From the NCBI GenBank assembly GCA_038245785.1, contig JBBRSB010000024.1:13614-77613 (forward strand): DNA of 64,000 nucleotides, in the 5' to 3' direction. Of this stretch, positions 1-64,000 are shown piece after piece. Position 1 is the first letter of the stretch, and every line of letters begins with the position of its first letter. Under the pieces are notes generated by a model. It was not told the DNA's origin and did not search any database. It saw nothing but the letters and a program-made list of their open reading frames with translations. Position numbers and translations under genes: made by a program. This DNA comes from Gloeobacterales cyanobacterium (GTDB taxonomy: Bacteria > Cyanobacteriota > Cyanobacteriia > Gloeobacterales > PMM-0068).

Positions 1-1
1 G

Positions 2-3000
2 CTATGGATATCGGGAACCGACACACTTTGTACGTTTTTCAATCAGACCTGGCTAGACTTTACAGGCCGGACCTTAGAGCAAGAGATGGGGAATGGCTGG
101 GCAGAAGGAGTGCATGCTGATGATTTTCAACGTTGCTTAGATACATACTTGTCTGCCTTTAAGGCTTACCAACCTTTCACCATGGAGTATCGACTGAGAC
201 GGGCAGACGGAGAGTATCGTTGGCTTTTGGATACAGGGACTCCCCGGTTTACCCCCGACGGCAGCTTTGCAGGCTACATTGGCTCCTGCATTGACATCAC
301 TGTAAATAAACAGGCCGAAGAAGCCCTGCAAAAATATGCCGATCAATTCCAAGATCTATATAACCATGCGCCCTGCGGGTATCACTCTTTAGACAAAGAG
401 GGCAAAATCGTTCTCGTCAATGAGACGGAACTTGAGATGTTTGTGTACACGCGGGAAGAGTTGCTTGGGAAGAAGTTTACTGATCTCCTCACAACCGAGG
501 GTACAAAGGTCTTCCAGGAGAATTTCCCACAGTTTCAGCAGCGGGGCTGGGTGCGGGATCTCCAGTTTCAAATGATTCGCAAGGATGGCACCCTTTTGCC
601 CGTGAGCCTGAATTCAACGGCAGTCAAAGATGCTCAGGGGAACTACCTGATGAGTCGGTCCACCATTTTGGATATCACCGAACGCAAACGGACAGAAGAA
701 GCATTGCGGGAGAGCGAATGCAAGTTCAGTGCTATTTTCGACCAGACTTTTGAGTTACTCGGTATATTAAGCTTAGATGGGATCGTGCAGGAAATTAATC
801 AATCAGCCTTAGACTCGATCGCCGCTCAAAAAACCGATATCATTGGCAGTAGTTTCTGGGAAACCCCCTGGTGGACGCATTCTCAGCAGCTACAGCATCA
901 ACTGAGAGATGCCATCGATCAGGCAGCCAGCGGGCAATTTATTCGCTACGAAGTGCCATTTCCTAGTGGTAGTGGCAAGCTCATGATTACAGATTTTTCC
1001 CTCAAACCTGTTTTCGATGAAGCAGGTCGAGTCGTGATGCTCATTGCAGAAGGGTACGACATCACCGAGCGCAAACAGACAGAAGAGGCATTACATGCCA
1101 GCGAAGAACGATGGAAGTTAGCGCTGCAAGGCAGCAATGACGGCATTTGGGATTGGAATATCAAGACCAATGAAGTCTTTTACTCTGTCCGCTGGAAGGA
1201 AATGCTCGGTTTTGAAGACCATGAAATTGTGAACGAGCGCGATGAATGGACCAAACGGGTTCATCCCGATGATATTAACAAGGTTATGCAGATCATTCAG
1301 GACCACCTCGCTAAGAAAACCCCGTTTTACACTTCGGAGCATCGTGTCCTCTGCAAGGACGGAACCTATAAGTGGATTCTCGACCGGGGGCAGGCTCTTT
1401 GGGATGAAGCGGGTAATCCGGTGCGCATGGTCGGGTCCCATAATGATGTCACTGATCGCAAACGAGCAGAAGAAGTCCTGCGCGAGAGTCAAGAAAGATT
1501 GAGCTTAGCCCTTGAGGTCGCTCACATGGTCACATGGGATTTTGATATCTTGACCAATCATCTGGTGGCCGCTGGTGCAGTAGATCTAGTATTTGGACTT
1601 CCCCATGGGTCTTCTGTTCCAAGCTATGAGGATTTTTTCAGTTTTGTCCATCCTGAAGACCGCGACTCTGTATTCCGAGCTTTAACTCGCTCCGTTGAAG
1701 AGGGCGCTGAGTATAAGCTTGAATATCGCATGGTCTGGCCCGACGGAACACTGCATTGGGTCGCTGCGGAAGGCCAAGCTTACCGTGACGCTACAGGCAA
1801 ACCGACAAGGGTAGTCGGTGTCGCCATTGATATCACAGAGCGCAAGCGGGCTGAGGAAGCCCTGCGGCAACAGAGCCAACGCTCTCAGCTCTTTTCAGAG
1901 ATCACCCTCAATATTCGCCAGTCTTTAAAGCTTGACGAAATTCTGCAAACTACCGTCACCGAAGTACAACGACTACTGCACGCAGACCGTGTTCTAGTAT
2001 TCCAGTTGCTGGCTGACGGTTCAGGACATGTCGTCCAAGAATCTGTGGTCACTGGCTGGCCTGTTACCTTAGGACAAGACCTCTTTGATCCTTGCTTCAT
2101 CGGAGATTTTAAAGATCGATACCATAAGGGTAGGGTTGGTTCCATTGCCGACATAGAGCAGGGAGACGTAGAACAATGCTACGTCGACTTTCTGAAACAG
2201 TTTGGAGTCAGGGCAAACCTCGTCGTCCCTATTTTGGTGAAAGAGGACGTCTGGGGACTGCTGATTGCTCATCAGTGCTCCGGTCCTCGGCAGTGGGAAG
2301 TTCTAGAAGTTGAATTGATGCGGCAAATAGGGAATCAAATTGGGATTGCTCTTACTCAGGCCCAACTACTAGAGCAGGAAACCAAGCAGCGTCAGGAACT
2401 GGCCCGCTCCAATGCAGACCTCCAACAATTTGCCTACGTGGCGTCCCATGACCTGCAAGAACCTCTGCGGATGGTGGCTAGCTACCTGCAACTTTTGGAA
2501 CGCCGATATAAAGATAGACTCGACGCGGATGCCAACGAATTCATCAACTATGCGGTAGATGGTGCGGGCCGGATGCAGAATCTTATAAACGATCTGTTGG
2601 CCTATTCACGGGTAGGAACCCAAGGCAAGCCCTTTAAATCGACCAACTGTGAGCAGGTTTTCCGTCGGGCCTTGCTACATCTGAAAATCGCGATAGAGGA
2701 AAGCAAGGCCGTAATCACCCACGATGACCCCTTTCCCGTCGTGCATGCGGATGAGGGCCAGCTGGTGCAGGTACTCCAAAATTTGATCAGTAACGCTATA
2801 AAATTCCGTGGGGATCAGGCCCCACACATCCATATTGGGGCCCAACACCTTAATGAAGAATGGGTATTTTCTGTTAAAGACCAGGGCATTGGTATCGACC
2901 CACAGTATAAAGAACGTATCTTCATGATTTTTCAGCGCCTGCACAACCGCACTGAGTATGTGGGTACAGGGATTGGTTTGGCTATTTGCAAACGAATTGT

Positions 3001-3103
3001 TGAGCGTCACGGCGGTCGTATCTGGGTGGAGTCAGAACTCGTTAAAGGTTCAACCTTCTATTTCACCATCCCAGATCATCAAGGAGTAGAAAATCCACAA
3101 TGA
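2..3103 (+). CDS. Multi-PAS / cyanobacteriochrome-GAF sensor histidine kinase (5' end lies outside the window)
   Basis: Frame is open from nt 2 ([23 protein letters not shown]...). Several PAS/PAC repeats ending in DIT(E/D)RK; GAF with DPCF...CY motifs; H-box [10 protein letters not shown]; HATPase [24 protein letters not shown]. Confidence 0.92.
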
Positions 3104-3549
3104 GCGCAACACCCATGGTCAAGCCGATCGAAATTTTACTAGTAGAAGATAACCCCGGTGATGTGAGGCTGAGTATCGAAGTCCTGAGAGACGCTAAGGT
3201 GCACAATCATTTGAATACCGTGGGCGATGGGGTAGAAGCGTTATCTTTTTTGCGCAAAGAAGGGAAGTATGCCGATGCTCCTCATCCAGATTTGATTTTA
3301 CTAGACTTGAATCTGCCTAAAAAAGATGGACGTGAGGTGCTTGCTGAGATCAAAGCCGATGATATATTGAAACGAATCCCTGTAGTCGTTCTAACCACTT
3401 CTCAGTCAGAGGAAGATATCCTCAAAGCCTATGAACTCCATGCCAATTGCTATATCTCAAAGCCGGTGAATTTAGATCAATTCATTAAAGTAGTACAGTC
3501 GATTGAGTCTTTTTGGTTAACGATTGTCAAACTACCTGCTGACAGGTGA
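3100..3549 (+). CDS. Single-domain response regulator, Rcp1-like (phytochrome-associated type)
   Basis: [10 protein letters not shown]...[19 protein letters not shown]...LTTS...ANCYISKP...[12 protein letters not shown]; overlaps the kinase stop codon (ATGA). Confidence 0.9.
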
Positions 3550-5990
3550 GGTCTATGCATACCAAGCCAATCGAATCTAAACCGATCAAAGTGCTGCTAG
3601 TGGAAGATAATCCAGGGGATGCTCGCCTGATGCAGTTAACCCTGGCAGAAGTGACTTCGGTCAAGTTTGAGCTGACCTGCGTTGATAAACTTCACAGTGC
3701 CTTGGACTGTCTTGCAAAGAAGCCCTTTGATGCTGTTTTGCTAGACCTTTCCCTGCCAGATAGTCAAGGATTCGATACCTTCACGAAGGTCCATAAGCAG
3801 TATCCTGAAGTGCCAACAGTGGTGCTTACAGGATTGAACGATGAGACGCTTGCCCTGAGAGCGGTCCAGGAAGGAGCGCAGGATTATCTTGTCAAAGGAC
3901 AGGTGAATGGGGCGGATCTAATCTCTCGCTCTTTGCGCTATGCCATTGAACGGAAGCGGACTCAAGAAGCGCTGCAAGAAAGTGAAGAGCGTTTCCGGAG
4001 TGCTTTTGACAGTGCAGCCATTGGAATGGCTCTCACCAGCCTCGATGGTCACTGGCTGCAAGTGAATCGAGCCTTGTGTGAAATTGTGGGCTATTCAGAG
4101 CAAGAACTACTCGCTACTAGTTGCATGATAGTGACGCATCCAGAGGACCAGGAAGAAACCGATAGCTGTATGTATCAACTGCTCACTTGTGATATTCGTT
4201 GCCACCAAATAGAAAAACGATATATCCATAAACTTGGCCACATCGTCTGGATTTTATTGAATGTTTCCCTGGTGCGTAATGCTCAAGGTGAACCCTTATA
4301 CTTTGTCGATCAAATTCAAGACATCACGGTAGCCAAGCATCAAGAAGAAGAGCTAAAAAAACGCGAAGAACAACTCAGATTGGCGATGGAAGCAGCCCAA
4401 ATGGGTACGTGGGACTGGGATATACAGGCGAACAACTCGCCACAGGCCAGCGACCCTGTCTGGACGGTTATCCCGAAAGGTGCTCGTTACCCGGACTATC
4501 AAACTTTTCTTGAATCTATCCATCCTGAAGACCGTACCTATGTCCATAGAGCGATGTTGAAAGCGATAGAGGAAAGGAAAGAGTACGAATCTGAATTTCG
4601 GGTCATCTGGCCTGATGGCAGCTTACATTGGGTCGAAGGAAAGGGACAAGTCCTCCGTAACGGTGCGGACAAGCCTATCCGCATGGTTGGTGTAGCGGTA
4701 GATATTACCGAGCGCAAACAGGCAGAAGAAGTTCTACAGAAGGCAAACGAAAAATTAGAAATACGTGTAGCAGAACGAACAGTAGCACTTAGTAGTGCCA
4801 ACCAACAACTGATTAAAGAAATTGTTGATCGGGAACAGGCCGAAGAAGCATTAAAGCTGAATGAGGAACGTCTGCGCTTGATTGTTCAGACGATGCCTGT
4901 GATGATGAATGCCCTTGATGCAGAAGGAAATATTATTGCTTGGAATCGAGAGTGTGAAGTAGTAACGGGGTATAACGCAGAGCAAATAATATATAACCCA
5001 AAAGCTTTAGAATTGCTTTACCCAGATGCAGCCGATCAAAGAAAAGCGATCAGTGAGTGGGTTCAACGGGGTAACAATTATCGCAACTGGGAATGGAATA
5101 TCAGATGCAAAGATGGGACTATAAAAACCTTGGCTTGGTCCAATCTTTCTAAGCAGTTTCCTATCCCTGGCTGGGCCTCCTGGGGAACAGGTATCGATAT
5201 TACAGACCGCAAGCGAGCTGAGACAGAAATTCGTAGAGCATTACAGCAAGAAAAGGAACTAAACGAATTGAAGTCTCATTTTGTATCCATGACTTCCCAT
5301 GAATTTCGTACTCCTTTGAGTACTATTCTATCCTCCGCTGAGTTGCTGGAATACTATAGTCAAGGCTGGCCTGAAGACCGAAAAAAAAGACATTTACATC
5401 AAATTCAAAGTGCTATTAAGCATATGACACAACTATTGGATGATGTATTGGTGCTTGGACAATCAGGAGCTAAGAAACTTGAGTTTATCTCCGAGCCCAT
5501 AAGTCTCGATGTATTTTGTTTGGAGATCGTTGAAGAGCTCAAGCTCAATATTGATAGCCGATACAAAATAAAGTTTACCCGCAAAGGAAACTGTGGCAAG
5601 GCTATTTTTGATGTGAAAATACTCCGTCAAATTCTGAACAACCTCCTTTCTAATGCTATCAAGTATTCACCGAAGGGTGGCACCATCCTCTTTAGTCTTT
5701 CCTGCAAGGATAAACAGGCAATATTCCATATCAAAGATGAGGGGATTGGTATTCCATCGGAAGACCAACGTTTACTCTTTGAGCCTTTTCATAGAGGTGC
5801 TAATGTTGAAAGTATCGCAGGGACTGGACTTGGGCTAACGATTGTCAAGAATTGTGTGGACCTATATGGAGGCACCCTTACCTTTACAAGTCAGCCCGAA
5901 AAAGGAACTACCTTTGTAGTCACACTGCCTATAAACTATTCAGACGCCACAACCCTAACTCATGAGCAAAATTCTCGTCATCGAAGATGA
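3546..5990 (+). CDS. Hybrid sensor histidine kinase (REC-PAS-PAS-PAS-HisKA-HATPase)
   Basis: N-terminal REC ([18 protein letters not shown]), three PAS/PAC domains, [24 protein letters not shown]. Start could be ATG 3555. Confidence 0.9.
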
Positions 5991-7050
5991 AGACTTCGTC
6001 CGCACCAATGTATCAGAACTCCTCGAAGCTGAAAACTTTGAGGTTATCAGTGCAGAGAATGGTTTGCTGGGCGTACAAGTTGCCAAAGAGCAAATCCCGG
6101 ACTTAATCATCTGTGATGTGATGATGCCTAAGTTAAATGGGAATGAGGTCTTAGAAACGCTCCGTAAAGATCCAAAAACGCAGATGATTCCATTTATCTT
6201 CTTGACAGCAAAGGCAGATAAAACGGATCTTCGTCAGGCTATGGAACAAGGCGCTGATGATTATTTGACCAAGCCCTTCACTCGCGCAGAATTGCTTGGA
6301 GCTGTTCACAGTCGTCTAGAGAAACAAGAAGTAATCATCAAGCATTCCCAGCAAAAGTTAGATAATCTGCGCAGCGGTATTGCCTATGCGCTTCCCCATG
6401 AAATGCTGACACCTTTGACCTCTATTCTTGGATTTTCGCAGACGATCATCATGCAATACAACTCACTGAAACGGCCCAAAATTTTGGAAATGGTCGAAAG
6501 AATCCATGATTCAGGGGAACGTCTTCATCGAGTGATTCAAAACTTTCTTCTCTATGCGGAATTAGAACTGGCTGCTGTCAATCCAGAAAAAATTAAAACT
6601 ATGAGAGCAAACCAGACCAATTCTGCTCGGCGAGTGGTCACAGGAATGGCGAATCAAAAGGCAAAGCAGTTCAATCGGGAAGCTAATCTAATTTTAGAAC
6701 TAAAAGACTCAGTGATCGCTATTTCAGAAATTAGCTTCAATAAGATGGTCGATGAATTGGTGGACAATGCCTTCAAGCATTCTCCTGCCGGAACTCCCGT
6801 GCGCATTGTCAGTAGTGTTCAAAACGGCATGTTTCTTCTGTCTATTGCTAACCAGGGACGCGGTATGACAGCTGAACAAATCGCTAACTTAGGGGCTTAT
6901 GTGCAATTTGAGCGTCGTGTCCATGAGCAACAGGGATCGGGCTTAGGGCTGGTGATTGCTATGCGTTTGGCCGAATTGCATGGTGGCAGGCTCACTATTG
7001 AAAGTGTGCTTGGTGGAGAAACAGTAATTCAAGTTGTACTGCCTACGTAG
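5962..7050 (+). CDS. Hybrid response regulator / histidine kinase (REC-HisKA-HATPase)
   Basis: [44 protein letters not shown]. Confidence 0.88.
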   Translation: MSKILVIEDEDFVRTNVSELLEAENFEVISAENGLLGVQVAKEQIPDLIICDVMMPKLNGNEVLETLRKDPKTQMIPFIFLTAKADKTDLRQAMEQGADDYLTKPFTRAELLGAVHSRLEKQEVIIKHSQQKLDNLRSGIAYALPHEMLTPLTSILGFSQTIIMQYNSLKRPKILEMVERIHDSGERLHRVIQNFLLYAELELAAVNPEKIKTMRANQTNSARRVVTGMANQKAKQFNREANLILELKDSVIAISEISFNKMVDELVDNAFKHSPAGTPVRIVSSVQNGMFLLSIANQGRGMTAEQIANLGAYVQFERRVHEQQGSGLGLVIAMRLAELHGGRLTIESVLGGETVIQVVLPT

Positions 7051-7108
7051 TTTGCCACGCCTGTAATAGGACAGTCACAGAACACTGCTAGCGAGTAAAC
7101 TGGAAGTC

Positions 7109-8560
7109 ATGAACTTCATCGATAAGTTAAATGGAGCTATTGCCCACAATCAAAGTTTATTATCCATCGCCCTCAATCCAGATCCAGAGGTTATTCCTGA
7201 TTGCTTTTCTTTAGGAGAAGGTGACTCTGTTAGGGCCTCAGAAACCTGGCTACAGTCTGTAATTGTCAAAACAGCTGATTTGGTCTGCGTCTATGAACTA
7301 AACTTAGCGTTTTATCTAGCGCTTGGGCCAACGGGGTTAGATTTACTCCATAAAATTCTATCTGCTATTCCTGAATATATTCCAGTCATCTTAGATGCTC
7401 AGTATAGTGATATCAATACAGCCACTCTTTTTGCCCAAACTGTTTTTCTAGACTGGCAAGTCGATGCTGTGACCTTGATTCCTTATGCGGGACAAGATCT
7501 TGTTGCTCCTTTTCTGGTCTATCCAGAGAAAGCCGTTTTTGTTCTCTGTGCAACGGCGAATTCTTCAGCCTCCGCTTTACAGGAATATCCTTCACCAGAA
7601 TCTCCTCTATATATGCAGATGACTAGGGAAGCCCAAACCTGGGGAACGCCAGAACAACTGGGCTTAGTTGTTGGGGTGGCAGCGCCTGAATCCTTAGCCC
7701 GGATTCGGCAACTGGCTCCTGAGCGGGTAATTCTGTCCTCTACTACTTGGAACGACGAAAGTACGCTCGTCCAAATTCTTGCTGCTGGTTTGGATGCCAA
7801 TGGGGATGGCTTAATTATTCCGGTGCCTCAAAGGTTACTAAGTCAGCCGTCTTTGGCTGTAGAGATTGATCATGTACGAGAGCTGATCAATCACGAGCGG
7901 CAGCGAATCGCTTGTGAAAATCCCACCTGTTTAGTTTGGATGCCTGATGTCTGCTTTTTGGATCATCATCCGCACGAAGATTTGATTTTGCAGCTCTACG
8001 ATATGGGCTGTATTGCCTTTGGAGATCATGTCCAATCTTCTGGTTCAACGCTTCCCTACTATGTCGATCTGCGCAAAATCATCTCTAACCCTCAGGTCTT
8101 TCATCAGATCCTGAGCGCCTATGCCGATATTTTGAAAGACCTGGTTTTTGATCGAATTGCCGGGATTCCCTATGGCTCCCTGCCTACGGCGACAGGTTTA
8201 GCGCTACGCATGGGCTACCCGATGATTTTTCCCCGAAAAGAAGTCAAGGCCTACGGGGCGCGTAGACTGATTGAAGGAGCCTACGAAGAAGGGGAAACCA
8301 TCGTTGTCGTCGATGACATTCTGATTACGGGGAAGAGTGTCATGGAAGGCACGGGCAAGCTTGAGTCTGAGGGGTTAGAAGTTCAAGACATCGTAGTCCT
8401 GATTGACCACGAAAGCGGTGCTAGAGAAACCCTCAAACAACGGGGCTATCAAGGTCATGCCGTGCTCACGCTCTCCGAAATTGCTGAAACATTGTATGAG
8501 GCAAGACGGATAAATAAAGAACAGTTTGAGGTTCTAGCCGGAACTTCAGAGAGCCACTAG
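7109..8560 (+). CDS. Bifunctional OMP decarboxylase-like / orotate phosphoribosyltransferase (PyrF-PyrE fusion)
   Basis: C-terminal OPRTase motifs SG..LPYYVDLR, AGIPYGSLP, RKEVKAYG, VVVDDILITGKS. N-terminal OMPDC fold with altered catalytic motif. Confidence 0.88.
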   Translation: MNFIDKLNGAIAHNQSLLSIALNPDPEVIPDCFSLGEGDSVRASETWLQSVIVKTADLVCVYELNLAFYLALGPTGLDLLHKILSAIPEYIPVILDAQYSDINTATLFAQTVFLDWQVDAVTLIPYAGQDLVAPFLVYPEKAVFVLCATANSSASALQEYPSPESPLYMQMTREAQTWGTPEQLGLVVGVAAPESLARIRQLAPERVILSSTTWNDESTLVQILAAGLDANGDGLIIPVPQRLLSQPSLAVEIDHVRELINHERQRIACENPTCLVWMPDVCFLDHHPHEDLILQLYDMGCIAFGDHVQSSGSTLPYYVDLRKIISNPQVFHQILSAYADILKDLVFDRIAGIPYGSLPTATGLALRMGYPMIFPRKEVKAYGARRLIEGAYEEGETIVVVDDILITGKSVMEGTGKLESEGLEVQDIVVLIDHESGARETLKQRGYQGHAVLTLSEIAETLYEARRINKEQFEVLAGTSESH

Positions 8561-8715
8561 TCTCGCTCTACTTCTTCATTGGTTGCTCCACAGGATGGAC
8601 AAATCCACTCATTGGAAAGGGTTGCAATAGACGTTTCTGCGGGGATTTCAGTATCTGGATCTTCTGCTTCCAGATCATAGATATAACCGCAGCTTGTGCA
8701 TTTCTTGGGGCTCAT
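8557..8715 (-). CDS. Rubredoxin (52 aa, not in ORF track)
   Basis: Manual translation: MSPKKCTSCGYIYDLEAEDPDTEIPAETSIATLSNEWICPSCGATNEEVERD. Two CxxCG knuckles; GAGGA RBS upstream. Confidence 0.85.
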   Translation of the reverse strand: MSPKKCTSCGYIYDLEAEDPDTEIPAETSIATLSNEWICPSCGATNEEVERD

Positions 8716-8786
8716 TTGCGTATCCTCTCAAGCTTGGGATGACAGATCTCCACGGTAGACGAAAGTGCTTAAAGTAGAATCGAAAA

Positions 8787-9593
8787 ATGACACAAGACAA
8801 GTTGCCAGAAAAAGTCTTAGACTGGTGCAAAACAAACGAATGGTCAGAACCATTTCGCCAAGATGGACTGTACTGGGGTTTTGCGCCTGGCTCAGTTATT
8901 CCAATGCCCCTCCCTCTTCCACAAAAATCTCATGAAAGCTACTTCTTAAATCAATACGCAGAATCAATAAAGACTGATCCTACCTGTAAATTTCTCGCTG
9001 AAAGCTTTCCAACGGATTTTGCAGCCTGGTTGCTCAGTGAACGAATAGCCCTAATGCCGCTTGGTTTAAGTGAACTTAGTTCACAAGATATTGAAGCGGA
9101 TTCATCAGTTTTGCTGGATTCAGACAAGGTACTTTTGCACATCGAATTTCATGTCGAACCAGACCCTTGGATTCCTTTCAAGATGATAGATTATCGCCTG
9201 AGACTCTACCACTGTTTCCCTGAAAAACAAATGCGTCAATTCGTCATATATTTAGCTCCTACAGATTCAGATCTCGTTTATCAAAGTGTGTTTGAGACTG
9301 AGATGATGCGGCACGAATTTCAGGTTATCCGCCTCTGGGAGCAGCCCACTCAGCTCTTTTTGGAATCGACAGGATTATTGCCCTTGGCCGTGCTCACTCA
9401 AACCCAAGACAAAGTGCAAACGCTGAGACAAGTGGCATCACGGATTGATGCAATTCCAGAAATGCGTATTCAGAGTAATGTGGCTGCGTCTGCCTCGGTT
9501 CTTGCGGGGTTAACGCTAGAAAAGGACTTTATTAATCAAGTTCTAGGTCAGGAAATCATGCAGCAGTCTGTGATTTATCAAATGCAGAGATGA
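8787..9593 (+). CDS. Rpn-family (recombination-promoting nuclease/putative transposase) protein with extra N-terminal segment, C-terminally truncated
   Basis: DPTCKFLAE.FP.DFAAWLL, ADS...LHIEF, DYRLRL, VIRLWEQP, GLLPLAVL, EIMQQSVIYQ, then an early stop with no DUF4351 tail. Confidence 0.75.
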   Translation: MTQDKLPEKVLDWCKTNEWSEPFRQDGLYWGFAPGSVIPMPLPLPQKSHESYFLNQYAESIKTDPTCKFLAESFPTDFAAWLLSERIALMPLGLSELSSQDIEADSSVLLDSDKVLLHIEFHVEPDPWIPFKMIDYRLRLYHCFPEKQMRQFVIYLAPTDSDLVYQSVFETEMMRHEFQVIRLWEQPTQLFLESTGLLPLAVLTQTQDKVQTLRQVASRIDAIPEMRIQSNVAASASVLAGLTLEKDFINQVLGQEIMQQSVIYQMQR

Positions 9594-9650
9594 AGACTGT
9601 CAAGAACAAGTCCAAGCCATAGAAAGCGGCTACGGTGCCTGAGCCATGAG

Positions 9651-9965
9651 TTGAGTGAATTAGAACCATTGCTAAGATTCTTTGCTAGCTTTGTTTTAGA
9701 TATGGAATTGGTCAGTCAAATTCTCAGGTGGGATATGGCAGTATTACGCGAGTCGCCTTGGTATCAAGAAATCGAACTGACTGGCGCTCTTCGCGAAGCT
9801 CAAGCCCTTATCCACCGCCAGCTCATGCGGCGCATTGGTGAAGTGGCTCCGGATTTGCAAGCCCAGGTTCAAGCCTTGTCGCTTGCTCAGCTTGAGGCTT
9901 TGGGCGAGGCGCTGTTGGATTTTTCGGAACCCGCAGACTTGGTGAATTGGTTGCAGGGGAATTGA
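9651..9965 (+). CDS. DUF4351-domain (Rpn C-terminal) fragment / small protein
   Basis: ELEPLL.FFASFVL...RWDMAVLRESPWYQEI...RQL.RRIG...LSLAQLEALGEALLDFSEPADLVNWL. In-frame internal ATG at 9735. Confidence 0.75.
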   Translation: MSELEPLLRFFASFVLDMELVSQILRWDMAVLRESPWYQEIELTGALREAQALIHRQLMRRIGEVAPDLQAQVQALSLAQLEALGEALLDFSEPADLVNWLQGN

Positions 9966-10649
9966 TTGGGCTAAGCGGCATGAAAAAAGGTTTTGTCGCA
10001 AGAAAGCATTTAGGACAGGAAAACAGAATCTTATTAAGGCTCGGTTGGGCTGAATTTGGATATTCTAACCGTAAGTTTGTGGGCTGAAAGTGCTGATTTC
10101 TCATTGTCGGGAATGCCCTCTAGTAGCGTTTTGTAAATAATCAAGTCTCACAACGATCGAAAACACAACGATTGATGGACTCGAATTTTATATTGCCATG
10201 AATTCATGATTATTAATCCACCTTTGGTGAAGGGAATACAAGTTATAAATTGATGCAGAACAAAGCAAAAATATTCGTAGAAATAAGACTGTACAAACCT
10301 ATTCTAAGTATTTTTCTACACGTTAAACTTCATCAAATCTTCATATAACACTCTACTTCTAAGTAGATATACTTTGGATGTTTGGATATTAAGTCAGATA
10401 TTTAAGAGCCTTGCAACTCTGGTCTGTAACAACTTAGCACCTCAATAGGGCTGCTTTATTGCACACTATAAAGGAGATATACGGAAAAGTTCCGTGTAAT
10501 AACAAGCTATTCTACAAACTGTCAGTCAATGAAAATTATTGACGTTATTCGAGGTTTTCTTTAGTAGACAATACGTATTGTAATGGCGGCATAAAAATGC
10601 AGGTGTGCGTTTAAAAAGACAGCTTTATCAAAGGGTTAAACTAAGTGCT

Positions 10650-11459
10650 ATGACCAATCAGAATATTAGTACCAAAGTAGGAACACTATCAGACAGAGAG
10701 ATAGAAGACTTATGCTCAAAAGGTGATCTGATTGTAGATAATTACTCTAAAAAGAATGTTCATCAATCTTGCTATGAATTACGGGCAAGTCATACTTATT
10801 ATGATATTGCAGATAATAACAAAAAATATAGCCTCTCAAACAATGAGTTTATTCTAATAAAACCACGGCAACTAGTCGTAGTTATAACTATGGAAACGAT
10901 CTCTTTACCTACCGATGTTCTTGCAAGAATTCTTACCAAAGGGAAACTTTTTTCAATTGGGCTATTGCCTGTTAATACATATGCTGACCCTGGATTTTAT
11001 GGAAATTTGGGAATTGTTTTTCATAATTGCTCAAACAATTATTTGAAAATTTCCCCTGGAGAATCTATTGCAAAAATGGAATTTTCTCGCCTTATGGTTC
11101 CTGTTGAAAAACCCTACAGAGGTCAGCATGGTTATCAAACTAATATATGGACTATTCCTGAAGACATGATATTGTCCGATAAAGAAATTCTAAAGGATTC
11201 TAGAATAAAGACTCCAGCAGAAGAAATTATATTATCGTATGGTCCAAATATAGGTAAAGTAATCGATAGAGTTTTTAAATTTGAAAGATACTTAATACTC
11301 GCAGCGCTGTTTTACTTTTTGTTTTCGATGCTAATCATTTATGAAATGCAGGGTAAAAATGATTGGATAACTCCAACAACAAGTATAGTTCTAGGCGTAC
11401 TCTCAAATGTTTTTACTAGCTTACTTGTGTATGCAGCTACTAATATAAGCAGGAGATAA
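10650..11459 (+). CDS. dCTP deaminase/dUTPase-fold protein fused to two C-terminal transmembrane helices
   Basis: LSDREI, (Q)SCYELR, TMETISLP, ADPGFYG, PGESIAKMEF and KPYRG..GYQ match trimeric Dcd/dUTPase motifs. Hydrophobic YLILAALFYFLFSMLIIY and SIVLGVLSNVFTSLLVYAA at the C-terminus. ATG 10650 preferred over GTG 10605. Confidence 0.8.
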   Translation: MTNQNISTKVGTLSDREIEDLCSKGDLIVDNYSKKNVHQSCYELRASHTYYDIADNNKKYSLSNNEFILIKPRQLVVVITMETISLPTDVLARILTKGKLFSIGLLPVNTYADPGFYGNLGIVFHNCSNNYLKISPGESIAKMEFSRLMVPVEKPYRGQHGYQTNIWTIPEDMILSDKEILKDSRIKTPAEEIILSYGPNIGKVIDRVFKFERYLILAALFYFLFSMLIIYEMQGKNDWITPTTSIVLGVLSNVFTSLLVYAATNISRR

Positions 11460-11460
11460 A

Positions 11461-11820
11461 ATGGAAATTAAAGATTTAGCTCATATCCAAAGAGAATTTG
11501 ACGCTAAACATGGATGGATGCTGGAGTCTGACAACTCCAAGGCAAGGCTCGAAATAATTAACAAGGACTTAATAGGTCTTTTTGGTGAGATCGGCGAGTT
11601 CGCAAATCTTGTTAAAAAGCTGAATATTGATATGGAAAAGTCAAAGGATACATTTGAGTTAAAACTATCTGATTTTCAAGATAGTTTAAGTGAGGAATTA
11701 ATAGATAGCTTTATCTACTTATTTAGAATTGCAACCCATTTAGATTTAGATATAGAAAATTCTTACTTGAAGAAGCTTTCTATAAATAGGGAAAAATACA
11801 GAAAATATGAAGAGCAATAA
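11461..11820 (+). CDS. MazG-like (all-alpha) nucleotide pyrophosphohydrolase
   Basis: QREFD..HGW, GEIGEFANLVKK, EELIDSFIYL, DLDIE...KK...N..KY; AGGAG RBS. Confidence 0.85.
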   Translation: MEIKDLAHIQREFDAKHGWMLESDNSKARLEIINKDLIGLFGEIGEFANLVKKLNIDMEKSKDTFELKLSDFQDSLSEELIDSFIYLFRIATHLDLDIENSYLKKLSINREKYRKYEEQ

Positions 11821-12895
11821 AAAATATACTGCTTCTTTTCGTGTAAAAGACATAGTTATACCCTCTAGGATTTTCCTGGCTCCAATCAATACTGGTTTTG
11901 GTAAGGATGGGAACCCAACCTCAAACCTTATACTGTTTCATACAGCAAGATCAGGTAAAGGAATAGGTATAAGTTATGTTGGAAATGTAGCCGTCGATCC
12001 TGCTTTTGTTACAAACAATAACACGTTGTTTTTTACAAAGAACCTTGATCAGTGGAAGAAGCTTACAGAGGAGATTTGTTCCAATGGTTCTTTGCCAGGA
12101 ATTCAAATAGCATGTCGCAATACTGCACTGAAACCTCCAAGACAATGGCTAAATCAAGATGCTAGTTCTTATATTCAAGTGACACGACATGAAATAGCTT
12201 CATATTCGCAGGAGTTTCTGGGAAAAATAGCCCAAAATTTTATTCGAAGTGCACAAATTGCCTATGAAGTTGGCTTTAAGGCAGTTCAAATTCATGCTGC
12301 TCATGGGTATTTTATTTCTAACTTTTTAAACCCCAAATTGAATGGTCGAAAAGATATATATGGAACCAAGAAAACTTTGCTGCTAGAGATGATAGTTGAA
12401 GGTATTCGTTCGATTTTACCAGATATTATTCTAGATGTTCGCATATCATTGCTAGACGGACTGGGAAATAGAGAAATTGAATTGACTGAAAAAGAGCCTA
12501 TCATCTATGATATTGCTGAACTAGACGTTGATATAATTAGTATTTCGAACGGGACATATGATATCAATAAACAGTTGATTTATCCTCCTGCTGAATGGGG
12601 ACATAGTGTTTTTATTGACATTGTTACTCCATTTGCTTTAAGACATCCTGGCAAACTATGGAATGTTGCCGGAAATATATGGGACTTGAATTTGCTGCCT
12701 TCTGAACTTCCAGTTAATATATCTTTTTCTGTAGGTCGTTCATTAATAGCTGATCCAGATTTTATTATTAAGTCTGTTAGTGGGCTGCATGATTCTATCC
12801 AGACTTGCACTAGGACTAATTTGTGCCATTACTACTCAAGAGATCTACCAAATATTGCTTGTCCCATGGATAGGCATTTGAGGCAATTCATATAA
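11807..12895 (+). CDS. NADH:flavin oxidoreductase / Old Yellow Enzyme family TIM-barrel protein
   Basis: RIFLAPINT, VQIHAAHGYFISNFLNP..N.RKDIYG, VRIS, GRSLIADPDF; Cys-containing C-terminal tail (CTRTNLC...C). Confidence 0.82.
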   Translation: MKSNKKYTASFRVKDIVIPSRIFLAPINTGFGKDGNPTSNLILFHTARSGKGIGISYVGNVAVDPAFVTNNNTLFFTKNLDQWKKLTEEICSNGSLPGIQIACRNTALKPPRQWLNQDASSYIQVTRHEIASYSQEFLGKIAQNFIRSAQIAYEVGFKAVQIHAAHGYFISNFLNPKLNGRKDIYGTKKTLLLEMIVEGIRSILPDIILDVRISLLDGLGNREIELTEKEPIIYDIAELDVDIISISNGTYDINKQLIYPPAEWGHSVFIDIVTPFALRHPGKLWNVAGNIWDLNLLPSELPVNISFSVGRSLIADPDFIIKSVSGLHDSIQTCTRTNLCHYYSRDLPNIACPMDRHLRQFI

Positions 12896-13007
12896 TTATT
12901 CAGCTATCCTTTGAGCTTCTACTCAATCAATAATAATGTTGTGATACATTATGGGAGCGCTACACTGAGGGCATCGTTAGAATCTGGCACCCTAGAGGCA
13001 TGCCGCT

Positions 13008-13325
13008 ATGACCTACTCGACCACTGACTACAAACATATTCAACTCGATGACAACGGTATTCCTATCATTGAAGGAACCACGATGAAAGTTGTAGAGTTG
13101 ATTACCTCCCACCTTACCTATGGCTGGAGTCCTGAAGAACTGCACTTCCAGTATCCTCATATTGCGCTTGGCAAAATTTACTCAGCGCTGGCCTACTACT
13201 GGGATCACCAAAATGCGCTTGATGCAGACATTCAATCCCGATTTAAGAAAGTCGAACACCTCCGTCAGGGTGCCCTGCCCTCTCGCATTGCCCAAAAACT
13301 TAAGGAACGCGGAATGCTTTCATGA
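13008..13325 (+). CDS. DUF433-domain putative antitoxin
   Basis: G.PIIEGT.MKV.ELI...GWSPEELHFQYPHI.LGKIYSALAYYWDH. Confidence 0.85.
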   Translation: MTYSTTDYKHIQLDDNGIPIIEGTTMKVVELITSHLTYGWSPEELHFQYPHIALGKIYSALAYYWDHQNALDADIQSRFKKVEHLRQGALPSRIAQKLKERGMLS

Positions 13326-13669
13326 GCATTGCGCTCTACATGGATGAAAACGTCCCGCGTCAGATCACAGTCGGACTACGTCTACGCGCTATCGACGTGA
13401 TAACGGTCCAAGAAGATCAACGAACCGGATTGCCAGACCCTCAAGTCCTCAATCGTGCCACCAAGCTCCAGCGAGTCTTATTTTCCAGAGACGATGATCT
13501 TTTAGCAATTGCCCATCAAAGACAGCAAACAGGCAAACTCTTTTATGGCGTGATTTATTCCCATCCTCAAGGCAGCAGCATTGGCAATTGCGTCCGCGAC
13601 TTGGAACTCATTGCCACCTTGTGCGACTCAGAGGACTGCATCAACCAAGTGCAGTACCTCCCTCTATAA
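13322..13669 (+). CDS. DUF5615 PIN-like putative toxin
   Basis: LYMDENVP...LR.RAIDV.TV.E...G..D..VL..A....RVLFSRDDDLL; overlaps the DUF433 stop codon. Confidence 0.85.
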   Translation: MSIALYMDENVPRQITVGLRLRAIDVITVQEDQRTGLPDPQVLNRATKLQRVLFSRDDDLLAIAHQRQQTGKLFYGVIYSHPQGSSIGNCVRDLELIATLCDSEDCINQVQYLPL

Positions 13670-13793
13670 ACAGCATTGAAAATCTTGTAGGTAAGTAATG
13701 AAGGGGTGGTGTATGACCGACGGGAAAAAGAGGCCAAACCTAAAGCCTCTGCTCTAATGGAGATCTGATAGAAGAATTTGACGTAGTTGAACT

Positions 13794-14468
13794 ATGTGCG
13801 GACGTTTTACTCTAACCCAAACCCCTGAAGCGGTTGCTGAAGCTTTCGATCTTGACGAAGACGACATGCCCGATTTCCCCGCCCGCTATAATATTGCCCC
13901 CGCACAGCCCATAGGGACGATTGTGGAAGACAGGGATTCGAAAAACCGGACATTCCGACTGATGCGCTGGGGCCTGATTCCCTCCTGGGCAAAAGACCCT
14001 TCAATTGGCGCAAAGCTCATTAATGCCCGTTCCGAGACTGTCACCGAGAAACCCTCCTTTCGAGCAGCTTTTAAGTATCGCCGCTGTTTAATACCAGCTG
14101 ATGGATTCTATGAGTGGCAAAAGGCTCAGCCCGGCTCAAAACAATCATCAAAACAACCTTTTTACTTTTCCATGGCTGGCAACCGTCTCTTTGCCCTTGC
14201 CGGACTTTGGGAGTCATGGAACGACATAGAGACCTGCATCATTCTGACCACATCGGCCAACAGCCTTTTACAAACCATCCATGACCGGATGCCCGTTATT
14301 TTGAATCGCGAAGATTATGGCCGCTGGCTAGACCCTACAGTACAAGATGCGGAGGTCTTGAAGGATTTACTGCAACCTTACCCGGACGAACCTATGCAAG
14401 CGATTCCAGTGAGCACAAGAGTGAATTCTGCCAAGTTTGACGATGCCCTTTGCCTTAAACCGCTATAG
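13794..14468 (+). CDS. SRAP / SOS response-associated peptidase (HMCES/YedK-like abasic-site protein)
   Basis: N-terminal MCGRF, RYNIAP, WGLIP, INARSET, RCLIPADGFYEW, IHDRMPVIL. Confidence 0.93.
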   Translation: MCGRFTLTQTPEAVAEAFDLDEDDMPDFPARYNIAPAQPIGTIVEDRDSKNRTFRLMRWGLIPSWAKDPSIGAKLINARSETVTEKPSFRAAFKYRRCLIPADGFYEWQKAQPGSKQSSKQPFYFSMAGNRLFALAGLWESWNDIETCIILTTSANSLLQTIHDRMPVILNREDYGRWLDPTVQDAEVLKDLLQPYPDEPMQAIPVSTRVNSAKFDDALCLKPL

Positions 14469-14588
14469 ACCACTTGGGGGAATTCCGCTATACCTCGGAC
14501 GGTAGATGCATTTGCAGAGGAAGTACGGCCTGATCGTAAAAGCTTCAAATCGATACAGCCTTTCGACAAATTCTACGGAGAATGAATC

Positions 14589-15641
14589 GTGAAATATAAG
14601 CTATTGGGCAAAAGCGGACTTCGTGTTTCTGAACTTTGTCTCGGTACGATGACCTTTGGCGAAGATTGGGGTTGGGGTGCATCCAAAGATGAAAGCCGTC
14701 AAATCTTTGATACGTTTGTCGAAGCAGGTGGAAACTTTATCGATACAGCGAACGGCTACACCGATGGCAGTAGTGAAAAGATTGTTGGTGAATTCATTGC
14801 TTCGGATCGAGAACGCTTTGTTGTTGCGACCAAGTATTCATTTCCGAATCACATGGGCGATCGTAATGGTAATCCCAATGGCAGTGGTAATCATCGAAAA
14901 AATTTGATGCAATCGCTTGAAGGCAGCTTAAAACGATTGAACACCGATTATGTGGATCTATTTTGGCTGCACGCTTGGGACTTTACTACACCTGTTGAAG
15001 AAGTGATGCGTGCTTTTGATGACATGGTACACCAAGGAAAAGTGCTTTACATAGGCATTTCCGATACGCCTGCTTGGATTGTGGCAGAGGCGAATACCTT
15101 AGCCCGATGCTATGGATGGACTCAATTCGTGGCCACGCAGATCGAGTACAGCTTAGTTGAGAGAACGCCAGAACGAGATTTGCTACCGATGGCAAAAGCG
15201 TTTGATTTGGCGGTGACACCCTGGTCGCCATTAGCAGGAGGGGTGTTGACGGGGAAATACAGTCAGTCGAATGGCAACAGTCAATCCACTTCGCGTGGCC
15301 AAGACATTCCTGAGCGCAGCTTAAAGATTGCTCAAGTCGTGGGAGAGATTGCTCAAGATATAGGGCGCTCATCGGCTCAAATTGCCTTGGCCTGGATTCG
15401 TGCCCAGAGCCCGCAGATGATCCCAATTATTGGTGCCCGAAAGCTAGAGCAATTGCAAGATAACCTCAAGTGTTTGGAAGTGACGTTATCGCCTGAACAG
15501 TTGCAGCGGCTCAATCAAGTCAGTCAGATTGAACTGGGCTTTCCACATGACTTTTTGGGTAGTGACATGATTCACGATCGCTTATTTGGCGGCACGTTCG
15601 AGGCGATTGATAATCCTCGACAAATCATGACGCGCGCCTAA
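14589..15641 (+). CDS. Aldo/keto reductase
   Basis: GLRVSELCLGTMTFG, FIDTANGY, VATKY, SLKRLNTDYVDL, PWSPLAGG. Confidence 0.92.
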   Translation: MKYKLLGKSGLRVSELCLGTMTFGEDWGWGASKDESRQIFDTFVEAGGNFIDTANGYTDGSSEKIVGEFIASDRERFVVATKYSFPNHMGDRNGNPNGSGNHRKNLMQSLEGSLKRLNTDYVDLFWLHAWDFTTPVEEVMRAFDDMVHQGKVLYIGISDTPAWIVAEANTLARCYGWTQFVATQIEYSLVERTPERDLLPMAKAFDLAVTPWSPLAGGVLTGKYSQSNGNSQSTSRGQDIPERSLKIAQVVGEIAQDIGRSSAQIALAWIRAQSPQMIPIIGARKLEQLQDNLKCLEVTLSPEQLQRLNQVSQIELGFPHDFLGSDMIHDRLFGGTFEAIDNPRQIMTRA

Positions 15642-15817
15642 AATATGACTTTGAAGGGGGGATGCTATTTAAAGCTACCAACATCATTCATTGTTTCAGA
15701 CCTCTCCCGTAAAATTATGTTTGGAATCTGGTACTAGGCCCAAAGGACGCATGGGACTGACCCGAAGCCGTGACCAGTTAGGATTAAGTCCGTTGACCAT
15801 CTTTAAAGGACCATCGA

Positions 15818-16102
15818 ATGCTGTTCATGATTGTTGAGCGGTTCAAAGATAATGACATGCTGCCAATCTATAAGCGTATTCGTGACGAAGGTAGAATGTT
15901 CCCTGAAGGTCTTAAGTATATTGATAGTTGGATAGAACCAAATTTTAGTAGATGCTTTCAGCTTATGGAGTGTGATGACTTGCGATTGCTGCAAGAATGG
16001 ATCTTAAAGTGGCGTGGTTCAGGAGCGACTTTTGAAATTGTTCCTGTAGTTAGTAGCCAAGAAACAAGAGGAGTTGTCGAGCCATGGCTTGACAACTTGT
16101 AG
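15818..16102 (+). CDS. DUF3303-family small protein
   Basis: MLFMIVERF...GRMFPEGLKYIDSW...RCFQLMECDD..LL.EW...W....FEIVPV. Confidence 0.7.
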   Translation: MLFMIVERFKDNDMLPIYKRIRDEGRMFPEGLKYIDSWIEPNFSRCFQLMECDDLRLLQEWILKWRGSGATFEIVPVVSSQETRGVVEPWLDNL

Positions 16103-17159
16103 GCCATTGACTGATCGTCGTCGACATGCGGCAATTGCGATCAAGTAAATTGCTGTCATGTATAAGGCCACACTGCCTAACAGTGTCCAACGAGTGCCCA
16201 CAGACAAAACGCTGTGGGTCGCCGTTTCGATGATCGTCTGCTCGGTCCCTACAGCAACTAATACCAGTTCCATCAGTATCGGTAAATGTCCGTAGTTAAA
16301 TGCATGAACGGACTTAATTCCGCGAATCACAACGGCTGTTTCTAAGAAATTGAAGTAAAGCCACCACAGACAGGCGGCAATGCCAAATCCACCAACGGCA
16401 GCCAGGGTGGGCAGAATACTCCACGAGCCGCTTGCCGTTGTACTAGAGACGGAGACGATCGATTCGCCCAACACAATCAGCGTGAATAAGCCAAATCGTT
16501 CTTACAGATGAGAGGGGTGCGCAGGAGTACCCGCGAGGATGCGCGTTCCCAAAATCGGCACCAAAAGTTCGATCATTATAGCGGCCCCATAGCGGCCCCA
16601 TAGCGGCCCCCCATAGCCAATAGCGGGTTGGATCTGGAAAAGCGAGTGATCCTAACCACAGGCTGGTACTAGGAATATAGGAGGCAAGATACAGCTTCAG
16701 ATTTGGTCGCGCTGCTTGCACATAGCGCGTGGCGCGGAAATACAAACCCAATACAATCGTTCGAATCGTGACATAGGCCAGCACAAAACCGACGGCTCCT
16801 GTATCAAAAGCATTATGGACATTGGCTGCTAAGAAAATCACAGCTAGCATTCCAGTCAAAATCAACAGGCGATGGGGAGGATCATCTGTGTTGTAGCGAT
16901 CGACGTAAAATGTTACCAGCACCCATACCCACCAGCACGGTACAAACGACGCCGTAAACTGGAGAAAACCGATCCAGGAAAGATGCTGTTCAAGCATGTG
17001 GCTGAGTTCAGCAATCACGACAACAAACACAAGATCAAAAAAGAGTTCTATCCAACTCGCGTGATTACTCTCTTCTTCCTCAGAGGCGACTCGTAGGCGC
17101 GGGCTTTTCCAGCGAGATGCAGCGGTTGAAGTTTGGGTAAGGGGCTGAGTCATGGCCAT
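16019..17159 (-). pseudogene. ltrA: Low temperature requirement protein A (LtrA) membrane protein, disrupted
   Basis: ASWIELFFDLVFVVVI and HL*ERFGLFTLIVLGES motifs. Frameshift from two extra copies of an 11-bp unit (16578-16610) plus an in-frame TAA at 16502-16504. Confidence 0.85.
16578..16610. repeat. Tandem repeat (ATAGCGGCCCC)x3
   Basis: Read directly from the sequence. Removing two units restores the ltrA frame (W-L-W-G-A-A-I-M-I-E). Confidence 0.9.
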
Positions 17160-17162
17160 AAT

Positions 17163-17420
17163 TTAGATAAATACCTGGTCAACGTAGCACCAGCGCCAGT
17201 TTTCACCGGGTTCGATGGATTGCACAATCGGATGTTGGGTTGCGTGAAAATGCTTTGTTGCGTGTTTATTCTTCGAGGAGTCGCAGCAACCGATCTGACC
17301 ACAGATCAAGCACTTACGCAGATGTACCCAAGTGTCGCCCAGTGCCAAACATTCTTCGCATCCGTTCGCACTGGGAGCTACGCTTTGAATCTGATTAACG
17401 TGTCGACAAGTGTTGCTCAT
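17163..17420 (-). CDS. UBP-type zinc finger protein
   Basis: C.H...GCEECL..GD.WVHLRKCLICG.IGCCDSSKNKHATKHFH.T.HP..QS.EPGE.WRWCYVD; start at ATG 17420. Confidence 0.9.
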   Translation of the reverse strand: MSNTCRHVNQIQSVAPSANGCEECLALGDTWVHLRKCLICGQIGCCDSSKNKHATKHFHATQHPIVQSIEPGENWRWCYVDQVFI

Positions 17421-17631
17421 GATATTTCCGATAATGTAAAGATCGGGTGAAGCCTGCTTCAAAAATTTCATACCGCTGAGCTAAAACATTCATCCATTGA
17501 TCGACCATGCTTTGTCCAGAATCTGCCCGCACGATCCGAAAGCGAGCACCATACTGCTGTCGTAAATCGCGTGCCACGGCTTGAAGCACCTCTGGATCAT
17601 CATCCACAGTCAAAATGACGGGCTTAGCCAT
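17395..17631 (-). pseudogene. N-terminal remnant of a response regulator (REC-thioredoxin reductase fusion type)
   Basis: MAKPVILTVDDDPEVLQAVARDLRQQYG.RFRIVRADSG, after which homology ends (~40 aa) before the phosphoacceptor Asp. Confidence 0.7.
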
Positions 17632-17672
17632 ATGGAAGAATCCATGCAACTACTTCAGTCTAGAGCAATGAT

Positions 17673-17831
17673 TTAGCTCGGCTCAAACTCCTCTTTAGTC
17701 GCCCCGCAAACAGGACAAACCCACTCAGCGGGTAAAGCATCAAAGGGGGTTCCTGGCGGTATTCCTGATTCAGGATCTCCTGCCGCAGGATCATAGGTAT
17801 AGCTGCAGACGCTGCATTTATGGACTTGCAT
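17673..17831 (-). CDS. Rubredoxin (52 aa)
   Basis: [52 protein letters not shown]; start ATG 17831. Confidence 0.93.
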
Positions 17832-17836
17832 ATTGT

Positions 17837-18658
17837 TTATCCCTTGACGCCACTGCCTGTATCGGTTGGAATGATGAATCGCTGGAGAAAAACAAAAAAT
17901 ACTAAAATCGGGAGGATAGATATGACCGAGCCTGCCGCCACCAAACGCCAATCTTCAGCAAACGCACTAGATAGATTGGCAACCCCTAAGGGTAGGGTGT
18001 AGAACTTAGGGTCATCCAAGATAATCAAAGGCCACAGGAAATCTCCCCACATTGCAATAAAAGTAAATACCGCTAAAGTTGTCAAGGCCGGACGGATCGA
18101 AGGCAACATTACGTGCCACCAGATGCCCAGACTAGAATAGCCATCTACCCGTGCCGCCTCTTCCAGTTCCTTCGGTACGCCTGCAAAAGCCTGGCGCAGC
18201 AGGAAAATACCAAAGGCCGAAACCATGTATGGAAAAATAATGCCCATATAGGTATTTTTCAGATTGAGCTGTACCGCCAAGATGTAGAGGGGAATCATCG
18301 TGATCTGAAAGGGGATCATGATTGTGCCGATGATCGACCAGAAGACTAAAGTTTTTCCTTTGAAGTCAAAGCGTGCCAGAGGGTAAGCCGCTAAGGAACA
18401 AAACAGCAGATTCAAAATAACCGTGATCCCAGAGACTAAGACACTATTGAATAGATAGCGGCCAAAGGGATTGTTATTCCATACTTTGCTGAAGTTGCTA
18501 AACGTGGGAGCGGCTGGAAGGAGCTGGGGCGGATAGAGAAAAATATTTTCTTGACTCGATTTGAAGGCCGTACTGACCAGCCAAAGTAAAGGGCCAATCA
18601 TTAAGAGACCAATGATCAGTAAGAGGATGTATTGAAACGTATTTTTAGCGATGTTCAC
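17837..18658 (-). CDS. Carbohydrate ABC transporter permease (MalG-like)
   Basis: Multiple TM helices; EAA loop [12 protein letters not shown]. Confidence 0.92.
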
Positions 18659-19524
18659 TAGAGGGCTCCTCCCGTTGGGTCAACAGAACGGACGCTGAGC
18701 ACCGAGAGTACAAAAACCACAAGAAATAAGACGACGCCAATAGCAGAGGCATAGCCCATTTCTAAGCTGGAAAATCCCTTTTCATAGAGATAGTAAACAA
18801 TCGTTTTAGAACTATTAGCAGGTCCGCCTCGAGACATCACATAGACTTCTTCAAAGACTTTCATTGCTGCAATTGCAGAGATAACGGTTACTAAAGTAAT
18901 GTAGGGCTTTAATAGGGGGATTGTGATATCTACATGCTTACGCCAACCGTCTGAGCCATCGATAGCCGCTGCTTCATAGAGGTCTTGGGGAATGGTCTGT
19001 AAACCAGCGAGATAAATTACCATGTAATATCCCAACCCTTTCCAAATGGTGACGGCAATGATCGCGAAAATAGCTGTGCTTGAATTGGTCAACCAGGGGA
19101 TTTTTACAGAGCTGAAGATAGATATGAAATAGTTTAGTAAACCATTCTCCGCATAGATCCATTTCCAAGCGATCCCCGCTACTACGACAGAGACAATGAC
19201 GGGGACATAGTAGGCTGCTCGAAAAAATTGAATTCCTCTTAGCTTTTGATTGACCAAAATAGCAAGAAAAAGCGGCAAGATAACCAAGGAAGGAACTGCC
19301 ACGACCATATAAATTAGGGTATTGAATAAGACTTTCCAAAAAAGTTGGTCTTTCCAAAGCTGCTCATAGTTTTTGAGTCCAATGAAATTGGGAGAGCCGA
19401 TAATGTCATAGTCTGTGAAACTTAAGTAGATTGCTTGCAGTACAGGCCAGAAAGAAGATACTGCCAAGATTAAGAGGGCAGGCAATAGAAAAACATAGGG
19501 AGTTAGGGTTCTATTGAGCTTCAT
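18658..19524 (-). CDS. Carbohydrate ABC transporter permease (MalF-like)
   Basis: IPQDLYEAAAIDG EAA motif; GYASAIG; probable start ATG 19524. Confidence 0.92.
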   Translation of the reverse strand: MKLNRTLTPYVFLLPALLILAVSSFWPVLQAIYLSFTDYDIIGSPNFIGLKNYEQLWKDQLFWKVLFNTLIYMVVAVPSLVILPLFLAILVNQKLRGIQFFRAAYYVPVIVSVVVAGIAWKWIYAENGLLNYFISIFSSVKIPWLTNSSTAIFAIIAVTIWKGLGYYMVIYLAGLQTIPQDLYEAAAIDGSDGWRKHVDITIPLLKPYITLVTVISAIAAMKVFEEVYVMSRGGPANSSKTIVYYLYEKGFSSLEMGYASAIGVVLFLVVFVLSVLSVRSVDPTGGAL

Positions 19525-20792
19525 GCCAGAGCGTTCCACTGTTCTGCAGCACTGGCAATCGCCTGATCGGTTGTCTTTTCTCCGAGCATCGCCTGTTGCA
19601 GTTCGTCATAGATGAATTTCTGCAACTTATCTACATTTTTGACAGGGGGAACTAAAACTTCTGCTTGTGCCAATTGGGAAGCGCTAATTATCCGTGCTTT
19701 CGCTTCTACATCAGAGGATAAACTTTGGGCCGCGAAATAGGGGTCTTTGGCCGCTTGAACGGCAGAAGGCAGTTGATTAGCCACCTTGGAAAAACTCAGC
19801 TGGTTCATTGCGTTGGTAAGGAATAGAGCGAATTTGACAGCATTGTCCAGGTTCTTAGAACTGCTAGGAACCACCACATTCATGGCACTAGCACTCTTCT
19901 TGCCGTTAGGGCCGACAATTTGGGTAGAAACATCCGATATCTTGGCAATATCAGGAGCGTTTAACTTGATTGCCTGCATAAATTCGGGACCCGTGAGCAG
20001 CATCGCCAGCTCCCCTGCCTGATAGAGTTCTACCGCTTTACGATGGCCTTCGGTCAAAATTTCGCGGGGAATGACCTTCTTTTTAAATAAATTTACCCAA
20101 TAGTCAAAGGCGGCCTTTCCCGCTGGATCGTTAAAAGCGGCTTTGCCGTCTGCGGTCAACAGAGGCATGCCCATTTGCACCATCGATTCTAAAACCAGCC
20201 CTCCATCCATCGTCAAAAGAAACGCATATTTTCCTGTTTTTGCCTTCAATTGTTCTGAAACAGTCGCCAACTCTTGATAGGTTTTAGGCGCTTGCCTAAT
20301 GCCTGCTTTCTCAAAAAGTTTGCGGTTGTAGACCGTTATATTCGTCCCTACGTACCAGGGCAGCCCAAAAATCTTATCCCCCAGCTGATTGGATTTCCAA
20401 ATATTGGGAAAATAAAGTGCTTGTTGCTCTTTGGAGAGTGTCTTCTGCATGTCCACAAGGGCATTTTTTTCGGCCAGCTTCGTGGCAAACTGTGGGTTCA
20501 AATTGACTACATCAGGAGCGGTCCCGGCAGAGACAGAAGTCAGGATTTTATTTTCCATATCTGCCCAGGGGACATCCACCCATTCCACGGCAACTTGAGG
20601 ATTCTGCTTGCTAAAATCTTTAACCAGACCGGCCATATAATCATCAAAGGTTGGCTTTAGCTGCATCGTCCAAAAGGTGATTTTGCTACCACTGGTACCG
20701 GCTGTCCCGACGGATGGACTCTCCTGTTGGCCGCAGGCTGCGAGTAAAAACAGAGCGCCGGAGGAAGCAATAAGGGTTCTTCTGGAAAGCAT
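19521..20792 (-). CDS. Sugar ABC transporter substrate-binding lipoprotein
   Basis: Twin-Arg/lipobox signal (SRR...LAAC); FWTMQLKP, APDVVNLNP; SBP family 1 character. Confidence 0.88.
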   Translation of the reverse strand: MLSRRTLIASSGALFLLAACGQQESPSVGTAGTSGSKITFWTMQLKPTFDDYMAGLVKDFSKQNPQVAVEWVDVPWADMENKILTSVSAGTAPDVVNLNPQFATKLAEKNALVDMQKTLSKEQQALYFPNIWKSNQLGDKIFGLPWYVGTNITVYNRKLFEKAGIRQAPKTYQELATVSEQLKAKTGKYAFLLTMDGGLVLESMVQMGMPLLTADGKAAFNDPAGKAAFDYWVNLFKKKVIPREILTEGHRKAVELYQAGELAMLLTGPEFMQAIKLNAPDIAKISDVSTQIVGPNGKKSASAMNVVVPSSSKNLDNAVKFALFLTNAMNQLSFSKVANQLPSAVQAAKDPYFAAQSLSSDVEAKARIISASQLAQAEVLVPPVKNVDKLQKFIYDELQQAMLGEKTTDQAIASAAEQWNALA

Positions 20793-20892
20793 ATGAGATG
20801 GACCGTCCCTAGACTTTTCGGATGATTATAGAACCCTGCACGGACGGGCATGTTAAATTTCAACATAATAGACACACCTCCACCAAAGCCTC

Positions 20893-22035
20893 ATGGCCTC
20901 TGTTGACCTCCGCTCTGTATCCAAAGTTTTCGAACAAACCCAAGTCCTCCATGACATCAATCTGACAGTGGAAGACGGCGAATTTATGGTTTTGGTTGGA
21001 CCTTCTGGCTGTGGCAAAAGTACGCTGCTGCGCATCATTGCAGGCTTGGAAACCGTCACTAGTGGCGAAATCTGCTTGGAAAACATCTGTGTCAATCAGC
21101 TGCCGCCTAAAGCTCGTGATATCGCCATGGTTTTCCAAAGTTATGCCCTCTATCCCCATATGACGGTCTATGACAATCTCGCTTTTGGTCTGCGCCGTCA
21201 GCAACAGTATCAATTGGGCGAGAAAATTTTGGGTGGGCTGATCTCCAATCGGCGGGCCATTGACCAGCGGGTACAAGAGGTAGCGCTTACCCTCCAGCTG
21301 GAAAGTTTATTAACCCGTAAACCGAAAGAGCTCTCAGGTGGTCAAAAGCAGCGTGTTGCCCTCGGTCGAGCTATGGCTCGTAATCCCAAAGTTTTTTTGA
21401 TGGATGAGCCCCTTTCCAACTTGGATGCCCAACTGCGGGGCGAAACCCGTAGCCAGATTGTCCAGCTCCAAAAGAAGCTGCAGGCAACTACCGTTTATGT
21501 TACCCACGACCAGACCGAAGCGATGACCATGGGTAGCCGAATTGCGGTGCTCCGGGGAGGCAAGATTCAGCAGGTGGATACGCCCCTCAATCTCTATCGG
21601 CGACCGGCGAACCGCTTTGTGGCAGGATTTATCGGTTCTCCCTCGATGAACTTTTTTCCCGTGACGATGGACGAGGACGGGCTAATACAAAGCTCTTGTC
21701 TCTGGCACCCGATCGCTCTATCAGAGCATCAGCGGCATAACCTGACGCCTCGTCGTCCTTTAACGCTCGGTATCCGCCCAGAGCAGGTGCGTCCTGCATC
21801 CTTATCCGAAGCGCATATCCAGGCCGTGATCCAGGTTGTAGAAGCGCTGGGTTGTGAAACCAATGTCGTCATGGCCCTGCAGTCGACGTCAGGGGGCCAC
21901 GAGAGCCAACCGCTCCAAGCGAAAGTTGCCCCTGATGTGCACTTCACCGTGAACGAGACCTCAGGCTGGATGATAGACCCTGCCAGCATGTATCTTTTTG
22001 ATCAGGAATCCGGCGAGGTGTTGATGCATCCTTGA
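20893..22035 (+). CDS. Sugar ABC transporter ATP-binding protein (MalK/UgpC-like)
   Basis: [34 protein letters not shown]-terminal TOBE region. Confidence 0.93.
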   Translation: MASVDLRSVSKVFEQTQVLHDINLTVEDGEFMVLVGPSGCGKSTLLRIIAGLETVTSGEICLENICVNQLPPKARDIAMVFQSYALYPHMTVYDNLAFGLRRQQQYQLGEKILGGLISNRRAIDQRVQEVALTLQLESLLTRKPKELSGGQKQRVALGRAMARNPKVFLMDEPLSNLDAQLRGETRSQIVQLQKKLQATTVYVTHDQTEAMTMGSRIAVLRGGKIQQVDTPLNLYRRPANRFVAGFIGSPSMNFFPVTMDEDGLIQSSCLWHPIALSEHQRHNLTPRRPLTLGIRPEQVRPASLSEAHIQAVIQVVEALGCETNVVMALQSTSGGHESQPLQAKVAPDVHFTVNETSGWMIDPASMYLFDQESGEVLMHP

Positions 22036-22143
22036 GCTTTCTTTTAAAAAGTGAAAACCTGTCCCCTTTTTGGTGTAGAACTGAATTTATCTAAACCAGA
22101 ATGCCTTGCTAATGAATTTAAGGCCTGAGCGTATCCTAGCTTC

Positions 22144-22839
22144 ATGACGGATTTTTTCGACCCCTGGCAAGAACAACTCTCTCCCCTGATCCAGAGATTC
22201 AATCGAGAGGCACAGTCCGCAGGCAAAGGAATGGCCTGGGATTTTCCAGAAGAGGTGACCAGCTCGACTTTCTACCGAGAATTGGCTACCGGAGCTTTGG
22301 AAAAGCGTCTGGGGGTTCCTTTTTGGGAACTGACTAAGCCCAAGAAAAATGATCGCTGTCTCGATGTGGCCTGTGGAGGCGATTTCTTTTTCTATCCCTG
22401 GACTGAATGGCAAGCCAATTTTTGGGGCCAAGACCTGAGTCCTGTCTTGGCAAAAGTGATCAATTCGCGTGCGCCTCAGCTCAATTCCAAGCTTTTCAAA
22501 GGGGTGCGGGTGGCTGGTGCCCATCGTATGGACTATGAAGAAAATTTCTTTGACCTGGTACTGGCTTTAGGTCTTAGCTTCTATATGCCCTTGGATTACT
22601 CTGCCCAGGTGCTAATTGAAATTCGCAGAGTAGTCAAGCCTGGTGCGCCTGTGTTGTTTGAGGTAGTAGAGCCCAATTCCCCTTGGATCGATGCTTGGGG
22701 TCTCATGGAAATGGCCAAAGGTACAGAAGTCTACTTCACTGAACTGGAAGATTGGGAAACGACCTTCAAACAGGTCGGTAGCCAAATTCAGACGTCCAAA
22801 GCTGGAGAACTTTTTCGCACCTATCACTTGACCTTTTAG
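22144..22839 (+). CDS. Class I SAM-dependent methyltransferase
   Basis: CLDVACGG motif I, GQDLS, FDLVLA, RRVVKPGA. Confidence 0.8.
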   Translation: MTDFFDPWQEQLSPLIQRFNREAQSAGKGMAWDFPEEVTSSTFYRELATGALEKRLGVPFWELTKPKKNDRCLDVACGGDFFFYPWTEWQANFWGQDLSPVLAKVINSRAPQLNSKLFKGVRVAGAHRMDYEENFFDLVLALGLSFYMPLDYSAQVLIEIRRVVKPGAPVLFEVVEPNSPWIDAWGLMEMAKGTEVYFTELEDWETTFKQVGSQIQTSKAGELFRTYHLTF

Positions 22840-22853
22840 CTCGCTGGTCCTAA

Positions 22854-23996
22854 TTAGCAGCGGCGGTACTGCATTCCAGCCACCTGTTCAGCCCCTCCCT
22901 TCAGCTCTAAATTGACGAGGAGTGCAGAGAGAACCCCGGTATCCAAGCCTGATTTTTGGGCGATCTGGTCGAAGGGCTGAGGCTGCGTCGTCAAAAGTTC
23001 CCAAAGGGCCTGTTCCTCAGGGGCTAAATCGAGTGGCTCCGCGCCACTCTTGCTGTCTTTTCGACTACTCTCTCGGCCACCTGCTCCTAAATCTTTGAGC
23101 AGTTGTTCTAGGCCAAGAATCAAATGAGCGCCCCGGTCTATCAACTGCAGGCAGCCCAGGGAATGTTCCATATCCAAACTGCCCGGAAGCACATACACAT
23201 CCCGACCATAATCTGCAGCTAGATAAGCGGTAATCAATGCGCCAGAACGTTCTGGTGCTTCCAAGACTAAGGTTGCTTTCGATAGTCCGGCGACGATCCG
23301 ATTGCGATGGGGGAAGTAGCCCGGACTGGGTGCTGTTCCCGGTGGGTACTCGCTGAGAATGGTCCCGCCTCGATGGAGAATCGATTGGTACAGCCGTTGG
23401 TGTTGATAGGGATAGGCGATGTCCACCCCACAGCCCAAAACCGCTACGGTCCGACCCTGTGCTTCTAAGGTTGCGCGATGGGCGGTTCCATCAATCCCAG
23501 CCGCTAAGCCAGAAACCACGGTAAAGCCCAAGCGCCCCAGTTCAAAGCCCAATTTCTTAGCCCAGCGCTGCCCATATTCCGAAGCTCGACGAGTCCCAAC
23601 AATAGCGACCGCTGGTTCCCAAGGACCTAATTTCCCTCGGTAGTAGAGCAACGGCGGGGGGTCTGCTATCTCCCAAAGTTGTCTGGGATAGTCGGGGTCG
23701 GCAGGAGTCAGAAAAGTTCCGTATTTTGTTTCCCACTTTTCTAAGATGGACTCAGGTTCTATGGACGCTTTCTGGGAGCGTAGCCGCTCCACCAGGTTTA
23801 TGCTAAACCCTGCGATTTCGAGCCACGTGCGTGGATCTGTCTCCCAGGCAATCTGCATTGCCCCCATATGCTCGTAAAGACGCTTCAGGCGGATTGGTCC
23901 CATCCCTTCTAAGCGTGACCAAGCCAGCCAATAGGCTCGTTCTGTTCTATCCTCTGCCACATGATTGCTAAATACGTCGGGGCAGTTATAACCCAA
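22854..23996 (-). CDS. dprA: DNA-processing protein DprA
   Basis: DPPPLLY..G, AIVGTRRAS.YG, VSGLAAGIDG.AH, SEYPPG, FP.RNRIVAGLS, SGALITA; C-terminal wHTH. Confidence 0.93.
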   Translation of the reverse strand: MGYNCPDVFSNHVAEDRTERAYWLAWSRLEGMGPIRLKRLYEHMGAMQIAWETDPRTWLEIAGFSINLVERLRSQKASIEPESILEKWETKYGTFLTPADPDYPRQLWEIADPPPLLYYRGKLGPWEPAVAIVGTRRASEYGQRWAKKLGFELGRLGFTVVSGLAAGIDGTAHRATLEAQGRTVAVLGCGVDIAYPYQHQRLYQSILHRGGTILSEYPPGTAPSPGYFPHRNRIVAGLSKATLVLEAPERSGALITAYLAADYGRDVYVLPGSLDMEHSLGCLQLIDRGAHLILGLEQLLKDLGAGGRESSRKDSKSGAEPLDLAPEEQALWELLTTQPQPFDQIAQKSGLDTGVLSALLVNLELKGGAEQVAGMQYRRC

Positions 23997-24014
23997 CGAA
24001 AAGTAAAACGGGCC

Positions 24015-24767
24015 TTACAAAACAGTACAAAGCACCACGGTTATGTTGTCTCGACCGCCGTGCTCATTTGCTTTGCGGACTAAGGTCTCTGTTGCTTGCT
24101 GATCATCGGGGCAGGCTGAAAGGGTTTGCGCTATTTCTTGTTCTGATACTTCTCGCGTAAGGCCATCACTACAGAGGAGATAGCGGTCTCCAGGGGTTAA
24201 AGGAATCTTTTGGACCAAATCTACTTCCAGGTCTGAGCGTCCCAAACATCGGCTGAGCACATGGCGGTAGGGATGTTGTTCTGCAGCCTCCGGGGAGAGA
24301 CTCCCTTTAGCCACTAATTCCGCCACTAGGGTATGGTCTTTTGTCAAAGCGCCTAGTGTCCTTGCCTGTCCATTCCAGCGGTAGAGTCGAGAATCTCCCA
24401 CATGGGTGTACCAGAGACAGGAACCTACGGCCCAGGCAATGACTAAAGTGGTTCCCATATCCCCGTGTTCTATATGCCTTTCAGCGTCTTCTAAAATATC
24501 TTCGTTCGCGATGCGTACGGCTTGTACGAGAGACTTCTCTATATCTAGAGCAGGAGAAGAGGGCCGCTTGCTCTCTAGAAATGAACGTACAGACTGAATG
24601 GCTAAGGAACTGGCGATTTCCCCAGCGGTGTGCCCTCCCATACCATCGGCCAAAATAAAAAGACCGCGATCTGCATAATAGGCGTCCTGGTTAATACCTC
24701 GTACGAGACCAATATTGGTCATCCCTGCCCAGGATAGAGAAAATATAGGAGAAGACCGCTCAGTCAT
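24015..24767 (-). CDS. PP2C-family Ser/Thr protein phosphatase
   Basis: G.VR..NQD, LADGMGGH, MGTT, HVGDSRLY, LLCSDGL, GGRDNIT. Confidence 0.92.
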   Translation of the reverse strand: MTERSSPIFSLSWAGMTNIGLVRGINQDAYYADRGLFILADGMGGHTAGEIASSLAIQSVRSFLESKRPSSPALDIEKSLVQAVRIANEDILEDAERHIEHGDMGTTLVIAWAVGSCLWYTHVGDSRLYRWNGQARTLGALTKDHTLVAELVAKGSLSPEAAEQHPYRHVLSRCLGRSDLEVDLVQKIPLTPGDRYLLCSDGLTREVSEQEIAQTLSACPDDQQATETLVRKANEHGGRDNITVVLCTVL

Positions 24768-25045
24768 ATCTAATATTGGTGCCTTTACAGATGATTCCCT
24801 GTTTTATCTTGGTGCCAATATCTTTCTTCATACATCGCCTATTTTTAACTTTTCAAAGAAGCTACGAACCGCACTCTGAAATCTTTCTGATACCCAAAAA
24901 ACTTAAACTTTTATCAAGATTTTAGGTGCTTTTGCTTAGTCTTGGCGGGGATCGCTATGCAGAGCATTGTGCCGAATGTATTATTATGTATGGAGTTAAT
25001 AAACAAAGCTTTACATAACTTAAAACAAGAAGGTAACATTTCTTT

Positions 25046-25777
25046 ATGCCGCGTATCTTAGTCATTGATGATGATCCTGCCATCCTAGAGCTGGTGGAGG
25101 TTAACCTCCAAATGGCGGGATACGACGTCACCACGGTTCAGGATGGGGTGAAGGGGCAGGCAATGGTTCTTCAGCTACTGCCCGACCTGGTCCTCTTGGA
25201 TCTTATGTTGCCTCAAGTCGACGGTTTTACAGTTTGCCAGCGGTTACGCCGTAACGAGCGCACTTCTGACATTCCCATCTTGATGTTGACGGCTCTTACC
25301 CAAACGAAAGATAAGGTTGAAGGGTTTAACGCTGGGGCAGATGACTATCTAACCAAGCCTTTTGAACTGGATGAGCTTCTTGCTAGAGTGCGGGCGCTAT
25401 TGCGACGTACCGACCGTATTCCTCAAGCCGCAAAGCACTCTGAAATCCTCTCTTTTGGTTCACTTACCTTGATTCCAGAGCGGTTTGAGGCCGTGTGGTT
25501 CAGCAAGGTGATCAAGCTTACGCATCTGGAATTTGAGCTTTTACATTGTCTTCTCCAGCGTCATGGTCAGACGGTTTCTCCCGGCGAAATCTTGAAAGAG
25601 GTTTGGGGGTACGATCCTGACGATGACATTGAGACCATTCGTGTTCATATTCGTCACCTGAGAACAAAGTTAGAGCCTGATGCTCGTCACCCTCAATTCA
25701 TCAAGACTGTTTACGGCGCTGGCTATTGCCTAGAGCTGCCTTCAGTCCAGAGTCAAGAAATGAGTTCAGCTCAGTAA
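25046..25777 (+). CDS. rpaA: OmpR-family response regulator RpaA
   Basis: Characteristic RpaA sequence [13 protein letters not shown]...[16 protein letters not shown]...PERFEA.WF...[22 protein letters not shown]...[26 protein letters not shown]. Confidence 0.9.
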
Positions 25778-25865
25778 TTTTGAAAACGGGATCGCTTGCT
25801 GGATGAGGGCTTTAACCTTTTCTTCCGCACGCAAACCACCATTGTTGTGTTAGTAGTTACCTTAG

Positions 25866-26894
25866 ATGTCTTTCGAGCAGAACATTCTAGATGCTCTCCC
25901 CTGGGGTTTGGTCTATACAGATCAGGGTGGCTCCGTGGTGTTTTGGAACAAAACGATGGGTGACCTAACCGGAATCAGTGATAAGCAAGCCAAAGGCAAG
26001 CTGATATACCACTGGATTCCTGAATTGAAGGATGTAGCTAGTAATGCCAGCGTGCCCTTCTCGCGCGAAGGGTTTTGGCAAAGTTTCCTAGTCAACTATC
26101 AGGACCATGCAGAGGGCACGCTCTGGACTTTTGCTCCAGAAGACCAACTGGATCGGGTGCAGTCGGATTTTGTTTCTACGGTTAGTCACGAGTTGCGCAC
26201 GCCTCTGACGAGTATTAAAGGCTTTGTCGACACCCTGTTGCGCTCTCGAGGACAATTGCCTGAGCAGCAGCAGATTCGGTTTTTGCGGATCATTAAAAAC
26301 CAAGCAGACCGCTTGACCCGTTTGGTAGAAGATATCCTGATCGTTTCCAAGATTCAGTCTGGACAGTTGAGAAATGCGCCCCAGCGGTTAGACCTATCAG
26401 ATGTAATCGAACGCGTTTTAGAAAACCTGTCCCAAAAAATGGCCCACCATCAATTAGACCTTGGCCTAAGCGAAGGTTTGCCAGCAGTATGGGCTGACCA
26501 AGACCGTTTGGAGCAAATATTGACTAACCTCGTAGACAATGCCCTCAAGTATTCTCCAAAAAATACAGTGGTTGCTCTAAAAGCCTGGACGGACCCCCAG
26601 ATCCCAGGCAAGCTCTCGATTTCTGTAATTGACCAAGGGATTGGTATCCCAGAAGCTTTCCTTGAACAGATCTTTAATCGTTTCAATCGTTTAGACACTC
26701 CTTTGACCCGAGAACGAGAGGGTACGGGACTAGGGCTTTACATTACAAAGTCATTGGTAGAGAGTCTAGGAGGGCAAATTGAAGTGGAGAGTAGAGAAGG
26801 CTTAGGCTCTACCTTTACTGTTTGTTTGCCGACTGCTCCGGATATCCTGCCTGGACCTATCGTCCAATCGGAGGTCGGAGAGGTCCATGCGTGA
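25866..26894 (+). CDS. PAS-domain sensor histidine kinase
   Basis: N-terminal PAS-like segment; VSHELRTPLTSIKG; NLVDNALKYS; DQGIGIP; GTGLGL. Confidence 0.9.
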   Translation: MSFEQNILDALPWGLVYTDQGGSVVFWNKTMGDLTGISDKQAKGKLIYHWIPELKDVASNASVPFSREGFWQSFLVNYQDHAEGTLWTFAPEDQLDRVQSDFVSTVSHELRTPLTSIKGFVDTLLRSRGQLPEQQQIRFLRIIKNQADRLTRLVEDILIVSKIQSGQLRNAPQRLDLSDVIERVLENLSQKMAHHQLDLGLSEGLPAVWADQDRLEQILTNLVDNALKYSPKNTVVALKAWTDPQIPGKLSISVIDQGIGIPEAFLEQIFNRFNRLDTPLTREREGTGLGLYITKSLVESLGGQIEVESREGLGSTFTVCLPTAPDILPGPIVQSEVGEVHA

Positions 26895-27879
26895 GCGCGA
26901 AGAATCTATCCGCAGTCCTATCGACCCAGATGTATTAGAGCTGGAGTTGGGGGAATATCTTAAGGACCGCCAGGACCGAGCCTTGATTTACTGTGACCTG
27001 CGCAATTTCAGGCTCTATAACCAGCTATATGGAAAAACGCTTGGAGACCGAATGCTCTCTACGCTTTCCCAGTTGTTGTCTCGGTCCTTGCAGACTGATG
27101 AGTCTTACTACCGCATTGGGGGCGATGAGTTCCTGATGATCGTCCGTAGTCCTCGGGCAGAGTCTCTGGCCCAAGGGCTCTGTCAGCAGTGGCAAACGCT
27201 AGGTCCTCAGTTTTATAACGAGCGAGACCAGCACCGACGTTTTTTATTGGGAACTGACCGCCGGGGTATCGGGCGGCGTTGCCCTTTAGTCGAACTTAAT
27301 ATCGGGGTAGTGCATGCGGCTCCCTATCGAGGCAAAGGCCTGTCGGAAGTTTTTTCCGCAGCGGTAGAGACTAACCTTGCCGCTCGTAGCCAACCAGGAA
27401 CTACCTATGTCGTCAATAGAGAAGCCATTCCCCCGCACACGGGGACTGCCAGCGCTCCTTCTGTGCTCGTAGTCGAGCCGGATGCGGCCTTGGCCTATCT
27501 ACTCCAAACGGCTTTAGAAATTAATGGCTATCAGGTATGGGTCACCAGTTCTGGGCAAGAAGCCTTCAAATTAGCGTTAACCCATGAACCGAAGGTCATC
27601 ATCCTGGACCTCTACACTTCAGATTTACCAGTAGGACCCTACCTCTGTACAGAATTGCGACGTCAACCGGAGCTAGCCCAAGCTTTGCTAATTGTCGTTG
27701 CGACCAATGCAGACCGCGAGGAATCTCTATCCGCTGGAGCCGATCTGTTTATTCCTAAACCCTTTGAGCTGAGCGATCTTTTGCAGTGGGTAGACCGCTT
27801 GGTTGAAGAGAATGCCAAAGTGGTGGATCTTCCTGGCCTGCTGGAGTCTTTTAATGACTTCCAGACACCACCCCATTAG
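26887..27879 (+). CDS. GGDEF domain + C-terminal receiver domain protein
   Basis: CDLRNFRLYNQLYG...GDRML, YRIGGDEF; C-terminal REC (VLVVEPD, IILDL, GADLFIPKPF). Confidence 0.8.
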   Translation: MREREESIRSPIDPDVLELELGEYLKDRQDRALIYCDLRNFRLYNQLYGKTLGDRMLSTLSQLLSRSLQTDESYYRIGGDEFLMIVRSPRAESLAQGLCQQWQTLGPQFYNERDQHRRFLLGTDRRGIGRRCPLVELNIGVVHAAPYRGKGLSEVFSAAVETNLAARSQPGTTYVVNREAIPPHTGTASAPSVLVVEPDAALAYLLQTALEINGYQVWVTSSGQEAFKLALTHEPKVIILDLYTSDLPVGPYLCTELRRQPELAQALLIVVATNADREESLSAGADLFIPKPFELSDLLQWVDRLVEENAKVVDLPGLLESFNDFQTPPH

Positions 27880-28133
27880 GTTTTTGATATCAATCGACCA
27901 AGTACACCTATTGGGTGTCTCAATGATCACCGCAAAATGCCTAATCCTGACTCTAGCAGACCACTTTTCAATTATTGCCATTACCTGGAAATGAAGCAGC
28001 CGAACATCTAAGTTGAGCATGTCATTTGCACTAGTAGCATGACCCTCAGTTCCGTGTGCAAGTGCTAGTTAAATATGAGAACCGATCGTGTTGCATCTCT
28101 TCTTTGAATAGTCTGAAAGCCCATCTGATAAGT

Positions 28134-28997
28134 CTATCTCTTTAACGAAATTCCGTTGATGGCGAGTGTGATTGGAGATGGCTGCTCGTTATTCAGTCTC
28201 ACGAGAGACATGTTAATACTGAAGCTTTTGGCTTTTGATGATGCTGTTATCCCGGTACAATTATAAAGGCTAATAGTTACTTTTTGTTTAGATTGTAATC
28301 TCGTATAAGATGAGGGGTTTGAGTCACTTCTATACACATTAGTTAAACCCGAAAAGTTACACCCACTCGTTTCACCCGAATCAGAGATCACAACAGAGTT
28401 TGTGCTGTCATGGGCGATCAGCAAATCTTGAGAAGTCTTGTTCTCGATGACAAGACCTGCCTGAAGTCCACCCCATTGATTAAAAGAAGTGCCCAGTATA
28501 TTTGCCTTAATAATATTATCTTCATATGTTAGTAAGCTGGGCTGAGGGTTAGTTTGTTTTATTGGAGAAGTAGTAGGGGATGGGGTAGGAGCTACAACCG
28601 GAGGAAGTGCTGGTAGAGAGCTAACTTCAGATTGACCTGATTTAGTAAATCGTATAATTCTAACTGTGTTCTGATCGTTTGCTAAATTAATATTGAAGTC
28701 TTGGGCTGGGTAACCCGAGATACTTAAATTGACACGAACATCCCCTCTATTAAAAATCTTTACCTTAGCATAACCGTTGCTATCAGTATACTGAGTTTCA
28801 GGTGCTCCCTTCGCAAAAACTTGTACCTTTACTCCTGCGAGAGCTTCCCTTGCTTCTGTTTGTGTCACAAGTTCAACTTCTTTTTGTGATGCAGCACACG
28901 TATCTGCAAGCAAACCTATACTACATCTAATTTCTGGGAAAAAGATGGTGGCAATGACTCCCGCTAGTGCAAAAATGATGCCTAGAATAGCAATCAA
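28134..28997 (-). CDS. Hypothetical membrane-anchored/secreted protein (AT-rich)
   Basis: N-terminal hydrophobic helix; beta-sandwich-like GVKV...TDSNGYA segment; Pro/Thr linker. Start uncertain. Confidence 0.6.
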   Translation of the reverse strand: MIAILGIIFALAGVIATIFFPEIRCSIGLLADTCAASQKEVELVTQTEAREALAGVKVQVFAKGAPETQYTDSNGYAKVKIFNRGDVRVNLSISGYPAQDFNINLANDQNTVRIIRFTKSGQSEVSSLPALPPVVAPTPSPTTSPIKQTNPQPSLLTYEDNIIKANILGTSFNQWGGLQAGLVIENKTSQDLLIAHDSTNSVVISDSGETSGCNFSGLTNVYRSDSNPSSYTRLQSKQKVTISLYNCTGITASSKAKSFSINMSLVRLNNEQPSPITLAINGISLKR

Positions 28998-29565
28998 ATT
29001 AAGGGGTTTTCTTTTGTTAATATTCTCACTCCTATGAGGTCATCTTTCAATTACTATTCACACCTGAATTTGTATATTGGAAAGAAGTTATTATGTCTAC
29101 CTCCTTAAGATAATTTAGAAGTCTAGAACGAGTTAGATTGAAACTAGTCCGCATCGTACCCCGTTTTAGATGCCTAGGAGAAAACTTCAATATTTCTTCT
29201 AATTCCCTATACTTTCTCTCGTCACTATTTATTAGCTCCAAACCCTGAGGATAAAATACGATCGCACTTTGCCGCGCTTAAAAAATGACTCGAAGTGCTT
29301 GCCCTATCAACAGCCTTATATTCACAGAACTCTAGGTACTGATAAATAACTATTGTTTAGGCTGAATAGATTCTACATAACATCCCCAAAAGGGTGATTA
29401 GGTAGCCAAATTGTCCATCTAACACCCCTAAACAGGATCTTAGAGGACTTGTTTCAGTGTAACTACCCCTCCCATAGGCTGGAATTTCCTCGTAAACCCC
29501 GCCCAAGAAGGGCTCATGGCTCTGAGAACTTGATACAGTTAAAGTGTCGTGCCCAGAGTCCTTCA

Positions 29566-30387
29566 ATGACTACCTTCCAGCCGACCTCTATCTATCCAAA
29601 GACGCAGCAAAAACCGCTGCCGACGATGTATGACTTGCCTAGCGACAATCCAGAGGACCCAGGTTTGCCGGATGAGTTCCATGATTGGCAACCTCAGTTG
29701 CTTACAGAGACGTTTGTACCTACTACCTATCCTCCTGAGCAGGTTCTTACTGCCAAAGACCTAAACCTCTACTTTGATGTGCAGAGGCCAGGGCTTTATA
29801 AGCGGCCTGATTGGTTTGGAGTAGTCGGAGTTCCCCGCGTAGTGGATGAAGGAAAAGGACGTCGCAGTTATGTGTTCTGGCAAGAGGGTCGTGCGCCTAC
29901 AGTCGTAGTCGAACTGCTTTCTCGGAACACGCAAGAGGAAGACCAGGGGCTAACCCCGCGTGGTCAGGATATACCCTCCAAGTGGGAAGTCTACGAAACA
30001 AATCTACGGGTTCCCTACTATGTGGTGTTTGACGGTGCTGGCGATACGCTACGGTTTTTCCAATTGGAGGGAGAAAGCTATAGAGAATTGGCAGAGCCGA
30101 AGCTATGGATAGAGGGATTACAGATTGGTCTGGAATTGTGGCAAGGGACGTTCGCTAGCGTGGAGCGCCTCTGGTTGCGATGGTATGACGCGCAAGGGAA
30201 TTGGATACCCACCAATGCAGAACGGGCAGCGGAAGAACGGCAACGGGCCGACCGAGAGCAACGGGAGCGGCAACAGGCTGAACAACGGGCAATAGTAGCA
30301 GAGCAGCAGGCTGAGCAAGAACGACAACGAGCAGAGCGCTTAGCCCAGATGCTACGGGACCAGGGCATCGACCCAGAAAACATTTAG
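29566..30387 (+). CDS. Uma2-family (DUF820) endonuclease-like protein with coiled-coil tail
   Basis: LPTMYDLPS..PE.PGLPDEFH..QPQLL, RPDWFGV, SYV.WQEG..P.VVVELLS, WLRWYD; AEQERQRAERLA tail. Start ATG 29566. Confidence 0.88.
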   Translation: MTTFQPTSIYPKTQQKPLPTMYDLPSDNPEDPGLPDEFHDWQPQLLTETFVPTTYPPEQVLTAKDLNLYFDVQRPGLYKRPDWFGVVGVPRVVDEGKGRRSYVFWQEGRAPTVVVELLSRNTQEEDQGLTPRGQDIPSKWEVYETNLRVPYYVVFDGAGDTLRFFQLEGESYRELAEPKLWIEGLQIGLELWQGTFASVERLWLRWYDAQGNWIPTNAERAAEERQRADREQRERQQAEQRAIVAEQQAEQERQRAERLAQMLRDQGIDPENI

Positions 30388-30471
30388 TTTTTAGACAGGA
30401 AGCCCACTCTTTCAAGACGGGGAGAAGCTAAAGGGAAAGATTTTACTTTTAATGGGCTATTTTTTCGTTAT

Positions 30472-32169
30472 TCACTCTGAGGGAAAAGAATCGCTTAACC
30501 CTGCCCGTTTGCGGAGGGCTTGAGGGCTATTGTCACAAAGCGTCCAATTCCGTCGGAAGAAGCGAGCTAAGTCACTCTCCGCTAGAGGCAAATAGATGGG
30601 GCGACCGTGGGGACAGGTCTGGGGATTTTGGGTGTTGAGCCAGCGGTCCAAGAGGTTTTGCATATAGGGCAAATCTAAAGGCGTTCCATTGCGGACTGCC
30701 GTGCGACAGGCCAGACTGGCACAGGCCGCATCTAAGTCCGAGCAGCTACTAAGTTCACGCAAAGCTTCGGCGGCGTCCGATCGTTCGTGCAAAAAGAGGG
30801 GAGCCTGACGGATGGCCCAGACATTCTCTCCAAAGGGTTCTAAGACAATGCCCAGGGCTTCAAGATTTTCCTGCTGACGTTGGCTTAGGTTCTCAACCAG
30901 TAGCACTTGGACTAAGTCGATTAATTCCCAGTCTTTTTGGATCTTTTCAAAAAGAACCCTTTCCTCGGCTACATGTTGTTCTACAAGCCATAGCCCTTCT
31001 GGATGTTCGGCTAGGACGTAGTTGTTGCGAATTTGAGCCAAGGCTTTAAGCTTTAGACCCGTATTGTAGACAGCTCCTTCTTCTTTCAGCGTCTTGAGCA
31101 TCGCTGAGCGAAATAACCTGGAGTCTTGACTGGGGAGCGTCTCCGCTAGTACCTGCGCCAGGGTATTTTGGATTTGTTGGATCAGAGCGGGCTGATCTTG
31201 GCATTGGACCGTGGTTTTTGCAGGATGGACATTCCAGTTCAGCCGCTCAGCAGGAAGTTCTAGGTTAACCACACACAGGGGATATCTGCCTTTAGGCAAA
31301 GTGCGTCTAAAGACCTGACTGACCCCTTCAATCAGAGCTTTGTCCTCAATACGACGACCATTGATCGTGAAAATGAGCCAGTCAGGGCGGGGGCGCGTAT
31401 AGCGATTCGGTAAGCCAGCGGTGACCGTAATTTTCTCCGTCGGGGTAAACGTCGAACCTTCGGCTAAATCGCTAGGTTCTAGGCGTGGAAAAAGTTGGAG
31501 CAGAATATCCTTGGCACTATTCCCCGGCCAGAGCGAAAGTTTTGGCGCAAGGGCTACATCCTTCTGTCCGTTAGATTCTCCGATATAAACCTGCCAGGTG
31601 ACTTGGGGATGCGCTAGAGCCTGATATTTTATCCATTGCAGAATAGCCGCAACTTCCTTTTGCAGGTTGAGAAATCGGCGACGAACGGGCATCTGACCGA
31701 AGACATTGTTGACGGTGACTACCGTCCCCAAACCTGCGCCTTGAGGTTTTTGTTCGATCACCTGACCTTGATGGTCGTAGCGTTGCCAGGAAGCTAAGGT
31801 CTGATCTGAGGAACGGGTCACTAAAACCAAGTCTCCAACCATCGCTAAGGCGTGCAGCCCTTCTCCTCGAAAACCTAAGGTCCTTACTTGCCAGAGGTCT
31901 GCCACCGACTTGATTTTAGAAGTGTGGTGGGAGAGGGCGCAGACCAGAGCATCTTCTAGAGGCATCCCTCGACCATCATCACTGACTTGAATGGTCCAGC
32001 GCTGAGGCCAAATACAGACGGAAATACGACGCGCGCCAGCATCCAGACTGTTGTCCACCAATTCGCGAACTACCGCAACCAGCGAATCTATGATTTCGCC
32101 AGCCGCAATCAGGTGAACCAGCTCGGAAGATAAGCTGTGGATAGAGGGAGAGGCCATGGGCAGTGTCAA
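30472..32169 (-). CDS. mutL: DNA mismatch repair endonuclease MutL
   Basis: IAAGE, ELVDNSLDAGA, HHTSK, TLGFRGEGL, NVHPAK, ACR, CPHGRP. Confidence 0.95.
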   Translation of the reverse strand: MTLPMASPSIHSLSSELVHLIAAGEIIDSLVAVVRELVDNSLDAGARRISVCIWPQRWTIQVSDDGRGMPLEDALVCALSHHTSKIKSVADLWQVRTLGFRGEGLHALAMVGDLVLVTRSSDQTLASWQRYDHQGQVIEQKPQGAGLGTVVTVNNVFGQMPVRRRFLNLQKEVAAILQWIKYQALAHPQVTWQVYIGESNGQKDVALAPKLSLWPGNSAKDILLQLFPRLEPSDLAEGSTFTPTEKITVTAGLPNRYTRPRPDWLIFTINGRRIEDKALIEGVSQVFRRTLPKGRYPLCVVNLELPAERLNWNVHPAKTTVQCQDQPALIQQIQNTLAQVLAETLPSQDSRLFRSAMLKTLKEEGAVYNTGLKLKALAQIRNNYVLAEHPEGLWLVEQHVAEERVLFEKIQKDWELIDLVQVLLVENLSQRQQENLEALGIVLEPFGENVWAIRQAPLFLHERSDAAEALRELSSCSDLDAACASLACRTAVRNGTPLDLPYMQNLLDRWLNTQNPQTCPHGRPIYLPLAESDLARFFRRNWTLCDNSPQALRKRAGLSDSFPSE

Positions 32170-32238
32170 GGAGCACCCATTCTGTCTATTTTCTATTCTC
32201 TTAGATCAGGTTACAGGCCAAGACTAATGAATGCTCCC

Positions 32239-32745
32239 CTAGTCAAAGTAAAACAGGGTCACGATTTTACGCTGCTCTTCCGCCTGTCTACAGGTTTCTA
32301 GTAGGGTTTCAGAGTCATGAAAAGCAAAACAGATCAGTTGCTGACACTTGGCAACGATTTCAGCATTGCAGAGAGTGCTGGCTTCGGCTAGTGGTAGTTC
32401 ATCCCGTTCGGGATGTTCTACTAACTGGACTACCTGTTCAAGCTGGTCTTGGGATTCTTTGGGTTGACGGGCTAAACTCTGAGGCAAAATAACGGTTACG
32501 GCATTGGGGTCAGCCCGCATGGCTCCACGAATCACCGCAGCATTCGTTCCACCGGAACCAGAAGTAAGCATTCGGTTTCCGGAAAGAGCCAAAGCATAGC
32601 TTAGTAACTCAATGAGCTGCTGATGACCTAGCGGTAAATGGCGGGAGCCCAGGATAGCTATTTGTTTAGAACCTGTATTTTGGATGGTGAGGAGTTCCTC
32701 TAAAAACTCATCCACAGAAGCGACATTAGTAAAGGAGCGGGTCAA
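32239..32745 (-). CDS. Conserved cyanobacterial SLOG/DprA-like Rossmann-fold protein
   Basis: IAILGSRH.P..HQQLIELLSYAL, TSG..GTNAAVIRGA, ICFAFHDSETLL, KIVTLFYFD. Confidence 0.7.
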   Translation of the reverse strand: MTRSFTNVASVDEFLEELLTIQNTGSKQIAILGSRHLPLGHQQLIELLSYALALSGNRMLTSGSGGTNAAVIRGAMRADPNAVTVILPQSLARQPKESQDQLEQVVQLVEHPERDELPLAEASTLCNAEIVAKCQQLICFAFHDSETLLETCRQAEEQRKIVTLFYFD

Positions 32746-32876
32746 GGTTGCTTTCCTTCAGACTTAGCACAAGACAGTAAGGCAATGCCCCTAGTCTATC
32801 AGGACGTGCTCGGACAATCTCAAACAATCGTTAAGCAAACTAGAGGAATTTTCTAGATTATGGTGAGTTCCCACAG

Positions 32877-33650
32877 TTATGGCAGCTTGCGCACCTGGGC
32901 AAAACCGACGAGTACCAGCTTCCCAGGTTTAATGGACAGCCGAAGAACACGGGCTGTGATGTTTTGCGCCTCTAACTGATTGAGGTCTACCAATTGATTG
33001 ACTCCCCCCAAAAATAGGGTGGTCAATTCGGTGGGAACGGGTGTGCCATCTAGGGAAAAGACTGGATTGACAAAGCGGACGGTGGTTCCACGATCCACTT
33101 TGACTCCCGTGCGAAAACGGACTGCCACCGTTTGATCGCTTTGCTCTGGGGTGCTGAGCTTGGCTTGAACTTCGACGATGCCCTCTTGCAAGGAGATCTT
33201 CGGCTCAGAAAAAGTAATGCGCTGTACTTGCCCGGACCCCCCTAAAACACCAGGAATTTCCGCTCGAAGATTCTGAAATGCTTTGATTGCTTCCGGACTA
33301 TTCAGCGTTTTGTTTAAGTCTTCTTCAGTCAATTCCAAGTGAACAGCTGCTTGGAGAGGATTCTTCAAACCGACTTTCGCCCCAGAAAAATTGAGGCTGA
33401 CAGGGTCTGTTTCCATCTCCGCTACTGCAACCCGAAAAGGCTGACGAACCACTCCTCGGGCCGCGAACTGGACCCGTTCGACTTCCCCGTTGACTAACTG
33501 ATAGTTTGGTCGGCTAACAACCCGTACTTCCAGTCGATCAGCATGGTCCACCTGCTTGAGGAGTAAATCTTTAGCGATTTGTTCGAGGCTATAACCACCC
33601 AAATTACCCAGGGTAGCCAGAAGGACTATTACAGAAACGAGCCAAGGCAT
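32877..33650 (-). CDS. DUF2993 (LmeA-like) protein
   Basis: Signal/anchor helix; PNYQL..G; ETDP; LTEEDLN..LNSP pattern. Confidence 0.7.
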   Translation of the reverse strand: MPWLVSVIVLLATLGNLGGYSLEQIAKDLLLKQVDHADRLEVRVVSRPNYQLVNGEVERVQFAARGVVRQPFRVAVAEMETDPVSLNFSGAKVGLKNPLQAAVHLELTEEDLNKTLNSPEAIKAFQNLRAEIPGVLGGSGQVQRITFSEPKISLQEGIVEVQAKLSTPEQSDQTVAVRFRTGVKVDRGTTVRFVNPVFSLDGTPVPTELTTLFLGGVNQLVDLNQLEAQNITARVLRLSIKPGKLVLVGFAQVRKLP

Positions 33651-33658
33651 ACCCAGAC

Positions 33659-34639
33659 CTAACGAGGATACTTAACCTTCACGAAGCCAATCTCATAAAG
33701 TTGCTGATAGGCCTGTTTGGCTATAGGGCGGTCGGGTTGTTGAGATTGAACAATGCGGACCAAAAGAGGAACGGCTAGCTCAGGCTTATCTTCTGCCCGG
33801 TGGACAAGGGCTAACTGATAGCTGGCCTCATCCCGGACAATAGCAGCGGTAAGCGCCAGTTGCTTTTCTTCTTCAGAAATACGGTTATCGATGCCAACAA
33901 AAGACTTGTTCAAGGCCTGGTGAAAAATAGAGATTTGACTCAGCGTGGTGACGGCTTCTTTCGCTTTACCCACCGCTTGGGGAAACTTTCGAGCTTGAGC
34001 TAAGTCCCCGGATTCTTTTAGGAGATTTTTGGCGGACTCAATCGTCAGAAAGCTGCCAGCATTTTCTATTTGCTTTACCTGGGCATCAGCAGGATAGACA
34101 CTTTTGACAAACCCCACGGCATAGAGCTTTTGGTAGGCGGCTTTACCCAAATCTCGGTCAGGTTGTTCTGATTGAACGACTCGGGTCAAGAGGGGAATTG
34201 CTAGCTGGGGTTTGCCGCCGCCGATATGGGCATCGGCCAGCTGGAGGAGCGTCTCATCTCTTTTGACGGCTGCCTGAACTGCTAGTTCTCTCTCGTTGGC
34301 TGAAACTTTGGTATCAATTCCACTAAAGGCTGCTGACAGGGATTGATGAAGATTAGAAAGCTGGTTCAGCATAGTAATTGCTTCTTGCGTCTTCTGCACG
34401 GCTTCGGGAAAACGCTTAGCTTCAAGGGCATCTTTCCCTTGCTTAATCAATTGGTCTGCAGCGGCAGGACTCAAAATGCTACTTTCGGTCTCCAACTGGC
34501 GAAACTGCTGAGCGTCAGGGATGGAAACGGATTCCTTTTCCTTTGGGAGAGAAGCTGCATCCACCGATGGTGCCTTGGTTTGAGCCATTGCAGCAGGAGC
34601 CAGCAGGAGCAGACAGAGGAAAAGTAAAATGTGCCGCAT
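33659..34639 (-). CDS. Secreted TPR-like helical protein composed of two tandem homologous domains
   Basis: Signal peptide from ATG 34639. Two ~140-aa repeats, each ending P.LA.PLL..(V)VQS.QPDR....AYQ.LY.(V/I)GFVK..YP. Confidence 0.7.
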   Translation of the reverse strand: MRHILLFLCLLLLAPAAMAQTKAPSVDAASLPKEKESVSIPDAQQFRQLETESSILSPAAADQLIKQGKDALEAKRFPEAVQKTQEAITMLNQLSNLHQSLSAAFSGIDTKVSANERELAVQAAVKRDETLLQLADAHIGGGKPQLAIPLLTRVVQSEQPDRDLGKAAYQKLYAVGFVKSVYPADAQVKQIENAGSFLTIESAKNLLKESGDLAQARKFPQAVGKAKEAVTTLSQISIFHQALNKSFVGIDNRISEEEKQLALTAAIVRDEASYQLALVHRAEDKPELAVPLLVRIVQSQQPDRPIAKQAYQQLYEIGFVKVKYPR

Positions 34640-34794
34640 GAGGATACCCAGTAGAATAGTAGACGTGTGCGTTCCGCTCAAACTCCGCGATTCTATCACG
34701 CGGGCAGTCTCTAGATAGAGCTAACCTAGCCGTTCTGACCTTATAATTCGGTCTCAAGCTCAGCCGTATTCTCTTCCTCACTACTTCCGCACAA

Positions 34795-37197
34795 ATGAAT
34801 CCTTTTCTGCCTCGAATGCCCCGTGGCAAGCCCTTGCCGACCCCTGCGGCCCTCGTTAAAAAGGTTAATAAGCTTTCGTTCCAAAGGTCTCTATTTACGG
34901 TAGGAGCGATTCTATTGTTAAGTTTGGCCTTAGGCGTGCGCTTCTATAACGAGCCTCAAGTGACTGTGGGCTATAAGGCTACAGAGACGATCCTGGCACC
35001 GCGCGATGCGACTGTTACGGACCGGGAAGCGACAGAGGTTGCCAAAGAAAATGCCCGTCGCCAGATGATCCAGGTTTATCAGCCTTTGAGTGAAGTCGAT
35101 ACGCAGGTCAAGGACCGTCTAGCCTCCCTGATCGAACAAGTGAACCGCCTACGTGGCGTTTTGGGCCCTTTCCCCTTTGCTGATACGAGTTTTCTGACTA
35201 CTGAAAAGCAGCGCCAGCTGTTGCTCCTCAAAGAGCAGGACTGGCAGTCGTTGCGTTCACAATGGCTGTCTCCCGAGCGTAATCCTGGCACGGGCACCCC
35301 TTTACCTTCCAGCATCGATCGTGCCCCGCTGCAGGTTCGCCAAGCACTAGTTGCCCGCGTTGGGGTCGCTCGCCAGAAGTACCGACAGGTTCAGGAACTG
35401 CTTCCCACGATCAACCCTCTTCTCAGAACGGGAGGCATCATTTCCTTCAATGGCAGCGATCCAGCCCCACTTCTAGACCTATCCGATGCTCAATGGCAAG
35501 GCATCCGGGCTCAAGCAAAATTGATAACAGAAAGAATTTTAGCCATGGGCGTTCTTCCTGGTGTTCCAGAAGAAATGAAGATACGGGGGATTAAAGCCCA
35601 GATTCCGGTCGATTGGAATCAAGCGGAACGAAGAGTCGTGCTTGTTCTGGTAGAGACGGTTCTTGAGCCCAACTTGAAAGTTGACCAATTGGCAACGGTC
35701 AGAAAAGTTGAGCGAGAAATTCTTGAAGTAGACCAGGTTGTCTTGCCGATTAAAAAAGGTCAGGTCTTAGTCCAGTCAGGAGAGACCGTCACTCCCCGAT
35801 TGTTTAACATCCTGGACCAGCTGGGCCTTACACAGCGGGGCGTCAATTGGCTCGGTTTAGGGGTTTTGACAGCTATTTTGATCTTCTGTGTCAGTGTTTT
35901 CCAGTGGCTCGTTCCCAAAGCCTTACAGGAGTCTTCTCCTGGAGGAAAAAATTTACGCACTCGAGATTTGCGCCGCGAAGACCAAATTCTGATCTTGGCC
36001 CTGGCTGTGGCTGTGGGGGTGATCGGAGCTGTGTTTTCTCTAGACTGGACCCTATATTTGCCTTTGTCTGCCTTTGGACTACTGGTAGGGAGTTTTTATG
36101 GCACTAATCTAGGTTTTCTGGCGGTATTCTGTTTTCTGCCTCCCTTGATTCAGGGTTGGAACTGGCAGCATCCCTTGTATCTCTTGCTTCCTACTATCGG
36201 CGGTGCTCTAGTGGCGGCTTGGGTTGGCGGTCGCGTTCGTTCGCGGGATGAGATGGCCTTGGGTGGCATCGGGGTGTCCCTGGTCCAAGGGGGCTTGTAT
36301 CTGCTGATTGCCTTAGTGTTGTTGGGACGTCCGCTGGATTGGCAACTCCTCCTAGAAGCGACACAGTGCGCAGCCAGTGGACTGCTGTGGTGTATCGTCG
36401 CGCTGGGGGTAAGTCCTTTTCTAGAGAGTCTGTTCGATTTGGTAACGCCCGTGCGCCTGGTGGAGCTTGCGAACCCCAACCGTCCTTTGTTGAAACGTCT
36501 GGCTACAGAAGCACCAGGCACCTATCAGCACACGCTCTTCGTGGCTAATTTGGCTACGGCTGCTGCCCAAGCGGTAGGCGCAAATGTGGAACTGGTCCGG
36601 GCCGGGACGCTTTATCACGATATTGGCAAGATGGTACGGCCGCTGTACTTCATTGAAAATCAGATGGGGCTTCCTAATCCCCACGATGAGCTGTCTGCAC
36701 CCAAACGTTCTGCTCAGATGATCAAAGCCCATGTGGCCGATGGGCTCAAACTCGCCAAAAAGTACAATCTCCCTCAAGCGATTCGAAATTTTATTCCAGA
36801 ACATCAGGGCACGATTCAGATTGCCTATTTCTATCATCAGGCCCGACAACAAAACCCCGAGGCTGAAATTTCAGAAGAGGACTTTACCTACGATGGACCG
36901 ATTCCCCAAAGCCGGGAGACCGGGCTATTGATGCTAGCGGATGCCTGCGAAGCGGCTCTACGCTCCTTGGCCGATACGGGGGAGGAGGAAGCCTTTGGCA
37001 TGGTCCGGCGTATTCTCCAAAGTCGCTTGAATGATGGACAGTTAGCGGATTCAGGTATTGAAGAGACAGAATTAGCCCTGATTGCTCGGGTTTTTGTCAA
37101 GGTTTGGAAGGAACAAAACCACACCCGCATCCGCTATCCAGCCCTACCTAGTGGTGCTGGTGCGGCCAAGCGTAGACCAAGAGCCTCTATTTCTTAG
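34795..37197 (+). CDS. 7TM-HD (HDIG) phosphohydrolase, PgpH-like c-di-AMP phosphodiesterase
   Basis: Extracellular domain + multiple TM helices + EAPGTYQH, YHDIGK, YFIENQ, HV.DG, EHQGT, MLADACEAA. Confidence 0.87.
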   Translation: MNPFLPRMPRGKPLPTPAALVKKVNKLSFQRSLFTVGAILLLSLALGVRFYNEPQVTVGYKATETILAPRDATVTDREATEVAKENARRQMIQVYQPLSEVDTQVKDRLASLIEQVNRLRGVLGPFPFADTSFLTTEKQRQLLLLKEQDWQSLRSQWLSPERNPGTGTPLPSSIDRAPLQVRQALVARVGVARQKYRQVQELLPTINPLLRTGGIISFNGSDPAPLLDLSDAQWQGIRAQAKLITERILAMGVLPGVPEEMKIRGIKAQIPVDWNQAERRVVLVLVETVLEPNLKVDQLATVRKVEREILEVDQVVLPIKKGQVLVQSGETVTPRLFNILDQLGLTQRGVNWLGLGVLTAILIFCVSVFQWLVPKALQESSPGGKNLRTRDLRREDQILILALAVAVGVIGAVFSLDWTLYLPLSAFGLLVGSFYGTNLGFLAVFCFLPPLIQGWNWQHPLYLLLPTIGGALVAAWVGGRVRSRDEMALGGIGVSLVQGGLYLLIALVLLGRPLDWQLLLEATQCAASGLLWCIVALGVSPFLESLFDLVTPVRLVELANPNRPLLKRLATEAPGTYQHTLFVANLATAAAQAVGANVELVRAGTLYHDIGKMVRPLYFIENQMGLPNPHDELSAPKRSAQMIKAHVADGLKLAKKYNLPQAIRNFIPEHQGTIQIAYFYHQARQQNPEAEISEEDFTYDGPIPQSRETGLLMLADACEAALRSLADTGEEEAFGMVRRILQSRLNDGQLADSGIEETELALIARVFVKVWKEQNHTRIRYPALPSGAGAAKRRPRASIS

Positions 37198-37207
37198 CGC
37201 TGCTTGG

Positions 37208-38536
37208 CTAACTTCCGCGAGAGGCCACCCCAAGATCTCGAAATAGAATTGCAGGCAATTGAGCAGAGCCAAAGATCCAGGTAGTTTCTTTGGAAAGTTC
37301 TTCCAGGTTGCTAAAGGCTTCAAATAAGTTGCCTGCCACCATCGTATTCTTGACCCGACCGACGATCTTTCCCTGCTCGATCTTGTAGCCAAGATCCAAA
37401 TTGACAGAAAATTCTCCCTGGAGTTGGTTGGATTGCCCAGCACCCAAAACCTGGTCTACGATCAGGCCCTCTTTGATACTGGAGACCAATTCATCAAAGC
37501 TGGCCTGGCCTCCATCCATGCAGAGATTCACCACACTAGGGGATGGTCTGGAAAGACCACTCCGAAAGCCGTTGCCTGTGGACTGGACTCCTCCGCGAGC
37601 GGCCCAAACCCGGTCCCAGTAGAAGTTCTGGACTACTCCATCCTGGATAAAATGTTTCGCTTGGGTCGGCGTACCTTCATCATCCACGGGCGTGTGGTTG
37701 ATCCCCCTCGTCGGGTCTTCGTATAGGTTAAGGCGGGGATCAAATAGATGGAGCCCTTCTTTCCCTAACAAGGGAGAAGCTTTCTGGACCACCATTTGAC
37801 CGTTAAACGCTGTTCTAAATAAGCTTCCCAAGACAAAAGCGGCAGCCCGTGGCGTAAAAATGACCGGTAGTTTTCCGCTTTGAACAGAGGCCATGGAGCT
37901 CGCTCGCTGATACTTTTCAATCAGTTCAGTAGCCAGTGCGGCGTAATCTGGTTCACCGTCGCGCTCTGTGGCGTAGCTATAAATCTCCAGAAAATCCTGG
38001 CCCCGAACTAAATTGCCCGATAGAGAGGCGGAGACCACGGTGCTTGTTTCTTTGGCAAAGGCTCCTCCAGTTGTGGCAATGGCAGAATGCGCCTTTTTGA
38101 CGGTGAATCCTGCACTGACCAAAATATCGGGGTTGAACTGGTGCATCTTTTCAATCAGGGCTTCTCCCCGCTGAACTAGCGCGTTCGTGCTTGGAGGGGC
38201 GTAGGAGGACGGCTCAGTGTGAAAAGTGCTTGACTTGGCAAACTCGAATTCTGCTGGATCGCCAATGGCAGCCGTCGCAATCGCTGCATCCACGAGTTCT
38301 TCCATTCGGGAAAGGTCTGTAGAAGAGGCAAAGCCCACACGGCCTTCATGAATGACCCGTAGGGCTACTCCTTGAATCGCTTTGGTGGTCAAAGATTTCA
38401 GACGATTGCTCTCAAACTCTACGGGCGTTTCAGCTCGGTCCAGATAATAGACTTCTGCTTCCACCTTTCGCGCACGGGCCATGCCCAGCAATTTTTCTAC
38501 CAGGGGTGCCGATACTATGGGAAGCACTTCTGTCAC
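37208..38536 (-). CDS. TldD/PmbA-family protein (PmbA/TldE-like)
   Basis: GVALRVI..GRVGFASS, DDEGTP, STGNG.R, GEFSV...GY.IE.G.I; no HExxH motif. Confidence 0.85.
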   Translation of the reverse strand: MTEVLPIVSAPLVEKLLGMARARKVEAEVYYLDRAETPVEFESNRLKSLTTKAIQGVALRVIHEGRVGFASSTDLSRMEELVDAAIATAAIGDPAEFEFAKSSTFHTEPSSYAPPSTNALVQRGEALIEKMHQFNPDILVSAGFTVKKAHSAIATTGGAFAKETSTVVSASLSGNLVRGQDFLEIYSYATERDGEPDYAALATELIEKYQRASSMASVQSGKLPVIFTPRAAAFVLGSLFRTAFNGQMVVQKASPLLGKEGLHLFDPRLNLYEDPTRGINHTPVDDEGTPTQAKHFIQDGVVQNFYWDRVWAARGGVQSTGNGFRSGLSRPSPSVVNLCMDGGQASFDELVSSIKEGLIVDQVLGAGQSNQLQGEFSVNLDLGYKIEQGKIVGRVKNTMVAGNLFEAFSNLEELSKETTWIFGSAQLPAILFRDLGVASRGS

Positions 38537-38578
38537 AATGGTCTCTCCAAAGGTCCTGCTTCCCAGTGTAGGTCAGGG

Positions 38579-39550
38579 GTGGATAGTCATCTGCGTGTCA
38601 GCAACTTATGGGGAATACTTCTGAGCTTATTAGGGTTCTACCTAGGGGCTTGTAGTGTCATTCCAGACAGGTCTTTGATAGAACGGACCAAGCAGACTGT
38701 CTTAGACAAACCGACGTTTGGACTGGAGACCTCGGACCTCTACTATCCTGATTGGTTTTTGGGCCGTTGGCAGGTGGTTGCTACGCTTGAATCTTTTGAA
38801 GCTCCCCAAGGACAGTATGGGGACCGAGCCAGCATAGAGCAGGCGATCAAAGAGCAGGGGCGTTCGGTACGCTATCCGGTGCGTTTTTATAGAAATGAAC
38901 AAGGCAAAGTTATTGCAGACCGTGCTTTCAATGCTAAATCGATTACTGAAGCCTACCTAGGTCCTAAAACGGTCCGTGAAGTCATCTTTGACCCCCAGCG
39001 TCCAGACCGGCAGACGGTTCTTTTGCTCAGTGGCAGCAGAGGAGAGCTTTATATTACCCAGCGTCGCAGTGAGTCTCCTGAGCCTTCCCAATTTAATACG
39101 TTAGAGTTTTATCGTCAGGTTTTGGGGACCTTAACGGGTGTGCCCAAAACTAAAGATATTGAGGCGGTGACGCTCTATCGCCGCAGCTCAGACCCGAAAA
39201 AATTTCAGGCTCTTCAGCAAACGGCTGTTTTCCTGGTGCCCACAGACCCAGCCTACTTCCAAAGTCAAAATAAGGCGGTCACCCTCTACCGATATCGTCT
39301 TGATTTTAGCAGGAACCCCTCCCCTAGCCTCTTAATCTCAATTCCACCCCTCAGTCCCTACGGGACAGCTCCCCACCCTTCGGGAAGGCTTCGCCTACGA
39401 AGGGGGAGCCTTTTCTGGAAAGAGAAAGCTTTGGGGGCAGGGATAGAACGGAGGGGATGCGAGAACACTATACGAACAAGCCCATCTCTAGAGCACGCAA
39501 AATGCGTGGTAGCCCTACTACCTCCGAGCGTAAGCTCTGGTACAAATTAG
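38579..39550 (+). CDS. Conserved hypothetical lipoprotein (DUF6816-like); C-terminus reads through into an inverted-repeat element
   Basis: Lipobox LGAC; DLYYPDWF.G.W, ADRAFN, YRYRL. GTG 38579 is the probable start. The last ~75 aa are encoded by the repeat element. Confidence 0.65.
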   Translation: MDSHLRVSNLWGILLSLLGFYLGACSVIPDRSLIERTKQTVLDKPTFGLETSDLYYPDWFLGRWQVVATLESFEAPQGQYGDRASIEQAIKEQGRSVRYPVRFYRNEQGKVIADRAFNAKSITEAYLGPKTVREVIFDPQRPDRQTVLLLSGSRGELYITQRRSESPEPSQFNTLEFYRQVLGTLTGVPKTKDIEAVTLYRRSSDPKKFQALQQTAVFLVPTDPAYFQSQNKAVTLYRYRLDFSRNPSPSLLISIPPLSPYGTAPHPSGRLRLRRGSLFWKEKALGAGIERRGCENTIRTSPSLEHAKCVVALLPPSVSSGTN

Positions 39551-39734
39551 TGATCTCAGAAAGTTTAGGTTTCCGCGTAGTCCGTTTCACAAACGATGAA
39601 GTGACCTATCGCTTTGGCAGCGTCTGTAGCCAAATCCGAGCCATCCTTCTCCTCCCAGAATAGGTTCCCCTTCGTAGGCGAAGCCTTCCCGAAGGGTGGG
39701 GAGCTGTCCCGTAGGGACTGAGGGGTGGAATTGA
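39338..39734. mobile_element. MITE/REPIN-like element: perfect 68-bp terminal inverted repeats (39338-39405 / 39667-39734) enclosing a DUF559 remnant
   Basis: TCAATTCCACCCCTCAGTCCCTACGGGACAGCTCCCCACCCTTCGGGAAGGCTTCGCCTACGAAGGGG and its exact reverse complement. Each arm contains internal hairpins. Confidence 0.75.
39457..39663 (+). pseudogene. DUF559 (Vsr-like endonuclease) with internal deletion
   Basis: N-terminal RARKMR..PT.SERKLW..L joined directly to C-terminal ESLGFRVVRFTNDEV. The central DF...IE.DG..H core is absent. Confidence 0.75.
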
Positions 39735-39785
39735 TGGCCTGCGTAGCGGTGGTAAAATTGTGGCACCCATGCTTCAGGGCCATCC

Positions 39786-40442
39786 ATGGTCCATACGTTT
39801 CGAGAGCGCTATCCCACTGGAGGTATTCTGACCGACCTGCTGAGAGTCGAGCAGGGGCTTTTTGTGGTGCGGGCGGAAGTTCGAGTAGATGACCGTACGA
39901 TTCTTGCTACGGGCCTTGCCGCCGCCGCAGACCTGGAAAAGGCTGAAGAAAGAGCGATCGAACGGGCCTTTGAGCATTTGGGGATGCAAACTCGCTCGAG
40001 AACAGGCTGGAGCCCAGAGCCCTCCCTGGCCTCTGAGCGAAAAATTGAGTCAGGACCTCTCCGTCGTTCTCTGAACGGTTCTTTTAAAGGAAGTGAGATT
40101 GGCTCTTCCCTTTCCTTGAGCGAGGAATTGGATAATCTGGAGCCTGATTCTAGTGCATCCATTTCACCGGGTTCATCGAGTCCGTCACGCTTAAATAAAA
40201 ACTTTTCCAAAGATCTCCCTGAACAAGAAATCTCGATGGACCTCTCTGAGCTGATCGCCCAAACTAATGTTGAGATGAAGCGCATTGGTTGGATGGCCAA
40301 ACAGGGGCAAGACTACCTGCAACGTACTTTTGGCAAGCGTTCTCGCCAGCAGTTAGACGAAGAAGAACTCGCAGAATTTTTAGAATTTCTCAAAAATCAG
40401 CCCACCCAAATGGCTAATCGTAGGCCCCAAGCCCCTTTCTAA
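39786..40442 (+). CDS. Conserved cyanobacterial hypothetical protein
   Basis: FR.RYP.G...T.L...F.VRA.V......LATGLAA...LE.AE.RA; C-terminal D.SE.IAQT..EMKR.GW...QG..YL..TFGKRSRQ.L. Confidence 0.7.
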   Translation: MVHTFRERYPTGGILTDLLRVEQGLFVVRAEVRVDDRTILATGLAAAADLEKAEERAIERAFEHLGMQTRSRTGWSPEPSLASERKIESGPLRRSLNGSFKGSEIGSSLSLSEELDNLEPDSSASISPGSSSPSRLNKNFSKDLPEQEISMDLSELIAQTNVEMKRIGWMAKQGQDYLQRTFGKRSRQQLDEEELAEFLEFLKNQPTQMANRRPQAPF

Positions 40443-40453
40443 CAGTCTGTAGG

Positions 40454-40876
40454 CTAAGAGTCTTCAGGCACTCCGGCAGCGCGACTACGGGTCACCGTCA
40501 ACAATACAGCCATCAATTCATCGGGGTCCCAGGGTTTAGCCAGAAAGTATTCTCCCCCACTCTCATAGCTCTGCACACGATTTTGCACATCTGCGTAGCT
40601 CGAGATGAAGACGACAGGCGGTGCTTTGGAACCGTAGGTTTCTTTCAAAGACCGACTAAAAGCAAAACCATCCATGTCAGGCATACTGATGTCCGTCACA
40701 ATCGCTTCCACCAATGCAGGATGCGTCTGAAGAAATAGCAACCCCTCATGGCCGCTACCCGCAGTAGACACAAGAAAACCTCGGTTTGTCAGATATTTTT
40801 CTGCAATCCGCCGCTGAAAAGGATCGTCATCCACGACGAGAATCTGTTTAGCCACAAGAATATTCCGCGTTCTCAA
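40454..40876 (-). CDS. Single-domain response regulator
   Basis: ILVVDDD, VTDISMPDMDG, FISS, FLAKPW. Confidence 0.85.
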   Translation of the reverse strand: MRTRNILVAKQILVVDDDPFQRRIAEKYLTNRGFLVSTAGSGHEGLLFLQTHPALVEAIVTDISMPDMDGFAFSRSLKETYGSKAPPVVFISSYADVQNRVQSYESGGEYFLAKPWDPDELMAVLLTVTRSRAAGVPEDS

Positions 40877-41254
40877 TTAAGACTATTACTGTTCTACCTT
40901 CCCTGTCTCCGTAGTACTACGTACAAAGCCATTCAGGAGTTTAAAGAGTGTATGAAGTTTGTGTGTCATTTTAGTTAATTTAAGCGGCTTTGAGCCCTCG
41001 AAAGTTTCCTAGGCTTAATTTTGAGCGCTATCCATAATGTTCTGCGTGTTTGTACCAGGAGAGACTCGTGACTTTCATAATTGCTCTTGAAAAAGTTTTG
41101 TCAAGATCGAAATGATACTTCTAGCAAAATAGGGAGCAAAGTGACTCTTTAAAATCCCAGTATGGAATTCTCCATCTTCACTACAAATGCTACAAAGAGC
41201 GCGGTGTGCCAGGAGCAATGGCAAGATAAGAGGAGCTTAAGATAATCACGGGTT

Positions 41255-42781
41255 ATGGACGCAGACGTCATTGTAATCGGAGCAGGTATCGGAGGATTGG
41301 TTACAGCAGCGCAATTGGCTGCTGGGGGGATCAATGTTTTGGTCCTGGAAAAGTATCTGATTCCAGGCGGTAGTGCCGGTTATTTTGATCGGGCAGTACC
41401 TGAAGGCCACTATCGTTTTGACGTAGGGGCATCAATGATCTATGGCTTTGGTACAGAAGGGACAACAAACCTATTGACTCGTGCTCTAGAGGCTGTAGAT
41501 GAACGTTTAGAGACCATCCCTGACCCTGTGCAGATCAGTTACCATCTGCCCAAAGGCTTAAACCTACGGGTGCATCGAGACTATAAAGAATTCTTAGAGG
41601 AATTAGGTTCACATTTTCCAGAAGAGAAAGCGGGAATTCGTGCTTTCTATGACGAAGCCTGGAAAGTTTTCAACTGTTTGAATGCTATCGAATTGAAATC
41701 GTTAGAAGAAATTCGCTATCTAACCCGTGTGTTTTTCCAAAACCCTCTGGCCTGTCTGCGGTTGGCCCGCTATCTTCCCGTAAATGTTGGCAGCGTGGCT
41801 CGGAAATATCTAAAAAATCCTGACCTCCTCAAATTTATTGATATGGAATGCTACTGCTGGTCCGTGGTGCCTGCGGATCAGACGCCGATGATTAATGCAG
41901 GCATGGTTTGGGCAGACCGCCACTATGGGGGGATCAACTATCCTCAGGGAGGTGTAGGCCGTATTGGGGAAGCTTTGAGCCGTGGGCTGACGAAGAAAGG
42001 AGGCCGCATTCGCTATGGAGCACGGGTTACCAAAGTTCTGGTAGAACGAGGCCGCGCTGTGGGCGTCCAACTCGCCACAGGAGAAGTTCTGAAGGCAAAG
42101 AAAGTAATTAGTAATGCCACCCGTTGGGATACATTTGGTCGGATGATCCCTGAAACAGACATTCCTCCATCAGAAATTCGTTGGCGCAAGCGCTATGAGC
42201 CCTCTCCCAGTTTCCTCAGCCTGCATCTTGGCGTGAAGCATGAAGTCTTGGCACAGGAAACTGATATGCACCATGTTGTCTTGGAAGATTGGCAACGGCT
42301 GACCGATGAGCAGGGGACTATCTTTGTGTCTATCCCCACGATATTGGACCCGACGCTTGCTCCGGTCGACCGTCATATTATTCATACCTTCAGCCCCAGC
42401 TCTATGCAGTATTGGCAAGGACTCAATCCTGCAGACTATGCCCAAAAGAAAAATCAAGATGCCCAACGCTTGATAGAGCGGCTGAGTAATCTATGGCCAG
42501 GCTTAACAGACGGTATTACCTTTATGGAAATAGGAACTCCACGCACCCACCGACGATTTTTGGGGAGAGTCGGTGGTACCTATGGCCCTATTCCTGCGGG
42601 GATTCCTCTTGGACTCTTGGGAACTCCTTTTAATCGAACAGCCATCAACGGACTCTATTGTGTGGGGGATAGCACATTCCCAGGGCAAGGATTGAATGCT
42701 GTTGCTTTCTCTGGAATCGCATGTGCTCATCGGGTTGCCGTAGACCTTGGGTTAACCTCTGGTATACCTATAAAGATCTAA
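41255..42781 (+). CDS. crtH: Carotenoid (prolycopene) isomerase CrtH
   Basis: GAGIGGL FAD motif, YRFDVGASMI.GFG..GTTNLLTRAL, DRHYGGINYP, CVGDSTFPGQGLNAVAFSG. Confidence 0.9.
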   Translation: MDADVIVIGAGIGGLVTAAQLAAGGINVLVLEKYLIPGGSAGYFDRAVPEGHYRFDVGASMIYGFGTEGTTNLLTRALEAVDERLETIPDPVQISYHLPKGLNLRVHRDYKEFLEELGSHFPEEKAGIRAFYDEAWKVFNCLNAIELKSLEEIRYLTRVFFQNPLACLRLARYLPVNVGSVARKYLKNPDLLKFIDMECYCWSVVPADQTPMINAGMVWADRHYGGINYPQGGVGRIGEALSRGLTKKGGRIRYGARVTKVLVERGRAVGVQLATGEVLKAKKVISNATRWDTFGRMIPETDIPPSEIRWRKRYEPSPSFLSLHLGVKHEVLAQETDMHHVVLEDWQRLTDEQGTIFVSIPTILDPTLAPVDRHIIHTFSPSSMQYWQGLNPADYAQKKNQDAQRLIERLSNLWPGLTDGITFMEIGTPRTHRRFLGRVGGTYGPIPAGIPLGLLGTPFNRTAINGLYCVGDSTFPGQGLNAVAFSGIACAHRVAVDLGLTSGIPIKI

Positions 42782-42816
42782 GTGTGTGCACACTAGGCAA
42801 GAGGGGTCGAGTCGCA

Positions 42817-43986
42817 ATGGCAGAAAACAAAATCCTGATTGTTGATGATGACCCTGCCCTGTGTAAGGTCCTTGCCATGTATTTAGAGAAGCAGGGGTAT
42901 CGAGTTTTAACGAGTGGAGACAGTGTCCAGGGATTGGAAAAATTTAAACAGGAGCGCCCTGGCTTAGTGATTGCCGACTGGACTATGCCTGGCATGGATG
43001 GGGTAGAGCTTTGTCGTCAAATTAAAAAAATAGATTCCACTGCCTATTTCATCTTCCTCAGTGGCCGTGGTGCCATCCATGACCGAGTGGCTGGTTTGGA
43101 TGCGGGGGCCGATGATTTTTTGTCTAAGCCTGCCGATACCAAGGAATTATTAGCTCGAATCCGGGCTGGATTTCGACTCTACGAAGTCAGTATCGAACTG
43201 CAAGCCGTCAACTGCCACCTGGAAAATACATTGGCCCAAGTGCAAACGCAGCAGAGATTGATGGACCGGGACTTGAAGAGCGCTGCCGAATTTTTGCAAT
43301 CCTTGCTTCCTGAGCCTTTTTTCTCAACCCGCATTAAAGCGCATTGGCGTTTTTTGCCTTCTGCTGTCTTAGGTGGCGACTACTTTGACTACTTCTGGCT
43401 AGATGATCATCGTCTGGCTCTCTATCTCTTGGACGTGACGGGGCATGGCATTGGCTCTGCCCTACTGGCTGCCTCGACTGGTTATTTATTACGGGCAGAA
43501 CCCTCTGCCGCAGGCGACCGCAGCAAACCGGAAACCGTTTTAACCTCGCTCAATCACAACTTAGTAGCGAGTGAATCTGACCTCTTCTACACCATGTGGT
43601 ATGGTGTCTGGGATTTGGAGGGAGGCACTTTGACCTACGCCTGTGCAGGTCATCCCAGCCCAATCTTGTTTTGTAAAGAAGGACTCGTCCCGCTAGAAGG
43701 CGGGTCTTTACCGATTGGCGTGATTGTTGATGCCGAATACACGGCTTATCAAGTAAATCTTCAGCCAGGAAATAGGCTTTATTTATTTAGTGATGGTATC
43801 TACGAGATTTTCGGTGCGAATAAACAGCTTCTAGCAGAAAAAGATTTTATGGACTGGTTGGCAGAAGCGAGTACGCTCCCCTTTGAACAAAGTTTGGATG
43901 AGATTATTGCCTGCGCTTGGGCTTTCCAAGGACATACTCATTTTCCTGATGACGTTTGTTTAGTCGCTCTAGAATTGTCTCTCTAG
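42817..43986 (+). CDS. Response regulator with PP2C/SpoIIE phosphatase domain (RsbU-like)
   Basis: REC (ILIVDDD, ADWTMP, SKP) + GGDYFD, DVTGHG, AGHP, SDG, DD; start ATG 42817. Confidence 0.88.
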   Translation: MAENKILIVDDDPALCKVLAMYLEKQGYRVLTSGDSVQGLEKFKQERPGLVIADWTMPGMDGVELCRQIKKIDSTAYFIFLSGRGAIHDRVAGLDAGADDFLSKPADTKELLARIRAGFRLYEVSIELQAVNCHLENTLAQVQTQQRLMDRDLKSAAEFLQSLLPEPFFSTRIKAHWRFLPSAVLGGDYFDYFWLDDHRLALYLLDVTGHGIGSALLAASTGYLLRAEPSAAGDRSKPETVLTSLNHNLVASESDLFYTMWYGVWDLEGGTLTYACAGHPSPILFCKEGLVPLEGGSLPIGVIVDAEYTAYQVNLQPGNRLYLFSDGIYEIFGANKQLLAEKDFMDWLAEASTLPFEQSLDEIIACAWAFQGHTHFPDDVCLVALELSL

Positions 43987-43991
43987 ATTTA

Positions 43992-44795
43992 CTAATCTTC
44001 TAAAAAATCATCTGAATATATTTTACAGCTACTGAAACTTTCTTGGGCAATAGCTAAATTTTTATCATGGGCCCAATCAATCTCGGGCATCTCATCAAAA
44101 GCTTTCTGTAGCGCACCTTCCCAATACTGACGGATCTCCATAAGATAGGGATCTCGCTGATTTAAACGCATTTTATTATTTATTTCAAAGGTGTCCACAC
44201 AGTACATAATCATCTGAATAGGAGGACCCACGGAAATATTTGATTTCATAGTGGAGTCAATAGAAAGCAAGGCACACCTAGCTGCCTTCTCAATGGGAGT
44301 TGTATGTCGCAGTACTCTGTCTAATATGGGTTTCCCATATTTGGTTTCCCCTGTTTGCAAGAAGGGTGTTTCTGGTGTTGCTTTGATACAATTTCCTTGG
44401 GTATAGACTAGGTAGAGTTCTGGTTCTTCTCCTTTGATTTGTCCCCCGACTAAGAAACTAGCGTGATAGTCAATCCGGTCTGCATCTAAACTAGCTCGGT
44501 CCAGTTTTTGTATTTCTCGCTGTTTACTGCCCACATATCGGGCCACATCGTACATGGTGGGAAGATTGTGGATATTGACCTGATCCATCGTATGGAGATC
44601 TTTTTTTAACCAGGCGATCACTCCTTGCGTGATCGATAAGTTGCCGGAAGTTGTAATGACAATGACTCGTTCTCCAGGGTTAGAGAAGTCAAACAGCTTT
44701 TGGTAAGTAGATACATGGTCCACTCCGGCATGAGTCCGGGAGTCGGAAGCCATCACGATTCCCGATTGGGTAATAATGCCCAGGCAGTAAGTCAT
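43992..44795 (-). CDS. Anbu proteasome-type protease (NTN hydrolase)
   Basis: MTYC N-terminal Thr, SDSRT.AGVD, SGNL..TQ, GGQI.G, GETKYGKPILDR, DSTMKSNISVGPP. Confidence 0.88.
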   Translation of the reverse strand: MTYCLGIITQSGIVMASDSRTHAGVDHVSTYQKLFDFSNPGERVIVITTSGNLSITQGVIAWLKKDLHTMDQVNIHNLPTMYDVARYVGSKQREIQKLDRASLDADRIDYHASFLVGGQIKGEEPELYLVYTQGNCIKATPETPFLQTGETKYGKPILDRVLRHTTPIEKAARCALLSIDSTMKSNISVGPPIQMIMYCVDTFEINNKMRLNQRDPYLMEIRQYWEGALQKAFDEMPEIDWAHDKNLAIAQESFSSCKIYSDDFLED

Positions 44796-44890
44796 GGTGA
44801 TTTACTAAGGGTAGCGAGGATAATTGATGAACTCTAAAATAGTGTATCGGTAATCTGCCTTTATCGCAGTAGACCTCATACACTGGATAG

Positions 44891-46651
44891 ATGACTCGCC
44901 AAGCCGCTCCTTCTTCCCTGCAGGTACTTCTGGAGTACCTCAGGCCTCATCAAAAAGAATTCTGGACTGGTGTCTTCTTTCTTCTGTGCACCACGCTGCT
45001 AGGGGCAACGATCCCTTGGTTCATCAAAAATGCGATTGATGATCTAGGCAAAAATTTAGATTATCGGCAGCTCCTGCTCTATGCCGGGGCGATTCTCGGT
45101 CTGGCTACAGCCATGCTGGTGATTCGTGTCATTTCTAGAATTTATCTATTCAGAATTGGTCGGCAGGTGGAATTTGACCTGAAGGGCCGAATATTTGATC
45201 ACCTACTCCTAATGCCGCCTTCTTACTTCTCGATCAATCCCGCCGGAGACTTGATCAGTAGAGCCACGAGTGATGTGGATAATATCCGCCGTCTGCTTGG
45301 ATTCTCGGTGTTGAGTATCCTCAATGCTATTTTTACCTACGTTTTGACCGTGCCTTTTATGTTGGCGATGGATGTCGAACTAACGCTCTTGTCCCTGTCT
45401 GTTTATCCGATTATGTTTGGGGCGGTAGCTTTGTTTGGTGGTCAACTCCGCAATCAGCAAATGGACGTTCAGCAAAGGCTTAGTGGCTTAAGCACGCTTT
45501 TGCAAGAAGACCTTAATGGCATTGCCTTGATCAAGGTTTATGCCCAGGAAGAAAATGAAGAGGCCGCTTTTGGTCGTCAAAATCAGCAGCTCCTGGAAGC
45601 TAACCTGAAGCTGGCACGGACGCAAAATACACTTTTTCCCTTGTTGGGAGCTCTGGCTGGAGTGAGTCTTTTGGTTCTCCTGTGGGCTGGGGGGCCAAAG
45701 TTAGCAGAAGGCTCGTTGAGTATTGGGGAATTAACTGCGCTAACGGTCTATATTGCCCAGCTCATTTTTCCTACGGCACTTCTTGGTTTCACGATCACTT
45801 CTTTCCAAAGAGGGCAGGTCAGTATTGAACGAGTGGAAAATATTCTGGCTACGACTCCTGCCATTGCAGACCCACCCGATGCCATTGCCTTCCAAAATCC
45901 TAAAGGAGATCTAGCGGTGAGTGGTTTGACTTTTAGCTATCCCAACGCTAAAGTTCCCACGCTAAAGGATATTCACCTGCAGCTACCTGCAGGGAGCACG
46001 GCTGCTCTAGTAGGACCTGTGGGCTCGGGCAAGACGACCCTGGCGAATGTTTTTCCACACCTGCTTGAAATCGCTCCCAACCAAGTCTTTTTAGATGGTG
46101 AGGACATTACGCATATCCGTCTTAAAGATGTGAGAAAGGCTATTGCCATGGTTCCTCAAGAAAGTTTTTTGTTTAGCACTACGGTAGCCGATAACATCCG
46201 CTACGGAAAACCAGACCTTGATTTGGAAGCTGTGATTGAAGTTGCAAAGACAGCCCGTGTGCACGAAGAAATCATGTGTTTTCCTCAGGGTTATCAAACC
46301 CTCGTTGGAGAACGCGGTATTACCCTTTCTGGGGGACAGCGTCAGCGTCTAGCCTTAGCCCGCGCCTTGCTCATGGATGCTCCCGTTTTGATTTTGGATG
46401 ATGCTCTTTCAAGTGTGGATAATGAAACTGCCGAGGCTATCCTCGATAACTTGAAGCGTCGCCAGAAAAAAACGGTTCTTCTGATTACCCATCGCCTCAG
46501 TGCCTCTGCGCGAGCTGATTTGATTGCCGTCATGGACCAAGGCCACATAGTCCAACAGGGCAGTCATTATGAACTTCTGCGTCAGGAAGGACTGTACCGG
46601 AAGCTCTGGGAACAGTCTCAGATGACAGAAGGCGTCAGTGGCGCTCTGTAA
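44891..46651 (+). CDS. ABC exporter, fused permease/ATP-binding protein
   Basis: TM domain + [27 protein letters not shown]. Confidence 0.92.
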
Positions 46652-46662
46652 GGCAGGGCATT

Positions 46663-46809
46663 ATGGCTGAAAAGAAACGCTATACCAAGAGCAATCTTCC
46701 CAGCAAAGTCTGCCCAGCATGCAATCGCCCTTTCGAATGGCGAAAAAAGTGGGAGCGCTGCTGGGATGAGGTGAAATACTGCTCTGAACGGTGCCGCCAG
46801 GCACGCTAA
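46663..46809 (+). CDS. DUF2256 small Cys-rich protein (48 aa, not in ORF track)
   Basis: Manual translation: [48 protein letters not shown]. Confidence 0.85.
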
Positions 46810-47135
46810 GCGTCGAGATGTCTCTCTAAAGTTGTGGCGAGGGTCGTTTTTGGAACCGCTCCAACTACCATGTCGACGCGCGTTCCCCCTTTGAAAACCA
46901 TCAAAGTAGGAATAGAACGAATTCCATAGGTAGAAGCAACCTCAGGATTCTCATCTGTGTTCATCTTGACTACTTTGATTCTGCCAGCATATTGCTGAGA
47001 AATTTCATCTACGACAGGGGCAACCATCCGGCAAGGTCCACACCAAGGGGCCCAGAAATCCACAAGAACGGGTAGTTCAGAATCCAAAACCTCATCTTTG
47101 AAGGTTGCATCAGTAACAGGGTGTGCGGAGGACAT
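46806..47135 (-). CDS. trxA: Thioredoxin (m-type)
   Basis: [32 protein letters not shown]. Confidence 0.95.
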
Positions 47136-47222
47136 GCCTAAGAAACTCCTAGCTGGAAAAAGGAAGTCATGTGGCTATGATCCTACCTCATGGCTGTCCT
47201 GTGCTGTATATCCTTAAGCCAC

Positions 47223-47291
47223 AAAAAAAACCGCCTAGATCGCTCCAGGCGGGTCATGGTGTGAGGAGTGAACGGAAACATGCGTCTCCGT
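47223..47291 (-). ncRNA. yfr1: Yfr1 small RNA
   Basis: Conserved ACUCCUCACAC (47259-47269) between a 5' hairpin (ACGGAGAC/GTTTCCGT) and a terminator hairpin (CCGCCTGGA/TCTAGGCGG + T8). TATCAT -10 upstream; canonical position upstream of trxA. Confidence 0.9.
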
Positions 47292-47399
47292 CATCTCCAT
47301 GATAGGGGATGGACCCAAAAACTTCTGCCACAATTTACTCGATATTTTATATTTGTAAAGCCTTTGATGGAAAGAGTCTTCTGTCTTTGACAGAATGTG

Positions 47400-47464
47400 A
47401 AAAAGAGAGCGCAAGACTGTCCTTGTTGCGTCCTGCCCTCTCTTTTCCCGCTCACTCCTCACTT
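47400..47464 (-). ncRNA. Candidate Yfr2-like sRNA (5' GUGAGGAGUGA, complementary to Yfr1)
   Basis: TATACT -10 (47471-47476), then AAGTGAGGAGTGAGCGGG followed by the hairpin AAAAGAGAG...CTCTCTTTTT. Confidence 0.55.
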
Positions 47465-47773
47465 GGCTGCAGTATAGACAGATTTTCATAAGGTGTAAAG
47501 ATGGGGGCTCAACCGCTGTATCTGCCTTGTAATCTTTATTCTGAGTTTGTCGGACCTTTAGGCTCTATTCGTTAGGGTCGACTTGAGCTCATTAAACTTT
47601 CATAAACCTTGATACTCAATCAGGTAAGAGCTTAGAGCCTTCTGTACTAGCATAAAGGCCCTATCGACCACAGAAAATCCTTGTATCTCACGTTACCTTT
47701 AGATAGTTCATGGGTAATATACTTCAAAATGTTGCTAAAAACAGGGTCATTTTTAGAGGGAAAAGAGTAGGTT

Positions 47774-47938
47774 ATGGAAGAGACTGGTCTGTCGGATTTT
47801 ACATTAATGTCTTCGCTTATGACTTCACACTGGCTCGGTGAGAGGATGACTAACTTTTATGCAGATCTGGAATTGGAGCAAGAGGGTAGTAGCGAAGAAA
47901 ATGTAGCCGCTTTGTCTGAGCAGCATGTGGCAGCCTAG
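47774..47938 (+). CDS. Possible small acidic protein (54 aa)
   Basis: Manual translation: MEETGLSDFTLMSSLMTSHWLGERMTNFYADLELEQEGSSEENVAALSEQHVAA. Purine-rich region upstream; no homology recognised. Confidence 0.35.
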   Translation: MEETGLSDFTLMSSLMTSHWLGERMTNFYADLELEQEGSSEENVAALSEQHVAA

Positions 47939-48059
47939 CACTTGATCGCAAGATTCCGGTCCTTAGGTCAAGAAAGTAGCAAAGGAACAGGCTAAAGAAA
48001 CATCTTCAAGTCCTCTTCCATTAAGATTAAGGAGTGCCTATCTCCTTTTCCCAACTCCC

Positions 48060-49685
48060 ATGAAGAACGTTGAACGGTTGATTGTTTTCGACACTACCCT
48101 CCGCGACGGAGAACAATCTCCTGGAGCTACGCTTAATACGCAGGAAAAACTCGAAATCGCCCGTCAACTAGCTCGACTAGGAGTGGATGTCATTGAAGCA
48201 GGGTTTCCCTACGCAAGTCCTGGTGATTTTGAAGCGGTGCAGCTTATCGCCCGTGAGGTAAAGGGTGTAACGATTTGCGGTCTGGCAAGGACCCTGCCAC
48301 AGGATATTGACCGCTGTGCAGAAGCGCTCCAAGACGCTGAGCGGGCGCGTATCCATACCTTCATTGCCACCTCTGACCTCCACATGCAGTACAAGTTGCG
48401 CAAATCTCGTGAAGAAGTCTTGGCGAGTACCCAGGAAGCGGTTACCCACGCTTGCAATAAATTGCGGGAATTGAGGGGAGACCGTTTTTGGGAAGTGGAA
48501 TTTTCTCCAGAAGATGCTGGCCGTTCTGATGAAACCTTTCTCTTTCAAGTGATTGAGACGGCGATTCGGGCTGGAGCAACCACGATTAATATTCCAGATA
48601 CCGTTGGTTATACAACGCCCAGTGAATTTGGTGGCTTGATTGGTCGTATCCGCGAGCATGTCCCCAACATTGACCAAGCCGTGATTTCTGTTCATTGCCA
48701 TAATGATTTGGGCTTGGCTGCAGCTAACTCTTTAGAAGCTGTTAAGAATGGTGCCCGGCAAGTTGAATGTACGATTAATGGAATTGGTGAACGGGCAGGC
48801 AACTGCTCGTTGGAAGAGATTGTAATGACGCTATTTGTGCGAAGACCTTATTTCAATCCTTATTTCGGTCGTCCGGCAGAATCAGAAGAGTCTTTAACTA
48901 ATATCAAAACCACAGAAATTTACCGAACTTCTCGCTTGGTTTCAACCCATACGGGCATGCTAGTCCAGCCGAACAAAGCGATTGTTGGAGCGAATGCTTT
49001 TGCCCATGAGTCAGGGATTCACCAAGATGGTGTGCTCAAGCACAAACGCACCTATGAAATTATGGATGCAGAAAGCATTGGCCTTGCTGAAAACCAATTA
49101 GTGCTGGGCAAGCTTTCTGGCCGGAATGCTTTTCGTTCCCGGCTTCAGGAATTAGGCTTTTTCCTCAGTGAGACAGACCTGAACCGTGCTTTCTTGCGCT
49201 TCAAAGACTTAGCCGATAAGAAGAAGCATGTCACCGATTGGGACTTGGAGGCGATTGTCAACGATGAGGCCCGCCAGGTATTTGAAGCTTATCAACTGTT
49301 GCAGGTCCAAGTTTCTTGTGGAGACCAAGGGCTTCCCACCGCTACGGTCAAGCTCTTAGTTCCTCAGGGCGAAGAGCTGGTTGATGCAGCTGTAGGGACG
49401 GGACCTGTGGATGCAGTTTATAAAGCAATTAATCGGATGATTCAGTTACCTAATGAGCTGATCGAATTTTCTGTGCAGTCCGTGACTGAGGGTATTGATG
49501 CTTTAGGTAAAGTGACTATCCGTTTACGTCATGAGGGTAAAACCTTCACCGGACATGGTGCTAACACAGACATCATCGTTGCTTCTGCCCGCGCCTATAT
49601 CAATGCTCTAAATAAGCTCCACAACGCTCTATCTCATCCTGAAATCTTGACCAATCAGGAAGAAATTGCTGGACAGAAAGTATGA
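48060..49685 (+). CDS. leuA: 2-isopropylmalate synthase
   Basis: [38 protein letters not shown]; regulatory domain GPVDA. Confidence 0.95.
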
Positions 49686-49757
49686 AGATAGAACAAAGAT
49701 TACGTAACGTAACATTAAATCCTGTTATGTTGTAGACATCCTGTCCGGTGTGCTACC

Positions 49758-50582
49758 GTGCTCGAACTTCACTGCCATACTACCTGTTCAGATGGTACCT
49801 ATACTCCGACAGAGCTGGTTCATGCGGCTTATGAAAGCGGGGTGCGTGCTCTGGCTATTACCGACCATGACACGATGATTGGATGGGACGAGGCGATAGA
49901 AGCAGCCGATAAGCTGGGCTTAGAAATTGTCCCTGGCCTTGAACTGAGTACTACCCACAATAATTGCTCTCTCCACGTATTAGCTTTTTATCCAGACCGG
50001 GAAAAGCTTGCTGCTTTTCTTGATGAGCGACGCCTGGGTCGGATTCGTCGGGCAGAGACGATGGTTAGCAAATTGAATGATTTAGACATTCATATTGACC
50101 TGCCGCAGGTGGCAACGCCCGGTCGTCCTCATATCGCGCGCGCTTTGGTCAAAGCAGGCTATATCACCCGAGAACAAGAGGCTTTTGATCGGTACTTAGG
50201 CGATGGAAAACCTGCCTATGTTCCCTATGATCGTCTGAGTGCCGTAGATGGTATTGCCATGCTCCGTTCCTGTGGTGCGGTTCCTGTGTGGGCACATCCC
50301 TATCTTTTCCAAGGTGGGCCTGTTGCCGAGGTGCTGCCGGAGCTTGTTAAAGCCGGATTGATGGGTTTGGAAGTTTATCATTCTGATGCCAGTCCTAGAG
50401 GCAGCGGTCGCCTCAAAGCCTTAGCCGAACAATACGGTCTGATTTGCACAGGCGGTAGTGACTTTCACGGCACCAATAAAGACAACGTGTATCTGAATAT
50501 GCTCAAACTGCCACTGTCTTTGTTGGATGAGTTGAAAGCAGCCCACAAAAAAGCCCAGCCTGAGCCGAGCCTTTCTGTATAG
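49758..50582 (+). CDS. PHP-domain phosphoesterase (TrpH/YciV-like)
   Basis: ELHCHTTCSDG, AITDHDT, GRPHIA, AHP, GGSDFHG. Confidence 0.88.
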   Translation: MLELHCHTTCSDGTYTPTELVHAAYESGVRALAITDHDTMIGWDEAIEAADKLGLEIVPGLELSTTHNNCSLHVLAFYPDREKLAAFLDERRLGRIRRAETMVSKLNDLDIHIDLPQVATPGRPHIARALVKAGYITREQEAFDRYLGDGKPAYVPYDRLSAVDGIAMLRSCGAVPVWAHPYLFQGGPVAEVLPELVKAGLMGLEVYHSDASPRGSGRLKALAEQYGLICTGGSDFHGTNKDNVYLNMLKLPLSLLDELKAAHKKAQPEPSLSV

Positions 50583-50605
50583 ACGGAGGATTGTCCTGAG
50601 TGCAG

Positions 50606-51418
50606 CTAACCGAATCGTCCGGTGATGTAGTCCTCAGTACGTTTTTCTACAGGTGAGGAGAAAATATCTGCAGTTAGGCCACTTTCAACTAGATTACCAA
50701 TGCGACTCTCGTCCGTGGTGAAAAACATGGTGTGGTCAGAGACACGCGCTGCCTGCTGCATATTGTGGGTAACGATAATAATCGTCAGCTGATTGCGAAG
50801 ATTGAGCATCAATTCCTCAATGCGCAAAGTCGCAATCGGATCTAGGGCAGAGCAAGGCTCATCCATCAGCAACACATCCGGATCTACGGCCAGCGAGCGA
50901 GCAATGCATAGACGTTGCTGCTGTCCCCCAGATAGTCCAAGAGCAGAAGTCTTGAGTTTGTCTTTAACTTCCTCCCAAAGGGCTGCTTTCTTGAGCGTTG
51001 ATTCAACCAAGTTGTCAAGATTGTCCTTAAGACCAAACAGACGAGGTCCGTAGGCAATATTGTCATAGATAGTCATTGGGAAAGGATTAGGTCGTTGGAA
51101 GACCATGCCAACCCGCTTACGCAGACGGGTGAGATTCACCCTCGGATCATAGATATCCTGTCCAAAAAGAGAAATTTTGCCATCAATCCGGACTTTGGTT
51201 TCCGCCTCAGCAATCCGGTTTAGCGATTTCAAAAAAGTAGACTTACCGCAACCGGACGGACCAATAATAGACGTGATCGCTTTGGTTGGAATGTCTACGC
51301 TGATACCATCAAGGGCCTTACGGGTGCCATAGTAGAACGCCATGTCCTGAACCTGATAAGCCTTAACTACACCTCCAGCAGAGGACTGTTCCACTCGAGT
51401 ATTTTCCCTATTCTGCAT
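50606..51418 (-). CDS. pstB: Phosphate ABC transporter ATP-binding protein
   Basis: [50 protein letters not shown]. Confidence 0.95.
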
Positions 51419-51429
51419 GAATGCTCCCT

Positions 51430-52314
51430 CTAAAAACGGCGACGAAAGATAACACGAGCCAGAATATTCACAGTTAAAACTAACAGCACTAACAGTAAAG
51501 ATGCGGCCCAGGCTTGGGACTTAAGATCACTATAGGCTGAGGTCGCATAGCTAAAGATTAAGGTCGCCAGAGATGCCGTGGGTTGATTGGGGCTGGAGAA
51601 CCAGTACTTACTGGTTGCCGCCGTAAAGATGAGCGGTGCTGTTTCACCTGCTGCCCGCGCCACTCCAAGCATAACACCTGTGATAATACCAGGAAATGCT
51701 GCTGGGACAATAACCCGTGCAATGGTCTGAAAGCGATTGGCTCCCAAACCAAGCGAAGCAAGGCGAAGTTCCCAGGGAATAAGCTTGAGGGCTTCTTCTG
51801 TAGTGCGCACAATAATAGGAAGCATCAAAATGGCCAGTGCGAAGCCCCCTGCATAAGCTGAAGGTCCCTTCAAAGGAATGACCAGAACCCCATAGGCAAA
51901 AACGCCCACAATGATCGAAGGCACGCCGGACAGAACATTCACCCCAAAGCGGATGATTTCAACCAGACGATTATCATCACGACTATACTCAGACAGGAAG
52001 ATTCCGCACAGAACGCCAAAAGGCACACTGATAGCCGTAGCCAGAGCCACAATAATCAAGGTTCCTTGAATAGCGTTTCCAAAACCACCGATTGAGCCTG
52101 TGGGTGCGGGTAGGGAGGTCAGAACGGTTGTATTCAGCGAAGAAAAACCATTGATCAAGACGTAAAGCAATACAGAAAACAAGGGCACCAGGGCGATCAG
52201 GGTAAAGATAACCGACAGGATCGTCATGCCCGTGTTGAAAAATGCACGTCCAGGGCTGAGTGGTTCGGTCAGCTCTTCCACTAGCTTTGGTTGATTTGCA
52301 GTACCTGTTGTCAT
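51430..52314 (-). CDS. pstA: Phosphate ABC transporter permease
   Basis: [20 protein letters not shown]. Confidence 0.93.
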
Positions 52315-52316
52315 GA

Positions 52317-53255
52317 TTATTGGCGCTCCAAAGAAACACGACGGACAAAGATCTCAGCTAAAACATTTATCAACAGAGTGACTGCAAACAGCAGTAATCC
52401 AGCAAAGAATAAAGAGGAGACATGTAGTCCACCGCTTGCTTCCCCGAATTCGTTGGCAAGAAGCGCTGCGATCGTGTACCCAGGAGCAAAGGGTGAGTTA
52501 GGAATTTGGGCAGTATTGCCGATGACCATAGTAACTGCCATTGTCTCGCCTAAGGCGCGGCCTAAGGCGAGTACACAGGCCCCAACGATTCCAGAAGTCC
52601 CCGCTGGAAGCATAACCCTGAAAATAGTTTCCCAACGGGTCGCCCCGAGGGCCAAAGAAGCGTTGCGCAGGCTTCTTGGTATGGACTTAAGTACGTCTCG
52701 GCTGATAGAGGCCACCGTTGGTAGGACCATAATGGAAAGCAGTACCCCAGCCGTGAACAGGCTATAGCCACTGGAGCTGCCCCCGCTTAACCCCTGTTCC
52801 AGAGGGCGTAGCACCGGGATCATGACGAAGATGCCCCAAAGTCCGTAGACCACGCTTGGAATCGCTGCCAGTAACTCAACCATGAAGCTGATCGGGGTAA
52901 GCACTTGTTCCGGCAGAAAATCTTCGGTCAGAAAAATAGCAATTCCCAAACCGACAGGTACCGCGAAAGCCATAGCGATGAATGCGGTGGCCAAGGTCCC
53001 AAAAACGAAGGACAGGCCACCAAACGCATCGCTATTTGGGTCCCAATTGGTGTCAAACAAAAACCCCAAACCAAACTTAGTGATGGATGGGAGAGATTCT
53101 CCTGCCACCACCAAGGCCATCCAGATAAGCATACTGACGACCGCTACAGCAGCGATCCTTAAGATCAGGCGGAATACAGCGTCGGCCTGAAAATTGCCAG
53201 TATTGGCAACCAGTTCTTTAGATGTTCTTTCTTGCTGATCGGTCAATTGGGTCAT
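52317..53255 (-). CDS. pstC: Phosphate ABC transporter permease
   Basis: ELLAAIPSVVYGLWG, GRALGETMAV.MVIGN. Confidence 0.93.
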   Translation of the reverse strand: MTQLTDQQERTSKELVANTGNFQADAVFRLILRIAAVAVVSMLIWMALVVAGESLPSITKFGLGFLFDTNWDPNSDAFGGLSFVFGTLATAFIAMAFAVPVGLGIAIFLTEDFLPEQVLTPISFMVELLAAIPSVVYGLWGIFVMIPVLRPLEQGLSGGSSSGYSLFTAGVLLSIMVLPTVASISRDVLKSIPRSLRNASLALGATRWETIFRVMLPAGTSGIVGACVLALGRALGETMAVTMVIGNTAQIPNSPFAPGYTIAALLANEFGEASGGLHVSSLFFAGLLLFAVTLLINVLAEIFVRRVSLERQ

Positions 53256-53285
53256 GACAGTATCTGGATGGATAGGATGAAGGTA

Positions 53286-54320
53286 TTACTTGACTTGTGA
53301 TACGGACTGTTTAACCAGCTTTACCAAACTCGCAGGCAGGGGCGCATATTGGAGGGGCTTGGCATACTGTTGACCGTCGGTGAGCGCCCAGTCAATAAAT
53401 TTGGTTAACTCAGCAGCTTTGGCTGAGTCATCCATTTTTTCGTACACCAGCAACCAGGTCAGGCCCACGATTGGATAGGAAGCAGCGCCATCCGGATCGG
53501 CAATAAAAGCGCGAAGGTTTTCCGGATACTTGGTGCCTTCCAGCGCAGCACTAATCGAATCAACACTAGGCGAAACAAATTTGCCTTCCAAATTTTGGAG
53601 GGTGGCTACGGGCAATTTGTTACTCAATGCATAGGCATACTCGATATAGCCAATCGAGCCAGGGGTCTGCTGCACTTGAGCGGCTACCCCATCATTACCT
53701 TTAGCTCCTATGCCAATGGGCCATTTCACGGTCTTGCCGCTACCCACATCTCTTTTCCACTCAGGGCTGATAGCAGAAAGATGATTGGTGAAAATAAAGG
53801 ATGTGCCAGAGCCATCGGCGCGGCGTACCACGGAGATGGACTGATCAGGAAGCTTGACCCCTGGATTGTCCTTGGCAATTTTGGGATCGTTCCATTTTAC
53901 AATCCTGCCTCGATAAATTTTTGCAAGGGTCTCACGGTCAAACTTGAGGGCACTGGAAACGCCTGGGACATTGTAGGTGATCACAACAGCACCAGCGGTC
54001 ATGGGCAACATGAGAATCTTGCTGGGAGCTTTCGATAGTTCTTCGTCGGTCATCGCAGCATCGGAAGCTCCGAAGTCAACGGTCTTCTTTGTAATCTGGT
54101 TAATACCACCACCACTACCGATGGCTTGGTAGTTAATTTTTACGTTTGGATTCTTTTTGTTGTACTCAAAGAACCATTTGGTGTAGAGCGGCTCTGGGAA
54201 TGTGGCACCAGCGCCGTTGAGATCTAGGGCGTTAGCTGCCTGAATTGCAATAGGAGAAGTGAGTGCGATCAGCGCTGCCAGAGTAGCGAAGGCGCGCCGG
54301 GTCCATTTCTTAGTCTGCAT
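53286..54320 (-). CDS. pstS: Phosphate ABC transporter substrate-binding protein
   Basis: GAGATFP, GSGGG, DFGASD, RADGSGTS, YPI. Confidence 0.95.
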   Translation of the reverse strand: MQTKKWTRRAFATLAALIALTSPIAIQAANALDLNGAGATFPEPLYTKWFFEYNKKNPNVKINYQAIGSGGGINQITKKTVDFGASDAAMTDEELSKAPSKILMLPMTAGAVVITYNVPGVSSALKFDRETLAKIYRGRIVKWNDPKIAKDNPGVKLPDQSISVVRRADGSGTSFIFTNHLSAISPEWKRDVGSGKTVKWPIGIGAKGNDGVAAQVQQTPGSIGYIEYAYALSNKLPVATLQNLEGKFVSPSVDSISAALEGTKYPENLRAFIADPDGAASYPIVGLTWLLVYEKMDDSAKAAELTKFIDWALTDGQQYAKPLQYAPLPASLVKLVKQSVSQVK

Positions 54321-54404
54321 AAGTAACTAACCAGCCTCTTTTACGTTGTGTTTGGCTCCTTGAGGAGGATCAAGGATAATGGGCAGGCATATCGTACCGA
54401 GGCT

Positions 54405-54423
54405 TGTTTAACTAATGGTTAAG
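54405..54423 (-). promoter_or_regulatory. Putative cyanobacterial Pho box (SphR site) upstream of pstS
   Basis: Minus strand CTTAACCA-tta-GTTAAACA: two 8-mers at 11-bp spacing resembling the CTTAACCT consensus. Confidence 0.5.
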
Positions 54424-54634
54424 ACAAAGTGTCTCTCAAGTTTCTTTGGATAGTCGAAAACGCCCACCATACAGTAGTCTAAAGATCGTTTTCTGGAGAT
54501 ATGCGGCAGGTAAGTCCCAAGATGGATAATCTTTCGTTAACCTGATTCTGATATTTCTACTGATAATTTGGGTGGAGTTTGTCCCGAATATCGGTGATGT
54601 TTGTGAGGCGTGTACTTAATTGAGGAGTGTGCTG

Positions 54635-56407
54635 ATGCGTAATGTAAATGTATTAGGGCTCGCTGGCTCGCTGGCCCTTAGCGTATGGTTGGCTGCCTTG
54701 CCTGCTTTGGCGGCTCCTGACACTTCTGTTGCTGCAATGAGTGGGACGGGTAGTGCTGCTCCTGCTGTATCTCAGGTATCTTCTGTTTCTGAGTTGACGG
54801 ATGTAGATCCTAACCAGTGGGCTTTCCAAGCGCTGAAATCTCTGGTTGAGCGCTACGGTTGTATCGAAGGCTATCCCAGCAAAAAATATTTGGGCAATCG
54901 TCCTTTGAGTCGCTACGAGTTCGCGGCTGGTTTAAATTCTTGCTTAGACAAAATCGGGGAGCAAATAGCAGCGTCTACTTCTTCTCTGGCTACCAAGGAT
55001 GACCTGGTTGCGGTGCAGCGCCTCCAAGACGACTTTAAAGAGGAGCTGGGTATTGTCCGTGGACAAGTAGACGAACTGGAAGCTAAGACGAAAGACTTGG
55101 AAGCCAAACAGTTTTCGACGACCGTTAAGTTGGATGGAGAAACGATTTTCGCGCTCGCCGGAGCCAGTGCAGGCGGGAACGTCCAGACAAATAATGCTGC
55201 TCCTACGGCTGCGAATACTCTTGGCGGCAGTTCACAGAACGTCATCTTCGGCGGTCGTACCCGCTTGAATCTTCGGGCTAAGAATTTAGGCGTCGAAGGT
55301 GATGAACTGCGGATCAGAGTCACGGCGGCTACAGATGGTGGAAGCTTCTTTAATCAGGGTAACGTCAGGGTCGGGCGTCTCGATTACTTTGGTAATGGCA
55401 ACATTTCAAACGGTAATGCACCCGCCACATTTGACAAGCTATATTATCAGTTTCCCTTATTCAGTAAAGATTTCAAGGTTTCTATTGGACCTCGAGTAGA
55501 GAACAAGGATACGTTAGGTCTACAGAAAAATACCCGCGATGACCAGACGCAGTTTTCTCTCAGGGGTTTCCACCGCAACATAGGTCTTTCATTGGTAGGT
55601 AGTCCTGTTCCTGGAATTTCAGCTACCTGGAAGTTAAGCGACCAATGGAAAGTGGCGGCCATCTACAGCGCACTGGCTGGCGGTGATTCCAATGGTTCTG
55701 GTAATGGAGGCATTTCAGGCCCAAGCCAGGCAGCTATCGAAGTTGGTTTCAATCCTGACAAAAATCTAGAGCTTGGGCTTGGCTACTACCGGACTGTTTG
55801 TAATCCTACTAATGCACAGTTGTCCACAGGTGGTTTAAATGGTGAAGCCCCTGGTTCCCAAAACCGGATTTTCTGTAATTCCGATTCTGGGGGGAGTAAC
55901 CGTTATCCCTTCCTTGGTGGGACTGCCCCAACTCAGAATATTATTGGCAACGTTCAGCATGATACGTTCAACTTCCATGCTGATTGGGAATTCATTCCTG
56001 ATATTTCTTTGTTTGGACGCTATTCCTTTGGTACTGCTAATATCTCTGACGGCTCAGCACCAGGCGTTGCGGGTGCTAATTTGAACTATAACGAGTGGAT
56101 GGCGGGTTTAAACTTCAATAACACCTTCGGGCGCAAAGGGGATTCCCTGGGAATTGCCGTCCTACAGCCTGCGAACATTACCAGCAACAATGTGGCAGTG
56201 GTTGGCTCTACCTTCCCTGCTGGTACTTTCCCTGCTGGTAGTACAATTCCAAATGCTACAGAGATTGACTATGGTCTCTACTATCGGTACACGTTGACGA
56301 AGAACTTCACCGTTGGCCCAGAAGTTTATCTGATTACGAATCCCGGCAGTATTGCAGGTAATCCAACAGTTACACAAGCTATCTTCCGTGCTCTCTATAA
56401 GTATTAG
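54635..56407 (+). CDS. SLH-domain outer-membrane porin (Som/OprB-type cyanobacterial porin)
   Basis: QVSSVSEL.DV.P..WAFQALKSLVERYGCI.GYP, SRYEFAAGLN.CL, QFSTTVKL.GE; terminal beta strand ending in Y. ATG 54635 follows a GAGGAG RBS. Confidence 0.88.
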   Translation: MRNVNVLGLAGSLALSVWLAALPALAAPDTSVAAMSGTGSAAPAVSQVSSVSELTDVDPNQWAFQALKSLVERYGCIEGYPSKKYLGNRPLSRYEFAAGLNSCLDKIGEQIAASTSSLATKDDLVAVQRLQDDFKEELGIVRGQVDELEAKTKDLEAKQFSTTVKLDGETIFALAGASAGGNVQTNNAAPTAANTLGGSSQNVIFGGRTRLNLRAKNLGVEGDELRIRVTAATDGGSFFNQGNVRVGRLDYFGNGNISNGNAPATFDKLYYQFPLFSKDFKVSIGPRVENKDTLGLQKNTRDDQTQFSLRGFHRNIGLSLVGSPVPGISATWKLSDQWKVAAIYSALAGGDSNGSGNGGISGPSQAAIEVGFNPDKNLELGLGYYRTVCNPTNAQLSTGGLNGEAPGSQNRIFCNSDSGGSNRYPFLGGTAPTQNIIGNVQHDTFNFHADWEFIPDISLFGRYSFGTANISDGSAPGVAGANLNYNEWMAGLNFNNTFGRKGDSLGIAVLQPANITSNNVAVVGSTFPAGTFPAGSTIPNATEIDYGLYYRYTLTKNFTVGPEVYLITNPGSIAGNPTVTQAIFRALYKY

Positions 56408-56430
56408 AGCAGAAGGTTTCTAAAAGATGG

Positions 56431-56457
56431 GAGGCTAGTTTAACTAGCCTCTTTTTT
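56431..56457 (+). terminator. Rho-independent terminator after the porin gene
   Basis: GAGGCTAGTT-T-AACTAGCCTC followed by T6. Confidence 0.8.
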
Positions 56458-56935
56458 ATGCATTAGTCGATAAGAAACTAATATTTTTGGCGATTGGGTC
56501 TTGCACTACAAGCCCGCACTTCTCGGCCCAATACTGACTCAAAAAGTGAATTTGTCTCAAGCCCACAATTAGATTTAAGCCTGGAATAAACATCCACCAG
56601 ACAGTTAAGGGTGTTTTCAGACCCTCCTGAGCATAGAGCTTATTCACATCACGATAGAGTCTGAATTGGACGATGTAGATCCAGGCAATGCCCAGGAAAG
56701 ACAGCCAACCTATTCCACTAGGTGCATTCGGTCCCAACCGCAAGACTTGAGGAATAAGGACTCCTATAACAAAGGGAAACAGGCATAAAGTTCCGGTCCA
56801 ACCATGGCCCATATGGCGACGCAATTCTTCCTGAATAATCCACTTATACCAGCCGTAGTAAAGCATCCCTGTCACTACCGATAAGCCAATAACATGCCAT
56901 AGAGGCCGGGGCTTGCCTAAAACGTTGCTATCCAT
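56456..56935 (-). CDS. Hypothetical membrane protein (DUF4234-like)
   Basis: LSVVTG.LYY.WY.W...EEL; three to four hydrophobic segments; probable start ATG 56935. Confidence 0.65.
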   Translation of the reverse strand: MDSNVLGKPRPLWHVIGLSVVTGMLYYGWYKWIIQEELRRHMGHGWTGTLCLFPFVIGVLIPQVLRLGPNAPSGIGWLSFLGIAWIYIVQFRLYRDVNKLYAQEGLKTPLTVWWMFIPGLNLIVGLRQIHFLSQYWAEKCGLVVQDPIAKNISFLSTNA

Positions 56936-57067
56936 GAAAAAGCCATTGCGTCTCTCTAATTTTATTAACAAAACGTAAGGTTGAACGCTTATATCTTGCC
57001 TGAGGCACAGTACTCAAATTGAATAGCCTGAATCTGCGACTCCTAAGGCTTTATAATTTGCTAACAA

Positions 57068-57141
57068 CGGGATGTAGCTCAGCTTGGTAGAGCGCTGCGT
57101 TCGGGACGCAGAGGTCCAGGGTTCAAATCCCTGCATCCCGA
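57068..57141 (+). tRNA. tRNA-Pro (anticodon CGG)
   Basis: CGGGATG acceptor stem pairs with CATCCCG; D-arm AGCTCAGCTTGGTAGAGC; anticodon arm CTGCG-TTCGGGA-CGCAG; T-loop GTTCAAATC. CCA is not encoded. Confidence 0.95.
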
Positions 57142-57295
57142 TACCCTTTACACTCTTTCTCGCAGAGAGGGGTTTGCTGCTTTTAGGGATTACTAGAGGT
57201 GCGGAGTCGATCAGATGATGTCCCAAGATTAGCCAGAGGATGAATGTTACATCCTAGGCCTTGACACCCCTGAGCCAGCTAACGATATTGAGAGC

Positions 57296-57868
57296 ATGGA
57301 CGCTATTACTCTAGATATAAAATCGGCTGAGCTCACCGATGAACAGTTCTTCAGGATCACCCAAGATAATCGTGACCTGCGGTTTGAGCGGTCTGCCCAA
57401 GGAGAATTGGTAATCATGGCTCCGACCGGATGGGGAACAGGTAGACAGAATGCCAAACTTATACAGCAATTAAGCAACTGGGCTGATTCCAATAAGCTGG
57501 GTATGGTTTTTGAGTCCTCTACAGGGTTTAAGCTTCCCAATGGAGCAGACCGCTCACCTGACGCTTCTTGGGTGAGCATAGAACGACTGGAAGCATTGAA
57601 TCCAGACCCTGCCAAGTTTTTACCCCTTGCCCCTGATTTTGCGGTAGAACTACGTTCCTCAACCGATGGGTTAAAACCCCTCCAATCCAAAGTTCAGGAG
57701 TATATAGACAATGGAGTCCGTCTGGGCTGGCTGATAGACCCCAAGAACCAACAAGTAGAAGTCTATCGGACCGGTCGAGATGTAGAAGTGCTGGAATCGC
57801 CCACCAGCCTATCAGGAGAAGATGTTCTACCAGGGTTTATTTTCGATGTCACTACTCTGTGGAGATAG
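57296..57868 (+). CDS. Uma2-family (DUF820) endonuclease-like protein
   Basis: RFER...GELVIMAP, SSTGF.LPNGA.RSPDASW, PLAPDFAVELRS, NGVRLGWLIDP, LSGEDVLPGF. Confidence 0.9.
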   Translation: MDAITLDIKSAELTDEQFFRITQDNRDLRFERSAQGELVIMAPTGWGTGRQNAKLIQQLSNWADSNKLGMVFESSTGFKLPNGADRSPDASWVSIERLEALNPDPAKFLPLAPDFAVELRSSTDGLKPLQSKVQEYIDNGVRLGWLIDPKNQQVEVYRTGRDVEVLESPTSLSGEDVLPGFIFDVTTLWR

Positions 57869-57873
57869 GTAAG

Positions 57874-58455
57874 ATGTCTCTCACTCCTTCGACCATGCTT
57901 CCTTTAGGCACTCAAGCCCCAGATTTTGACTTGCCCGATGTATTCTCTGGAAAGCGCATTTCACTGACTACTTTTGCTGACAAAAAAGCCCTATTGGTAA
58001 TGTTTATCTGTCGGCACTGTCCCTTTGTGAAGCATGTGCAGAAGGAACTGGCCCATTTAGGCAATGATTATGCTCAGAAAGAGGTAGGGATTGTAGCCAT
58101 CAGTGCTAATGACGCAGCTCACTATCCTGATGATGCTCTAGATAAACTCAAGGACATGGTACAGGAATTAGGTTTTACCTTTCCTCTTTGCTATGACGAA
58201 AGTCAGGAGACGGCTAAAGTCTATACCGCAGCATGCACCCCGGACTTTTTCCTCTTTGATGCTCAACGCAAACTGGTCTACCGAGGACAGTTGGATGGCA
58301 GTCGACCAGGTAATGGTAGGCCCCTTAATGGCCGCGACTTGCGCCAGGCACTAGAGGCCGTTCTTTCCCATCTACCTGTCAGTCAGGACCAGAAGCCCAG
58401 CATAGGCTGTAATATCAAATGGAAACCAGGTAATGAGCCAGCTTACTATGGCTAA
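57874..58455 (+). CDS. Thioredoxin-fold (AhpC/TSA redoxin) protein
   Basis: LGT.APDF.LPD, FICRHCPFV, AACTPDFF, YRGQLD.SRP, SIGCNIKW. Confidence 0.88.
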   Translation: MSLTPSTMLPLGTQAPDFDLPDVFSGKRISLTTFADKKALLVMFICRHCPFVKHVQKELAHLGNDYAQKEVGIVAISANDAAHYPDDALDKLKDMVQELGFTFPLCYDESQETAKVYTAACTPDFFLFDAQRKLVYRGQLDGSRPGNGRPLNGRDLRQALEAVLSHLPVSQDQKPSIGCNIKWKPGNEPAYYG

Positions 58456-58469
58456 AGATTAACGAATTT

Positions 58470-58880
58470 ATGCGGAAAATATTGGCCAGTTGCATAACTG
58501 TTTGGCTACTGCTGATTGTGCAAGTACAGGCTCAAAGCATATCCATTCCCTCGGGAACGGTTTCGCTCAGTCCTCTGGCTGGAGAAATTATCAAAGTAGA
58601 ACCGCTGCTTGATAGGGCTTCTAATCCTTCTACTCAGATTACCTTTCGCTTTATTCTCCAGGGCTGTGTAGACCAACTCCTCCAGCCCCTGTTTGTGCGC
58701 CCAGAGCGGCAGCGGCAAAAAGTAAAACTCTATATCACAGCGCTTAATGCTCATAACGAGGCAAGTAATCGCGCCCGCTGTATCGCAATTCCAACAGCGA
58801 CAGCCGCAGTCACCATTCCTGGCACTTATCGACAAAACCAAATTATTCCAATATTTCTCGGCGAACTGGATAAAAGATGA
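58470..58880 (+). CDS. Hypothetical secreted protein
   Basis: Signal peptide (...VQVQA); two Cys; no recognised family. Confidence 0.55.
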   Translation: MRKILASCITVWLLLIVQVQAQSISIPSGTVSLSPLAGEIIKVEPLLDRASNPSTQITFRFILQGCVDQLLQPLFVRPERQRQKVKLYITALNAHNEASNRARCIAIPTATAAVTIPGTYRQNQIIPIFLGELDKR

Positions 58881-58881
58881 G

Positions 58882-59334
58882 TCAGCGGTTCGTTACCTGA
58901 TTAATGAAACTACTCCATCGTTCATTAGGTTCCCAAAGTTTCTGCAAGTCTTTCTTCGCCTCTTCCTGGCTAATGCCCTGAGCAAGAGTGCGATAGAGAT
59001 AGATGAAGGCTGAAACCCTTTTGTTGGCGGCACAATGGACGAAAATTTTCTTGTCTGAGTTTGCGTTCATCGCCCTGAAAAACGTAAGGGCATCCTCGAC
59101 CTCAGGCTTCTCCCAAACCACAGGAATGTAAACGTATTCCATTCCTTGCTCCTCCACTATGGCGCGCTCGTTGGTTAAAGCATTAGGAGAATCAGTCAGC
59201 GCAAGATTAATCACTATTTGGTAGCCAGCCTCTTGGATAGCTGAAAATTGTTCTTGGGTGGGTTGACCTGCCGTGCCCAAAACATCAGACAGTGCTAAAA
59301 AATTGTAGATACTTTCAACGGAATGCTCAGGCAT
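58882..59334 (-). CDS. Protein-tyrosine-phosphatase-like (DUF442) protein
   Basis: TAGQP, VINLA, YIPV.W..P, VHCAANKRVS P-loop. Confidence 0.8.
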   Translation of the reverse strand: MPEHSVESIYNFLALSDVLGTAGQPTQEQFSAIQEAGYQIVINLALTDSPNALTNERAIVEEQGMEYVYIPVVWEKPEVEDALTFFRAMNANSDKKIFVHCAANKRVSAFIYLYRTLAQGISQEEAKKDLQKLWEPNERWSSFINQVTNR

Positions 59335-59439
59335 TTTGATTGTCTTCCTTAGGGGAGTGCTCGTGAGATCTTTTATGCTATCTCAAGGGATAAGGCCCCT
59401 GTGATCGCGTAGGCTGACAAAGGTTCCTCCTCCATTTTT

Positions 59440-60198
59440 ATGTCTGTTTCCACCACTCAACAACTCATCGAATTTTATCGCGCAGTACAGATGGAGCCTC
59501 TAGTAGTAGTAGATGTGGAAACCACAGGCTGTGATCCCAGACGCCACCGGGTGACAGAAGTTGCCACAATTCATAGTCGAGGGGATGTTCTGGAATCTGT
59601 CCAATGCACGCTGGTAAATGCGGGCTGCCCGGTTCCTGAGAAAATCGCGCGCTTTACAGGTATTACCACCGAAATGCTTCAGCAGGCCCCTCTGAGTGAG
59701 GAAGTCTTTAAAGTTTGGCCGGAAGAACTAAAAGGAAGACACCTTGTCGGTCACCATGTGCGTTTTGATCTGGGATTCCTTGCCGAAGAATGTCGTCGCT
59801 GTGGCCGTCCACTCAACCCACTACCCCCGACCGTGTGTACAGTTTTGATGGCTCGTCGCCTTTTCCCTCACTTGAAATCTCGCACCTTACCTGCCCTCAA
59901 AGAGACGTTTTCTCTGCCCGTGGAAAGGAGTCATCGAGCGCAAGATGATGCTCTAGCCTGCTTTTACCTCTTGCGCCGATTGTACAAAGAATTCCATCGC
60001 CTAAGTACTGAGGAACTCCAAGAGCGTTTTGCCAAAGAGAAATTGGAAGAGAACCAAGCCTGTGCCCTGCTAGGAATGTCCGCTCCTGAATTCAAAATGC
60101 TGTGGCAGAGCGAAGTCTTATCCCCCAAATTCTTTTCCCGCCAGCAGCCTATTTTTCTACGCGGACAGATAGAAGCCTACCGAGAGGAAAGGAAATAG
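59440..60198 (+). CDS. DEDDh 3'-5' exonuclease (DnaQ-like)
   Basis: VVDVETTG, GHHVRFD, HRAQDDA. Confidence 0.88.
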   Translation: MSVSTTQQLIEFYRAVQMEPLVVVDVETTGCDPRRHRVTEVATIHSRGDVLESVQCTLVNAGCPVPEKIARFTGITTEMLQQAPLSEEVFKVWPEELKGRHLVGHHVRFDLGFLAEECRRCGRPLNPLPPTVCTVLMARRLFPHLKSRTLPALKETFSLPVERSHRAQDDALACFYLLRRLYKEFHRLSTEELQERFAKEKLEENQACALLGMSAPEFKMLWQSEVLSPKFFSRQQPIFLRGQIEAYREERK

Positions 60199-61091
60199 TG
60201 GCAAGTAGCAGAGTGAACTTTGAGCGTCTTGGCCCCCTAAAACGTACTGGAATCGTTTTCGCATTGCTTCTTACTTCAGCTCGGCAGGTCCTCGCCTGTC
60301 CTGACTATAAGTCTGAGATTTTAAGTAAGTTCCCTCCAGAGTTACCAGAAGCTTCTGGTTTGATCCATGGCTCTGGAAATTTTTGGTGGTCTCACAACGA
60401 TTCTGGAGATGGTCCTTTCCTCTATGCCGTAGATCCCAAGGGTAAACTCTTGGGCAAAGTGGAAGTGCAAGGAGCAAAAAATGTAGATTGGGAGGAACTC
60501 ACCGCTGGTCCCTGCCCAGGCAAGTCTGCGCAAGAGCGGTGTCTTTATATCGGGGATATCGGGGACAATTCAAGGCGGCGAGATGAGGTAACTATCTATG
60601 TAGTTCGTGAGCCTACTCCCAAAGACCAAAAAATCAATCTTCTTGCTACGCTTCCCCTTCGTTATCCCGACCGTCCAGCCAACAGCGAAGCCTTCGTCTA
60701 TGACGTTCAAGGCAAGCAGTTTTTGATTTTCACAAAAGAACGAAATGGCCGTGTCTTTACCCGCAGCTTAAATCCGACAGAATCTACCATGAAGCAGATA
60801 GCCACCGTGGATCTTTCTCCCCAAACTAATCTTGGCAGCCCTCGTGTAGTAACTGGAGCAGCCCTTAGTCAGGATGGAAGAACGTTAATGCTGCGTTCTT
60901 ATTTGGATGCCTTTCGTTGGTTCCGCGCATCTGGTGAGTCTTGGAGTAAGGTCTTAGCCCGCTTGCCTGTGCTCGTCCCCCTGGCCCCAGAAGCGCAAGG
61001 AGAAGCCATAGCCTTTGGTCCAGGGGATCAAGACTTCTACTCCACCAGTGAGAAAGTGCCCAATCTCACCCACTATTCTTGTCCTAAGTAG
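60198..61091 (+). CDS. Secreted beta-propeller-like hypothetical protein
   Basis: Signal-like segment; EASGL, HNDSG, DWEE, IGDIGDN, QGEAIAF, STSE motifs; GTG 60198 overlaps the upstream stop. Confidence 0.6.
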   Translation: MASSRVNFERLGPLKRTGIVFALLLTSARQVLACPDYKSEILSKFPPELPEASGLIHGSGNFWWSHNDSGDGPFLYAVDPKGKLLGKVEVQGAKNVDWEELTAGPCPGKSAQERCLYIGDIGDNSRRRDEVTIYVVREPTPKDQKINLLATLPLRYPDRPANSEAFVYDVQGKQFLIFTKERNGRVFTRSLNPTESTMKQIATVDLSPQTNLGSPRVVTGAALSQDGRTLMLRSYLDAFRWFRASGESWSKVLARLPVLVPLAPEAQGEAIAFGPGDQDFYSTSEKVPNLTHYSCPK

Positions 61092-61199
61092 CTGCTGAGC
61101 GCCAGACAGGCAACCGTCTTAGTTGTTCTAGCTTCTCAAAGTCAGAACGACTATGATATGATGAATCTTGAAGATTTGTATCTTTGGAGAGAGCCCGTT

Positions 61200-61787
61200 A
61201 TGCCCCTAGTCGGTCAACCCGCACCTGATTTCAAAGTCCAGGCGGTCATGCCAGATGGCGATTTTGAAGAAGTTTCCCTGTCTAAGTACAAGGGCAAGTA
61301 CGTAGTCTTGTTCTTTTACCCTCTAGATTTCACCTTTGTCTGCCCTACCGAAATCACAGCTTTTAGCGACCGCTACAGTGATTTTGCAAGCCGCAATACC
61401 GAAATTTTGGGTGTATCGGTAGACAGCCAGTATTCCCACTTGGCGTGGATCAACACGGATCGCAAGAACGGTGGTCTGGGCGAACTAAAGTATCCTCTGT
61501 TGGCAGACCTAAACAAAACAGTAGCTGAAGCCTATGATGTGCTGATCCCCGGCGAAGGTATCGCCCTGCGCGGTCTGTTTATCATTGATCCCGATGGCGT
61601 CGTACAATATGCCACCGTCAATAACCTGAATGTAGGTCGCAGTGTAGATGAAACCCTCCGCATTCTGTCGGCTTTCCAGTACACCCGTCAAAACCCTGAC
61701 GAAGTGTGCCCTGCCGGTTGGAAAGAAGGGGCCGTGACCATGAAGCCAGATCCTGTTGCTTCCAAAGAGTACTTCTCGAAAGTGTAA
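61200..61787 (+). CDS. 2-Cys peroxiredoxin
   Basis: [25 protein letters not shown]; start ATG 61200. Confidence 0.95.
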
Positions 61788-61802
61788 GTCTCCTTGATTT
61801 CC

Positions 61803-61830
61803 AAAAGCTCCCTCAGCAGGGGGCTTTTTT
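61803..61830 (+). terminator. Rho-independent terminator after the peroxiredoxin gene
   Basis: AAAAGCTCCCT-CAGC-AGGGGGCTTTTTT. Confidence 0.75.
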
Positions 61831-61921
61831 ATAGGGATAGGGGCTACTCTGCTACAGTCAATCCTCACGGGCTTATTGTGTGACTTGATGCACTAGCTCC
61901 TCATTCTGCAACTGTACTCCT

Positions 61922-63760
61922 ATGACTTCTAAAAAGATCGTCCTTATTGCGCCTACCCCTCAGAGCTATATGTTGGCGCTCAATCTACAAGCGGGTCTAG
62001 AGGATGCCGTTATTTGGACAAAGGCGGACGTTCCTTCTGTTTCTGTACTGCCCAACAACATTCATACCTATGAGGACGCACTGCCTCCGGTCTTAGAAAA
62101 GTTATGGCAAGAGTATGATGGCCTGATTTTTGTGCTGGCTCTTGGTGCCGTTGTGCGACTGATTGCTCCTTTGCTCAATCACAAAGAACGGGATCCAGCC
62201 GTGGTTGTAGTGAATGCTGAAGAGAATAGCGGACCCTTGGTGATCAGTGTCAGTGGCGGGCATAGAGGGGGAGCGGATGCCCTTACCCGTCAGGTAGCGG
62301 CCCTAATCGAAGGACAACCGATTATTACTTCAGCCTCTGAAGCACAGCATCTTCCGGCCATAGACCTTCTCGGAGAGCCCTACGGTTGGCAGCGAGGAGC
62401 AGGTGATTGGTTAGCGGTAGCGGTAGCGGTCACTCAACAGCAGCCAGTTAAGGTAACTCAGACTTGTGGCTGGGACTTTTGGCGCAGGGCCTTGCCGACG
62501 GTGCATTCTTTTGTAGAGGAGGGGACTTCTAAAACAGTCAAAGCTCATCTCTGGATTTCTGACCAACTTGCTCCGGCAATGGATGTCCCTGTAGTTGCTT
62601 GGCATCCCCGGACCTTGTGGATCGGGATCGGTTGTGAGCGGGGGACTTCTGCCCAGATTTTGGAGCAGGCGATTCGCAGAGTTCTGACAGAGAACGCATT
62701 AGCCTTTGAAGCCATCGCCGGACTAGCTTCTGTCGAACTGAAACAGGATGAAGTGGGTTTGCTGGAAGTCGCTCAGCGCTATGGCTGGCCACTGAGATTT
62801 TTTGGGGCAGATCAATTGGCTTCGCAGCTAGTTCCGAATCCTTCTCAGATAGTGGCCGACGCAGTAGGAACGCCTTCTGTCGCAGAGGCCGCCGCCATAA
62901 AAGTCACGGGCAAGGCTCTGGTCGTCCCAAAACAGATTTATCATGCAGAGCACGGTGCCTGTACGCTGGCTATTGCTCGGGTCACAGAGGAATATAGCCC
63001 AAGAGTCGGTAAGATCTTCTTAATAGGTACAGGTCCGGGTTCTCTCTCCCAAGTTACTCCTGCGGCGCGCGCTGCCTTAGCGCAATGCAAAACGGTGATT
63101 GGTTATCAGCTCTATGTGGACCTAATTCGCCCCCTTCTCTATCCTCAGCAAGTTATAGAAGCCAGCCCGATTACACAAGAAGTCCAGCGGGCAGAACGGG
63201 CAATTGCCTTAGCGGAAAGAGGGTTAACCGTAGGCGTAATTTCCTCGGGGGATAGTGGAATTTATGGCATGGCCGGACTGGTTTTAGAGTGCCTGGCGCT
63301 TAAAGATTGGAATGGAACGACGCCCCAGGTAGAAGTGCTGCCTGGAATTACAGCGCTTCAGGCTCTAGCTGCACGGGTGGGTGCTCCTTTGATGCATGAT
63401 TTTTGTGCGATTTCTCTATCTGATTTATTAACCCCTTGGCCCGTGATTATGAAACGCCTGGAAGCATCGGCAGCGGCTGATTTTGTGGTGGCTCTGTATA
63501 ACCCTCGTTCACAAACCCGCATGGAAGGTATGGAGAAGGCCAGAGCTATTTTTCTAAACTATCGTTCGGCAGATACTCCTGTCGTCCTCGCGCGCTCTGT
63601 CTATCGTCCCGAAGAGAAGATTCATCTAACAACCCTAGAAAAACTAGATGTAACGATGATCGATATGCTGACCGTGGTTTTGATCGGCAATCAAAGTACG
63701 TTCTTTCACAAAGGCCATTTAATTACGCCTAGAGGCTATTCTGTCCGCAGGGCAGACTGA
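61922..63760 (+). CDS. cobJ: CbiG / precorrin-3B C17-methyltransferase (CobJ/CbiH) fusion
   Basis: CbiG: AVVRLIAP, DPAVVVV, GIGCERG, PSVAEAAA. Methyltransferase: IGTGPG, SSGDSGIYGMAG, DFCAISLSDLLTPW, YNPRS, TPRGY. Confidence 0.92.
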   Translation: MTSKKIVLIAPTPQSYMLALNLQAGLEDAVIWTKADVPSVSVLPNNIHTYEDALPPVLEKLWQEYDGLIFVLALGAVVRLIAPLLNHKERDPAVVVVNAEENSGPLVISVSGGHRGGADALTRQVAALIEGQPIITSASEAQHLPAIDLLGEPYGWQRGAGDWLAVAVAVTQQQPVKVTQTCGWDFWRRALPTVHSFVEEGTSKTVKAHLWISDQLAPAMDVPVVAWHPRTLWIGIGCERGTSAQILEQAIRRVLTENALAFEAIAGLASVELKQDEVGLLEVAQRYGWPLRFFGADQLASQLVPNPSQIVADAVGTPSVAEAAAIKVTGKALVVPKQIYHAEHGACTLAIARVTEEYSPRVGKIFLIGTGPGSLSQVTPAARAALAQCKTVIGYQLYVDLIRPLLYPQQVIEASPITQEVQRAERAIALAERGLTVGVISSGDSGIYGMAGLVLECLALKDWNGTTPQVEVLPGITALQALAARVGAPLMHDFCAISLSDLLTPWPVIMKRLEASAAADFVVALYNPRSQTRMEGMEKARAIFLNYRSADTPVVLARSVYRPEEKIHLTTLEKLDVTMIDMLTVVLIGNQSTFFHKGHLITPRGYSVRRAD

Positions 63761-63885
63761 GGTTTGAAGCTAAAAATTGCCTAAATTAAGCAAAACTTAT
63801 CGGATGCTTCAGAAGTATTGTGATCCGTCTTATCAAAATCGGTTCTAATGGGGAGGTAAACCTACCTCAAAAAGGTATTTGACAC

Positions 63886-64000
63886 ATGACTGCTACTTTA
63901 GAGCGTCGCTCTAGTCAGGGTCTCTGGGGTCAGTTCGCTGACTGGATCACCTCCACCGATAACCGTCTTTATGTCGGTTGGTTCGGCGTCCTCATGATCC
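63886..64000 (+). CDS. psbA: Photosystem II D1 protein, 5' end (runs off the window; not in ORF track)
   Basis: Manual translation: [38 protein letters not shown]. Confidence 0.95.

Follow-up and report, generated by a model that had tools for sequence, protein, structure and literature searches.

A candidate nucleotide-centred defence module that combines a membrane-anchored dUTPase-fold protein with an Old-Yellow-Enzyme-class flavoenzyme

The locus and its surroundings

The window, i.e. the whole stretch of 64,000 nucleotides of a Gloeobacterales cyanobacterium that was analysed here (GenBank assembly GCA_038245785.1, contig JBBRSB010000024.1), contains a low-GC island with three genes on the forward strand. 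The features of this region are:

8787..9593, plus strand: ORF with a sub-threshold match to the Rpn family (TIGR01784, 41 bits, cut-off 52)
9651..9965, plus strand: separate DUF4351 ORF, upstream of the operon
about 10000..12960, no strand: low-GC island (about 34% GC) containing the operon and a 640-nt AT-rich gap upstream of it
10650..11459, plus strand: gene 1 (Dcd-like-TM, 269 amino acids), predicted membrane-anchored dUTPase/Dcd-fold protein
10677..11090, plus strand: predicted nucleotide-binding β-barrel core, residues ~10-147 of the gene 1 product
11292..11441, plus strand: two C-terminal hydrophobic helices from a hydropathy scan, residues ~215-233 and ~246-264 of the gene 1 product
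11461..11820, plus strand: gene 2 (MazG-like, 119 amino acids), predicted DCTPP1-like nucleoside-triphosphate pyrophosphatase, accessory component
11807..12895, plus strand: gene 3 (OYE-like, 362 amino acids), predicted stand-alone OYE-class FMN reductase
12806..12862, plus strand: family-specific segment C334-x5-C340-H341-x10-C352 of the gene 3 product, invariant in 33 of 33 sequences
13008..13325, plus strand: DUF433 ORF, downstream, paired with the following DUF5615/PIN-like ORF
13322..13669, plus strand: DUF5615/PIN_10 ORF, downstream of the operon
13794..14468, plus strand: SRAP ORF, 900 nt downstream of the module

The ORF call confirmed three reading frames, all on the plus strand, at 10605 (GTG) or 10650 (ATG) to 11459, 11461 to 11820 and 11807 to 12895. 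Homologues of the first begin at the counterpart of the ATG at 10650 (P0001, 269 amino acids, 100% identity), and the in-frame GTG at 10605, upstream of gene 1, is probably not used as start. The stop codon TAA of gene 1 (11457-11459) is separated by a single nucleotide from the ATG of gene 2 at 11461, and the ATG of gene 3 at 11807 lies 14 nt inside gene 2, the TAA of which occupies 11818-11820. The tight coupling of three co-oriented genes described in the first-pass annotation, with its 1-nt gap and 14-nt overlap, was reproduced exactly on re-reading, as were its hand-counted G+C numbers of 14/60 at 11701, 19/60 at 12001 and 36/60 at 36541. The module as a whole has a GC content of 34.3%, whereas the remainder of the window has 48.5%. 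Among 41 related genomes the Dcd-like gene occurs in one only (G000), i.e. it is missing from all 40 relatives. Low GC content and this patchy presence support the earlier suggestion of horizontal transfer, and the three genes represent one operon that was acquired horizontally.

From the neighbours named in the first annotation the DUF4351 ORF, the DUF433/PIN pair and SRAP were found again, but for the designation “Rpn” at 8787-9593 only a sub-threshold match was obtained. An Rfam search of 9600-13400 at E ≤ 1 gave no match and hence no riboswitch clue to a ligand. The promoter scan detected 13 promoter-like sites, i.e. no excess over the 13.1 expected from shuffled sequences, and the terminator scan found no terminator-like site at the low-GC island. 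A repeat search around the island yielded short two-copy matches only and no flanking insertion scars.

The Dcd-like membrane protein

The gene 1 product has the Dcd/dUTPase β-barrel fold (PF22769 DCD, E 5.9e-17), and its score with the Dcd equivalog TIGR02274 (86.5 bits) lies below the cut-off of 92.8. A sequence search retrieved 620 homologues. With the AF2 monomer model (pLDDT 81.9) as query, the best Foldseek matches were Dcd and archaeal dUTPases (E. coli Dcd at 6e-13; target-normalised TM 0.69-0.88 over about 160-170 columns), and a search of the ESM Atlas returned only generic “dCTP deaminase-like domain-containing” clusters. A conserved arm motif YxGQHGYQT..W runs straight into helices and the TM hairpin; the model places these helices at residues 199-235 and 242-265, and G249 and N253 in the second hydrophobic helix are invariant.

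The pocket is highly conserved in the family, with many invariant columns, and its catalytic residues differ from those of both relatives. Asp113 (in ADPGF) is invariant and aligns with “WVDPGWDG” of 8y1w, thus corresponding to the dUTPase-type catalytic Asp. The position of the Dcd catalytic Glu is occupied by Val123, with Val in all 20 aligned members; in the profile alignment to 2qxx “lGivlsn” is found beneath “ITLELSN” and “tkGklfsiG” beneath “GKSSLGRLG”. We take this Glu to be E138 in E. coli, E145 in M. jannaschii and the Glu of “ITLELSN” in M. tuberculosis. PDB titles name the variants E138A, E138D, E145A and E145Q, consistent with a catalytic role of that residue. The Ser and Arg of the Dcd SSxxR motif are absent from the family in the profile alignment, as are Arg/Ser of dUTPase motif II and Arg/Gln of motif IV in the alignment to 8y1w; instead of the dUTPase Arg/Ser/Gln positions the basic residues K97 and K142 are invariant.

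Because all 20 members have Val in place of the catalytic Glu, deamination of dCTP to dUTP by this protein is very unlikely, judged from its sequence. The original description as a dCTP-deaminase/dUTPase-fold protein with two TM segments therefore stands for the fold and for the two hydrophobic segments but not for the deaminase. A housekeeping Dcd was considered as well and rejected in view of the sub-cut-off score, the lacking catalytic Glu, its absence from all 40 relatives and a further dUTPase-family gene of the same genome, located on contig C2.

The MazG-like pyrophosphatase

In single-sequence libraries the gene 2 product is weakly recognised (dUTPase_2 with E 0.0036 and 18 bits, cut-off 22.9; phrog_229 at 9.3e-5), and Pfam MazG (PF03819) gave no match at E ≤ 0.01. 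When its family profile was compared with the PDB, structures of DCTPP1/RS21-C6, the mammalian dCTP pyrophosphatase 1, were found at 2e-12 as nearest solved relatives. In 19 sequences E43, E46, E79, D82, K52 and K53 are invariant and E78 is conserved in at least 90%. The metal-binding residues EExxE...ExxD are present, align with “GEVGELAE...EELSDVLIYL” of DCTPP1 and are alike in both; differences from DCTPP1 concern the ~40 N-terminal residues, the location of gene 2 in a mobile operon and the fusion of the MazG-like domain to a Dcd-like domain in two loci (L030 and L031).

The OYE-class flavoenzyme

Almost the complete profile of PF00724 (Oxidored_FMN) is covered by the gene 3 product (E 6.8e-21; 75.3 bits, cut-off 27; profile positions 6-339 of 342). 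It matches YqjM at 2.4e-30 with “ihAAHGYl” aligned to “IHAAHGYL”, and in 33 sequences of the family Q100, H166, Y168 and R212 do not vary and at least 90% have H163. We take the roles of these residues to be those of the OYE family, namely a substrate-binding His/His(Asn) pair, a Tyr as proton donor, and Gln and Arg in FMN binding. The score above cut-off and the retained catalytic residues bear out the Old-Yellow-Enzyme assignment. Like YqjM-type OYEs the protein is predicted to be a TIM-barrel FMN enzyme with HAAHGY motif and aligned Gln and Arg, and its LIYP motif is family-specific; it scores far below every NCBIfam equivalog cut-off.

Behind the barrel follows the Cys3-His segment, which from its sequence is a probable metal or Fe-S site. 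In Fe-S flavoenzymes a four-Cys [4Fe-4S] motif follows the barrel. The AF2 model (pLDDT 95.5) superposes further on the N-domains of these enzymes (TMq 0.78-0.79) than on plain OYEs (0.69-0.74), and in the model the cysteine-rich post-barrel segment appears to superpose on that of FadH, 2-naphthoyl-CoA reductase, TMADH and histamine dehydrogenase. In contrast with this class, gene 3 encodes three Cys and one His instead of four Cys and lacks the C-terminal FAD- and NAD(P)H-binding domains; it ends at residue 362, and its matches to the Fe-S flavoenzyme models, 640-770 positions long, are confined to their N-terminal halves. Pairing this protein with residues 1-200 of the gene 1 product in a complex prediction gave a score of 0.00, which speaks neither for nor against an interaction.

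Occurrence and linkage of the genes

In 34 of 40 species-genome loci an OYE-like gene is adjacent to and co-oriented with the Dcd-like-TM gene. Metagenomes contain it in 59 of 80 loci, always on the same strand (59/59), and in 25 of the 28 loci that have sufficient flanking sequence on either side. The MazG-like gene accompanies 20 of the 40 species-genome loci and 44 of the 80 metagenome loci; sometimes its place is taken, or shared, by NUDIX, canonical MazG, thymidylate-kinase-like or 5′-nucleotidase genes, and a nucleotide kinase is associated with the module in 7 of 40 loci. Of the three-gene unit originally proposed, the pair of Dcd-like-TM and OYE-like genes is thus conserved, but the MazG-like gene is found in roughly half of the loci only. 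Between loci, the identities of the proteins to those of the window co-vary (rho 0.51-0.63), and in L030 and L031 Dcd-like and MazG-like domains share one ORF without TM segments. The neighbourhood check suggested with the first annotation was carried out, and conserved adjacency, co-varying identities and natural Dcd-MazG fusions point to functional linkage. A chance juxtaposition of three metabolic genes was rejected, since two independent collections both show the adjacency to be conserved.

The module is widespread: its loci carry record titles from at least 11 phyla, and clustering at 50% identity gives 75 clusters with E ≤ 1e-30. One lineage (L069, L082, L083) has no OYE gene and carries a NUDIX/Dcd-like-TM unit between uvrA and uvrC. 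In the two most distant relatives (L037 and L039, ~30% identity) the neighbour of the Dcd-like-TM gene encodes a PF01613 flavin reductase instead of an OYE.

Mobility, genomic context and domain fusions

The full triad resides on Priestia and Sinorhizobium plasmids, flanked by transposases; on the Priestia plasmid it is preceded by “damage repair protein” and YolD-like genes. A search of 2.9 million viral contigs detected three loci, all with the triad. One of them has it after tail-fibre genes plus a DNA methyltransferase and another directly 3′ of a CI-like repressor, near an integrase; these copies occupy lysogeny or accessory (“moron”) positions of prophages. None of the 29 matching phage records carries the gene 1 family, as all of them stay below 80% coverage of the protein. 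The reading as a nucleotide-metabolism cassette auxiliary to phages was rejected on two grounds, i.e. 0/29 phage records at ≥80% coverage and the lysogeny or accessory positions of the three viral copies.

A match to a PADLOC model lies at most two ORFs from the module in 12 of 39 loci, these being raw HMM matches rather than system calls and taken without matched background. Such neighbours include type I RM, DpdF/DpdB-like, PDC-S28, PDC-M65B, PDC-M62B, capP, SIR2 and PDC-S14. Two accessory genes are themselves recognised: the Tmk-like gene by PDC-M51B (1e-14 to 1e-19) and also by VakA, and the 5′-nucleotidase by the candidate PDC-S08 at 7.8e-137. In several relatives the Dcd-like-TM protein is fused to further domains. 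A fused PNP has the CBASS “Effector PN-superfamily” as best match, with E down to 5.4e-35 (4 of 10 such proteins scanned), and this form keeps both the MazG-like and the OYE-like neighbour in L088 and L020. Other relatives exhibit a fused PRTase matching retron III-A effector models, and further ones a NUDIX domain. Prophage positions, PADLOC-model neighbours and fusions to effector domains agree with the defence-type setting that had been suspected from the window. In P0151 a Bacterial Death-like domain 3 is fused directly to Dcd-like-TM; bDLD3 is described in PMC8195603 as fused to C-terminal effectors.

Neither the module of the window nor the 143 ORFs flanking 39 loci include a CD-NTase or cyclase, and the same holds for signal generators of the cyclase, TIR or nucleotidyltransferase type. 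PADLOC-DB v2.0.0, which presumably contains a dCTP-deaminase model, has no family matching any of the three proteins at E ≤ 0.01. A description of the module was not found in the literature searched (bioRxiv supplements and non-open journals being outside its reach); within this scope the statement that it is not a named system holds.

Relationship to known systems

Best solved-structure sequence matches of the Dcd-like family are archaeal dUTPases (3e-18), and best phage-record matches are archaeal-virus dUTPases (about 31% identity); compared were Thermococcus pacificus 8y1w, “P45” 9ln0, S. tokodaii 2yzj/2zdc and SIRV records. Both groups have the barrel and the motif DPG(W/F)xG with its Asp, and in both the Glu is missing. 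Archaeal dUTPases are soluble proteins of about 155-170 amino acids that keep Ser/Arg (“RSSLAREG”) and Arg/Gln (“ERFVQI”), whereas the Dcd-like family shows “TKGKLFSIG” and “E(A/S)IAKIEF” and has ~110 extra residues that end in two TM helices.

With CBASS and Pycsar TM effectors the module shares the order of a nucleotide-binding domain followed by TM helices, and it has relatives with a CBASS-type PNP. It differs from them in having no CD-NTase or cyclase gene and in its dUTPase-fold binding domain, which is not SAVED, STING or CARF.

Another comparison is offered by the dCTP deaminase and dGTPase that act in defence (Tal et al. 2022), for which the 2026 review PMC13276650 gives a summary. 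There, too, a Dcd/dUTPase-fold protein is found near defence genes and deoxynucleotide starvation is proposed. In contrast with the deaminase the module has Val for the catalytic Glu and no PADLOC match, and it adds a membrane hairpin and a flavoenzyme partner to what that summary describes. Viperins of prokaryotes, accompanied by kinases, and Kongming, with dITP as signal, represent altered-nucleotide immunity in the same review, the main text of which has no occurrence of “flavin”. The Tmk-like neighbour, matching the PADLOC kinase models PDC-M51B and VakA, recalls these systems; the module differs by the absence of radical-SAM, deaminase or SIR2 components, and its modifier would be a flavin reductase.

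Proposed function and alternative explanations

The operon of the window is the local copy of a widespread module that has no PADLOC match. Its conserved core comprises a predicted trimeric-type dUTPase/Dcd-fold protein with C-terminal two-helix membrane hairpin and a predicted Cys3-His OYE-class reductase; the accessories are all predicted nucleotide phosphotransfer enzymes. From linkage, breadth, mobility, context and fusions, together with the catalytic residues kept or lost, we infer that this is probably a defence or conflict system.

More specifically, we suggest an abortive-infection-type system that would starve phages of pyrimidine deoxynucleotides. The Dcd-like protein would bind and probably hydrolyse a dU/dC-type nucleotide at the membrane and act as effector, and the MazG-like enzyme would hydrolyse dCTP-type triphosphates. 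The flavoenzyme would reduce an activated C=C bond, C5=C6 of a pyrimidine being the most plausible target; this might make removal irreversible or yield a toxic dihydropyrimidine nucleotide. With all steps as proposed, such an attack on the pyrimidine supply is a tentative scheme, somewhat more apt to fail in some part than to hold. An enzyme of soluble pools has no need of a membrane hairpin, we know of no OYE-family enzyme that reduces nucleotides, the OYE-less NUDIX lineage between uvrA and uvrC sits in a DNA-repair setting, and no phage-sensing component was identified in the module. The scarcity of the module in viral sequences (0 of 29 matching phage records, three loci among the viral contigs) also counts against the scheme.

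Alternatively, the flavoenzyme might make or unmask a modified pyrimidine nucleotide upon infection, with the remodelled dUTPase-fold trimer as its receptor; the ligand would order the C-terminal arm and thereby actuate the 2-TM hairpin, the PNP nucleosidase, the PRTase or MazG/NUDIX. Replacement of the deaminase Glu and of the dUTPase Ser/Arg/Gln within a still highly conserved pocket is typical of a binding domain, and since these residues are lost the protein may bind without hydrolysing, which favours a sensor. The arm motif leading into helices and hairpin is in line with this, as are the PNP-fused forms that retain both neighbours and the constant OYE-like partner with varied modules fused or adjacent, like swappable effectors. 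Such a pattern is known from CBASS, Pycsar and Thoeris. The module has no generator of a known type, however, and to our knowledge an OYE that synthesises a signal would be without precedent; the kinases, nucleotidases and HAD phosphatases among the accessories resemble flux enzymes, and the NUDIX lineage works without any OYE. The Death-like fusion of P0151 puts Dcd-like-TM in the place of an effector (by the “EAD principle” of PMC8195603), and a small-molecule input would not be needed. We consider this signalling explanation rather unlikely. The wiring proposed in the first-pass annotation, from an OYE-made signal via its clearance by MazG and sensing by the trimer to a membrane effector, is possible; the Death-like/Dcd-like-TM fusion, the TM-less Dcd-MazG fusions and the varied phosphohydrolases and kinases fit an enzymatic or effector role of the Dcd-like protein at least as well. 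That an OYE-made reduced (e.g. 5,6-dihydro) pyrimidine deoxynucleotide serves as replication poison, or as second messenger read by the dUTPase-fold trimer, whose arm would gate a six-helix membrane assembly or PNP, PRTase or pyrophosphatase, is an unlikely idea.

Two further explanations were considered. A mobile sanitation or DNA-damage-tolerance module outside immunity could clear non-canonical or damaged pyrimidine dNTPs (dUTP, oxidised or 5-modified dCTP/dUTP) for host, plasmid or prophage. The solved structure closest to the MazG-like protein, DCTPP1, is that of a house-cleaning enzyme, dUTPases and NUDIX enzymes are classic sanitisers, and the uvrA/uvrC lineage, the repair-related genes ahead of the Priestia module and SRAP 900 nt downstream in the window would suit such a task. 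Fusions to CBASS-type PNP, retron-type PRTase and a Death-like adaptor are hard to reconcile with it, as are membrane anchoring and the patchy presence in 1/41 relatives; the accessory prophage position beside a repressor, defence-gene neighbours in 12/39 loci and the dUTPase-family gene already present in the genome also stand against sanitation, which we regard as improbable. Finally, by analogy with NAD+ depletion by SIR2/TIR effectors, a flavin oxidoreductase released by Dcd-like-TM might drain reducing power (NAD(P)H) or produce reactive oxygen. In its favour, L037 and L039 have a PF01613 flavin reductase, NAD(P)H flavin reduction and not ene-reduction being common to both partners, and the FAD/NAD(P)H domains found in the Fe-S relatives are missing from the OYE-like protein. 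These are only two loci, both at ~30% identity; the strict conservation of Tyr and the His pair on the substrate side of the OYE speaks for a genuine ene-substrate, and MazG, Tmk and NUDIX accessories would be left without role. We therefore judge it highly improbable.

If the module acts in defence, as we consider probable, two families would be new to immunity, one of dUTPase-fold proteins that are tethered to the membrane and are no deaminases, the other of OYE-class flavoenzymes. They would extend nucleotide-centred immunity, currently comprising dCTP deaminase, dGTPase, viperin and Kongming, and redox flavin chemistry on nucleotides would gain an immune role. Should the flavoenzyme indeed produce the poison or messenger, this would be the first redox-flavoenzyme antiphage system, together with a new receptor class for nucleotide signals. 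Even under sanitation an OYE acting with dUTPase-like and DCTPP1-like enzymes would mean new nucleotide biochemistry. The idea is directly testable because the module is compact (2-4 genes, about 2.3 kb), its catalytic residues are clear, and it is found on plasmids as well as in Bacillota and Gammaproteobacteria that can be cultured.

The operon and its surroundings

ORF calling delimits three co-oriented genes:

10605/10650–11459, + strand: gene 1, Dcd-like protein with transmembrane (TM) helices
11461–11820, + strand: gene 2, MazG-like protein (119 aa)
11807–12895, + strand: gene 3, flavoenzyme of the Old Yellow Enzyme (OYE) class (362 aa)

The start of gene 1 is the ATG at 10650, as used by its homologues, which gives a protein of 269 aa (P0001). 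The tight coupling described in the first-pass annotation (1-nt gap and 14-nt overlap) was re-measured as stated, its hand counts of 14, 19 and 36 G+C in lines of 60 are all exact, and the reported AT-richness is evident from 34.3% GC in the module vs 48.5% elsewhere in the window, with the low-GC stretch spanning about 10000 to 12960. Its observation as a whole is confirmed and its interpretation is partly supported. Among the neighbours it had named, ORFs for DUF4351, DUF433, DUF5615/PIN-like and SRAP proteins are present, but the “Rpn” ORF gives only a sub-threshold match. This match (TIGR01784) and DUF4351 are found in separate + strand ORFs (8787–9593 and 9651–9965), the former also matching the slr1957 family over a short N-terminal stretch, and the region 8787–9965 may be an Rpn-like gene that has been split or has decayed at the island edge. 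A core pyrimidine-biosynthesis gene for a bifunctional orotidine-5'-phosphate decarboxylase / orotate phosphoribosyltransferase (7109–8560, + strand; NF004034, 5.7e-218, over cut-off) is located 1.5 kb upstream of the island, and this closeness is probably a coincidence.

Properties of the three proteins

The core of the gene 1 product shows the Dcd/dUTPase fold (PF22769, 5.9e-17) and scores under the equivalog cut-off of dCTP deaminases (86.5 vs 92.8 bits). A family profile built from 20 diverse members aligned best with the dUTPase of Thermococcus pacificus (8y1w, 3e-18) and with “dUTPase P45” (9ln0, 1e-17), and it reached Dcd:dut of Mycobacterium tuberculosis at 1.5e-9. As the motif ITLELSN of the latter lies over GIVxxN of the family, the position of the Dcd glutamate is occupied by valine (Val123), invariant in 20/20 members. 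Also replaced are the residues that dUTPases and Dcd enzymes have at the Ser/Arg and Arg/Gln positions; invariant are Asp113 of ADPGF, K97, K142 and the arm motif YxGQHGYQT..W. With the cut-off missed, the glutamate lost and further active-site positions replaced, deamination is very unlikely; the nearest solved relatives are archaeal dUTPases. From its sequence the gene 1 product is predicted to be a membrane-tethered dUTPase-fold protein. The two C-terminal TM segments assigned at first reading are found both when 40 ORFs of the family are scanned for hydropathy (two segments in 31, one in 5, none in 4, namely two Dcd–MazG fusions and two truncated fragments) and in the AlphaFold model (pLDDT 81.9), where a confident barrel is followed by helices 199–235 and 242–265. 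Gene 1 is the only PF22769/Dcd-family match in the source genome, which is 98% complete and contains no match to TIGR02274 over cut-off. A separate dUTPase-family gene is located on another contig of this genome (C2, 72937–73311, – strand), in keeping with gene 1 not being a housekeeping gene.

Single-sequence libraries give weak matches for gene 2. Compared as a family profile with solved structures it retrieves dCTP pyrophosphatase 1 (DCTPP1/RS21-C6) at 2e-12, and none of 19 family sequences departs from the MazG-type acidic residues E43, E46, E79 and D82.

Gene 3 was correctly recognized as a member of the OYE family (PF00724, 6.8e-21). Its closest match is YqjM (2.4e-30), the HAAHGY motifs of the two being in register; 33 family sequences show no variation at Q100, H166, Y168 and R212 and almost none at H163. 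A C-x5-C-H-x10-C segment is invariant and family-specific. The model (pLDDT 95.5) resembles the FMN/[4Fe-4S] N-domains of 2-naphthoyl-CoA reductase, FadH, TMADH and histamine dehydrogenase (query-normalised TM 0.78–0.79) more closely than plain OYEs (0.69–0.74), but gene 3 is devoid of the FAD/NAD(P)H domains that these four enzymes carry.

Distribution and gene linkage

A scan of species genomes (one per species) yielded 40 loci with gene 1 homologues. Labelled taxa comprise Bacteroidota, Bacillota, Actinomycetota, alpha-, beta- and gamma-Pseudomonadota, Desulfobacterota-type lineages, Planctomycetota, Verrucomicrobiota, Acidobacteriota, Nitrospinota, Cloacimonadota and a Melainabacteria-type MAG. 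An OYE-like gene adjoins the gene 1 homologue in the same orientation in 34 of the 40, and a MazG-like gene is present in 20. Cultivable carriers of a complete module include Lysinibacillus (L002), Marinobacterium (L005) and Neptuniibacter (L006). Six loci lack OYE: L009 is a full-length copy standing alone, L036 combines Dcd with MazG, L035 and L038 are truncated remnants, and in L037 and L039, both distant relatives, a flavin reductase follows in place of OYE. A metagenome scan served as an independent replicate; of its 108 loci 80 were kept, and OYE-like, MazG-like and Tmk-like genes occurred in 59, 44 and 6 of these 80, respectively. Of the 28 kept loci with over 1.5 kb of sequence to each side 25 have OYE, and all 59 OYE-like matches lay on the same strand, at most 592 nt from the Dcd match. 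The identities to the window proteins co-vary over loci (Spearman 0.51–0.63, n = 41–54), a descriptive value as related loci are not independent. The co-occurrence expected from the first reading is found elsewhere, and the proposed three-gene unit stands for the linkage of Dcd-like-TM and OYE but not for the MazG-like gene as a constant member.

Loci without a MazG-like gene can contain a NUDIX gene between the two core genes (L004), a canonical MazG with HAD (L017) or a 5'-nucleotidase (L025). Fusions of Dcd-like and MazG-like domains in one ORF without TM helices are known from Methylobacterium (L030) and Methyloceanibacter (L031), and in 7 loci the module has a gene of the thymidylate-kinase family directly next to it. 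A census of 1.84 billion representatives gave 75 clusters at 50% identity with E ≤ 1e-30 and 758 with E ≤ 1e-10; among them is a sister group (P0215, P0232, P0253 and others), about 300 aa long, in which the helical linker that precedes the TM helices is extended.

The gene downstream of Dcd-like-TM in L037 (6851–7396) and L039 (5063–5665), the two most distant relatives, encodes a PF01613 flavin reductase, and the flavin link may reach beyond the OYE pairing. In L038 (6052–6327) a remnant of 91 aa is found, in which a Dcd-like fragment runs into a piece resembling the OYE-like C-terminus (...CRELIANPMF); it looks like a decayed module copy, as if an internal deletion had joined two genes. In a high-GC lineage (L082, 1731–8772) the Dcd-like-TM gene, without OYE, is flanked by uvrA and uvrC, and a CofD-like gene follows; just upstream tblastn detects a NUDIX-like stretch that gives no Pfam match at 1e-4.

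Mobility

In a set of 41 genomes drawn from the same genus, order and class gene 1 occurs only in the source genome itself, which together with the deviating GC content of the island supports the horizontal acquisition originally proposed. Full triads, annotated as “hypothetical”, reside on a plasmid of Priestia megaterium and on a conjugative plasmid of Sinorhizobium meliloti, surrounded by transposases, DUF4062, AAA ATPases and a Dam methylase. Three of 2.9 million viral contigs carry the module, all with the triad. In one (L045) it comes after baseplate, tail-fibre and tail-fibre-assembly genes and a DNA methyltransferase, and in another (L046) directly downstream of a CI-like repressor near an integrase. 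In L046 a deoxyribonucleoside 5'-monophosphate phosphatase gene (12345–12887, + strand; phrog_318, 9e-68) is located between module and integrase, a further nucleotide enzyme within this accessory region of the prophage. Complete phage records contain no full-length copy of gene 1 (in none of 29 matching records is 80% or more of the protein covered). L020, L025, L027, L030 and L037 have integrases or transposases at their flanks.

Defence-type neighbours and fusions

Within 143 ORFs (two per side of the module, 39 loci) a PADLOC model is matched near the module in 12 of the 39 loci; these are raw HMM matches and not system calls, taken without a matched background. Two generic matches were left out (an IstB fragment resembling DrmD in L027 and a methyltransferase resembling mad2 in L038); matches to the module's own accessories were counted separately.

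PADLOC-model matches among neighbours of the module
L007: type I RM
L010: DpdF/PsyrT-like helicase
L012: type II methyltransferase
L013: DpdB-like
L019: PDC-S28
L020: PDC-M65B
L021: LeoA-like
L025: PDC-M62B
L026: capP
L029: mad3/AriA-like ATPase
L037: SIR2
L040: PDC-S14

The accessories also match such models: the Tmk-like gene PDC-M51B (1e-14 to 1e-19) and VakA, the 5'-nucleotidase of L025 PDC-S08 (7.8e-137) and the NUDIX gene of L004 PDC-S07 (9e-9). Related HTH-containing proteins of about 650 aa, with an N-terminus resembling PADLOC HTH_VI / RmrA, adjoin the module in two unrelated loci (L013, 3906–5879, – strand; L020, 5642–7600, + strand), followed in L020 by the PDC-M65B-like gene.

Longer Dcd-like relatives include 11 fused proteins, ten of them with an N-terminal PNP_UDP_1 domain; in all four of these ten that were scanned the CBASS “Effector PN-superfamily” was the best model (1e-25 to 5e-35). 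One fusion bears a PRTase-CE domain matching retron type III-A effector models (4e-21). The PNP-fused forms L020 and L088 retain the OYE-like neighbour. Census fusions comprise NUDIX + Dcd-like + 2TM (P0138) and Bacterial Death-like domain 3 + Dcd-like + TM (P0151; PF20690, 2.2e-16). Kaur et al. 2021 (PMC8195603) describe bDLD3 as an adaptor that, in conflict systems, is fused to effector domains on its C-terminal side; the main text of that paper mentions neither dCTP nor flavin, old yellow or MazG, and Kaur et al. 2020 (PMC7159879) has no mention of dCTP, dUTP, old yellow, flavin, MazG or thymidylate kinase.

Relation to known systems and putative mechanism

None of the three window proteins matches a model of PADLOC-DB v2, and neither a description of the three-gene combination nor an experimental characterisation of the module was found in the open literature (closed journals and preprint supplements were outside the scope), in agreement with the uncatalogued status first suggested. 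Membership in the defensive dCTP-deaminase family was rejected (no glutamate, score below cut-off, no PADLOC match), and identity with CBASS or Pycsar is ruled out because no cyclase is present. The nucleotide-based defences named in a broad 2026 review (PMC13276650) are dCTP deaminase and dGTPase, viperin and Kongming, and “flavin” does not appear in its main text. The module is real, conserved and mobile, consists of two to four genes, and has strong circumstantial links to immunity. We suggest it as a candidate nucleotide-targeting defence module built from new families plus a flavoenzyme, which might be regarded as a new category should the flavin chemistry be confirmed.

Our preferred reading, held tentatively, is an enzymatic cascade, since all domains associated with the module are enzymes of nucleotide metabolism, both the MazG-like and the OYE-like protein retain their catalytic residues, the fusion with a Death-like adaptor puts Dcd-like-TM in the effector position, and TM-less Dcd–MazG fusions exist. 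Pyrimidine dNTPs would be hydrolysed by the Dcd-like and the MazG-like or NUDIX proteins, and the flavoenzyme would then reduce the activated C5=C6 bond of the pyrimidine ring, leading to irreversible nucleotide removal or to a toxic analogue, which a Tmk-like kinase, where present, could re-phosphorylate. The pocket of the Dcd-like domain, remodelled yet highly conserved, its arm motif running into the membrane hairpin and the constancy of OYE while the effector modules coupled to this domain vary would also fit a signal-and-receptor system, which we consider unlikely though deserving some weight.

A role in nucleotide-pool sanitation or DNA damage appears rather improbable. It is kept alive by the position of the Dcd-like-TM gene between uvrA and uvrC in L082, by the DNA-damage-repair genes that precede the module on the Priestia plasmid and by the types of enzymes involved, DCTPP1-type, NUDIX and dUTPase enzymes being classic pool sanitisers; the OYE-less lineage of L069, L082 and L083 points in the same direction. 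An effector that burns NAD(P)H through its flavin is highly improbable, and the loci that suggest it are the two with a flavin reductase, L037 and L039.
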